Shown here: piece by piece, positions 1 to 64,000 of the stretch | Numbering within the stretch: the stretch's first letter is position 1 | Layout: each line of letters starts with the position of its first letter | Source: Octopus vulgaris | Taxonomy: Eukaryota | Direction: 5' to 3' | Length of the DNA stretch: 64,000 nt | Assembly (NCBI GenBank): GCA_951406725.2 | Contig: OX597819.1 | Location: 68,324,001-68,388,000, forward strand | Notes under the pieces: model-generated | The model's database searches: none | Told to the model about the DNA's origin: nothing | What the model saw: only the letters and a program-made list of their open reading frames with translations | Position numbers and translations under genes: made by a program

Positions 1-94
1 AATAGCGAAAGTCAGTTCAGAGAATAAAAAGCCAATTCATAAAAGTTATCTCTGTTAAATTAAACAACAAGTAACTCTGTTTTAATCCAATTCT

Positions 95-400
95 CCAATT
101 ATCTTGATTTATACATAGTTGATTGTTTACTCTGGACTCCCCACATTAATCACTTAAGCATTAAATTAAGCAAATCTAATGTCATTTCGTCCCATTTCGT
201 TACTATGTGCCTAATTCTTGTTCGATGGCTCTCGACTACACTATCTCCTATTCTCGCTTAATTTATGAGATCACGCTATGGTCCTTAACATTCATTGACA
301 ATTTGTAATCAATCAAAACTTTACAAAGTTTTCCTAAAGACTATAATTTTCTCTGAGAAGAACGGTCATTCTAATGGACTATTTTCCACCCTTTTCCCCA
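95..400 (+). mobile_element. Highly decayed non-LTR retrotransposon (LINE) fragment, region C-terminal to RT
   Basis: Manual translation gives YLDLYIVDCLLWTPHINHLSIKLSKSN and YYTISYSRLIYEITLW. These resemble the LG.I.D..L.W..HI..L..KL and Y....S.L.Y...W motifs of CR1/L2/Jockey-group ORF2. Frameshifted, with stops. Confidence 0.5.
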
Positions 401-1156
401 CCCGCCGTCATATTAATGAACTTCAGCCACAGGATGAATTATTTTTGAATTAAATAAATTAAAACAATTTCTTAATATCATAATTCTCTTCTGCATTCTT
501 TCCGTGATATTCTGCTTTTAGCAACGCTTCTTTGTTCTTTAACTTCCAGCAACAAATGCAGAATTTGATGTGTTATATTCACCCTCACTCCAAACAATAG
601 AAATACGCATTTTAGTATTCTTCATAGACAACATGAAAGTTGGTCTTCAACGTGTGTTTAGAGTTTCTGAAATTGAAGTAAGTCTCCTGTTGAGTTTTGA
701 ACCATCACACTCAGACACTCTTTCTATCGGCTGCAGCCGACCGAACTGCCATAAGACGGTAATATATTGCTATATATGGCACTAATATGTACGTGAATGT
801 TACTCTACCCATCAGCACTGGCCGTTATAATTGATGTGGTGAATTTCAAAGAAAGTATGCGAGTTTTTCCATTAAGCGTTTTGATCGAATGTTTTGGAAA
901 CTTATGCTCACTGTTAAAATCAGTTGGTGTATTTAAGCTCAGATCAAAGTCACTCAACTATCCGTGGGAACTATCTCACTCTGCTCAGTGAATTGGTCAC
1001 TGGCTTTCTTTTACCTTTACCTACATAACATGTTTGTATTATCGTGTTCGACAAAAAGTATCAATCTTAAATTCTTGTGTAGAATAACGCACATAGATGA
1101 TATGCAGCTGCTTAAATTCCCTCGACTAATTTTTATCTTCAATAACTATGAACGAC

Positions 1157-1816
1157 AAGGCGGTGAGCAGGCAGAAACGTTAGCGCGCCGGGCGAAATAC
1201 TTAGCTGTATTTTGTCTGTCATTACGTTCTGAGTTCCCCCGAGATCGACTTTGCCTTTCAACCCTATCGAAGTCGATAAATTACGTACCATTTGGCTACT
1301 GGAGTTGATCTAATCGCCTGGCCTCCTCCCAAAAAATTTCGGGCCTTGCGCCGAGAGTACAAAATAATATAGTTCATTAAAAGGCGGCGAGCTGGCAGAA
1401 ACGTTAGCACCACGGGCGTAATGCTTAGCGGTATTTAGTGCCGTTACGTTCTGAGTTCAAATTCCGTCGAGGTCGAGTTGCCAATCGATTAGATCGACCC
1501 TAGTATTCAACTGGTACTTAATTTATCGACTCCGAAAGGCAAAGTCGACCTGGGCGGATTTTGAACTCAGAACGTAGCGGTAGACGAAATAACTATTTCT
1601 TTCCTGCCCAGAAAGGGCTAAACACAGAAGGGACAAACATGGACAGACAAAGGGATTAAGTCGATTACATCGACCCCAGTGCGTAACTGGTATTTAATTT
1701 ATCGACCCCGAAAGGATGAAAGGCAAGGTCGAATTTAAACTCAGTACGAAAGGGCAGACGAAATACGGCTACACATTTTGCCCGGCTTGCTAACATTTCT
1801 GCCAGCTTGCCACCTT
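1157..1816. mobile_element. Cluster of SINE family A copies: + copy 1157-1365, + 5' fragment 1381-1480, minus-strand dimer 1481-1816
   Basis: Repeated head GGCGGCGAGCTGGCAGAAACGTTAGC (A-box-like), GAGTTCAAATTCC (B-box) and central GGTCGACTTTGCCTTTCATCCTTTCGGGGTCGATAAATTAAGTACCAG, found more than 15 times in the window. Confidence 0.85.
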
Positions 1817-2089
1817 ACTTCACTAAAGAATAATATCTCTTTAATGCCTACAAAACCAGGAACATTTAGCACTAGACAAACGTGTCTGTGTTATATTATA
1901 TCCTGATTGTATTCTGCATTCAAACGCTTTTTTCGTGGTTGTCATTGACAGTATAATTATAGTTTCCATTAAGTAAGTTCTTGTAAAAATCGGGCTCTGT
2001 CGTGCTGTTGTGTCAAAAATGTTGGCATAATGTTTACGTTAAAAACAAATTATGAATTATAACGATAGAAATATTACACCGGTTCAAAA

Positions 2090-2277
2090 GCGCTAGGAAT
2101 CTAGGATTAAGGCGATTACATCGACCCAAGTGCGTAACTCGTACTTATTTAATCGACCCCGAAAGGATGAAAGGCAAAGTCGAACTTGGTGGAATTTGAA
2201 CTCAGAAGGTAACGGCAGACGAAATACCGCTGAGCATTTCACTCGGCGTGCTAACGATTCTGTCATCTCGCCGCCTT
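2090..2277 (-). mobile_element. SINE family A copy
   Basis: Reverse complement of the family A head and central domain. Confidence 0.8.
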
Positions 2278-3149
2278 TCTATTAATAAATTATAGTAACA
2301 CCATACTACCTCCACATTCTTCATATATTTTAGTATTCCTTGTCTTTTACGATGGCCAATAACTTAAACACGTTTTGTGTCTACGTACCACTACAGAGAT
2401 CACTGTTGTCGATTTCGTTTCTCTGCAACCTTTACCAAGGCTCGGGCAGGATTTGAGCCACCTTGCTCACGTTCCCAACTTTGGACCAAGGCCTAATTAT
2501 ATTTCCATAAAACATGACCAGCGCAGTAAATGTTATTACGTCGCCATAAAAAGCTATAAAATCTACATAAAGGTTGTAACTAGTGAGGGTGGTAGACTTC
2601 AAGGAAATTCTGTATTTACGAATGTTCTAGAAACATTGCTTGAGGTTATAAAAAGCTGGATGGCTGAACCCTAATATAGCAATAAATATACAACACAGAT
2701 CTCTTCCGTTTCGTTCCAAGAAATGTGCTCTCACTTTTGGCATACTATGTATGTTCGGCTAAAGGTAATCAACCAGGTGACCTAACGCTGACATAAATAC
2801 ATTTCTATATACATGCAATCTTTCTATATAATTACCTGCCTTATTCAGTTTATAATTACTATGTACGTATCATATAACAGTATAATTAAAACATTTATTG
2901 TTTACACATTTTAAAGCTTTAAATGTCACATACTTGCTAACAAATATACTTTTCAATATAATTAATTCCCTCGAATTTAGATAATGCATAACGGTTTGAA
3001 ATAATAAAAATAGGAAAGAAAATAGCATTTATTGTTGGATCCCTAATATCTAAGAATGCAGCTTCTTAACGTAATTTGTTCCATGTACACTTCCGCCCAA
3101 AATCCCTGGCCATCCCAACAAACCCATTGTGTGTGTGTGTGTGTGTGTG

Positions 3150-3525
3150 TGTGTGGTTAAGAAGCTTGCTTTGCAACCACATACTTGCGTGTTCATTTCC
3201 ACTGCGCGCCACATTGGACAACTTTTTTTCCACTGTCACCTTTGGACTCATACAACTGGTTACCAAGTTTTCATGTTCTACAAGTGATGGAGATCTTAAC
3301 GTTTTCCTTGAATGGTAAGTTAGTTAGTCCGTTTCAGGTCTGAAAGCCAGCAATTTTTGAGGGAATCGGGCATATTGATTATATCAACCCCGTTACTTGA
3401 ATTGCATTTTATTTTATTGATCCTGTAAGGAAGAAAGGCAAAACTAACAATTTGAACTCAGAACGTAAAGAGTCAAAACAAACGCTGCTAAATATTTTCT
3501 GAGATATGCCAACAATTCTGCCAGC
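3150..3525. mobile_element. Degenerate SINE B head (+, about 3150-3260) and degenerate SINE A (-, about 3340-3525)
   Basis: GGTTAAGAAGCTTGCTTTGCAACCAC matches the SINE B head. TTTGAACTCAGAACGTAAAG...CTGCCAGC matches SINE A in reverse. Confidence 0.6.
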
Positions 3526-4837
3526 AACAATTTTGCAGGTCCTGTTAACGAGTAAATATCTTCCCCGGCTCCTTAACTTTATTATGAATGGCTGCAAATT
3601 CCTTTGTGCAGAAAGCATTTCAATGATTTTCTTTTGCTTCAACCTACCCGTTAATAAAAGCTAATCTTTGAAATGTGCATAGATTTACGTGAACTTAAAC
3701 ATTCATTTCTTTGAGTGTTTTCAACAGTGGGCGGTAATGGTTCATTGTACTGATTTACACTGATTTCGACACAGCGTTCATGAATTTAACAAACAGCCTT
3801 TTCAAAATTGATAGATGTAATGTACCAAAAGTTTCACCTAAATGTGGCTTTATACATTTAGTCCCCAAAGCGAATAACATTGAATAATACTGTGTCTTGA
3901 ATTCCGTAATTGTTGTGAATTGTTTTATTTATAATATAGGTTACCAACAAATTAACCTTGTTCACCTCTCGAAAATAAACAATGGTTGTTATTCTGAGTA
4001 AGGTAAAGAATTGAGTACCACAGTTTTCATTTTATATCTGCTTTAAGGACATCAACTTTGATGGCGGCTTTACATTATTTTCTTTCGTTCTGCAGTAAAT
4101 TAACGTGAAGTGGCATAAACGATAAAAACATAAAGGAATGTTATATAAGAAAACAATTATTCTAACACAAACAATTATTTATACAATACATTCAGATTGT
4201 CTTTTTATATTATTTTCGTTCATTGCATTCGTTTAGTTTCATAGTTAGATATTCTGGAGGAGAGAAAGGAGTTCTGTCACTGTATTTTATATTAAAAGAA
4301 GATAATACTTCAGACGCAAATTTTAATTACCAATGAAATAAATGATAAATACGATTAGAAGAATGAATATAAAGAAAATCAAATAAATATGGCCGCTTTT
4401 CACGTATCCTAAAATATCTTAGTTATTTTCACACGTATTGTCTGAAACCAAATGCCAAGTAAACATTAGAAATATAAAAAGAGAGAAAAAAATGAGCAAA
4501 AAACAGAATTGAATGAAAACCTGATAATATTGAAAATGTATGACTAAGCGGAAAATACGTTTGGAGAATTCAATTTCATACACATCATCGTTTTAGTTGG
4601 CATGTATATAATAGTCTTTAACAAAGGATAGGAAGAATTATAAATTTCACAATAGACATGTTTAAGTTCTAAGCTGTAGTGTACTGCAGTTAAACAGAAT
4701 ATGTAATCTTTCAAAGTCAGCTTGCTTTAAACTCTTTTACTGCCCATTCTTCCCCTACACTACACAATTTATTCTTTTGCCTCATTTTGCTCTCATGCAC
4801 ATTATTTTCTTTGCTGCCTCTATACGTACATACATTT

Positions 4838-5080
4838 ACAAGGGGGGTACCCAAAAGTAACTGGAAACAACGTTATCTACGGGGCAAGTCAGTTGTAGTT
4901 GAGACTTCCGCTGCTAGAGGCTACTTGATGCGACGCTCAGGCATCAGTCTGCTAACTGGCGTCGGAGACGCATGTCGTAGTACCATGTGATGCGACATTA
5001 TTTTCTAGAGCATCTCTCCTGTTCGTCGATTTTTGCGATGGCTAAACCGAAGGAAGAGCGTGCTTCCATGAAATTCTGTT
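4838..5080 (+). mobile_element. 5' end of a mariner-type DNA transposon (TIR plus transposase start)
   Basis: TA-CAAGGGGGGTACCCAAAAGTAACTGGAA is TIR-like. ATG at 5038 gives MAKPKEERASMKFC, resembling the mariner N-terminal EQR..IKFC motif. Truncated. Confidence 0.55.
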
Positions 5081-6090
5081 AACGTCAGTGTTCTCTAAGG
5101 GACAACGATACTGCAATTTTAACCTCAGGAAGACATCTCCATCTGGTTTGTTCAGTGCACTATTCACGTTCGATATTTATTGCAGACGGACAATAACTTC
5201 TGCCATTCTAGCTCTGAGAGCTTCAGACCACGTGCTTTAGATCTTATTGGATTTCTTAGGTGGTGGTTACTCGTTTATTGAGCACAGAAGTAGATTAACC
5301 TCACTTGCAATAGATAGAAAATACAGTATCGTACAATTACTCATTTTGTAGCTAAGAAAGTGGTCCGTTAGAGAAGCTCTGTCCGAATTAGAAGAACTAT
5401 ACGAACCAAAAAGTATTGTTTATAGCCATTTTAACATGGGTGCTCTCGAAAGAGACGATGATATTGTAATTTTAACCCCAGAAAACAACAGTTTTTGAAT
5501 AATGCTTTAGAATATGTACATATAAATACAGATGCACACGCACACAGCACACATGCACACTCACAAAATATATATATATACGTGTGCGTATACATATTGA
5601 ACCCTATCCGTGTATGTATATATATATATATATATATGTATGTATGCATGTATGAAATATAACAAAGAAATATAACAAAAGCTGTTAAACTCCGAGTAAC
5701 AGCTTTTATTATACTTCTGCTGCTTTTAAATAAAGTATATTACTCTACCTCTAGTATTTGAGTACCCTTTTTTCCACCTTGTTTCACATTTATGTGCTCT
5801 GTCCTATATATATATACGTATGCGCATAAATATTGAATCCTACGCAGAAAAACAAAAAAATATTGAAATTACATATTTACCTCCCTTTTACTTCAAATTA
5901 AATGACTGAGCAATTATCTCCCCTAGCAATATTTTTTTCCCTAGTAATTTATCTCATTCAACTGTCATTTAGATAACAAGCAATGCGAAACCGGTGCTTA
6001 TTTCAATTATGTTGAAAGAACAAAACCATATTTTGTACCAAATTGTATATTTTTATTATCATGGTTCTAGAATATTCTTCTCTCTCTCTC

Positions 6091-6132
<42 letters not shown>

Positions 6133-7403
6133 TACGTGTGCTTATACATGTTGTACTGTATCTGTAAAGATATATATATATATATATATATATAGTGTAT
6201 GTTGCTTCGAGCATGCACCCTTCAACAGAAAGGAATGAGGAGCGAAAACAAATGGAGAGAGCAAAATAACGGAGAGGAAAAAAGAAACTCGTCTTGATTA
6301 ACTGTTTCAGTCATCCATCTTTAATATGTAAATAATAATGTGATGTAAATTGGAATACAACTCTCATTCGTTTCACACCATATGATCCTAATATAATCTT
6401 TGTATTCGACAGAGTTCAGCAGAGTAAAGCAATATGGATCTTACATATAAAGAGATTTTCTTGTTTGCGTTTGCATCCTACTGTACCTTATTCAGTACAC
6501 ATGTATGCATATGTATCTATGTAACTATACATCTACTCATGTAAGCATGAATCTGTCAGTTATGTATATATGTGTGTACGTATGCTATTCGTGTGTAAGT
6601 GTGTTATGTACGTACGTAAGAATGTATATATGCTTCTACGTATGCCTTCATGTGCAAGTATATGTAAATGTATTCGGAAAACAGTATAGAACTCATCATT
6701 TTGGGAGTTTAAAAAAAAATCATATCACAGAACTAACAGATCTTGATGCATATGTTGCTGTTACACTGTTCATAAAATATAGATCGCAGCCAGGTTTAAA
6801 TTACCAGCAGTCCCGAGCCAAAGTATATGGACAATATTTCTTACGTAAGAATCCCATATTCTAAGTGTTGCATAGTTTGTAGCATTGGTTTATCATTCGT
6901 TGTTGCTAACAGAATAAAGAATAAAGAATAAAGATTCGTTTACATAACTTCCGTTGAATCCACTTTTAGTGCAATCATACATATGGACTCTAAATATCTA
7001 ATATTTTCTTTCTTCAGGCACGTGGAATTTATATTTATATATATTATAAGTATTTTTTTAGAAACAAATTCTTTTCTATGCTACGTACAACAGACTTAGT
7101 TTTGCTTTATTTCTTCATTTGTGTATATATTGTTGTATAAATAGAAATTTCGTTTTGATTTGTATAACTAAATATAACGTATAAATTTGAAGCAGTTGGA
7201 AATTTGAAGATCTTTTGTATTCAATAAGGAAATGATAACTATGCATATTCAATGTCTCTTCTTCCTTGGTCTTCTGTTTAAAATTCAAACGTCTCATCCT
7301 ACCGAAACTTATCTAGAAGTGTTTATCTCCCTTACAAAATCCTGCGACCATAGCACGCAACGCAATAGCTATATGTTTTCTGTTTATTCTCCATAATTTT
7401 GTG

Positions 7404-7700
7404 AAGGCGCCCGGATTAGTAGTAGGAGCATTCGGCTCACGGTCATAAGGTCGTGCAACAGATGTCCTTGAGCAAGTCATTTTATTTAATATTGCTTCAA
7501 ATCGACTCAGCTAAACAAATGTGTTGTACCTATAATTCAAAGAGCCAGCCATGTCATATTCTGTCCTGCTGAATTTTACTGATGACTACGTTAAGGTCAT
7601 ACGGGTTTGTTGCGTGATCAGCCACATTCATGTTAATTTCATGAACAGACTCTTCCGTTGATCGAACCAACACTTGTCGTCACGGGCGGAATACCAGTTT
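7404..7700 (+). mobile_element. SINE family C (tRNA head plus CORE-like TCCTTGAGCAAG segment)
   Basis: Head AAGGCGCCCGGATTAGTAGTAGGAGCATTCGGCTCACGGTCATAAGGTCGTG. Homologous copy at about 15575-15850. Confidence 0.65.
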
Positions 7701-9430
7701 CTTTTTATTCTTAATAACGTGAAAATGTCTTTGGATTAGGTTTAGAATTATATTTCCTTTTCGAAAGTTCCTATATAGCACCAGCTTCGACATAATAAAT
7801 GAACAATCGTAGGACGTAAGATTGTTGATATTTTAAATATTATATTACAGAAATCGCTATGTCATTTCTCTGGAGAGTCAAGACTATTGAAAATGTTGCA
7901 AGACACAAGGAAATTTTACCGGTGAGTGTGTTAAATTATAATGCACAAAAAGAAAATGACTCTCCCCAGACACAACAGATTACAGAAAATATATTCATAA
8001 ATGAAAGTAAGTTTTTTTCTCTATATATTTTTTGATAGCAACAATTACGTCAGAGTGGCCATGTTAGGCCAAAGCTCTCAAGCGATTTAGTTAATGATGC
8101 ATTCACCAATGCAAAGCCATTAATGTACATAAGTGAGAAGGGGACAAATAATACAAGACATTCTTTTTTAGGTATTGGTTCCATGTATGTATATACATAC
8201 ATACATAAAGAAGATAGATAGATAAAGAGAGAGACAGATAGAGAGATAGAGAGATAAATTGGGATAAAATATCCAGGTGTGTAGTATTGAAGCATTTATT
8301 TTTATTATCCCAGTTCAGGCTAACGGCTTAGTATTAAAATCAGTGCCTAGAATTACCTGAGGTAGGCAACCACTCTCTATCTCATCCGATGAGTAAACCC
8401 CTATTTCATTTCTCTGGATGATGAATATTTAACTGAGTGTATATCCAATACAGCAAGAATGAATACGGAGACTAGTACATTTACTTAATTTTTTTATTAT
8501 TATTTAGAGTCAATTACAGCATATTTTATTCAAATATACCCGATGCACGTTTCTGGTAAACCAGTTGTCAATCTCCATTCCTTGAAGCTTCGGTTCACTT
8601 CAATGGTTGGACCTTGAATAAAGGCACATGGAATAATCACTAGTTGAAAGTAACAGTATGTAAATGCAATCACTAGATGTCTATCCAGCAGAAACACATG
8701 TCGGGCAAATTTGAATCAATTACGTTGCAATTGACTCTAACGATAAAGAAATTATTCAAATGTACTAATCCACGTATTCATTGATATGTTGTGTGCGTGT
8801 GTATGTGTGTGTGCATGTAATTCCCACATATATTATGTATTTGTGTATAGTTACAGAAAGACGTATGATTATCGATAGAGAGGAATATGAAGTGAAGGGA
8901 GTACACTGCATTTACCATAAAATTAAATATTCATCAGTTTTAGATCTTACCAACGAGAGACTATTTCTTTTCCTATACTGATTGCGCTACATCGTCCTTA
9001 AATATCATAGGGTCACTAATCACTCAGGTTCAAAGGGAGTATGTTCATCTAAAACCGCCTTGAAAGAATGTCAGTGCAGCCATTTAAATGTGAACAGCAG
9101 TCGTATGACTGAATTGTTAAAGTGAAATGAGCTTCTATGTTCCTGATACTAATTAATGATTAAAATGTATGAGTAGGTGGATGAAAATTGCTCTGCTTTG
9201 ACTCACGCTTTTCCCTTGTTTGTTTCTAGTCTGTGTTCGTATGTGACCGCTCTAACATTTGGCAATGAGTAATTTTGTTCAATTAATCGACTCTCTATCT
9301 GTCTTGTTATTTAGTGGTTAGTTGCCAAGACAAGAATTTAATATTAATCAGTAATTACCTTGTATATCTCCAAAGATGTACATTCCATATGTATGTGTAT
9401 ATACGTACATACATACATACATGCATACAT

Positions 9431-9462
<32 letters not shown>

Positions 9463-9917
9463 GCATCTGTGTTTACATATATATATATATGTGTGTGTGT
9501 ATGTGTATGCGTATATATATATAACACATATAAATATATATATACATAATTAATGGTAAGACATATATAATTATATATAATCAAACGTATATAAAGTTAT
9601 ACATAATCAAATATATATACCTGTATTTGGCACTAGTGTTGCAGCGAACCATAACAATGTTATCTCTAGAGATAAGACGCCGGACCCTGCACGTAGACTT
9701 CGTGTATGACACATGTCCTTTGAAACAAGGTTTAAATTGGTTTAAATGAACGGTTCCGTCGTTTTAGAATGATACGCTTATACACACATACACTCACATA
9801 TACATACACACACATGTATATATATATGTATATATATACGTGTGTGTGTGTGCGTGTATTTCAAAATGTATACAAAAAGACAAAAAAACTGAGAGTAGAG
9901 AGAGAGACAGAGGGATA

Positions 9918-10850
9918 TATTAGGTTGTTAAGAAAGTTCTTGTAGTTTTTAACCTTTAAATTCAGATGCACACATCTCGTCTCAAACAAAACTTTATTAA
10001 TCGAAACAAACACCATCAGAATCAACACGCTTTTGCCAACGCGAAACAACTTTATTTAAGCCAGTAGCGTAAATATCCTACGTTCTGGTGGCGATGAAGT
10101 CATTGAAGGCATGTTTGGCATCGTCTTGGTTTTTTAAGCATTTCTCACACAGGAAGTTGTCGAGATGGTTGGAAAAGCGGTAGTCAGTAGGCAAGAGGTC
10201 TGGTGGGTATGGCGAATGAGGCAGAGTTTCGTAGCCCAATTCGTTCCACTTCTGCAGAGTCAGTTGTGCGACCTGCGGCTGAGCGTTGTCATGGAGAAGA
10301 ATTGGTCCTTTTCTATTGACCAATACCGGCTGTTGTTGTCGGAGTTTCTCATGCATTTCATCCATTTGCTGACAGAACGCATGTAGTTGGAAATTGTGGT
10401 ATATGTTACGTTTAATTCAGAAGCAAGCTCTCGAACAGTTGTGCGTGGATTGGCTTCGACTAAGGCTCTTAGTTGATCGTTGTCACCATTCGATGGCCAA
10501 CCACTATGCTTATCTTCAATACTCGTCACCGCTACGAAATTCCTTGAACCACCACTGTGCTGTACATTCATTAGTGACTCGAGGGACAAACGCATCGTTG
10601 ATAGTGCGAGTTGTTTCAGCAGCTTTTCGGCCTAGCTTGAACTGGAGTAAGACACTTGTGTGAATTTGCCTTTTGTCCATCTTGTATTTAACGTTCCGGA
10701 AAAAATGGCCTAATTATTCAAAAAGAAAAAGAGTAACACGATTAGATAGAGCAAAAAACGGGCTTTAAAATGAAATATAAGTCAAATTAATTTGAAAATA
10801 CATCATTTAACACTAAAATTAAAAATTCCCTTATTTTCTGTGATTACACA
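9918..10850 (-). mobile_element. Mariner (DD34D) transposon, internally deleted; transposase pseudogene at 10680-9997
   Basis: Minus-strand peptides MDKRQIH...LGRKAAETTRTINDA, LLHDNAQPQ, LPHSPYPPDLLPTDY (YSPDL motif) and RWQKRVDSDGVCFD*. TIR-like TATTAGGTTGTTAAGAAAGTT at 9918 resembles Hsmar1-type TIRs. Confidence 0.9.
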
Positions 10851-10861
10851 TATACGCCAAT

Positions 10862-10908
<47 letters not shown>

Positions 10909-10980
10909 GAGGATAAAATAGTAGCATAAAGGAAAATTCAATTGTCACTGAATGTGACCAAGAGTCCCGAGACAACTACG

Positions 10981-11174
10981 TTGCTAGAAATAGAAGTAAA
11001 GAACTCCTTGTGTTGTGGGAAGAGCTCAAATGTATACATATACACTGACAAGGGAACAAACCTCACCATGACCGGATTCTCGGTTCGATCATGGGTGGCG
11101 ATTTCTTCCCTGTCAGCATATGAATTTGCGTTCTTCCTATAGCACAAACAGTATTTTACACCTATTTCTTGCAA
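10981..11174. repeat. Imperfect fold-back (about 195 bp), MITE-like
   Basis: TTGCTAGAAATAGAAGTAAAGAACT...GGAAGAGCTCAAAT and CTGACAAGGGAA pair with TTCCCTGTCAG and ATTTGCGTTCTTCC...CTATTTCTTGCAA. Confidence 0.6.
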
Positions 11175-11232
11175 TATGTGTGTCTCGGGGCACCCATAGT
11201 CACATTTAGTGACGCGTGTACACACACACACA

Positions 11233-11280
<48 letters not shown>

Positions 11281-11282
<2 letters not shown>

Positions 11283-11712
11283 AACGAGGATGTATTAAAT
11301 CTCTGAGCGAGATATAAATAGTAGCAGTTCGGAACCGTAACATAATATTTGCCAACTAGGTGTGGCGTCCTATACAGGACAGTGCGACCGATGTTTAGAG
11401 TCCCAGAAAAACATCTCCTCCAGCTGGCTAACGAAACCCATTCTGTGTCCTATTAGCGTTTGCGAGGGAAGGTCATCGCTCCCATCTTTAGCCTCATGTG
11501 ATACACACGGACTCGAGTTTCTGGGAGATTACCCCTTCTCAGCATGTTTTAATCACCAGCTAGTGATAGAAGCTTATTCCACTCATAAATTACTATATAT
11601 TTTTCTAGCGACTCACTGTCGCTGATCTCGTAGAAGAAAGAGAATGTTATATTAAATCTCCGAGCGAGTATGTAAATCGTATCTGTACAGAACCGTAACA
11701 TATATTTGCCAA
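11281..11712 (-). mobile_element. PLE-type terminal repeat / retrozyme-like unit (about 360 bp plus partial tandem copy) with a degenerate hammerhead at 11505-11547
   Basis: 11281-11350 is repeated at 11640-11712. Minus strand reads ACATG-CTGAGAA-GGGGTAATCTCCC-A-GAAACTCGAGTC-CGTGT (core lacks one nt; palindromic stem III ACTCGAGT). Homologous to 40635-40970 and about 5085-5160. Confidence 0.6.
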
Positions 11713-11744
11713 TTATGTATGTGTGTGTGTATATATATATATAT

Positions 11745-11935
11745 ATAACGGGAAGGTTTACGAAAATAAACAAAAGGCAGGTAGAGTATAAAAAAACAAT
11801 GTATTAGTATGGCGCTCAGGAATAGAAATAGAACAAGTCTTTTACGTTTCGAGCCTACGCTCTTCAGCAGAAAGATACACAGAAAAGAAACAAGGAGAAA
11901 AAAAAATTGCGTGTAGGGGCTAACGATCCAACATA
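11745..11935 (-). mobile_element. PLE 3'/pLTR fragment with a degenerate minimal hammerhead (11839-11874)
   Basis: Minus strand CTTT-CTGCTGAA-GAGC-GTAG-GCTC-GAAACGTA-AAAG. Same family as 17465-17650 and 30360-30480, the latter lying downstream of a GIY-YIG C-terminus. Confidence 0.65.
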
Positions 11936-12366
11936 CACATATATATATATATATACATACATACATATATATACACGCACGCACAAACAGACACACACAC
12001 AGTCACAAACGCATACATATATATATACATGATTAAAAAAACCTGTACTAATTAAGCATACGAATATATACTAAATACATAGCTTGATTGACGACTTTGT
12101 CATATTTTGAGTTTATTTTATACTTCTTTTTAATTTCCCCACAAAGGAAGGCCGTTACTGAAAATATAAGCGACAAAAACAAGGAGAATGTCACCCAACT
12201 TTTTTGAATTCACGATGGTGATCCAAGACCAACCTTGTTTTGTGAAACATTAGCGGTGGAATGAAGAACTAAATTGAATGTTTCTAGTTATGCAACCGGA
12301 GAATGTCAAAGTAATCCCTGTGCTGCGGCGTCTCTAATATCAGGGTTTTATTATATAAACGTTGCC

Positions 12367-12545
12367 ATGGCGGCCCAACTAGCAGCACCGTTAGCACACC
12401 GAACAAAATTCTTAGCAAAATTCTGTCCATCTATACATCCTGAGTTCGAATTTCACCGCGGTCGATTTTGTCTTTCATACCGTCGATAAATTATGTACCA
12501 GTGAAATACTGGGGTTGATATATTCAACTTGACCTCCTCTCTTAT
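12367..12545 (+). mobile_element. Degenerate SINE family A copy
   Basis: GGCGGCCCAACTAGCAGCACCGTTAGCAC...GAGTTCGAATTTC...GTACCAGT. Confidence 0.6.
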
Positions 12546-13379
12546 ATTATGGAAACCGTTGTATAAACGTTGCTACTGTTGTACAAGCATTATCTTTCGT
12601 TCCCAATATTCCTTGTAAATCATGTCAGCTTATGAGGAAGTATTAACTTGCTTGAAAACAGACGAGGATTAGCGACAGGAATCGCATCCGGGCGTAGAAT
12701 ATCTGCCTCAACAAATTCATTTTGTATGATGGAAAAGTAAACGTTAAAGGAATGATGATGTTGATGATGATGATGATGATGTTGATGACGACGACAACGA
12801 CAACGACGATGATAGTGATGGTGATGCTGCTGCTAGTGATGATGCTGATGATGACGATCGCGAAACAAAGTAAGAGGATAAACATTTCCCAATAGTTGCG
12901 AAATTCCTACAAACATCGTATTGTATGAAAAATAAATCACTGTTTCTCTGAACCATTATGAAAGTTTTTAATTAATAATTAATATTTTTAACACAACTTA
13001 TCCACGTGATTCGTCAATTGTTTCACTCAAATTTTGTTTTAAATATTCTATTTATAAATAAATGAATGATGTTAATTATCAGGCCGTAGCTAATTACATG
13101 ACGGCAACGCACGTTATGTCCTCTTCTAATTGGAATACAGTTTGACACAAACGATATTCTTGCAAACGGAAAATTAAAACTATCAATTTTATTAGGAAAT
13201 TTGATATACTCTAATAATAATTCAGGAGTTCAATTATAATTATAGTATATCAAATTTCCTACTACTTCAAAATCAGGCCTTCTAGCTTCTATTATTTTGT
13301 CAGTCTGGAAGTTAAATTCCCACAATATCATGTATACCATACTTTCTAGTACTTTGCTAGGTTCATGTTCATACGATTT

Positions 13380-14280
13380 ATTAGTATGATCAAATTCTAG
13401 ATTTCTACAAAGGTCGCAGTGGATTGCTTCCCCTAGTTTGTCTACATTGGGAATCTACTTTGTTTTTGTCTATTTTGGTTTTTATTCTAATTAGTCTTTA
13501 ATGCTTGATCTTGTGCGGCTCTTAACAATCACCTAGTCCCCCTCTTCAACTTTCTTTTCTGCAGACATAACCATATCTCACAACTACTATTTGTTGAAAC
13601 TATCTTCGAGAATCTACCAGGCAACGCCTTCTCCTGCCAGTGAGATACTTTCTATTCTTTTTCCTGATTTTTAAGTTCGTTTGGTGTTTTTGTTTCGCTG
13701 TTTTGTTGTGACTCTAGCAGCTTTTGATAAACATTCTGCACTATTACCTACATAGGAGTTTATATCTACTGTAGAAAACTCCACGCAGTCTTCTACTGAT
13801 ATTAACCCTCTTCCGCCTTATTTTCTACACAGGTGTAATCTTGCTACTCCTGCCCTTGGATGTAGTCCTCCATTCATATTGAATTCCTTCCTAGTTCTTC
13901 TGTTTACGTTTGCTAATTTAATTTTTGTCGAATCTACAAAAGCTGCTGGGTATCTAAGTAATGATACTGTCTAAGCATTTACAGTCTACACTAGATTCGA
14001 ACCATTTAGCTTTGACTTCATTAGCTTTTTCATCCTTCTGATATAATCCTTTTCCATTTTCGTCTTCAATTCTGGAGTTGTACCGAATCCGATTCCAATA
14101 CTCCTAGATACTTATTACTCTCGCCTCCTTTCAAGGATTTTAAAGCCTGGTCATCTGGTAATGGGATGCCGTCGCTGTTAACTGCCTGTCTCCTTGTTAT
14201 AACAAATATTGCACTCTTATCTATGCCAAATCCCATGTCTATATCGTTGCTGAAGGTTCTTACAGTCTGTATTAAGGATT
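13380..14280 (-). mobile_element. Decayed R4/Dong-clade non-LTR retrotransposon, RT C-terminal region (possibly continuing at about 14880-15170)
   Basis: Minus-strand translation gives YLGVLESD, LMKSKLNGSNLV, LLRYPAAFV and GGLHPRAGVARLHLCRK*GGRGLISVEDCVE, matching the LHP.ADVDRLY..R..GGRGL motif of the R4 clade. Adjacent to (TTA)n at 14308-14381. Confidence 0.75.
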
Positions 14281-14306
14281 GTTTTTCTCTTTTATTCTTT
14301 CGTTCA

Positions 14307-14363
<57 letters not shown>

Positions 14364-14539
14364 CATTATTATTATTATTATTTCACGCCGTAATGTTTAC
14401 ATTATTAACTACATTCTCACCAGCACCATTCCTGCCGCTTCCAGATAACTGGTATATTTTCTATCAATTATCTATTAAAATAAACCCCATAATTTGGAGG
14501 AAAAAAATTCATATCATATTTTTTTAATATTTTGCATGT

Positions 14540-14770
14540 TTCTTATTTCTTTTTTGTCCACAAGGGGCTAAACACAGAGGGAACAAAGAAGACAAAGGGG
14601 TTAAGTCGATTAGATAGACCCCAGTGCGTAATTGGTACTTAATTTATCGACCCCGGAAGGATGAAAGGCAAAGTCGACCTCGGCCGAATTTGAACTCAGA
14701 ACGTAATAACAGACGAAATACCGCTAAGCATTTCGCCCGGCGTGCTAACGTTTCTGCCAGCTCGCCGCCT
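14540..14770 (-). mobile_element. SINE family A, young full-length copy
   Basis: Near-consensus reverse copy including the tail CCCCTTGTGG. Confidence 0.85.
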
Positions 14771-15246
14771 TATATATTTTACATGTCTCTGTTATTGGGC
14801 AGTGGCTATGTCGGGACACCACCTTAAAGAGTTTAGTCGAACAAAATGAATGCACTCTATTCATTCTGGCACTTATGTTAAGTAGCATACTCCAGGGTCA
14901 TATTTTATCTTAATGTTGCTTGTACTTGCTCCGAAACTTTTTTCATAGCCCTTAACGAAATGTCAATGACACCTACTAGGAGACAGAGCAAAGAATCAAA
15001 ATCTCGTCCACGCATTCTCCAAATCTAATTTCTTAGGGCTACTCCGAAAAGTTTGAAGACATTCCACAGATTCTCCATGTAAAATTCTTTACGCAAAGAG
15101 GCCCATGCACTCGGTGTGTTCATCGACCGTTTGACTAACACATCAGCTCTACTATATATATTTATAAACACCACGAAGTCTCTTAACTCAGTGAATTTTG
15201 TTATTTTGTTTACCACTGGCTTTAAATAGTTTTAGAATTTTAATAT

Positions 15247-15297
<51 letters not shown>

Positions 15298-15484
15298 GTA
15301 TGTATGTGTTCGTGTGTTTGCGTGCGCGTGCCGCGAAATTGAAACCGAGATGTCTCTTGACTCAAGTTTCAAGCCATTGCGATCTTGAGGCGAGAACTCG
15401 AGTCCCGAAACAAACTCTCAGCTTCGGTGCCATTAATGCAACATCATGCAATGAGCACTATTCTACATTTCGACATAAGTCGGG

Positions 15485-15537
<53 letters not shown>

Positions 15538-15574
15538 ACACACACATACATACGCAAACACATATGTACATTCT

Positions 15575-15850
15575 GATGGCTCGTGTTTATGCTATTCGGC
15601 TCACTGTCGTAAAGTTATGAGTTCGATTCCCGGTTGTGCGTTATGTCATATTGCTCCAGTCAGTTAAGCTGGCAAAAGTGAGGTGTACCTGCATTTCCAA
15701 GGACCAGCCTTGTGATATTTTGTGTAACACAAGAAACTTCACGAGAACTACGTTAAGGGGCCGAGTGTCTGTGGTGTTCTCAACCACTTACACCAATTGA
15801 TAGGATTAATCAGAACAGTGATTGTCGTAATCGTCAGAGTACAAGTTTCT
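15575..15850 (+). mobile_element. SINE family C copy
   Basis: Homologous to 7404-7700; B-box GAGTTCGATTCCC. Confidence 0.6.
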
Positions 15851-15879
15851 TCATATATATATAACCATATCTACACAAC

Positions 15880-15961
<82 letters not shown>

Positions 15962-15985
15962 ATACATATGTATATATATATATAT

Positions 15986-16160
15986 AGGTGCAGGAGTGAC
16001 TGTGTGGTGAGAAGCTAGCTTCCCAACCACATGGTTCCACGTTCAGTCCCATTGCGTTGCACCTTGCTCAAGTGTCTTCTGCTTCAGCCTTAGGCCGACC
16101 CAAAGGCCTTTTGTGTTGATTTGGCTGCTGATAGAAACTGAAAGAAGCCCGTCGCATATG

Positions 16161-16205
<45 letters not shown>

Positions 16206-16400
16206 TTGTGTGACTATGTTTGTACCCCCACCATCGCTTGACAACCGATGTTGGAATGTTTAACGGCAATATTGACCTATGGGATAAGTACTAGGCTTAC
16301 AACGAACAAGCCCCTGGGTTAGATTTTTTCGACTAAAAAGCCGTGCTCCAGTATGACCGCAAAGAAATGTCTGAAACAAGTAAAAAGAATAAAAGAATCA
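15986..16400 (+). mobile_element. SINE family B (tRNA head, CORE-like CCTTGGGCAAGT segment, internal (TA)n/(TG)n tract, LINE-like tail)
   Basis: Collinear with 62685-63167 and with the reverse copy at 56250-56688. Confidence 0.85.
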
Positions 16401-16848
16401 AAGAATACTTACATATATTTAATTAGGATTATCTCCGTCTGCTTGAGTGTGCTCCTTGCCAATAGATATAGCGAACACATATCTACATTACGCAACAACA
16501 ATCAGAGGAAATCTCATATGCGGAAGGGATTTGCAATACGAAGACTCTGATCGCTTCGTTTCGTCAGATAATTTCATCTAAATCAAAATTATGTTAATAA
16601 AGTACGGCCTAATATGTTTAAAATTGTTTCTGTTTATTTATATGTTGCCACATTATAGGAATGAATGAGTTAATATATGTACGAAATTCGTTTCCTAATT
16701 ACTTGTCACGTCAAATCCGAGAAACTTTCTCCACCAGCATCAGTAGAAGATTAACTAGTTAAGAACTTAACACGAGATATTTATTCTCAAATGATACTCT
16801 GATCCAAAGGCACACGTACAAATACATACATACATACATACATATAAT

Positions 16849-16899
<51 letters not shown>

Positions 16900-16927
16900 C
16901 ATATATACAGAACATATATATATATAC

Positions 16928-16973
<46 letters not shown>

Positions 16974-17149
16974 TTGTACGAACAAATATAGGTATTTATA
17001 AATATGTATGTGTATATGCATGTGTTTAAATCATATACACATATCACTGTATACATAATTATATATGTCATTATGGTAAGTAATGAGATGCCCGATAACT
17101 GTCTTGACCCAATATATATGATGCGTATCTATATATTAGCGCTGATCCC

Positions 17150-17235
<86 letters not shown>

Positions 17236-17259
17236 ATGCATGTATGTATTATGTATATT

Positions 17260-17780
17260 CCTTTATTCGTTTGTTCGTTTATTGGCTGAATGCAGCCACG
17301 CCGAAGCACCGCTTTTAGTCAAAGAAATCGACGGCAGGTCTGGGAGTTATTCTATCGTTCTCTTTTGCTGAACCGGTAAGTTACGGAGACATAAACACAC
17401 AAACATCGGTTGTCAGGTGAGGGTGGTGGGGACAAACGACAAACAAAGGCACACACACACATATTGTTGGGAATACAAAAAAAAAGACGAAGACAAGCGT
17501 GTAAACAACAAACAGGTGTATTAGTTTAACGCTCGGGAAAATGAGGAAGTCTTTTACGTTTAGGGCATACGCATTTTAACAGAAAGGAACACGAGAAAAT
17601 AAATAGGGAGAGAATAAAAAAAAAGCTTTAGTAGTTAGCTTTCGATCATGGGGATGGCTGGACACGAGCCACTCATTGGGATCTGGTCTGCCCTCCCGCA
17701 GGCCATAGTAGAAAACACGTGTTGAAGGTGCTATGCAGTGGGACTGAACACGAACCATGCAATGGGGAAGCAAGCTTCAC
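17260..17780 (-). mobile_element. SINE B interrupted at its internal microsatellite by a PLE pLTR fragment (about 17465-17650)
   Basis: SINE B 3' half at 17260-17460 and 5' half at 17690-17780. The intervening sequence is homologous to 11745-11935. Confidence 0.65.
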
Positions 17781-17783
17781 CAG

Positions 17784-17826
<43 letters not shown>

Positions 17827-17841
17827 ATGTATATGTATATA

Positions 17842-18006
<165 letters not shown>

Positions 18007-18550
18007 ACACACTTTCCTTATTACTATCCATTATATAAGCAATTACAAGTTATTAATATCTCAATACAAAGATTTGTTTCTACAAACACATTTGTATAGT
18101 CTTCCTCATATGAGTAAGTCGGACATATTTCTCTGTTAATGTAAGTATATATATAATTATCTCCATACACACACACACAAACACACACAAACAAACAGAT
18201 ACACACACATGTATTTATATATGTATATGTTTATACATATATATATATATTGTTATGTGAATGTGTATAAATATGAATGTATCTATGTATACATGCATAT
18301 ACAAATTCATGTATTTTTATAAACTTTTGTGTTCTTAATGTGTGCTCCAGCAAAAATTCAAATGATTGTTTGAAATATAAGGACTTATATGGACATGGGT
18401 GTGTTGTATTTCTCACTTTATATTCTATCTCGTCTGCTGATTTTCAAACTCTCTCTGATTGCCTGTCTGTCTCTCTCTCTCTCTTTCTATCTATGTATAC
18501 GCACACAAACATACGAACACGCACATATTCATATACACAGACATATACAG

Positions 18551-18574
<24 letters not shown>

Positions 18575-18582
<8 letters not shown>

Positions 18583-20248
18583 TTAATAAGGGTGAGAGAA
18601 TTAGATACTAATTTAATAGTATATTTATTCCACACCAAGTGGCCTAGTGCTACGAGAAACCTGGATTATTATAATATTTTATAACATATTATAATATTTT
18701 CACAAAATAAATATAAGAGAGTGTTCACTATATTGATCACTCTAGCACCAGTTAATCCAAGAGGTTTCAACCACGAAAAATACATGTTTCCCATGAAAGC
18801 CGGTACGACTGTTAGCTCACACGGACAGGGCAAATAAAAAATAACAAAAATACAGATTATTTTGGGACAATTGTTTCGCTATTAATGAATTAAATGTAAT
18901 ATTACTTACAGTAATCCATTTGTAGCTCTTCAGCCAAGACTATCTGGATGAAATCCACTCAATCACACGCCAGATTTTACCATAACGATAAATACGCGTG
19001 CGGTTCAATTGATTACATCGGACGTTATAATTCAAATGCCCCAACCAACAGCGCGCCAAACTCTCACGGAAAACAAATACAGCATTTAGAAATAAATGCA
19101 GCATAATTATAATTAATTAATAAGGGTGAGAGAATTAGATACTAATTTAATAGTATATTTATTCCACACCAAGTGGCCTAGTGCTACGAGAAACCTGGAT
19201 TATTATAATATTTTATAACATATTATAATATTTTCACAAAATAAATATAAGAGAGTGTTCACTATATTGATCACTCTAGCACCAGTTAATCCAAGAGGTT
19301 TCAACCACGAAAAATACATGTTTCCCATGAAAGCCGGTACGACTGTTAGCTCACACGGACAGGGCAAATAAAAAATAACAAAAATACAGATTATTTTGGG
19401 ACAATTGTTTCGCTATTAATGAATTAAATGTAATATTACTTACAGTAATCCATTTGTAGCTCTTCAGCCAAGACTATCTGGATGAAATCCACTCAATCAC
19501 ACGCCAGATTTTACCATAACGATAAATACGCGTGCGGTTCAATTGATTACATCGGACGTTATAATTCAAATGCCCCAACCAACAGCGCGCCAAACTCTCA
19601 CGGAAAACAAATACAGCATTTAGAAATAAATGCAGCATAATTATAATTAATTAATAAGGGTGAGAGAATTAGATACTAATTTAATAGTATATTTATTCCA
19701 CACCAAGTGGCCTAGTGCTACGAGAAACCTGGATTATTATAATATTTTATAACATATTATAATATTTTCACAAAATAAATATAAGAGAGTGTTCACTATA
19801 TTGATCACTCTAGCACCAGTTAATCCAAGAGGTTTCAACCACGAAAAATACATGTTTCCCATGAAAGCCGGTACGACTGTTAGCTCACACGGACAGGGCA
19901 AATAAAAAATAACAAAAATACAGATTATTTTGGGACAATTGTTTCGCTATTAATGAATTAAATGTAATATTACTTACAGTAATCCATTTGTAGCTCTTCA
20001 GCCAAGACTATCTGGATGAAATCCACTCAATCACACGCCAGATTTTACCATAACGATAAATACGCGTGCGGTTCAATTGATTACATCGGACGTTATAATT
20101 CAAATGCCCCAACCAACAGCGCGCAAACTCACGGAAAACAAATACAGCATTTAGATATAAATGCAGCATAATTATAATTAATTAATAAGGGTGAGAGAAT
20201 TAGATACTAATTTAATAGTATATTTATTCCACACCAAGTGGCCTAGTG
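18575..20248 (-). repeat. Left block of the 534-bp hammerhead-containing tandem array (about 3.1 units, ribozyme sense on minus strand)
   Basis: The T of GGGTGAGAG falls at 18593, 19127, 19661 and 20192 (periods 534, 534, 531). Begins within (TA)n. Confidence 0.97.
18862..18937 (-). ncRNA. Type I hammerhead ribozyme (also at 19396-19471 and 19930-20005)
   Basis: Reverse complement of the motif described at 20877-20952. Confidence 0.85.
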
Positions 20249-23200
20249 AATTATAACGTCCGATGTAATCAATTGAACCGCACGCGTATTTATCGTTATG
20301 GTAAAATCTGGCGTGTGATTGAGTGGATTTCATCCAGATAGTCTTGGCTGAAAGCTACAAATGGATTACTGTAAGTAATATTACATTTAATTCATTAATA
20401 GCGAAACAATTGTCCCAAAATAATCTGTATTTTTGTTATTTTTTATTTGCCCTGTCCGTGTGAGCTAACAGTCGTACCGGCTTTCATGGGAAACATGTAT
20501 TTTTCGTGGTTGAAACCTCTTGGATTAACTGGTGCTAGAGTGATCAATATAGTGAACACTCTCTTATATTTATTTTGTGAAAATATTATAATATGTTATA
20601 AAATATTATAATAATCCAGGTTTCTCGTAGCACTAGGCCACTTGGTGTGGAATAAATATACTATTAAATTAGTATCTAATTCTCTCACCCTTATTAATTA
20701 ATTATAATTATGCTGCATTTATTTCTAAATGCTGTATTTGTTTTCCGTGAGAGTTTGGCGCGCTGTTGGTTGGGGCATTTGAATTATAACGTCCGATGTA
20801 ATCAATTGAACCGCACGCGTATTTATCGTTATGGTAAAATCTGGCGTGTGATTGAGTGGATTTCATCCAGATAGTCTTGGCTGAAGAGCTACAAATGGAT
20901 TACTGTAAGTAATATTACATTTAATTCATTAATAGCGAAACAATTGTCCCAAAATAATCTGTATTTTTGTTATTTTTTATTTGCCCTGTCCGTGTGAGCT
21001 AACAGTCGTACCGGCTTTCATGGGAAACATGTATTTTTCGTGGTTGAAACCTCTTGGATTAACTGGTGCTAGAGTGATCAATATAGTGAACACTCTCTTA
21101 TATTTATTTTGTGAAAATATTATAATATGTTATAAAATATTATAATAATCCAGGTTTCTCGTAGCACTAGGCCACTTGGTGTGGAATAAATATACTATTA
21201 AATTAGTATCTAATTCTCTCACCCTTATTAATTAATTATAATTATGCTGCATTTATTTCTAAATGCTGTATTTGTTTTCCGTGAGAGTTTGGCGCGCTGT
21301 TGGTTGGGGCATTTGAATTATAACGTCCGATGTAATCAATTGAACCGCACGCGTATTTATCGTTATGGTAAAATCTGGCGTGTGATTGAGTGGATTTCAT
21401 CCAGATAGTCTTGGCTGAAGAGCTACAAATGGATTACTGTAAGTAATATTACATTTAATTCATTAATAGCGAAACAATTGTCCCAAAATAATCTGTATTT
21501 TTGTTATTTTTTATTTGCCCTGTCCGTGTGAGCTAACAGTCGTACCGGCTTTCATGGGAAACATGTATTTTTCGTGGTTGAAACCTCTTGGATTAACTGG
21601 TGCTAGAGTGATCAATATAGTGAACACTCTCTTATATTTATTTTGTGAAAATATTATAATATGTTATAAAATATTATAATAATCCAGGTTTCTCGTAGCA
21701 CTAGGCCACTTGGTGTGGAATAAATATACTATTAAATTAGTATCTAATTCTCTCACCCTTATTAATTAATTATAATTATGCTGCATTTATTTCTAAATGC
21801 TGTATTTGTTTTCCGTGAGAGTTTGGCGCGCTGTTGGTTGGGGCATTTGAATTATAACGTCCGATGTAATCAATTGAACCGCACGCGTATTTATCGTTAT
21901 GGTAAAATCTGGCGTGTGATTGAGTGGATTTCATCCAGATAGTCTTGGCTGAAGAGCTACAAATGGATTACTGTAAGTAATATTACATTTAATTCATTAA
22001 TAGCGAAACAATTGTCCCAAAATAATCTGTATTTTTGTTATTTTTTATTTGCCCTGTCCGTGTGAGCTAACAGTCGTACCGGCTTTCATGGGAAACATGT
22101 ATTTTTCGTGGTTGAAACCTCTTGGATTAACTGGTGCTAGAGTGATCAATATAGTGAACACTCTCTTATATTTATTTTGTGAAAATATTATAATATGTTA
22201 TAAAATATTATAATAATCCAGGTTTCTCGTAGCACTAGGCCACTTGGTGTGGAATAAATATACTATTAAATTAGTATCTAATTCTCTCACCCTTATTAAT
22301 TAATTATAATTATGCTGCATTTATTTCTAAATGCTGTATTTGTTTTCCGTGAGAGTTTGGCGCGCTGTTGGTTGGGGCATTTGAATTATAACGTCCGATG
22401 TAATCAATTGAACCGCACGCGTATTTATCGTTATGGTAAAATCTGGCGTGTGATTGAGTGGATTTCATCCAGATAGTCTTGGCTGAAGAGCTACAAATGG
22501 ATTACTGTAAGTAATATTACATTTAATTCATTAATAGCGAAACAATTGTCCCAAAATAATCTGTATTTTTGTTATTTTTTATTTGCCCTGTCCGTGTGAG
22601 CTAACAGTCGTACCGGCTTTCATGGGAAACATGTATTTTCGTGGTTGAAACCTCTTGGATTAACTGGTGCTAGAGTGATCAATATAGTGAACACTCTCTT
22701 ATATTTATTTTGTGAAAATATTATAATATGTTATAAAATATTATAATAATCCAGGTTTCTCGTAGCACTAGGCCACTTGGTGTGGAATAAATATACTATT
22801 AAATTAGTATCTAATTCTCTCACCCTTATTAATTAATTATAATTATGCTGCATTTATTTCTAAATGCTGTATTTGTTTTCCGTGAGAGTTTGGCGCGCTG
22901 TTGGTTGGGGCATTTGAATTATAACGTCCGATGTAATCAATTGAACCGCACGCGTATTTATCGTTATGGTAAAATCTGGCGTGTGATTGAGTGGATTTCA
23001 TCCAGATAGTCTTGGCTGAAGAGCTACAAATGGATTACTGTAAGTAATATTACATTTAATTCATTAATAGCGAAACAATTGTCCCAAAATAATCTGTATT
23101 TTTGTTATTTTTTATTTGCCCTGTCCGTGTGAGCTAACAGTCGTACCGGCTTTCATGGGAAACATGTATTTTTCGTGGTTGAAACCTCTTGGATTAACTG

Positions 23201-26200
23201 GTGCTAGAGTGATCAATATAGTGAACACTCTCTTATATTTATTTTGTGAAAATATTATAATATGTTATAAAATATTATAATAATCCAGGTTTCTCGTAGC
23301 ACTAGGCCACTTGGTGTGGAATAAATATACTATTAAATTAGTATCTAATTCTCTCACCCTTATTAATTAATTATAATTATGCTGCATTTATTTCTAAATG
23401 CTGTATTTGTTTTCCGTGAGAGTTTGGCGCGCTGTTGGTTGGGGCATTTGAATTATAACGTCCGATGTAATCAATTGAACCGCACGCGTATTTATCGTTA
23501 TGGTAAAATCTGGCGTGTGATTGAGTGGATTTCATCCAGATAGTCTTGGCTGAAGAGCTACAAATGGATTACTGTAAGTAATATTACATTTAATTCATTA
23601 ATAGCGAAACAATTGTCCCAAAATAATCTGTATTTTTGTTATTTTTTATTTGCCCTGTCCGTGTGAGCTAACAGTCGTACCGGCTTTCATGGGAAACATG
23701 TATTTTTCGTGGTTGAAACCTCTTGGATTAACTGGTGCTAGAGTGATCAATATAGTGAACACTCTCTTATATTTATTTTGTGAAAATATTATAATATGTT
23801 ATAAAATATTATAATAATCCAGGTTTCTCGTAGCACTAGGCCACTTGGTGTGGAATAAATATACTATTAAATTAGTATCTAATTCTCTCACCCTTATTAA
23901 TTAATTATAATTATGCTGCATTTATTTCTAAATGCTGTATTTGTTTTCCGTGAGAGTTTGGCGCGCTGTTGGTTGGGGCATTTGAATTATAACGTCCGAT
24001 GTAATCAATTGAACCGCACGCGTATTTATCGTTATGGTAAAATCTGGCGTGTGATTGAGTGGATTTCATCCAGATAGTCTTGGCTGAAGAGCTACAAATG
24101 GATTACTGTAAGTAATATTACATTTAATTCATTAATAGCGAAACAATTGTCCCAAAATAATCTGTATTTTTGTTATTTTTTATTTGCCCTGTCCGTGTGA
24201 GCTAACAGTCGTACCGGCTTTCATGGGAAACATGTATTTTTCGTGGTTGAAACCTCTTGGATTAACTGGTGCTAGAGTGATCAATATAGTGAACACTCTC
24301 TTATATTTATTTTGTGAAAATATTATAATATGTTATAAAATATTATAATAATCCAGGTTTCTCGTAGCACTAGGCCACTTGGTGTGGAATAAATATACTA
24401 TTAAATTAGTATCTAATTCTCTCACCCTTATTAATTAATTATAATTATGCTGCATTTATTTCTAAATGCTGTATTTGTTTTCCGTGAGAGTTTGGCGCGC
24501 TGTTGGTTGGGGCATTTGAATTATAACGTCCGATGTAATCAATTGAACCGCACGCGTATTTATCGTTATGGTAAAATCTGGCGTGTGATTGAGTGGATTT
24601 CATCCAGATAGTCTTGGCTGAAGAGCTACAAATGGATTACTGTAAGTAATATTACATTTAATTCATTAATAGCGAAACAATTGTCCCAAAATAATCTGTA
24701 TTTTTGTTATTTTTTATTTGCCCTGTCCGTGTGAGCTAACAGTCGTACCGGCTTTCATGGGAAACATGTATTTTTCGTGGTTGAAACCTCTTGGATTAAC
24801 TGGTGCTAGAGTGATCAATATAGTGAACACTCTCTTATATTTATTTTGTGAAAATATTATAATATGTTATAAAATATTATAATAATCCAGGTTTCTCGTA
24901 GCACTAGGCCACTTGGTGTGGAATAAATATACTATTAAATTAGTATCTAATTCTCTCACCCTTATTAATTAATTATAATTATGCTGCATTTATTTCTAAA
25001 TGCTGTATTTGTTTTCCGTGAGAGTTTGGCGCGCTGTTGGTTGGGGCATTTGAATTATAACGTCCGATGTAATCAATTGAACCGCACGCGTATTTATCGT
25101 TATGGTAAAATCTGGCGTGTGATTGAGTGGATTTCATCCAGATAGTCTTGGCTGAAGAGCTACAAATGGATTACTGTAAGTAATATTACATTTAATTCAT
25201 TAATAGCGAAACAATTGTCCCAAAATAATCTGTATTTTTGTTATTTTTTATTTGCCCTGTCCGTGTGAGCTAACAGTCGTACCGGCTTTCATGGGAAACA
25301 TGTATTTTTCGTGGTTGAAACCTCTTGGATTAACTGGTGCTAGAGTGATCAATATAGTGAACACTCTCTTATATTTATTTTGTGAAAATATTATAATATG
25401 TTATAAAATATTATAATAATCCAGGTTTCTCGTAGCACTAGGCCACTTGGTGTGGAATAAATATACTATTAAATTAGTATCTAATTCTCTCACCCTTATT
25501 AATTAATTATAATTATGCTGCATTTATTTCTAAATGCTGTATTTGTTTTCCGTGAGAGTTTGGCGCGCTGTTGGTTGGGGCATTTGAATTATAACGTCCG
25601 ATGTAATCAATTGAACCGCACGCGTATTTATCGTTATGGTAAAATCTGGCGTGTGATTGAGTGGATTTCATCCAGATAGTCTTGGCTGAAGAGCTACAAA
25701 TGGATTACTGTAAGTAATATTACATTTAATTCATTAATAGCGAAACAATTGTCCCAAAATAATCTGTATTTTTGTTATTTTTTATTTGCCCTGTCCGTGT
25801 GAGCTAACAGTCGTACCGGCTTTCATGGGAAACATGTATTTTTCGTGGTTGAAACCTCTTGGATTAACTGGTGCTAGAGTGATCAATATAGTGAACACTC
25901 TCTTATATTTATTTTGTGAAAATATTATAATATGTTATAAAATATTATAATAATCCAGGTTTCTCGTAGCACTAGGCCACTTGGTGTGGAATAAATATAC
26001 TATTAAATTAGTATCTAATTCTCTCACCCTTATTAATTAATTATAATTATGCTGCATTTATTTCTAAATGCTGTATTTGTTTTCCGTGAGAGTTTGGCGC
26101 GCTGTTGGTTGGGGCATTTGAATTATAACGTCCGATGTAATCAATTGAACCGCACGCGTATTTATCGTTATGGTAAAATCTGGCGTGTGATTGAGTGGAT

Positions 26201-26982
26201 TTCATCCAGATAGTCTTGGCTGAAGAGCTACAAATGGATTACTGTAAGTAATATTACATTTAATTCATTAATAGCGAAACAATTGTCCCAAAATAATCTG
26301 TATTTTTGTTATTTTTTATTTGCCCTGTCCGTGTGAGCTAACAGTCGTACCGGCTTTCATGGGAAACATGTATTTTTCGTGGTTGAAACCTCTTGGATTA
26401 ACTGGTGCTAGAGTGATCAATATAGTGAACACTCTCTTATATTTATTTTGTGAAAATATTATAATATGTTATAAAATATTATAATAATCCAGGTTTCTCG
26501 TAGCACTAGGCCACTTGGTGTGGAATAAATATACTATTAAATTAGTATCTAATTCTCTCACCCTTATTAATTAATTATAATTATGCTGCATTTATTTCTA
26601 AATGCTGTATTTGTTTTCCGTGAGAGTTTGGCGCGCTGTTGGTTGGGGCATTTGAATTATAACGTCCGATGTAATCAATTGAACCGCACGCGTATTTATC
26701 GTTATGGTAAAATCTGGCGTGTGATTGAGTGGATTTCATCCAGATAGTCTTGGCTGAAGAGCTACAAATGGATTACTGTAAGTAATATTACATTTAATTC
26801 ATTAATAGCGAAACAATTGTCCCAAAATAATCTGTATTTTTGTTATTTTTTATTTGCCCTGTCCGTGTGAGCTAACAGTCGTACCGGCTTTCATGGGAAA
26901 CATGTATTTTTCGTGGTTGAAACCTCTTGGATTAACTGGTGCTAGAGTGATCAATATAGTGAACACTCTCTTATATTTATTT
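20247..26982 (+). repeat. Right block of the 534-bp tandem array (about 12.6 units), inverted relative to the left block
   Basis: Reverse complement of the left-block unit. Period 534, with single-nt deletions near 20352 and 22636. Ends in TATTAT(TA)n. Confidence 0.97.
20877..20952 (+). ncRNA. Type I hammerhead ribozyme, predicted cleavage after GUC at 20948; identical copies start at 21411, 21945, 22479, 23012, 23546, 24080, 24614, 25148, 25682, 26216 and 26750
   Basis: Stem I UUGG/CCAA; core CUGAAGA; stem II GCUA...UAGC extended by AAUGGAUUA/UAAUUCAUU and UGUAA/UUACA; GAAA; stem III palindrome ACAAUUGU; GUC cleavage triplet. All invariant core nucleotides are present. Confidence 0.88.
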
Positions 26983-27647
26983 ATTATTATATATATATAT
27001 ATATATGTATGGTATGTATGTATATATGTATGTATTCATGTATCTACGAAAACGGAATGCAAATGCCGCTGAATTAATGCTACTGCACATATCTGTGTTC
27101 TGTGTTGTAGGAACACGCAAGTAGAAGCTTATTACGATGTAGTCATCAGGAATCTGTGACTAATTCCACTATAATAATTGCTAATACGGTATTGCATATT
27201 GATTGCGTAAATGCATAATCACATTTCTTAATGTACAAGGGAATATTTCGTGCTATTCAAGCAATTAGGTTCTGTATACGAGTTTCAGGCCACACGAGTA
27301 TTTCTCTCACTTTCAATTACATATGGAGATATTGGCCTTTGGTTTCGAAGCGCTGTGATGGCGAAAATATCCTAACGCCGTCTGTTCTAAAATACGAAAT
27401 ATTCGTAGTTAATAATTTAAAGATATTTCGTTTACATCCGTGTACAACTCCACGCAATTATGTACTCATGTTTATTGATTCTATACATGTGTGTATTATC
27501 AATCTATTTGATTGACTCTCAGTTATTCTATCTTTCTAGCCGTCCTCCTCTCTATCTATTTCTGTCTCTTTTCTTCTCTCTGCAGCATCTCTTCCCCTGT
27601 CTCTCTCTTCACTAACACACACACAAACACACACACACACACACACA

Positions 27648-27705
<58 letters not shown>

Positions 27706-27761
27706 AACTGCCAAGGAGCAATTTGCGAATATAATGTGTAATCTGAACATTAAAATTACAG

Positions 27762-27975
27762 AGGCTGCAGGCATGGCTGTGTCGTAAAAACTTCATTCCT
27801 AACAATATAGCTTCGGGTCCAGTCCCACCATTAACGTCTACTAAATCCACCCACAAGACTTTGGTCAGTGCGAGGCTATAGCGTAAAGTACTTCCCCAGT
27901 GCGCCAGAAAGTGTGACTGAATCCGCAACCATGTGGTTGGGGAGCAAAATTCTTTGCGCACATCCACGCCAGCTA
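27762..27975. mobile_element. Two truncated SINE B 5' parts in opposite orientation
   Basis: Plus-strand head 27762-27830, then a reverse-complement head plus CORE-like segment at 27835-27975. Confidence 0.55.
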
Positions 27976-28419
27976 TATCATTCTTAGTCTACCCATTATG
28001 CTCCTCCTTGTTGGCTTGGTTTGAAGAATCATTGTTCCGTTTCTTTCCAGCGACATTTTAATTCCGTATTTGTATTACTAGAGGAAAGACCTCACAATGC
28101 GGGGGAGTAGTGGTTCGATCTGGAGATCTCTGAGTTGCACATCCTGTCAAGTGACGTTACTTTACCGCTCCTACAGACGAATGCATATTTCAGCCGTTTG
28201 GATTGGTGATCGTTTTCTTTCGGTCATTAACTAACAATCACAAACAGAGAATAGTCACGGAAACTGAAAAGAAGACAACGAGTTTAGAGTTTCTTTTACC
28301 ACGCTAATTTGTTTTGAATAGGTGTAAAGTTATGTTTTAAGAATTAAAAACAATTGACATTCTTACATATTTTCATTCTATGAAGGAATCTACATAATTG
28401 AAACAAAGGTAAATTACTG

Positions 28420-28760
<341 letters not shown>

Positions 28761-28776
28761 CCATCGTATAGTTATA

Positions 28777-29550
28777 CACAGACAGGCAGGAAGTAACTAG
28801 ACAGCTTTAATTTTCGGAATTTCTGATCTAATCATAATATGCTTTCATCGGAGTAGAATTTACTGTGTAATTAATATCTTTCGTTCCAGGTGACATTATA
28901 TTAAGCATTTGGAAGAGTAACCATGCCACGTACAAAAAATTCAGCAGAACTGTCATATTTTTAAAGAGGTCGTATTGTTGGGCAATTTGAAGCTGGTTTT
29001 AGCGAGCGAAAAATTGTTGAAAATCTTCAAATTCCTCTTGCTACTGTAAATAGAATTATAGTGCAATTCAAAAGCCAAGGAAAAGAATCAACAGATTCTC
29101 GTTCCGGCCGACCCGTGAAAGGAAGCTTCGCTGTTTGAAGAGAATTGTGGAGAACGAGCCCCGTTCGAAGGCGTCTCACATTGCAAAACAGCAAGAAGTT
29201 TATCCAAGAACGTGTGTTACATATCTGCTTAAGCTTGGGTATTATTGACGAGCAGCTAGAATGGTATGGGGAGCTGTCACTAGCAATTGTCGTTCTGAGG
29301 TGATCGAATGTGTTGGAACCATAAACTGTGAAAAATATATCGAAATACTTAAGCAAGGACTACTTCCGATGTATTCACACGATAACATAACGAAATATGA
29401 GTTTTTATTCATGGAAGATGGGGCTCCATGCCACACAGCGAAAAGGAATCAACAATGGCTGACTGAAAATGGAATCAAAAAGGTTCCTTGGCTGAGGCAA
29501 TCTCCTGACATGAACCCAGTTGAAAATATCTGGAGCATACTAGATAGAGA
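28777..29550 (+). mobile_element. Tc1-like (DD34E) transposon with transposase pseudogene, 3' end lost at a PLE insertion
   Basis: TA-CACAGACAGGCAGGAAGTAACTAGACA is a TIR-like start. ATG at 28923 gives [24 protein letters not shown]...RSGRP. Also MVWGAV, FMEDGAPCHTA and WLRQSPDMNPVENIW. Confidence 0.9.
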
Positions 29551-30764
29551 CATTTCCGCTCTACGGTCACTCTTTGCAACACCTGTCCGTGTCCGGACTG
29601 TCCTTGCACAGGGGCCATCCGGACTCCCGCTTACGCCGTGAACAGAGATTAATCTTCTCTCTTCGCTCCTTTGCACCACATGGGCTCAACTCTCCTCCCA
29701 TCTTCATCTAACCACCTCTCATCACCTCTCTCCCTCCCACCTACTTTCTCCCACCCACCTCTCCTCTCTTGCTCCGACTTCTACTTCTCTTCACTCCTAG
29801 TCTCTTTCTCTCTTCTCTTCACTCCTACCCACCTTCTCCATCCCCTTCATCGTCACCCCTCCCTCGTAATCCCATCCCACCCTTATACATTCCAATCCGA
29901 CCTTCCCTATCCTTCCAATAACAACCCAATCCATCCCTTACGCCCTCTCAGACATACTCCACCTCTACCCCCACCTTCTGCTTACCCACATACCTCACTT
30001 CTACTCCCACCCTCAGTCTAACAAACTCCCCACGTTTGCCATCCCCACTCTCACCTCCCCAGCTCCTAACACCATCTCACCAAATCACACACCACTACAC
30101 TATGCACCACCATACCACACAACACCACATCATATCACACCACCACGCACACACTAGCACTGACCACTTCCCAGCCCCACACCATCATCAAGACACCTAC
30201 ACACACAGACACGCACACATCAAGATCACCAGCTCTCTGCCATATGCACGTACATACTCTCTTATACACACGCGCGGGCAGCTTCGTCTTGGGATTACCA
30301 CTGCCCATTCTATCCTAGGTCTCCTGTGTGACCCGTCTGTCCGGCATTCGGTATGCTAGATCGCTAGCCACTACACGTTGTTTATTATCTCTCCTTGTTT
30401 CTTCTGAGTTCTTTTCTGTGGAAGAGCCTAGGCTCGAAATGTTAAAGACTTTTTCTCTTCCCGAGCGTTCGGATGCATAAATGCACAGATATATATATAT
30501 TTTTTTGCCTTTAAAAACCCACTTTGCTCTTGTTATCGTAAACATCCGCCTTTCACCATGTGCTACTCCTAACACCAGCCGTTTTTTTCTCTATCTCCGT
30601 TGCCCGCTCCGGGATCTTTCTTTCCTCTCTCTTCCTTCTTTATGTTTCCGACGAAGAGCTCCGCTCGAAACGTCATACCTCCCTGCTTCCATTTCCTGAG
30701 CGCCTATTAATAATAATACTGTAATTGTTCCCTTGTTGTTGTTTTTTTGTTTCCCGTTTGGATT

Positions 30765-30770
<6 letters not shown>
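29551..30770 (+). mobile_element. Penelope-like element 3' end: GIY-YIG endonuclease C-terminus (29551-29711), long pyrimidine-rich 3' region, two hammerhead-like motifs (30412-30447 and 30644-30678)
   Basis: With one frameshift, reads HFRST-GHSLQHLSVSGLSLHRGHPDSRLRREQRLIFSLRSFAPHGLNSPPIFI*, the HF..H...RE..LI..L....P.GLN signature. CCGACGAA-GAGC-TCC-GCTC-GAAACGTC. Ends in (TA)n. Confidence 0.85.
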
Positions 30771-30809
<39 letters not shown>

Positions 30810-31752
30810 TAAAATATATATGTATATATATATAAATGAATAAATAAATAAATATATATATATATATATATGGGAGCGCGTATTTGATGCTTGACCCTCT
30901 CAACGCATGACACCCAGTGTTGATTTGTTTACGTTCCCTCCAATTAGTAGGTTGACCAATGGAATGGATAGAATAAGTATCAGGTTTTTTTTCTAATCTA
31001 AGCGCTTGGGCCGATTCCTTCGACTAAAAAACCTTGAATGCACTTCACGAAAACCACGCAATGCCCAGTCCAGATATCGGAAATAAGATGCTTTGATCAC
31101 TTGTGTAGGCCCCAAACCAGAAGCTCACATCTCTTCAACAACCATCATATGAGGGTTAACAATATTTTGTCGAGCGGCTTTAAACTTAAAATAAATATTT
31201 AACTTGTGACTTACTTAACGTAGCACACGTATTTATAGACTTGATGGTCACTACAGAATAAAGAATATGCAACAAACTATTTAGAACTAAGATCTGGTAT
31301 AAATCTAGGGTTAAGTCTCGTATATGACTTAATACTACTTTAACGCCGTTGGCAAAATACTAGAGTAAAGAGCAGAGACTAATGGAACGTAAATATAATC
31401 TCTGTAGTTAAGTGCAGTGAAATTTGCAAAAATTGTGCAGTGTCGAAAGAAATTAGCTTTTTAAGAATTTTCGTTGCACACTTTTATAGTATATATATAT
31501 ATATGTACTTCCAAATACGTACGAAATTATAGGCATATAATTTGTGTTGATCTGTCTGTCAGTGTGTCTGTCTATCTGTCTATCTGTCTCTCTTTTTCTC
31601 AAGCTTATACAATTATAAACTCATACACGCGCACACATACAGAAACATACTCGAATTTATGTATGTATGTATGTATGTCTGCATATGTGTGTATGTTTTT
31701 GCGTATGTGCGTACATATATATATATATGTATGTTTGTACACACACACGCAC

Positions 31753-31798
<46 letters not shown>

Positions 31799-31983
31799 TC
31801 ACATATGTATATATATATATACATGCGCACACTATGTATGCATATATAAAGGTGTAAATATATATATATATATAACATATATATTATAAAATGTTATATA
31901 TATATATGACATCCTCTTGGAGCTAATCAGCGACAGCTTTAGTCTTATATTTATAGACTACCATATTAGTATGGCGATAACTA

Positions 31984-32059
<76 letters not shown>

Positions 32060-32094
32060 CATATATATAAAATCAAATTATAAAAATCAAAAAT

Positions 32095-34036
32095 ATAAAA
32101 TCAAACCCTAAAGCTTTCTTTAAGTTTGCCAAAGAGACAGCCACAGTGCACCAGAGAATAGGACCTCTCTTCCAAAAAGATGGCTCTCTCACAGGAAATC
32201 CCACGAGGATAAGTGAAATACTGAACGAACAGTTCCAAAGTGTGTTCACTACACCTCTAGGACACAGGCAAGTAAACAACCCAGAAGAATTCTTTGCCAC
32301 TTTACCTGCGGCCAAAGAGACAAAAATTGAGTACATCAACATCGAAGATGATGATATCACACTAGCCATTGATGAGATTGACACAAACTCAGCTGCTGGA
32401 CCTGATGGATTCCCAGCGATCCTTCTCAAATCGTGCAAACGAGCCCTTGCAAAACCGCTACAGCTTCTTTTTCAGAGCTTTCTTGCAAGTGGTAAGCTCC
32501 CAGTCAAACTGAAAGAGGGGGTAATATGCCCTATCCATAAGGGAGGTAGCAGAGCAGATGCTAAAAATTATAGGCCTATCTCTCTGACCTCACACATCAG
32601 CAAAGTCATGGAACGAATAGTCCGTAAGAAACTAATCATGTTCCTTGAAGAAAATGACTTACTGTCTGACACCCAGCATGGATTTCGACCAGGTAGAGGC
32701 TGCCTAACACAGCTCCTGCAACACTATGACTGGGTGTTGAAACAGCTACTAAATGGCTCAAATGTGGATGTAATATATCTTGACTTTGCAAAAGCCTTTG
32801 ATAAAGTCGACCATGGTATGATCTGTCACAAACTGCGTGGTCTCGGCATAGGCGGGAAACTTGGAGAGTGGCTGCACAACTTCCTAAAAGACAGAAAACA
32901 GGCAGTTGTGAGCAATGGAGCCACCTCCAGGGAAACGCAAATAACAAGCGGTGTCCCACAGGGCACTGTCTTGGGGCCACTGATGTTCATAGTGGCCCTT
33001 TCAGACATGCCTTCAGTTGCTACGATGACCACCCTTGCTAGCTATGCAGATGACACAAAAGTCTCCCACGCAATACAAAACCCTGAAAATATTGCGCATC
33101 TGCAACATGAGCTGGACACAATATACAGGTGGGCTGAGGACAACAACATGCAGTTTAATGCAGGTAAGTTCCAGGCCCTGCGCTACTGGCACACAAAGGT
33201 AAATGACGTGAAGACTGGATACACTGGCCCAGGAAGAATTGCAATCCCTGAGTCAAAATCAGTGCGTGACCTGGGCATTGACATGAGCAATGATGCATCT
33301 TTCCAAATGCATATTGCTAATCTGGTGATAAAATGCAGACGGCTAGCTGGATGGATTCTCCGAACTTTCAGAACAAGAGAGAAGGAGACACTGATGGTCC
33401 TATGGAAAACATTTGTCCTCAGCCGCTTGGACTACTGCTCCCAACTTTGGTCACCACACAATATAAAACAAACAGCAGAACTCGAAGCAACTCAGAGAAG
33501 CTACACAAAGAAAATCGTCTCAATGCAAAATGTCAGCTACTAGGAAAGACTGAAGGTATTAAACCTCTTCTCCCTGGAGCGGAGGCGGGAGAGATATGCA
33601 GTGATATACATCTGGAAAATCCTGGAGGGTCTTGTCCCAAACTTTGGCATTCAAAGTTACTCCAACCGCAGAACGGGGCGCCGCTGCGTGGTGCCAAGGA
33701 TTCCAACATCACCATCAAAATACAGGTCCAGATACTGCAACAGCTTGGGTTTCAGAGGACCACAGCTCTTTAACATCCTCCCTAAATGCCTGAGAGACTT
33801 ACATGGTGTGGATGTGGGTTTCTTTAAAACTAAACTGGATCTCTTCTTGTTGGGAGTCCCAGATGAACCTACCTCACGACAGGAGACACGGATGCGGGCA
33901 GCAGCATCGAACTCCCTTGTTGATCAAGTGCCACGTATCAGAGGTGGATTCACAAACTAGTGTAGCTCATTCAGCGGTGGTGCCCCAGCATGGCCGCGGC
34001 CTTGGGGCTAAAACATTTTTAAGGATTTTAAGGATT
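32095..34036 (+). mobile_element. 5'-truncated young CR1-group LINE with RT ORF2 (one premature stop at 33541), inserted in (TA)n
   Basis: ORF 32146-33543 carries AAGPDG, NYRPISLTS, QHGFRPGR, YLDFAKAFDKV, SGVPQGTVLGP and YADD. The frame continues past TAG (likely TGG originally) to the stop at 33960. Tail (AAGGATTTT)2; (TA)n on both flanks. Confidence 0.95.
32146..33960 (+). pseudogene. Reverse transcriptase ORF2 fragment of the LINE above
   Basis: 465-aa RT ORF plus an in-frame C-terminal part (33601-33960), separated by one stop. No endonuclease domain because of 5' truncation. Confidence 0.9.
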
Positions 34037-34522
<486 letters not shown>

Positions 34523-34625
34523 TATTTATATAAGTATTTATATTTGAGGCATTTGTATCATGGTGACTATGTCTGTGTTATATAGATATAAATGCATAGT
34601 TGTATATTATTATTGATATTAGGAA

Positions 34626-35620
34626 ACAAGACGGTGAGTTAACAGACTCATTAGCGTCTCGGAATAGTTGCTTACCGACATTTCTTCCAGCTTTTTATAC
34701 CTGAGATCAAATACCACCGAGTTTCACTTTGCTATTCATTCTTCAGTGGTCGATAAAGTAGCGGACGCATCATGTACTGGCACCGATGTAACCGATTACC
34801 CAACGTACTAAAATTATTGGTTCTGTTCTAAACTTCGAAACAATTATTGCTTGCGTAGCGTTAGAATTTTTATGACATCAAATTTTGTTGTTACTGGCCC
34901 GTGATGGTTTTGTCATTTCCCTACTATTTCGTTCTGATTGTAACGAAACCAAAATAAGGCGGAGAGCTGGCAGAACCGTTAACACGCTGGAAAAAAAGCT
35001 TCACGACAGTTCAAACTTTGCCTTTCATTCTTTCGAGGGGTCAATAGAATAATTAGCAGTCGAGCAGTGGGGTTGATGTAACGGACTTAGCCCTTGCCCC
35101 GATATTTCTGGCCTCGTGCCAAAACTTGAAACCTTTATAATAAAACTAAGAGGCGGTGAGATGGCAGAATCGTTAGCACGCCGGGCAAAATGCATCCGTT
35201 CTTTAGTTCTGAGTTCAAACAATGCTGGCGTCGACATTTTTATTGTCTATCAAGTAAGCACTGGTGGAGCACTAGGGTCGATGTAATCGACTAGCTATGT
35301 CCCCTCAAATTCCAGGCCCTGTACCTGTAGAAGAAAGGATTATGACAAAACCACTAAACTGCCAGTTTTGTGAAGGCAATACTGGTGTGATTTTATATTG
35401 GACTGTGTCTTTTCATAAGAAAATCGTTTTCTTAATATATGAGAGCTGATTATGGCAACCTAAATACTCAGAGTATAAAATAAACGACGTACAAATGTAT
35501 AAACAATTATAAGTAAACTATCAAATATTTTTTTTTCAACTCTAGGCACAAGACCCGAATTTTGGGGGAAGGGGACCAGTCGATTATATCGATCCCAGTA
35601 CGCAACTGGTGCTTAATTAC
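34626..35620. mobile_element. Cluster of degenerate SINE A copies (+ 34626-34850, + 34957-35130, + 35149-35340, - 35535-35620)
   Basis: Family A head and central motifs. Confidence 0.7.
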
Positions 35621-35721
35621 AAGTAAACTACCAAACTGGGTAAGTGCCTCACAGTGTGCTGTCATTTGTTCATTTATGAATTAATAACGTTACAGATACG
35701 ATTACGTTTTCATACGGAACA

Positions 35722-36300
35722 TAAGGCGTCCAGTTGGCAGAATCATTAGCACACCGGGCGAAATGCTTGGCTGTATTTCGTCTGCCGCTACGTTCTGAGT
35801 TCAAATTCCGCCGAGGTCGACTTTGCCTTTCATCCTTTCGGGGTCGATTAAATAAGTACCAGTTACGCACTGGGGTCGATATAATTGACTTAATCCATTT
35901 GTCTGTCCTTGTTTGTCCTCTCTGTGTTTAGCCCCTTGTGGGTAGTAAAGAAATAGGTATTTCGCCGGCCGCTATGTTCTGAGTTCAAATTCCGCCGAGG
36001 TCGACTTTGCCTTTCTTCCTTTCGGTTTCGATTAAATAAGTACCAGTTATGCACTGGGGTTGATATAATCGACTTAATCCGTTGTTTGTCCTTGCTTGTC
36101 CTTTCTGTGTCTAGCCCCTTGTGGGTAGTAAAGAAATAGGTATTTCGCCGACCGCTACATACTGAGTTCACATTCTGCCAATTCTCGAATTAGCTTTTCA
36201 TCCTTTCGGGGTCGATACATTAAGTACCCGTGAAACACGGGTCGATGTAATTGACCTGTACTCTCCCCACAAATTTCAGGCCTTGTAGCTTTAATAGAAA
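35722..36300 (+). mobile_element. SINE A tandem trimer (about 184-bp units)
   Basis: GTATTTCG at 35773, 35957 and 36140; one 5' head; the last unit has the alternative tail. Confidence 0.85.
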
Positions 36301-36338
36301 TAATTGTAATGCGGACCGTTAATATTTCATGGTTGAAA

Positions 36339-36550
36339 GAGGCAACGAGCTGGCAGAATCATTAACACGTTGGGCAAAATGATTAGAGCCATTTCTGCAG
36401 CTTTTAGGTATCGTGTTCAAATTCTGCCGATATCGACTTTGTCTTTCATCATTTCTGATTCGATAAAATAAGTACCAGTCGATCACTGAGTTCGATGTAA
36501 TCAACTCCCTCGCACTCCGAGGTTGCTGGTCTTATGCCAAAATCTGAAAC
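36339..36550 (+). mobile_element. SINE A copy
   Basis: AGGCAACGAGCTGGCAGAATCATTAAC...AAGTACCAGT. Confidence 0.7.
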
Positions 36551-36630
36551 CACTGTTTGAAGGTTGAATTAATTTTTCGAAAAGCCTCCCTATACGTGTA
36601 TCGAATTTCGTTAACACACACACATAAATT

Positions 36631-36678
<48 letters not shown>

Positions 36679-36933
36679 TGTGTGTTTATTAACGAAACCC
36701 CATACATATGAAAGCCTTTAGGAATCTTCCATGTGTTAAAATGTACCTCCTTGCAACAATGTAAAATTCCATTTTATCAAGATACCCTTAGCCTGCGGTA
36801 TACAGGGCGCTTGGATGCTTACCACTTCCGAGGCTCCGCTCGCTATGAAACATATGCTGCCCGGATCTTATATACTCATTATATACTTATATTCATTAAC
36901 ACACACACACACTGTATAATGCATGTATCCATA

Positions 36934-37024
<91 letters not shown>

Positions 37025-37049
37025 TAATATATATATATATATAATTTCC

Positions 37050-37776
37050 CCGAATAAATTTTGGACAACAGAAGCCAAGTTTTTATTATTGAAATTTTAA
37101 AATTTATAATTCAGAACAATTTATTTCCTATTTGATGACACATACTATCGTCAAAAATGCGGAATTATGATGGAAAGAAAAGTGGCCTCTGTTCTTGCAA
37201 ACGTAATGGTGGGATATTTTGAATTTATCATATATAAAGTGCCGCTGCAAAAATATTGATATCCATTTCACCATTATATGGGAGAGAACTAGAAAAGATA
37301 CCTGGATGAATGCTTTATCATTTGGAAGTAGAATATTGATAGACTTTTGGAGTTTAAATCAATACTAAATAATATAAACCCTAATATTCAATTTACAAAA
37401 GAACATAGCAAAGAACCGTTCCCTTTCTTCGATATCATGATAAAATGTTTACAACCAAATTATAACTGACATGTTTTATGAACCAACGGACTCGAAGCAA
37501 TATCCCCTGTTTAGTGCATGCCACCCGAAACACATCCAAAGAAATATCTCCTTTAAATTAACAAAAATGATTTGCACAATGGTGTCTGATAGAAATACTC
37601 GGGACATACGTCTTCGAGACCCCAGAACCATACAAACTGAAAGACAGTATCCACCCTCATAGACTATGGAATTAAGCGTGCTAATAAAACAAATATTGAA
37701 AGAATAAGGGTAACAAAACCTAACACCACACCTAATCTCAAAACACTACTGTATATATCAACTCACAATCCTTTTA

Positions 37777-37830
<54 letters not shown>

Positions 37831-38040
37831 TCACTGCGCTAAATCGAATTCGGAATCTTGGGGTTAGTAGCCCGCGCTCTTAACCACTACGCCATATGCC
37901 CCAAGACACCTGATGAAGGCTGGAGGGTATATCAGCCGAAAGGTTGTGTTAACAACAAACAAGATGAGGACAATTATCTGTCAAGTGTAAATAAGGTAAA
38001 TAACATACCTAATTCCTCATCTCTTAAATATAGAACTGGT
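37050..38040 (+). mobile_element. Decayed Penelope-like element: RT domain (37050-37770) and pLTR with a hammerhead-like motif (37905-37950)
   Basis: Peptides FDDTYYRQKCGIMM...VLANVMVGYFE, KRYLDECFIIW, NPNIQFTKEHS..PFFDIMI and YEPTDSKQYPLFSACHPKH match PLE RT and thumb motifs. GACAC-CTGATGA-A-GGCTG..CAGCC-GAAAGGTT-GTGTT. Confidence 0.85.
37772..37900 (-). mobile_element. Short tRNA-derived SINE with a (TAA)n tail, inserted in the PLE
   Basis: Minus strand GGCATATGGCGTAGTGGTTAAGAGCGCGGGCTACTAACCCCAAGATTCCGAATTCGATTTAGCGCAGTGACCTG-(AAT)n. A-box and degenerate B-box present; no acceptor stem. Confidence 0.65.
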
Positions 38041-39590
38041 CTTTCCCTTTTGTTACTATATATATATATATACGTATGTATGTATGTATGTATGTATGTA
38101 TGTATGTATGTATGTATGTATGTATGTATGTGTGTATGTATGTATGTATGAATGTATGTATATAATAGAAATACAGGCAGTGCGTATATGTACCCTTAAC
38201 TAACCCTTAACTAACCACAAACATATTGCTTAAATAGCTACCAAGTAAAACAGTGTAAGACTATTGGTAGGCACTTATCAACTTCTTGTATTCTCAACTT
38301 CTTGTATCAACTTCTTGTATTCTCAATTCGTTATACAACCGTAATATGGTGCTTAGTATTCTAAATTTTTATAAGTCAATACTGTGACTGCAGAGATGAT
38401 TTTAAAAAGGGATTTAATAGCACTGCAAACACATGTGAGGATTAACATGGACTTATAAACATTTAATATATTTTGTAATATATCATGCTTGCATAACGGA
38501 AAAACGGTGTCCTTTACAGCAATGAATATATACATACAAACATGTTTGTGTGTGCGTGCGTATGAATGTGTATGTGCGTGTGTGTGTGCGTGCGTATGAG
38601 TGTGCATGTGTGTTAGTGTGTGTGTGTGTGTGCGTGTTTATGTTTTGGTTTAGTGATTAAGAAATGGACCAACAAAGTGAAGATGATTTGAACATTTATA
38701 GGAAGTCAACCATTTTGACTACTTAAATGATTTGATGCGGATATATGGGGTGAGATGGGCATTTTTGTCACTCTGTATATTTGTCTGAAGAGTAAAACGA
38801 ACGGCTATTGTTAATGCACTGCTTAACAGATTAGTATTATCGATAAGATGAAGTTCAGCTGAAGTTTCTCCTTGTCAGTACTCGTATATGAGGGAATATG
38901 GGCAGGAAAAAGAGTTCAACAAGGTTGAAACTGATAAATGTAAGGACAATGCAATTTTACAAGTATGTAACTTGGTCTATAAGGCAAAATTAAGATGGCG
39001 ACGGACGGAGCGGGCGGTTGGAGAGAATTCTTTCAGTTTTGAAGTTCTACATGCGTGACTGCGTCTTTCGCTATATTCAGACGCGTTGAAGATTTCTGTC
39101 AAACATTCTGTGGAAACATTTTCAATCAATGAATACTGCCAACGAAAGTTATCTAAATGTAGGTGACGCTCTATATGTATAATTTCTTCTCACAGCAAGA
39201 CTTGTGACGAATTCAATAAGCTTTGTGTTTGACCTATAACACTTATGTCTGTCAGTTTCTTCACCTTATGAAATTATTGGAAAGAATTAGATTTAATTAC
39301 AGCAATGGCGGCTTTCTCAATTCTCTAAACTATTTAGTGTTCTGCAGTATATTCTTTTGTTCACAAGAATCAACCACGACATTTTTGTTCATTCTCGATG
39401 ACATCGTAATGTAATAGATTCTGTTATACTCTCTCATTAACGGAGGTATTTAATGTCATAAAAAAGGGTAACACCAAGGATTCCTTGCACAACTTTTATA
39501 TTGAGATGTCACAAGTTCATTTTTCCTTTTAAGTTTAATATCCTTGGTGTCTTCCCCGCAAAATTCATTGCCCCGGTCTTCCTTTCTTTG

Positions 39591-39643
<53 letters not shown>

Positions 39644-40455
39644 GTATCTATCTATCTATCTATCTATCTATATATCTGTCTGTCTATCTGTCTATCTATT
39701 TATCGCTGTTTGTACACCTATCTATTTCTCTGTCTGCCTGACTATCTCTCCTTCTCGCTCTCTTTTTGCTTTCTGTCAGTCTGTCTGTCTATCTACACAC
39801 ACACGTACACATACAGACACATAGACAAACATACACATATACAGGTTTGCGTATATGTAAACTATGATGTATGTCACACACACCGACGCACTACTCACAC
39901 ACACATACACATACAGTTAAGCACACAAGTATTTTCCACAGGCATTTCAAAACTGAAGGATGGCTGGAAACTTTAGAAGAAATATGGAATACATATTTTA
40001 CTCCTAACCGAATCTTCCTTCGACTCCATCACATAATTTGCCAACGAATTGCTCTACGGACGCTATTGGTTGACTTGCTCATAGTAGATGTTGCCTTTGG
40101 TTTTGTTCTGCATTTAGGACCAGTCTGCAGAATAACATGATTTGTAATAGAATTGTAACAGTCAAGCCAGACATTAAATGAATAATTATGTCCGCCATCC
40201 AAACCTCATTAGTAATCTTGGTTGTGATGGGATATTTGTGGGTTGGCATCCCTGTTTTTTCTTCTATCTTCTTTCTAATTGTTTCAATCTATGCTCCAGA
40301 CTATTGCTATTCTGGAGAATTGACTGAAAGTTTTTTCTGAAACAAATCAACTCCGATACTTATTTTTTTAGATTGGTATTTATTCTATCAGTTTTGTAGA
40401 ATCATTAAATTGCAGGGACATAACCAGACTGACAATGGTGGGAAGACAAACGCAC

Positions 40456-40518
<63 letters not shown>

Positions 40519-40634
40519 TATGTATATATGCATTTATGCAAGTATGAATTTATGTACGTATGTATGTATGTACGTATGAAGCTTGTATGTAAATATATAT
40601 ATCAATATATGTATGTGTGTATGTAATGTATATA

Positions 40635-40970
40635 TAGTAAAGTTTATACGCCAACAGAATGTGGCAGTCCTATAAAGGACGATGTTACTGCTATTTTAGC
40701 CCCAGGAAAACATCTTTTCCAACTGTCTTTCGACATACAGTCTGCGTGTATCACGTTAGTATAGAAATGGCAGCGATGACCTACCTAGCTAATGCTCTAC
40801 GGATATAGGCTATGTGTTGATGGCCAGCTGGAAAAGATCTTTTGCAGGGGCTAAAACCACAGTAACATCGCCCTTTATAGGAGTGCCACATTCTGTTGGC
40901 ATATAAGCTTTACTATTTGGTACTATTACTGTATATCTCTCGCTCGGAGATTTATAAGAAATTGTCTTCC
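40635..40970. mobile_element. Fold-back of the 11281-11712 repeat family (arms about 40635-40743 and 40808-40915)
   Basis: TAGTAAAGTTTATACGCCAACAGAATGTGGC pairs with GCCACATTCTGTTGGCATATAAGCTTTACTA. Homology to 11290-11510. Confidence 0.7.
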
Positions 40971-40994
40971 CCAATAATGTATATGTGTATATAT

Positions 40995-41272
40995 CACCGT
41001 GATCACCGTGACAGACCAGGCTATCAGATTTTGCTACACATCGCTGGTCACAATGCGCTTCGCATTGTTTTAGCCTTCAAATGAGGCCACCCCGCTGGCT
41101 AAGCGAGCAGGCCAACAGAAGAAAGAGTGAGAGAAATTTGTGGCGAAAGAGTACAGTAGGGATCGCTACTACCCCCTGCCAAAGCCTCGTGGAGTTTTTA
41201 GGTCTGGAATCGAAACCGCGATACTATGACCGCGAGTTCGCTGCCCTAACCACTGGGTCATTGCGCCTCCAC
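40995..41272 (-). mobile_element. tRNA-derived SINE family D
   Basis: Minus-strand head GTGGAGGCGCAATGACCCAGTGGTTAGGGCAGCGAACTCGCGGTCATAGTATCGCGGTTTCGATTCC; tail of TCACGGTGA repeats. Confidence 0.7.
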
Positions 41273-42675
41273 ATATGTATATATATAAATGTATACATGC
41301 ATCGAGTTTCCACACAGTTGCAGTCCACCAAAATCACCCACAAGACACTCGTCTACTGTGGGCTATATTAGAAAATACTTGTCCAAGATTCTACGCCATG
41401 AGATCGAACTCAAAAGCACATAATTGGAAAGTTAGCTTCTACATAGTTGTATTTTCCTTTTGTACCGATTACGACCATCACAATCATTCTTTCTGGAGAA
41501 ATAATATAAATATACGACTCTTTTGTAATATTAGCCAATCAGATTTGTCTATTCCCGACATCCTAAATATCTCCGTGTCAAATACCTCTAAACGTGCTTA
41601 CGGTTACATTCGGTTGCACTCCAAAATAATTTGAGAAATGTTCAAATGAACGGCGTCGTGAAATACCTTGCACAATCTAACCAATAATCTTTTATTTTTT
41701 ATTTCTTAAATTGTATCTTGCTTTAAATTGCATTTTTTCTGCGTTTTGTTGTACTTTTTAACATCTATTTCTCTGTAAATATGTGTATGCATATTTGTGT
41801 AATATAAGCCCTTGTGGCTAATAAGGAAAGTATTTATTTATTATTGTATTTTTGTCGCATTTTTCCATATCTAATATAAAAAGAATTTACTTCCTTGAGA
41901 AATCTAGTATATTTTTATTAATTGTTCGGTCATCTATTCACAACCCAGGTATAATTCATGAAAAAATCTATATCATGAAATCAAACCAAATTGATTTACT
42001 TCTTTCTCAGCTTTCACTGACAATAAAATGAGCAAAATAATGCATAGGTGCTGTTTAGAGTCACCAGTTTTAATAATACCAAAATAGATGCATAAGCAAT
42101 ACGTTAATGAAGGAATCAAACGAGATATATGGATGACATGGAACTTCGCTCTGGTGATTGAGAATTTCGAACATGATAAATGCAATCGCTGTCACGTGTC
42201 CTAGGGATAAAAAAGCTTGCCATCAAGTTAGCATGGCTTATACATTCACCCGAATGAGACTCCAGTTTGTCGCATGGTAACTTATTTGTAGTTGAGTTGG
42301 CTTGAGTACGTTAAGTAAACACTGCTCGGCTCAGGAATAGAAATCGCAATCTTGAGATCGTCAGTGCAACAATGTTGTATATAACAGAAATTGTTCATGA
42401 TTAGGACTCGATCTCAATCGCTGCAACCAGTCGGTAACGTTGACACATGAATAAATTAATGTCAGTTATAGGTTAGCCTTTCTGGAGTGCCTTACGGTAT
42501 GTTCTGGTACTTACGCTAGCGACTTTCAAATGTTGGAGGTTAAACTCAATCCACCAGAATACACGTTTACATTTGAGGCATCCATAAAAACAGACCGTGC
42601 GTCTTGGCATAAAAAATCGGCGTTTCAAAGGAAAGTGGGCTGATATAATATGCTAATGAAATTTCCAATATCATA

Positions 42676-42778
42676 AGCGGCAAGCGATTATGTTAATTAG
42701 CTTCGTTAGCGGCCAGCGTTTATATTAATTAGCTTCGTTAGCGGCAAACGTTCACGTTAATTAGCGCCGTTAGCGGCC
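42676..42778. repeat. Minisatellite of about 33 bp, three copies
   Basis: TTAATTAGC(T/G)(T/C)CGTTAGCGGC occurs three times. Confidence 0.75.
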
Positions 42779-44177
42779 CATTTTATATTCATTGTCCTCA
42801 GATGAAAAGTGAAACCACATTTATTTCATAAGTCGGTCGCGAATATTTTGAGATAATAATATGTTTAGTTTTCTGCGGTTAGAATAGAAGAAAAAAATGC
42901 TAACTTTTATGAAGATATTTATATTGAAAGAGATCGATGGCTATTCTATTACTAGTTCGTATCTTAGAATCATCAGGATAATAGATATCTCCATACAAAT
43001 TGTTGAATCTGGCGAGATTTGATTTTAAGCTGTAAGGCAGTCAAACTTGTACACACACTTGCGTTAAAATGTGGTCTGTAACCCCATCGGTTAATTCATT
43101 AAGTTGAATACAAAGCTTAATAGGATCACATTATAATACTGTAATTTGCTTCAATATAATTTTGGAGTTCAATCCGCACGGTGGTCAATCACGATCCAGA
43201 AAATATTTGATTAAAACTTTCGAATATTTTTCGATATTTTTAAAGCATCTTTTATTTGGAGCGAAAGCTCATATACCCTCCTTCTTTCTCGCTTAGGAGT
43301 GATTTCTTTGCTAATTCTAGCTAGCTGAGGAAATGAATGGCAGTTTCCTCGGAAATATTTAACATAAAGTTACGCATATAACATACATTCGATGGAATAA
43401 AGTACAAGTTATTGCATAAAACACGTAACTCTATAAAACGTAAATTACTACCAAAGCGATTATACTACTTGGTTACCATATTTGTTTGAAGCAAGTTCAA
43501 GCCACACATGAATAGAGAAAATGATGATCATCACGATAATGGGTCTTGGTATTACTCTAAAGTACACAGGGTTTCTAACTAGCGAAAAATAAAATGAAGA
43601 AAGAAAAGCATATAACATCATGAATGACAAGCAGTCTTGAATTGTGTGCAGTATTGATGGAGAGGAGGCGATCAGCTGAAATGGTGAGAGAATATCACTG
43701 GAACAAGATAACAATAACAAGAAATGTTTCTGCATTGGAGTTTAGAAAAGCTTTCTTTCTCTTTTTCACTGTTCCGTTTATGGATAGAATGTATGGAATG
43801 CATAATGACGGGTTTCATTGTTAACATGAAAACAGCAGCGTTTCTAGATTAATACTTATTTAGTATTATAAACATGTACGTTGAAGGTTCTAAAGATAAA
43901 TGTGAATTGGTAATTTCAGTGAGTAGAAAAGGTGCAAGTTTCTTTGGGCATGTATGTATGCATATATGTATGCATGTATGTATGTATGTATGTAAGCATG
44001 CTACTATGTATGAATGCATGTATGCAAGCCTTTATCAATGTGTGTATGTTTATATGTAATACGTAAGCATTTTATGTATGTATACATGTAAGAATTTTCT
44101 CCGGTAGTTTAAAAAAGAATAGCTACTTGCTAAATCTACCCATGTAAGTTGCATACCGTAGTCAAAATAATATCTTT

Positions 44178-44842
44178 TATTTCTTTATTGCCCACGGGGG
44201 GAGGCTAAACATAGAGGGGACAAAGAAGGAGAGATAAAGGAAATAAGTCGATTACCAGTGTTTAACTGGTACTTATTTAATCGACCCCGAAGGCATGAAA
44301 GGCAAACACGAACTCGGCGGAATTTGAACTCAGAACATAACGGTAGACAAAATACATCTAAGCATTTCGCCCAACGTGCTAACGATTCCGCCAGCTCATC
44401 GCCCTTAATATTCTTTTCTACTCTAGACAGAAGGCCCGAAATTTTGCGGGAGGAAGCCTGTCGATTAGATCGACCCCAGTATGCAACTAGTACTTAATTT
44501 ATCGACTCCGAAAAGATGAAGGGTAAAGTCGACCTCGGCAGAATTTGAACTCAAAACGTAAAGACAGACGAAATACCACAAAGCATTTCGGCTGGTGTAC
44601 TAATGTTTCTTATTTCTTTACTGCCCACAAGGGGCCACACACAGCGGGGACAAATAAGAACAGACAAACGGATGAAGTCAATTACATCGACCCCAGTGCG
44701 TAACTGGTACATAATTTATCGACCCCGAAGGATGAAAGGCAAAGTCAACCTCGGCGGAATTTGAACTCAGAACGTAACGGCAGACGAAATACGGCTACGC
44801 ATTTCGCCCGGTGTGCTAACGTTTCTGCCAGCTTGCCGCCTT
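44178..44842 (-). mobile_element. Three adjacent SINE A copies
   Basis: Reverse family A units at about 44178-44406, 44410-44610 and 44610-44842. Confidence 0.85.
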
Positions 44843-45521
44843 ACCGTAGTAAAATAATAAAGAAAAAAAAGCTCGTAATTACTGATATGAGATCGGGATT
44901 TGCATATAATTTTCATTTGAAGCAATTTTATTACAATGTCGTGTCTTAACACAACACTAAAATAAAATCTGTGATTCTATACTTGGGTAAAAAAATTAAA
45001 ATATAACCTTTTAACAAACAAGCAAATCTGTAACTCATTCAGGGTTTTAGATCAGCCGAAACGATAAGTTGAATAATTTAGTGATGCTCTTAGCATAGAA
45101 AACAATAGAAAAGTTAGTGTTTGTATATTTAATGCATCAACGAAACAACATCTTTCGCCATACTTGCTTAAGTAATAGTGGAAAGAACATTAAGTAAACG
45201 TAGAATAGACTACAATTCTTTGCCCACGAAATACTAACGCTCTTTGCATTAAATATATTAACGTTACTTTAATACTTACTTGTCAAGCCGATTTCGTGCC
45301 AGAAATATTCATTCTGGGAAGCATGATTCTATTTTCTTATATCAAGTGTACAATTTTGCAGATTACTTTAGTGATTCTTTCACTGCTTCTTCAGAAAATA
45401 CACTAAAAAACATGCTTTGTTGATGAGGTCAAAATAAATCAGAAACGTATTTCCTGGATTTTCCCTATGTTCAAATAAGTTAGAAGAATTGTTCTCTTTC
45501 ATCAATATTATTTTCTGCTTT

Positions 45522-46106
45522 AAGGCGGCGAGCTGGCAGAAACGTTAGCACACCCGGGCGAAATGCGTAGCCGTATTTCGTCTGCCGTTACGTTCTGAGT
45601 TCAAATTCCGCCGAGGTCGACTTTACCTTTCATCCTTTCGCGGTCTATTAGATAAGTACCAGTTACGCATTGGAGTCGATATAATCGACTTAATCCGTTT
45701 ATCGGTCCTTGTTTGTCCTCTCTATCTTTAGCCCCTTGTGGGTAGTAAAGAAATAAGTATTTCGTCTGTCGTTACATTCTGAGTTCAAATTCCGCCGAGG
45801 TCGACTTTGCCTTTCATCCTTTCGGGGTCGATAAATTAAGTACCAGTTACACACTGGGGTCGATATAATCGACTTAATCTGTTTGTCTGTCCTTGTTTGT
45901 CCTCTGTGTTTATCTCCTTGTGGGTAGTAAAGAAATAGATATTTTGTCTGTCCTTACGCACTGAGTCCAAATTCCGCCGAGGTTGACTTTGACTTTCATT
46001 ATTATGGGTTCGATAAATTAAGTACCAGTTGCGTATTGAGGTCGATCTAATCGACTGTCCCCTTCCCCCAAAATTTTGGGCCTTGTGCCTAGAGTAGAAA
46101 AGAATA
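45522..46106 (+). mobile_element. SINE A tandem trimer (about 184-bp units)
   Basis: Units start at 45573, 45757 and about 45939. Same architecture as 35722-36300. Confidence 0.88.
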
Positions 46107-46359
46107 TTGTTTTCTGTTTTGCTTACAAAATAATCGGTTCCACTTAAATCTACCATGAGTTTTTTTTTTATAAAATATGTTCTCATTTCGTTAACTGTAT
46201 CTTTTGTTTCATATCAAATTAAGTACCTTACAGAGTTAATGCTACTACATGATCCAGTCCCTGTTGCAGGGAAATGGCGTTTGTGCTTCAGTGACCTTCA
46301 GAGTTATGCTAGAGGAGCACAAGCCCAAACAGTTAGAGGCCAGACTAGTACTGATTTCA

Positions 46360-46566
46360 AATTTAACAACAAAACTAGCAAGTTTGGGGAGAATGTCAAT
46401 CGATTAAGTCGACCCCAGTGTTCAACTGGTACTTATTTTATCGGCTTCGAAAGGTTGACAGGTAAAGTCGTCATCGGTGGAATTTGAACTTAGCCTGTAA
46501 AGACAGACGAAATGCTGCTAAGCAGTTTGTCCGGTGTGCTAACGATCCCGAAAGCTTGCCGCCTTA
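46360..46566 (-). mobile_element. SINE A copy
   Basis: Reverse family A motifs. Confidence 0.7.
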
Positions 46567-48724
46567 TAGAGGGTCCTGAATAATATTGAACACACCTTCC
46601 CAGAGGTAATTATGAGTGTGCGTAGGGACAAAACAGCTAACTAGAATAAAAACAAAGTTTCAGGAGCATCGATGAAAATTCAAAAGGAACAAGACCTGCT
46701 AGAGTAAGGCATTCCCTTAAAGGACAACGTATCACGCGGTGCAGCAATATTTGAAAGGAACCAACATCTTGCATTACGCGTCATACCCTGAACTGGAACC
46801 CTTCAGGAATTTGGAAGAAAGAACATCCTATAAGATAACCGGAGGAAGGATAGTGTATCAGGCTGAGAAAGGCAGGGATTCAACTGCAGAGAAGCAGAAA
46901 AGAAAATTCAATTTCGGAACAGAGGAGAAACATTTTCGGTGACCTACGCCGCATAGGGAACGACGGGTGTAAATAAATGTTAGATAAACTCAGTTAACAC
47001 CATCAAAGTTACTATATTCCACTTCAACGACTTCAATATTACTTTGAAACATTCACTCTAGTTTCGTCGTGAACAAAAACAAAAACGAAACCTAAAACAT
47101 TAAAATGGAATCTTAAAGCAAACAAACACAATTGCGAGTCATTCAATTTTCATTCTGTGTGATGGATCGACTGAAATGATAGACTGGTGATATAAATAAC
47201 ACGTTGCATTTACTTATCCCCTTTACATTTTAAACAAATTTACTTCTGACGTCAATTTTGTCTCTCATTCTCTAAGTGTCAATACAGTCATTACAAATAA
47301 TCCATTCACTCGAATAAACAGACTACATACCTTTCTCGTAATATCTATAATTATTAGGAAAATTAGAAATCCATTTGCATAAATTTGAACAGCGCAGTAG
47401 ATTGGAATGGTAGAGAAAGAAATCAAATAATTTACGTTATTTAGGTGGCGATTTGACCTCGAACTCCACCAATCTTATGTTCGGTCTGTTATTTTGCATG
47501 GGTCCTGGTCTTCCCTAAGCCAGCGCACTTACGATCAAAGGCTATTCTGCCGTGACTCTCGTGTCTTATATTGAGACACAGTTCCAGTAGAAATGCATTA
47601 TCGAATGCTTCTTGCCATTTTGAATATGGTAGGTTCTGGTTTGACGGCGACTTGGTTAATAATTATAGCAGCAAGAACGCGTATAGACTCCCTGGTTCGC
47701 CCCTGTCCTTGTTTTGTTGGCTAACATTTCTGTCACCGAAAAAGTCATACTTTGAAAGAATATGGCGAAATTCTTTTATAGTATGGAACATATATTTTTG
47801 GTGCCATTAGTGATAGACAACATTCCGTGCTCTTTCAGTGAACAGCTCGCGGTCTCAAAGCGACGAAAATATTTTGACAACTTAAATTTAAATGTTGACG
47901 TGAATCTAACGGTTTTTGTGTGTTTCTTAAATGGCTTATAAACACCTTCCACACTGCAACTATTTTCGTTCCAGCATACGATCTCAGATCAGGCCACTTG
48001 CTATGGAAGTACATCTCCGTAATATATATCTATCTATCTATCTATCTATCTATATATATATATATATATGCATACATATATAGGTGTATATATGTATATA
48101 CATGTCTGTAAAAGTATGTGTGTGTGTGTGTATACAGCTCATACAGTTTACACATATATAGCTCTCCTGGAAATGTAGAGATAGCTACCAAACTTAAAAA
48201 TCAATATCCATCACGTAGATTTGTACAATCTATTATTTTTAAGGTGCACCTTCACTCGATTACATAGATGTGTCTTCTAATTCATTATCCTAATATAGAT
48301 GATAAATATCTATTACCGTTATGTACACATACAGACAGGTATGTGTCAGAACACGTTTATGTGAATGATCGTACTTTATACATACATACAAGTATACGGT
48401 ACGCTCGCGCACGCACACATACACACATGCATACACTCACGCACATTACATTTATATTTATATAACACTGAGGAATTATTCAGTACAGTTTAGATTGAAT
48501 TTTAGATTTCATTACATTTTCAAAATTTTATTTCGGTTAAATCACGATCGTTTAATACACACGCGCGCACACACACGCACACACACACATATATGTATAT
48601 ATGTATATATATAAATCTATATCTATATCTATCTATCTATACATATACTTGTATATACATACATACATAATATATATATATATATATATATACATTCATA
48701 CATAATATATATATATATACATAC

Positions 48725-48764
<40 letters not shown>

Positions 48765-49249
48765 CATATATATGTATATATATTTGCCTACATATACGTA
48801 TATACGCACACATACCCACATATGTATACACCCCAAAAATCACACATTACACACACTCCCATCCGCTCGTATTTGTAATTATTACATCAAAGTTTTCTAA
48901 ATGTGTAACGACATTACAATGTTAAGAATTATTCTATGTGAATTAATCCAATTAGTGCTGTTTGATTAAATGCTCCTAAACAAACGCCATAAAGTTCAAT
49001 GAAGTCTACACTTGTCGAACACCAGGATACAGAAGCGCTGTTATGTTTTCCGGAGCAGCGAAGAAAAGAAGGGGTAACATAGGAAGACCTTCCCTGTTAT
49101 GTGTGTTGTGAGAAGAATATAAAAATTATAAAATGAAAAAGAAGCAACATGAACTTAGGGTTGACAAATCTCTTTGATATTTTTTACAGTGTTCAGATAT
49201 CGATCAGTCTGTCGTCTGTAATTATTATTCTTTTACTTTTTTATTAGTT

Positions 49250-49570
49250 TCATTCACTGGACTGCGTTCATGCTGGGGCACAGCCTTGAAATGTTAGGCG
49301 AAAAGGTCGGCTTCATTAGTTGTCGTAAATTCTGGTAGATATTGTATAGTTTTCTTATACCAAAGCTCTGAGATAGCGGAACATAAAGGAACAAAAATCG
49401 GTTATTTGAGACCGAATGGGATGCCAAATAAGCACACATATATGGACACACACATACAATATAGGTTTGCTCACAGTTTCCGGCCCCCAAATTCACTCAA
49501 AGGGTTTGTGCCGGGTAAAGGCTATCGTAGAATATACTTACTCATGGTGACGCGTAGTGGGAATAGTTGC
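49250..49570 (-). mobile_element. Degenerate SINE B
   Basis: TCATGCTGGGGCACAGCCTT is the reverse tail; CAGTTTCCGG...AATTCACTCAAAGG is the reverse body. Confidence 0.55.
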
Positions 49571-50165
49571 AAAACGAGTCCCCTGACCACAGAAACATGC
49601 CTTCAAAAGTTTAGAAATATGGCACGAAGTAGATAAAGCTTGTTTCTCATTTAGCGGGCGGGGTGTCAGATGATACCATCGATTCTAGAACTTGGAGTTT
49701 ATGTTATTCATCACGAGATGATTAAAGGGCTCTACAGGAGTAGAACTCAGAACATAAAGTTTTTATGATTCTGTCAGCTCACTGCATTCATGATTCTTGT
49801 AATTATGAGACTTCAAGAATAAGACCCAGGCTTTAAAATAAGCATTGGGGGTCGATTTCTTTCACTAACACCCCATCAAGATAGTGTCCCGGTAAGTGTC
49901 TGGAGCAAATAAACGATAAGAGATAATATAATACCACGATGTAAATTTAAAGAACGTCAGTATTGAACTGATAGAATCTCGGAGGAATGAATAACAGATC
50001 GGCATATAATCATATAAATAGGTGTAGAGAAAATCTTTCTGGTGCTTAGCGATTTTACTATCGAATGTGTCCTTGCGAAATAATTATTAACATGCCTACT
50101 TTCATTTTTTATTTAATTAAAAAGTAAAGGAAACATGACATTGTAAACAAACGGTAAAATAAAAC

Positions 50166-50483
50166 TGTTGTGGCGAGAATTATCACACCGCCTCTTGAGA
50201 ATGGACTAGCCGAACTCGTAGAAGTAGCAAAGTACTTGATTAACAGAGAGATGAGAAATCGCAGGCAGTCGAGAGGTGTTCGTGAGTTCGTGGTGTCGCG
50301 GGAAATTATTGAGAAGTTGTTACAATTCGTTGAGAGTTGTTTTGGATTGGTTACATTTGCTGGCAGAATATTAGGGAACATATAATGTGGAGGCAGTTGG
50401 TGTCTACCCCGTTCCGTTGTATTGTATATTACAGTGTTATTAGTGCACAACACTAAGGTGACATATACAGAAATTACGTTACA
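50166..50483 (+). repeat. 5' LTR
   Basis: Direct repeat of 54124-54443, substantially diverged. Confidence 0.85.
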
Positions 50484-52626
50484 AAAGTGACGACGAGTGA
50501 TTCGAAGCTTAGGTTAGACATTAACAATTTTTTGATACAAAATTTCATTCATTATGGAAGACCTAGTAGATGACATATTACAGTTGCAAAAGCAATAGCA
50601 ACAGCAGCTACAGGAGTTGCACCAACTAGTATAACAGCAACAACTACAACACAATCAGTTGCTGGAACTGATGTTGAAGTCAAGAAATACCGCAAGTTCG
50701 TTTTCGCCAGATGGTGAAGCGAATGCCACAACTGAATTTAGTTATAACTCAGAAGCGGGTATAACTTTATCGGCGTTTTTCAGAAGATACGAAGAAATCT
50801 TTAACGAAGACGATGAAAAGGTGAGACTACTGTTACAGAATCTAGTTCCTTCAGAACATGAAAAATACTGTAATTCTATCTTACCTAAAAAAACAACTAG
50901 AATTTGTTTTTTTAGGTAAGATTGGAGTGCTATCCAAAATGCTCAGGGATAAGAGTTCTCTGTTTAATACTCACTGAGATTGTTTAAATTTATTAAAAGA
51001 AGAGGACGTAGATTTTGTCAGTTATGCCAGAATCGTAGATAAAATATGGGAAAAATTTAAACTGAATGAATTATCTCCGGGTATGTTTAAATGCCTCATC
51101 TTTGTGCAGCGTATGATGGTAGGCATAAATGCAGAAATGCGTGCACGGATTCTTACAAAACTAGAATAGAAGGACCAGAATTTAACCCTGCAGGCAGTAG
51201 CAAAACAATATTAAAGAATTATCAACTTGAGACCGGGTGTAATGAAAACTGAAGAAAGAAATTCTCAACAAAAAGTCGTGATGACATCCGAAAAAGACAG
51301 TACGCGTATGCATGAATAAACGACACAAATGTGAAACGACAACTAGACACGGGTAGCGACATTACTGGTATTGATATCAACACGTAGAAGTGGGAAACCT
51401 ACATCAGCTAAAACATCGAAAAGTGCGCGAGGCCTCATAGGTGAAAAGTTACACTTCTTAAGGGAAATGATAAGCCACATTAAATTTCGTAGTAAAACCA
51501 GTAAGGCAAAAGTTTTTGTAGAAAATGCAACAAATTTGTTCAGTACTGACTGGATTGAGTTGTTTGATTTATGGGACCTCTCCATAAATCTGTTCTGTAA
51601 AAAAATAAATGATTATTCCTCCAGTAAGAATACGGCGTCAGATGAATTGGAGAAATAGTGGTGTTGGTTAATTTAGACTTGTGTACTAAGACTGAGTCAT
51701 GTTTCCAAATTAAGGAAAACGCAATACCAACGTTCAAACCAAAAAGAACGGCACTTTTTGCTGCAAAAAAGCATGTCGATGAAAATTTAGACAGATTAGG
51801 GAAAACTGGACTCATCCATTAAAGTGGAATATGCAAAATGGGCAGCTAAACGGTGTATATCAAAATAAAAAAGAATAACAAATCAGGATGTCTGCTGATT
51901 TTTCCACTGGCTTCAATGAATGTCTGAAAATACGGGAGGATATTTTTCCGAAGTTATACGGTATGCCCAAAATACTTAACAGTGAACACGTATAAAGGAC
52001 TACATAAATATAACAGATTACCATTTGATCTAAAGGTTGCACCTGTCATTTATCAATAGGTTATGGATGCAGTGTTAGCGGAATGTGAATTCGCAATTCC
52101 ATACCTGGGTGATGTATTAGTTAAAAGTCAAGCATGTAAAGTGTGATTTTGAAAAAATAAGAGATAACGGTTTCACACTGAGTGAGAAAAATGTGATTTT
52201 TTCTTACCTAAGATAAAGTATTAAGGACATTCTATCGACAGGAATTGACGACGACCGGACCCGTCGAAGGTAGACGCAATAAAAAAAATATGCCTCCTCC
52301 CACTAATATAACGACCTTAAAGGCTTTTCTAGGTATAGAATATTATTATCAAAATTATATACCAACTATGCATGAATTGAGAGTTCCACTGAATAATTTG
52401 TTAAAAAAAGATTTGAAGTGGAATTCGTCAAATAATTGCCAAAAGGCGATTGACGTTATAAAAAAATATTAACATCAGATTTGTCGCTGGTTCATTTCGA
52501 TCTTGCAGCGGAGATTGTTGTAGCTTCTGAGAATTCTGAATACAGCATAGGCGCAGTAATGTTACACAAATATAAAGACCGTAATATGAAGTTGATGGTT
52601 AATGCCTCACGTTCTCTGATAGCACT

Positions 52627-52910
52627 ATACTCGGATCTTTTCCTTTCGAACGGCAGTTTTCAACAAAATTTCTATTTAACTAAACACTTTTAAACTTCGT
52701 ATACTGGTGGAATGTGTCAAAATAACACATTTTTTTCTCTTGGCTTTCTTGAGAAAATTGTAATTTGTGAGTTTAACGTAGTTTAATTTTTCGAATTTTA
52801 AACAATGAATCGCCTCTATTGAGCTAAAATCATTTGCTGCGTCTAAAACTGAGACAACATCCTGTCACTAGCCCTAACTCTAACCCTAACCCTAACGCTA
52901 ACCGTAACCC
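52627..52910. mobile_element. Non-coding insertion in the Gypsy RNase H region, ending in degenerate (CCCTAA)n
   Basis: Pol homology stops after ASRSLIA and resumes at TANRLQHWGRILL. About 7 telomere-like hexamers at 52869-52910. Confidence 0.6.
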
Positions 52911-54123
52911 ATACGGCAAATAGGTTACAACACTGGGGTAGGATATTGTTGAATAACAACTTCAAGATGGCGTATATACCATCCAAGAAGTTAGGCCATG
53001 CGGATTGTTTATCACAGTTAATTCCAGAAAATACGGAATTATTCGAAGATACTGTGATTGTCGCATTGCGAACGGAAATGAAATGAAAGACATTTTGAGT
53101 AACGTCATTCGGGAGCTGCCAGTATCTGATCAAGATATAAAATTTGAAATCGGAGAACGACAAATTCATTCCAAAGATAGAAGAAACGTTGAAGGTAAAA
53201 GAAAATAAAAATACACGTAACACCAATGCGAAACGTTTTTCTCAATGTGATAAGGTGTTGATGTACGCTCAAAGATTTGTAGTGCCAGCCGCACTACAAA
53301 AGCGTGTATTAAGTGAATTTCATATGGGACATACAAGGATTTCAAGATTGAAATCAGTAATCGTGTATCGGTTTACTATGGGCCGTGAAGATGAACTATA
53401 GTGTTTGTGAGAGGTTTGAAGTCAATCACATCTCTACTCCACCATACAACCCGAAATCAAATGGGCAAGCACAAAGTTTCGTAGACATTTAAGCGACCAC
53501 TAAAAAAACATCAGGAAATGAATTAAGCTATGATGCAGCACTAACTCAATTCTTAAGGGTTTACAGGGTAAAACCTAACCCGAACATCTGTTCAGGTAAG
53601 TCGCCCGCAGTGCTAATGTTTGCCAAGAACATAAAATAAATCTTTGATAAACTATTACCTACAAAAAAACATCTGAGAGAGAAAGGCCATGAAACACAAC
53701 AAAGAATTTTCATGTGTGAGATGAAGTTTATTTCAAAATATATAAGAATTGAAGACAAGGTTGGGAGAACGATATAGTGACGGAAAGAATAGGCAATATG
53801 ATGTACATAAGATAGGAAAGCATAAATGACATTTGAACCAGTTGAAGATGAGACATAGCGAAGAAAGAGACGAAACACTGATGGAAGTTTGTAATGAATT
53901 GTTCGATGTTCCAACGTCAAAAGAGGTTGGACGTAGGCGGATCAGCAGTAGAAAACGTAAACAAACAGAACGAATAGAAATAGTCCCTAAGCGCAAGAAG
54001 CACTGAAACATCTAACGAAATTAAAATTTCAAGAAAGGGAGAGGCGATGATGAAAAACAAAATAGAATAAAATTAGATAAACAAGTTGCACTTCATACAG
54101 AAGTCAAATCTCAAAAGGGGAGA

Positions 54124-54443
54124 TGTTATAGCGAGAATCATGACACCTCCTGTGAGAACAGACTAGCCGAATTCGTAGAAGTAGCAGCGTTTTGGGCTGA
54201 CAGAGAGGTGGCAAAGCGCAGGAAGTTGAAAGGTGTCATTTGTGAGTTCATGGAGTCGCAGGAAATTGTTGAGAAGTTGCTATAGTTCGTTGAGAGTTAT
54301 TTTGGATTGGTTACGTTTGTTGGTGGAGTATCAGGGACTCCCTTAAATGGAGACAGTTGATGTCTACTTTGTTCCGTCGATTTGTATATCACACTATTAT
54401 TAGTGCATGACATCAAGATGAAATATACCCAAATCACGTTACT
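54124..54443 (+). repeat. 3' LTR
   Basis: Follows the PPT; homologous to 50166-50483. Confidence 0.85.
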
Positions 54444-54559
54444 AAATAGTCATCATTTGAATGCAGCCTTGTTATATTACAGTGAAATAATTGTATAATA
54501 TTAGAGGGATATATTGCACAACAAAAATCATAATCAATGATCGGAATTATCATTTAAAT

Positions 54560-54810
54560 AAAAAAAAAGTAAAGATCCTTCTCGAGACCTATAGATTCAT
54601 AGAGCCGGTTTCCCGGTTTCCATGGCGTATATATTCCCCGCCTGGACGGGACGCCGGTATGTCGCAGGATTACTCACTTTTGCCAGCTGAGTGGACTGGA
54701 GCAACATGAAATGTAGCGTTTTGCTCAAGAACACATCTCGTTACGCGGTCCAGGAATCGAAACCACAATCTTACGGTCATGAGTTCAGCACCTTATTCAT
54801 TGTGCCACGA
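54560..54810 (-). mobile_element. SINE with a family C head/CORE-like segment and a V-domain-like segment
   Basis: Minus strand ...GTTCTTGAGCAAAAC...CCTGCGACATACCGGCGTCCCGTCCAGGCGGGG, resembling the V-SINE motif CCTGCGATGGACTGGCG.CC.GTCCAGGG from memory. Related copies at 59022-59173 and about 42190-42370. Confidence 0.6.
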
Positions 54811-55390
54811 CACTGTTAAATGAAGTACACAAATCATCGACATAAAGGGTTTAGCTATATGGTGTATCGTCAGAGCCCAAAACCTATATATTTAGTGGTG
54901 TTAGCGCCAACCTGTGTTTAGGTATGTCCGAACTTTAGGTTAGCTAAAATATGTTTGTGAGATATTTCAAAATCGAAAGGCAAATACATTGAAGTTACCA
55001 TGGAGAAAGAATTCTCCGTTAAGGTAGGTGTGAAAGCACCATAACTTCCTAGTTCTGCCGCCTGTTGGATTCCAAGACGCAATGTTTCTAGTTCTTAGCT
55101 GTTACCAATAGGGAATATCGAAGAGGGGTAAATCTGCGCAGGCTCAAAGCTGTAGCTTTGATTAAAACATAATCGACAAACAATGATCAAGTTGCGATGT
55201 TAGACTGCCAGATCGGGAACAATTCAGGAGCATCAGCAATAAGCAGTGATTAGGCTTTTAGTGTACTTTAGTTCAGTTAAAAACCTTTGAGAAATATTTC
55301 AAGTTTTAAAGGTAAATTCACTACAATTCTGCAGGTGAAACAATTCTGAGTTTTAGTCAGACGCAGTATTTATATATATATATATATATA

Positions 55391-55822
55391 AACTTAGATA
55401 AACTTAGATATGTTTCGACCAAAGATCGGTCCAAAACATGTCTAACTTAATAGCACATCCTGATAGGATTATCTAAATCCTGTTTAAGTCAAGTTTTGTT
55501 TATGGTCCATTCAAGTAGTGAGTTTTTGTTGGGTGAGTTGTATCCAATTATGGGTGGCTTATCTGGTATTCCTTGAAGGAATCTATCCAGACTCCGTTTA
55601 AAGTTGATAGGATCCTTTTCCTCTTTGATCTCTTTCGGGACAATTTTAAATAGGGCAGGGCCTGTTGAGGAAAAGAAATTTGTTGCAGTATACGTGTATG
55701 CTGTGGTCCTGAATTAGGCAGGGTACGTATGGTTCCAGTCTTGGATGAACCTTGAAGCTAATGTTCAGGTCGTTTGGGCAAAGTTGGCGGTATATTCTCC
55801 ACATCGTACAAATGATGTACCG
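55391..55822 (-). mobile_element. 3' end of a second CR1-group LINE, flanked by (TA)n
   Basis: Minus-strand [18 protein letters not shown]...GPALFKIVPK...FKRSLDRFLQGIPDKP...NSLLEW aligns by eye with the 33590-33960 C-terminus. Tail (TATCTAAGTT)2. Confidence 0.8.
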
Positions 55823-55877
<55 letters not shown>

Positions 55878-55934
55878 TATATGCCATTTGTTGTGTTACC
55901 GCTACTGTTTATAACTCGCTCTGAGATTTATCAT

Positions 55935-55967
<33 letters not shown>

Positions 55968-56249
55968 GTATATATTTATATATATACAAAAGGGGGCGTA
56001 ACTCTAATTTCTTCCCTTTCTCCGTTTTTGTTCGCCCTTCAACTTTTGCATCTACATTCTCGTTCTTCCTTCGATTTCTCTTGTACCAGCATACTGATAT
56101 GCGAATTAAATAGACCATGTGCTCAGAGCATGAATATATTGCATGGGGACACAAAGCGTCTTATAAAAACGTGTCTAGACCCGCGTCTCCAAACAAGAAA
56201 CTATTAATAGCTCGTAACTTTATACTGTGTTCATTAAATGATATGTTTT

Positions 56250-56450
56250 TTATTCTCTTATCCTCTTACTTGCTTCAGTTATTTGACTGCGGTCATTCTG
56301 GAGCGCCGCCTTAGGTCGAACCATTCAACCCAGGACTTATTCCGTCGGTCACGTTTGCCGAACCTCTAAGTTACGGGAACGTAAACACAACAACATCGGT
56401 TGTCAAGCGCTGGTGGGGGACAAACACAGACACAAACACAAATATATACA

Positions 56451-56496
<46 letters not shown>

Positions 56497-56688
56497 TATG
56501 TATGTATGTATGTGTGTATACACGACGGTCTTCTTTCAGTTTCCGTCTACCAAATCCGGTCAAAAGACTTTGGTCAGCCCGAGGCTATAGTAGAAAATTC
56601 TCGCTAAAGGTGCCACACAGTGAGCCTGATCTCTCGGAACCATGTGGTTGGGAAGCAAGCTTCTTACCACACAGCCACTCCTGCGCCT
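56250..56688 (-). mobile_element. SINE B, full copy
   Basis: Reverse complement collinear with 62685-63167. Confidence 0.85.
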
Positions 56689-56762
56689 AAATATATACAT
56701 ATACAACATATACTTCTTCAAACTGCGAAAGCCATTTCTTACGTTCATATTTTCTTCAATTG

Positions 56763-56965
56763 TAAGGCGGCGAACAGGCAGAATCGTTAGCACGCCCGGT
56801 AACATGGCTTAGCGACATTTCGTCCGTTTTTACATTCTTAGTTCAGATTCCGCCATTCAGCCTTTCAGGATTGATAAAATCCGTACCCGTCGAATACAGG
56901 AATTGATGTAACCTACATACCCACCTCCGAAATTCTTCACCTTGCGCTAAAATGCGAAACCATAT
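56763..56965 (+). mobile_element. Degenerate SINE A
   Basis: AAGGCGGCGAACAGGCAGAATCGTTAGCACG head. Confidence 0.65.
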
Positions 56966-57570
56966 TTCATTAAATTGAGGTTATTCAGATTTACTGAACC
57001 AATGAGATTTATCTACGGTGGTCACGTGCTGAATTATAGGAGCAAGGGACAACAAACACTAATATAGGAGTTGTAGTCTGAGTATTCTAATTTTCCATTG
57101 GCTGATATCGAACAGGCTAACAGAGATCTGGTATTTTCTTGTTAATGATATATTATTGATTTTTTCAGACAGATCTTAGATTTTGTTATGGAATGGTGAA
57201 TGGCACACTTAAATTGATTCAGCTATAGCATACTGTTTCTGATTGATATTTTATCAATGTAGAGAGGATGGAAATCAAACATGATCTTATCTCTAATTGA
57301 TCTTTTAGCGGAGAAGCAGCATACTAGATAACCTTCAGTGATGAACTACGCTGACCTGCTCTTAGCATCATCTATATCCCAGTTTAGAAGATACATATAT
57401 AGACGCACAGACACACACACCACATACACGCACATCCACCCACACTCACACAAATACACATACACACACAACTACGAAATTGAGCTCACAAAAATATATA
57501 CATACACATTTGCTTACATACATACATTTATATATAAATATAAATGTGTACCCATGTGTGTTTACGCGTA

Positions 57571-57615
<45 letters not shown>

Positions 57616-57980
57616 ATCGATATACAAATATATGTATTTATATACATATGAAAGTATATATATATATATATACATCAATTTGTGTTACAAGATTCCTGTT
57701 ATGAAATCGTGCGTAGAAACAGATATTGTATCTTCTTATTTTTAAAAATTTTAACTCATGTCCATCGTCCACCAATGTACATGAGTTAAAATACAAAGAC
57801 AAAGAAATAAGAACAGTAATAAACAATAAACAAGGGAATAACAAATATCTAGTGCGTGTGTTTAAAATGACCATCTCGAAATACAACAATATATATATAT
57901 ATATATATATATTGATAAAACGGTAAGATAACAAAAGAAAGAAAGAGACCTCAATATTATGTAAATAGAGGAAATTTATC

Positions 57981-58201
57981 TATACAATATGTTACATTAC
58001 TCGATAGTCAAGATAAAACTCTGAGTTTCAGATGCCGAAGTGGTAATCCACAACACCATCTCTTCGGTTATCTGGCTATTTGAAAACGTTATGAAAAAAT
58101 ATCGTTAAATAAAGGGAAATTACTCTGTTATAACTCTGCTTGCCTGCGTACTTATACATCGCTCGCATTTTTCGTCATAAAAATTATATAAAAATACATA
58201 A

Positions 58202-58269
<68 letters not shown>

Positions 58270-58526
58270 TTATATATTTTTATATATATATTTTTTATAT
58301 ATTTTTTATGTATTTTTATATAATTTTTATGACGAAAAATGCGAGCGATGTATAAGTACGCAGGCAAGCAGAGTTATAACAGAGTAATTTCCCTTTATTT
58401 AACGGTATTTTTTCATAACGTTTTCAAATAGCCAGATAACCGAAGAGATGGTGTTGTGGATTTCCACTTCGGCATCTGAAACTCAGAGTTTTATCTTGAC
58501 TACCGAGTAATGTAACATATTGTATA
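57981..58526. repeat. Near-perfect inverted repeat (about 225-bp arms, TA spacer) of a PLE-type terminal repeat, each arm carrying a hammerhead
   Basis: Arms 57981-58205 and about 58301-58526 differ at only a few positions. Confidence 0.9.
58434..58496 (+). ncRNA. Type I hammerhead ribozyme variant (mirror copy on minus strand at 58011-58073)
   Basis: Stem I AGAUAA/UUAUCU; core CCGAAGA (U4C); stem II GAUG...CAUC; bulged U; GAAA; stem III ACUC-A-GAGU; GUU triplet. Confidence 0.7.
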
Positions 58527-58551
58527 TATATATGTATATATATATATATAC

Positions 58552-58817
58552 TAAGGGCATTACTATACGTAAATGACTCACACTAGGAGGGACTCTTAAA
58601 GTCAAAACTACCATAATAGACACATTTTACTGAACGCGAGAGAATGCAACTCTCGAATCGAGCATCTTAAAAACAGATTCAGCCGCAGATCATCTGTTTT
58701 GAAGATGCTCTCTTCGAGAGTCGCTTTCCCTCGCGTTCGGGAGAATGTGCTTAATATGATAGTTTTGACTTTAAGATTCCCTCTTAAAGTGAGGCATTTA
58801 TGTATACTAGCCCTTAA
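58552..58817. mobile_element. Fold-back MITE-like element (about 265 bp)
   Basis: Pairings TAAGGGC/GCCCTTA, CTTAAAGTCAAAACTA/TAGTTTTGACTTTAAG, GAACGCGAG/CTCGCGTTC and GAGCATCTTAAAAACAGAT/ATCTGTTTTGAAGATGCTC. Confidence 0.75.
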
Positions 58818-58925
58818 TACAAATAAATATATTTAAAGGGAATAATTAATAATTTTTCCCTTTCCTCCACCTCTCTATTTCGTATCTTATCTAAATTAAC
58901 TATTGCTTAACCATTTTCTCCCCCC

Positions 58926-58973
58926 GCCTCCGATGAAGGGATATAAGAGATATCCTAGAAACAGCTGTAAGAC
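58926..58973 (+). ncRNA. Hammerhead-like motif in a PLE pLTR fragment
   Basis: CCGAUGA-A-GGGAUAU(AAGAG)AUAUCCU-A-GAAACAGCUGUA; palindromic stem III ACAGCUGU; imperfect stem I. Confidence 0.55.
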
Positions 58974-59021
58974 CGATTTATAAATATTCTGAAATCTACA
59001 GAGCCTTGATTTGTTTTTATC

Positions 59022-59173
59022 GCATTACTCATTTTTGCCAGCTGAGTGGACAGGAACAACGTGAAATGAAGTGTTTTGCTCAAGAACACAACGCGTCGCC
59101 CGGTTCAGGAATAGAAACCACAATCTTAAGATCATGATGCTGACAGCCTAACCACTAAGCCACGCGCATCCAC
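59022..59173 (-). mobile_element. Truncated SINE (family C head)
   Basis: Homologous to 54670-54810. Confidence 0.65.
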
Positions 59174-59174
59174 A

Positions 59175-59233
<59 letters not shown>

Positions 59234-59235
<2 letters not shown>

Positions 59236-59782
59236 ATAGTTTTATTTTTTTTAGCGTGCTTTCACTTCACTACCGAGCGCAGCTCTGTGTGCCTTGGGTA
59301 TGTGCTGTGATTTGTTGTGATGCTCTGATGGTTATTGTATGGAAAGTGTTCTGCGTAGGATGTGGGCAGTGCCTAGTAGTGCAATTTTCTGTATGTTATA
59401 TGTGTTTGTAAGTCCTGGTGTTTTTGTTATGTATTTGTCTGAATATTTTTTTATCATGCCTAATGCACCTACTATGATAGGAATTGTTTCTGTTTTCAGG
59501 TTCCACATTCTAGTTACCTCTATTTCCAGGTCTTTGTATTTTGAGAGTTTCTCCATTTCTTTTAGAGACACGTTGTCATCTGCCGGTATTGATACATCAA
59601 TTAGAAAGCATTTTTTTTCTTCATGATCTCTGACAACTATATCTGGTCTGTTGGCCTTAATTTCTCTATCTGTGTGTATCGGCATATCCCAGAGTATGGT
59701 TGCTTTCTCGTTTTCTGTGACCTTTTCTGGTGTGTGCCTATACCATCTTTTTTCTGTTGTTATTCCATAATGTTGGCATAGC
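59234..59782 (-). mobile_element. 5'-truncated Dong/R4-clade LINE: restriction-like endonuclease domain plus 3' UTR, inside (TAA)n
   Basis: Open ORF ...ILWDMPIHTDREIKANRPDIVV...FLIDVSIP...EKLSKYKDL...PIIVGALG, a PD-(D/E)xK restriction-like endonuclease. (TTA)n at 59177-59233 and 59783-59853. Confidence 0.92.
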
Positions 59783-59854
<72 letters not shown>

Positions 59855-60662
59855 TAGGCGGATAAAATGGCCGAATTAACTGTTAACAAACTTTTCGTAT
59901 TCGTTGGCGGACTAGATGTATTTGCTTTGCATTTGCAATTAGCGGATCCAGTCAATTGTACGGATCATTGAAAATCCAAACGATAAAGCCTAATGTACTT
60001 ACGTCACCTGGACCATGATAGCGTGTGTGATTTGAGGTTGTGACGTCGCTTGAAACGCTTTACATGTGTTAATACAAATGCGCTGAATCTATTCAAAGGT
60101 CTTCAATTAACAGCCTTTAAAGTTATATTCAGATATACTTATTGCTTTACCTCAATTTGTTAGCATTATCTAATTAGGATCAGTGCTAATGACAAACTCA
60201 ACTCCAAAGGCTATCGATGTTATAGCTACAACGTTCATTGACACCTGTAGATATGGGTCAGGTATCTGTAACCGAATTTACGTTTGAGCAGATCTCTACT
60301 TGCTACGTGTTCTTCTGTTCTACGTGTTCTTCTTCTTAAGATTGTGGTAAATTGATTTGATTTAACATGATACAAATGCCATCATACTAACCACATGTGT
60401 AAACTTCATCGAAAGTAAGGATGACGAATTCCTACAAGTCTTTCATATTGTCAACTCTTTGGCTAGATCTTCACAATTGCCATGTTCACCTTGGAAAGCG
60501 AATATGCAAAAGCATAAATAATACCCTGTTTGCACAAACGCACACACAGTAACACAGTAACACACATACATGTATATAAAGACATATATATAAATATATG
60601 TATGTAGCTAAGTATCTATCTATCTGTCTACCTCTCTATTTATCTCTATCTCTCTCTATATA

Positions 60663-60724
<62 letters not shown>

Positions 60725-60779
60725 TATATAATATAATATATATATAATAGTATATATATATATATATATATATACATAT

Positions 60780-60946
<167 letters not shown>

Positions 60947-61223
60947 TATTAGGAAGAGCATAGTTATCGAACATCGGCACAATGAAATGAAAGCCAAACA
61001 AAGGCTGCAGCATAGGTGTTTACCTAAGTTTTCAGTGTTAAAGCTTTGAAAAGCATTTACATATTCTGTCAAATAACAAACGTTTCCATACTTAAAGATG
61101 TGGAAGTGCCAATCCTATTTAACTGAGTGTCTCATTCCTTCTCTCTCCCTCTCCCTTTCCTTCTCTCCTTCCATATACATGCTTGCACAATATATACCAT
61201 ATATATATACACACACACACACA

Positions 61224-61266
<43 letters not shown>

Positions 61267-62014
61267 AGAGAGAGAGAGAGAGATTTGTGTGGCTGTCACA
61301 GAAGACTCTCTTACGGACTCTGCTAACACTCTATATAATAAATGAATACAGTGAAATCCAATTTACAATGTCGTTGAAGCAGTTGAAATTCTCAAGATTC
61401 AATCGATGTAGTATTTGATGGGGAATAAATAAACCATGAAAATCCGTAGGTATGAGAGGGGAATGTATATGTATTTAAATACCTGACATTCTTAAGGTAT
61501 CGAATGTAATCACGCCATCGCGGTTAAGTGTGACATTGACGAAATCCTTATTTTGAACCTCTCCTTATCATACACCATACTGTAAATAATATGCATATAC
61601 ACCAATGTTTAGAGTTCAATTTATCCCGTCTGTACAACTAAACCTAAGCACACATACACATATACACATATACATGCATATATGTTTATATAATGGGGCT
61701 GCAAACTCGTGTTCGAATACTATCATCGCTTCATCGAAAGTCTCACACATGTGAAGGCTACAACTATCCATATTTATGAGAGGTTTTATTTCAAGCGATG
61801 CCTGAGCATGGCGATTTTTTATTCTGGGGAAATGATTTGCACGAATCCAATCTCACTTTCTGTACATGGACAACATAAACTTGAAAAGAAAAACTAATCT
61901 ACATCATCGAATATTGTCATGTTTTCTGTGAGTTTCCCTTTCTTCGAAAGCTGTTGTGACAACAACCGAGGGTCCCCGTTGATATATACATGCGTACATA
62001 CACATATAATACAT

Positions 62015-62232
62015 ATTCTTTTCTACTCTAGCCACAAGGCCGGATATTTTGGGGGAGGGGGGGCAGTCGATTAGATCGAACCCAGTACGCAACTGGTACA
62101 TAATTTATCGAACCCGAAAAGATGTAAGGCAAAGTCGGCCTCGGCGGAATTTGACATTAGGACATAAAGACAGACGAAATATCACTAAGTAGTTCGCCCG
62201 ACGTGCTAACTTTTCCGCCCGCTCGCCGCCTT
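62015..62232 (-). mobile_element. SINE A copy
   Basis: Reverse family A copy with the alternative tail. Confidence 0.8.
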
Positions 62233-62474
62233 ACACATGTATACATATTGTTGGATGACTGCTTATGAGTTTTTCCGCCCCTTCTCAGGTTTTATTTTTC
62301 GTCCTGGGAATGACTAACAATCACCCTTCTCGCCAAGCAAGCTTGATGGATTTCCCAGTTTAGTCGCCGTCGACCCGATCATGCAACAGATTGTATTGGG
62401 TTACATGTTACCAGTGGTGTCAAAGACCGACCATGACTACGTACATGTACACATACATATATACATACATACAT

Positions 62475-62526
<52 letters not shown>

Positions 62527-62684
62527 CACATACATAAAGGGTTGAACAAATGACCATAGATGGTTATGGAATATATATACATGAGATGTTAAGTAATATT
62601 AAATGATAAAATCAAGCTTTCACAGCTGTTTCCATGAATAATGGATACACTTACGTATATTATATAATTAGGGGTAAAAACCAT

Positions 62685-63167
<483 letters not shown>

Positions 63168-64000
63168 TCAAATGTATATAGACAAAGATAATGAACCATG
63201 GTAGATAAGCACATTCATATATCTAAACATAGAATATCGTTATCAGAAGGCATAATGGCAAAGAATGGGGAGGTAATAATATCCGAAACGTTGAGAAATT
63301 AGACAAAGATAGAGAAACATATAATGAAGTTATTTTTAGAGAAATTAAACTAAGAATAAAGAATGTGAGAACGCGAAACCATAAGAGAAAGGTGTGTCAG
63401 CTGAGAAGAAACGCAGAAAATACAAGGAGGGTGGATCTGTGGTTCAGTTTGAAAGGAGGAGACAAAGAGGGCATTAACATGAAGGTATAGAAGAAATAGT
63501 AAGGATTACGTGTAAATAGATATAGAGAAAGGAAAATGGGAAACGGAAAATGTAGAAAGATCTGTTGGCTGATGTACAATACCAGACCTGATATGAGCAT
63601 GATTTATAAAAGCCCAGTTTACTGTGATAAACCTGTGACTTGTGTGTTTGTTGTTGTCTGGTCTGTGGTGGTGATTGAGTTGAGGAATGATAATGCTTCT
63701 TGTGCTGCTTGGAGAAGTAATTAAACAACACCTACGAACATTTAACAAGAGATTTTCTCATTGCACATACAGTGATTATGCGGCTTGCACAGTGTAATTG
63801 CAAACAATTTTGCTATATTCGTGGTGACGGAGGTTTTTTCAACTCACTGAGCCGCCCGTGTGGATTTCCGGTTTGGGAAGAATTGAGACACATCGTATAA
63901 CTGCCCTAGCATTATTCAATTAATTAACGGCACAAGCGACCTTGTAGAGAGTGAATACAAGATGGAGATTTTAGAAAATTGAGTCTCAGGATGGATTAAT

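Follow-up and report, generated by a model that had tools for sequence, protein, structure and literature searches.

How does a block of near-identical non-coding repeats, each with a ribozyme motif, come to lie inside a (TA)n tract? The question is raised by a locus in a 64,000-nucleotide stretch of Octopus vulgaris DNA (the window, whose coordinates are used throughout). An earlier note on this DNA had described the locus as an 8.4-kb tandem array of about 15.7 copies of a 534-bp unit with no long open reading frame (ORF), and had proposed a retrozyme copied by the machinery of Penelope-like elements (PLEs).

Anatomy of the array and its hammerhead motifs

Alignment of units and arms showed that the insertion (18574–26982) is not a single head-to-tail array, but two divergent arms of an ORF-less 534-bp unit joined head to head. 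The inverted arm (18574–20248, minus strand) holds 3.14 units, runs from unit position 383 to unit position 458, and has its outer 3′ end at site B, with a tail of about 130 nt. The direct arm (20249–26982, plus strand) holds 12.61 units, making it the longest of 99 arms measured, and its outer 3′ end is at site A (unit 327), without the tail. The arms meet at 20247–20248 through a 2-nt microhomology, TG, and the junction is non-palindromic (unit 383 against 533). The target tracts are (TA)n on the left (18543–18573) and AT/(TA)n on the right (26983–27035). The reference unit occupies 20783–21316 (plus strand), so that a unit coordinate is the window position minus 20782. Within it, the segment of about 130 nt from site A (unit ∼327) to site B (unit ∼458), at 21110–21240 on the plus strand, is the equivalent of the PLE ‘tail’, and its two ends would be start sites of reverse transcription.

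The minus and plus arms together make 15.75 units, in line with the earlier count. Both full units on the minus strand match the reference exactly, as do ten of the 12 on the plus strand; the other two plus-strand units lack one base each. No ORF of at least 100 aa was found inside the array, as had been reported; one low-complexity reading frame of the flank overlaps its first 9 bases. The near-zero divergence, which had been taken to fit rolling-circle copying, is real, but the homogeneity of one array alone is no proof of that mechanism.

The array carries 16 type I hammerhead motifs, 13 on the plus and three on the minus strand, of which 15 are intact, again as first described. The reference motif (20877–20952, plus strand) consists of stem I (20877–80 with 20949–52), the core CUGAAGA (20881–87), a 49-nt stem II (20888–20936), GAAA (20937–40) and a palindromic stem III (20940–47). 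Cleavage is predicted after 20948, the position given in the earlier note. Further plus-strand motifs start at 20344, 21411, 21945, 22479, 23012, 23546, 24080, 24614, 25148, 25682, 26216 and 26750; the motif at 20344 is missing a single core base, G8 of CUGAAGA, an absence that is either real or an assembly error. The inverted arm has three intact hammerheads on the minus strand, at 18862–18937, 19396–19471 and 19930–20005.

The motifs are not chance occurrences, and a genome search with the core-plus-stem pattern gave 748 exact matches compared with none for the reversed control. A related pattern with a short stem II gave two matches, one of which led to an older sister family. Rfam, proposed earlier as a check, did not recover the motif: the window gave no hammerhead at the gathering score and chance-level matches only at E ≤ 10, a failure probably due to the 49-nt length of stem II. 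Comparison with other copies, named in the same note as a point of refutation, turned out in favour of a conserved hammerhead core and of stem I. Between the young and the older family, five of seven stem I pairs are changed on both sides, in what is largely a two-lineage comparison with the structure drawn from one of the two. Variation at the free base N7 is seen in 22 of 81 loci, and at the 12 core bases in four (L052 and L053 being left out here and in the analysis of private variants). Over the ribozyme as a whole, conservation within the young family falls short of significance (1 of 34 sites variable against 60 of 499, p = 0.08). The predicted fold of the circular 534-nt monomer has a z score of −6.1 (40 shuffles), and those of five older-family monomers range from −3.3 to −6.5 (15 shuffles each). 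In the monomer fold, the modelled pairing probability of stem III is 0.03–0.04.

Dispersal, fixed ends and haplotypes

The 534-bp family is young and dispersed over many chromosomes. At least 254 unit matches with identities up to 100% were found in the genome (40 of 824 candidates scored), and 790 exact site-B/(TA)n junctions give at least 790 insertion ends. (TA)4 lies within 25 nt of 89 of the 99 arm ends, and two informative loci have clear target duplications, of 15 and 16 bp. PLE fragments near arrays L061, L127, L064, L289 and L290 do not adjoin them, (TA)n or other DNA lying between, and are taken as a sign of shared targeting. Assembly noise was seen at a few loci (L053, L045), and L052, which overlaps L053, was left out of the haplotype and end analyses.

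Most insertions share the two-armed layout, with one arm ending at unit ∼327 (A) and the other at ∼458 (B). In a first sample of 60 loci, 39 were two-armed; 33 of the 34 classifiable loci were A+B and one was A+A, with five unclassified (binomial p = 4 × 10−9). In a second sample of 40 loci, chosen by their B end, 25 were two-armed and the other arm, judged by eye, ended at A in 23, at B in none and was unsettled in two. The same end rule holds for PLEs of this genome: in 18 of 18 cases for a young 717-aa Hydra-clade family, in 4 of 4 (by eye) for a second Hydra-type family with a tail of about 95–125 nt, and in 3 of 3 among Neptune-type families. Work with purified PLE protein showed that it cuts and extends both target strands and that it starts at two internal sites, one at each end of the tail (PMC11167929). 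Because its two arms end at two fixed points as in the local PLEs, the array was likely copied by a PLE enzyme from a single, probably circular, RNA. No pile-up of arm 5′ ends at the cleavage site was seen in the 60-locus sample, and 336 of 337 passes across this predicted site are free of indels. The two-start-site footprint was not found in the retrozyme literature searched, nor was any paper that links retrozymes to twin priming. The words ‘inverted’ and ‘tail’ are absent from the main text of PMC7229834, and no such family was apparent among the papers listed for octopus or cephalopod hammerheads.

Haplotypes were compared within and between insertions. Both arms were identical at 23 of the 28 loci with at least 200 shared sites, where chance would give about 1.3. 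Divergence within arms was 0.00086 per site, and divergence between loci reached about 5% in the first sample and 8–12% in the second. Fifteen substitutions were each unique to one of 99 loci and fixed in every unit of both arms; such variants are private among the 99 sampled loci, out of at least 790. In arrays L121 and L124, minor variants occur in some units of both arms, which a single monomer template does not account for.

The unit is present in 20 of 24 listed sequencing runs, none of the 20 being listed as RNA and 14 being only guessed to be RNA. In one of these guessed runs (X6) contigs cover 30 of 30 bins at a word depth of about 600–3500, which is not counted here as evidence of expression. 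A U2-type upstream element was not found in the unit by a crude test (a profile from 11 distinct U2 upstream regions), and a sigma-70 promoter scan, an irrelevant model for an animal, gave chance-level results.

Relation to known elements and search for a partner

The octopus element belongs to a known class, of which it is a new family. With animal non-LTR retrozymes (PMC7229834; bioRxiv 10.64898/2026.07.22.740005) it shares tandem units that are non-coding, a few hundred bp long and below 50% in GC, each with one type I hammerhead whose stem III is short and palindromic. Its target duplications are likewise long (>4 bp), its monomer is likewise strongly paired with itself, and here too the genome contains PLEs. 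The unit size, once thought unusually large, lies within the published 51–972 bp (bioRxiv 10.64898/2026.07.22.740005). Unlike those retrozymes, the family has a 49-nt stem II that Rfam misses, most of its insertions consist of two inverted arms whose ends lie at two fixed sites, and its unit cannot be tied clearly by sequence to a PLE pLTR. Plant LTR retrozymes carry a type III hammerhead in their LTRs and have 4-bp target duplications; this class was rejected, the hammerhead here being type I, with no LTRs and 15–16-bp duplications.

With EN+ PLEs of the Hydra and Neptune clades, as described in PMC8557442, PMC3846280 and PMC11167929, the family shares the (TA)n target, an inverted 5′-truncated copy, a one-sided tail, an internal start of reverse transcription and a hammerhead upstream of the ends. 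The octopus unit differs in having no ORF for reverse transcriptase (RT) or GIY-YIG endonuclease, and both its arms are multi-unit; its tail is about 130 nt, compared with 30–40 nt in the EN+ PLEs of those papers and about 70 and 95–125 nt in two Hydra-type families here. Without an RT/GIY-YIG ORF the repeat is not an autonomous EN+ PLE, and behaves like a PLE substrate. Non-autonomous Chlamys PLEs such as MRC1 likewise form multicopy head-to-tail insertions with a microsatellite bias, but their 3′ ends resemble those of autonomous partners and they mostly lack hammerheads (PMC8557442).

Autonomous PLEs of both Hydra and Neptune types are present in the O. vulgaris genome. The genome-wide search suggested in the earlier note yielded the dispersed arrays described above, but not the linkage to a PLE ORF in the loci inspected, about 130 of many hundreds. 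No PLE ORF ran into the unit at 62 loci (Neptune queries; Hydra rows below 56% identity), into the older-family unit at 30 loci (Neptune queries), or into the unit at 40 loci chosen by their 3′ end (queries from both clades), and an autonomous element with the 534-bp unit as its terminal repeat was not found. Four PLE families out of many were compared with the unit for pLTR homology. Three of them were set aside as pLTR sources, having no homology to the unit: a Neptune-type family of 781 aa, a second one of that type and the young 717-aa Hydra-type family. The other Hydra-type pLTR, which has a long-stem-II hammerhead, the same stem III and a tail of about 120 nt, matched the unit weakly in the hammerhead region only (12.0 bits, where the best of 500 shuffles reached 4.9); no similarity was seen in the tail, and none to the older family. 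The likeliest candidate for the enzyme partner is a Hydra-clade PLE.

Origin of the arrays

We consider it probable that the array stems from a single recent insertion of a non-coding animal non-LTR retrozyme, likely written into (TA)n by a borrowed PLE endonuclease and RT. That the retrozyme is mobilised by a PLE is the firmest part of this reading, and very likely; the proposal of the earlier note is here the best supported, by dispersal, (TA)n targeting, the target duplications, two PLE-like fixed 3′ ends, one haplotype per insertion and stem I covariation. For the template we lean modestly towards a unit-length circle. More tentatively, a dimeric Hydra-clade enzyme may nick both (TA)n strands, two RTs then running with strand displacement round one ribozyme-made 534-nt circle from fixed sites 130 nt apart. 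In the cycle proposed for the main reading, arrays would be transcribed in the ribozyme sense, and the hammerheads are predicted to cut the RNA to monomers of 534 nt. Given the very weak stem III, cleavage would probably take place in dimers or be assisted by protein, and the monomers would be circularised by a host ligase. The PLE enzyme would nick the target strands about 15 bp apart, and the ends suggest that both target 3′ ends serve as primers on a single RNA, at unit ∼327 for one of them and at unit ∼458 for the other. Each cDNA would then circle the template repeatedly, here for 12.6 and 3.1 rounds, crossing the cleavage site without a scar, and joining of the two cDNAs through microhomology would give head-to-head arms.

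Twin priming by a PLE could instead act on uncleaved, linear multimeric read-through RNA of a parent array, with a slow or incidental hammerhead and no circle. We judge this possible but rather unlikely. The anole PLE counts in its favour and against the circle, as hammerhead cleavage was dispensable in that one tested element and unprocessed RNA was the dominant substrate (PMC11167929); only one of nine predicted Xenopus retrozyme dimers was cleaved in vitro (bioRxiv 10.64898/2026.07.22.740005), the octopus stem III is weak, and the mixed units in both arms of L121 and L124 point the same way. A homogeneous parent would likewise yield homogeneous daughters, but arrays are uniform inside despite divergence between loci, with locus-specific variants fixed over both arms, so that repeated monomer bottlenecks would be needed. 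The 12.6-unit arm would also require a 6.7-kb uncleaved RNA carrying 12 ribozymes, and the conserved core and covarying stem I also speak against this route. Alternatively, one arm could be reverse transcribed and the inverted arm made by fold-back (self-primed) DNA synthesis or by endonuclease resolution of a hairpin. Shared arm haplotypes would then need no further explanation, the inner junctions are no more than 40 nt apart at 20 of 61 loci against 15% expected (a few zero distances being alignment-phase artefacts), and self-priming has been proposed for PLE inverted repeats (PMC3846280). This route is nevertheless improbable: the second arm must still stop exactly at the other fixed site, most junctions are non-palindromic, including the one studied, PLE protein extends both strands in vitro (PMC11167929), and minor variants are found in both arms in only 8 of 96 cases, some of the 96 being alignment artefacts or later mutations.

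It is very improbable that the units are amplified pLTRs of an unseen autonomous PLE, the arrays being truncated copies of it and not an independent replicon. The unit is pLTR-like in anatomy (a hammerhead, then two end sites), the Hydra-type pLTR described above resembles it, and a fraction of the loci was inspected; against this stand the lack of a continuing PLE ORF at all three sets of loci and the wrapping of arms from unit to unit for up to 12.6 rounds, which the older family shares. Local expansion is the standard model for satellite growth. An ordinary satellite amplified by unequal crossover or slippage, or an assembly artefact, is already largely refuted here and we give it almost no weight: local expansion has been suggested for retrozymes too (bioRxiv 10.64898/2026.07.22.740005), and the noisy assembly at L053 and L045 would suit an artefact, but it would have to produce hundreds of dispersed sites on many chromosomes, with fixed ends, target duplications, inverted arms with common private variants, and ribozyme covariation.

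The copying of retrozymes into DNA has so far been proposed from co-occurrence and pLTR similarity (PMC7229834; bioRxiv 10.64898/2026.07.22.740005), and the origin of the PLE inverted copy and one-sided tail is still open (PMC8557442; PMC11167929). The octopus family combines a near-exceptionless genomic footprint with named start sites, and the same genome holds its young copies by the hundred as well as a candidate enzyme that is young and intact, so that both questions can be tested directly in vitro. If the more tentative reading with a dimeric Hydra-clade enzyme is true, retrozyme arrays would find their explanation in twin-primed rolling-circle reverse transcription, and the long-unexplained inverted copy and one-sided tail of PLEs in twin priming on a linear template.

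Array structure and ribozyme

The earlier note's unit length of 534 bp and its count of 16 type I hammerhead motifs, 15 of them intact, were both reproduced. The units were also near-identical as described, with 12 of 14 full units identical and the remaining two each one base short. However, what had been read as a single tandem array consists of two arms, an inverted arm of 3.14 units (18574–20248, reverse strand) and a direct arm of 12.61 units (20249–26982, forward strand), connected head-to-head by a 2-nt microhomology. (TA)n borders the array at both sides. The proposed Rfam check was negative: the search of the window did not detect the array hammerheads, likely because their stem II is 49 nt long.

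Conservation of the core and covariation of the stems had been expected among other genomic copies, and both were seen, the covariation in stem I. Among 99 young loci sampled, the 12 core bases varied in 4 loci, two of which have U4C in common, while the free base N7 varied in 22 of 81 covered loci. Conservation across the whole ribozyme within the young family was not significant (p 0.08). In an alignment of 14 copies, which is mainly a contrast of two lineages with the structure drawn from one member, 95.8% of cells were paired, both sides had changed in 5 of 7 stem I pairs, and the covariation score was equalled in 0 of 500 shuffles. The circular monomer was predicted to fold at −151 kcal/mol, compared with −110 ± 7 for 40 shuffles, with pairing probabilities of 0.77–0.99 for stems I and II and only 0.03–0.04 for stem III. 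Such a weak predicted stem III would make dimeric or protein-assisted cleavage likely for the predicted ribozyme, as reported for axolotl retrozymes (PMC7229834) and an anole Penelope-like element (PLE) (PMC11167929).

Genomic distribution and class

A search of the 2.8 Gb genome gave at least 254 matches to the unit (40 of 824 candidates scored), along with 295 exact matches to a subfamily 26-mer and 748 exact matches to the hammerhead core-plus-stem pattern (0 control matches). In addition, unit position 458 formed an exact junction with (TA)n 790 times. An older sister family (2540 candidates, units of ~505 bp, ~70% identity to the unit) ends at the same two sites as the young one. The dispersed arrays suggested earlier exist, but the linkage to a PLE ORF did not appear in the loci inspected: no such ORF continued into a unit at 62 loci searched with Neptune queries, where Hydra matches were below 56% identity, or at 40 loci selected by 3′ end, nor into older-family units at 30 loci. 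Several PLE fragments lie near arrays, with (TA)n or other DNA in between. A crude profile search for a U2-type upstream element found no promoter for the unit.

Elsewhere in the window, an open frame of 490 aa that encodes a reverse transcriptase domain (32071–33543, forward strand; Pfam RVT_1, E 3e-30) is probably a LINE unconnected to the array. A decayed Neptune-type PLE fragment (37082–37775, forward strand) has ~50% identity to the 781-aa Neptune-type family, and tandem ~183-bp copies of one related repeat (35773–36228 and 45574–46056) belong to what we take to be an octopus SINE-like family.

Judged by sequence, the array represents a real, young retrozyme family, and its unit has every sequence-level feature of an animal non-LTR retrozyme; rather than an autonomous PLE, it would be a PLE substrate. 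The unit is not larger than known metazoan monomers, as had been supposed, since 534 bp falls inside the 51–972 bp range given in bioRxiv 10.64898/2026.07.22.740005. A retrozyme replication scheme is included in the PMC7229834 supplement, and the word ‘ribozyme’ is absent from PMC13282606. The open literature searched yielded no paper on the family, nor any on a two-start-site rule for retrozymes.

Insertion ends and the template

(TA)4 lay within 25 nt of 89 of 99 arm ends. Clear target duplications, of 15 and 16 bp, were seen at two loci; at the remaining loci they are embedded in repeats and cannot be delimited. In unit coordinates (reference unit 20783–21316), ribozyme-sense 3′ ends cluster at site A (about 324–330, without a tail) and site B (about 442–458, with a tail of ~130 nt), and do not coincide with the predicted cleavage site at 166. 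Two-armed insertions made up 39 of 60 loci: 33 had one arm ending at each site (A+B), five were unclassified, and the lone A+A locus is a degraded duplicate. The 21 single-armed loci ended at A (11), B (9) or elsewhere (1). In a second sample, chosen by B ends and scored by eye, the partner arm ended at A in 23 of 25 loci and at B in none. The 5′ ends were distributed evenly.

Three loci showed other arrangements. At L061:2995–3340 the site-A end of an array meets a 5′-truncated fragment of the 781-aa family across a short TA stretch accompanied by a small duplication, reflecting either shared targeting or co-insertion. The two flanks of the L127 insertion are mutually reverse complementary. 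L051 and L053 (G000:C4:160.91–160.93 Mb) are near-duplicate arrays ~14 kb apart that have their left flank in common, the second being degraded, from either segmental duplication or an assembly artefact.

Of the 28 loci whose arms share at least 200 sites, 23 had identical arms (~1.3 expected by chance), and 72% of 273 within-arm unit pairs were identical. Fifteen substitutions, each unique to one of the 99 loci, were fixed in both arms (12 loci), and an indel at the cleavage site occurred in 1 of 337 passes. A unit-length circle is a simple account of the shared haplotypes, fixed private substitutions and scarless passes, and we somewhat favour it. A linear multimer RNA from a uniform parent array is a less probable template, though uncleaved RNA serves the anole PLE (PMC11167929), and minor variants occur in some units of both arms at L121 and L124, which may point to a multimeric or mixed template. 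The L124 variants include U4/C4 in the hammerhead core. Fold-back synthesis of the inverted arm is improbable: near-palindromic junctions are in excess (20 of 61 within 40 nt), but it does not fit most loci, nor the window array.

The end rule in autonomous PLEs

A GIY-YIG search for autonomous PLEs in this genome yielded young Neptune-type families whose tail was confined to one arm in 3 of 3 two-armed copies. One of these (L091–L099, e.g. L094:1268–4968) has a 479-aa upstream ORF without a Pfam family and a CCAAT/CRE-rich terminal repeat; pattern scans of it revealed no canonical hammerhead. Two further families bear RWK/RWR, DKT and CxCX5C, marks of the Hydra clade according to PMC8557442. 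The more decayed one, with a tail of ~95–125 nt, obeys the end rule in 4 of 4 cases (by eye), and its hammerhead combines a long stem II with the stem III seen in the unit. Its hammerhead-region profile scored the unit at 12.0 bits, compared with at most 4.9 in 500 shuffles, and did not match an older-family copy; its tail profile gave no match. Many other long-stem-II hammerhead families with differing palindromic stem III sit in (TA)n tracts (L041, L042, L074, L078, L104, L122, L123, L128, L129, L131, L192 and others), several with a short C run ~12–18 nt inside the outer end (both by eye).

The other Hydra-type family, of 717 aa, is very young, with open frames, and was A+B in 18 of 18 cases. 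Its copies (L238–L257, e.g. L239:2573–4723) have YKDD at the reverse transcriptase active site; their hammerhead has a CCGAAGA core and their tail measures ~70 nt. Purified anole PLE protein is described as cutting and extending both strands, with two internal start sites that delimit the tail (PMC11167929). The 717-aa family is a good candidate for biochemistry. The retrozyme class is already known, and the interest of the octopus family rests on a testable mechanism more than on the element itself.
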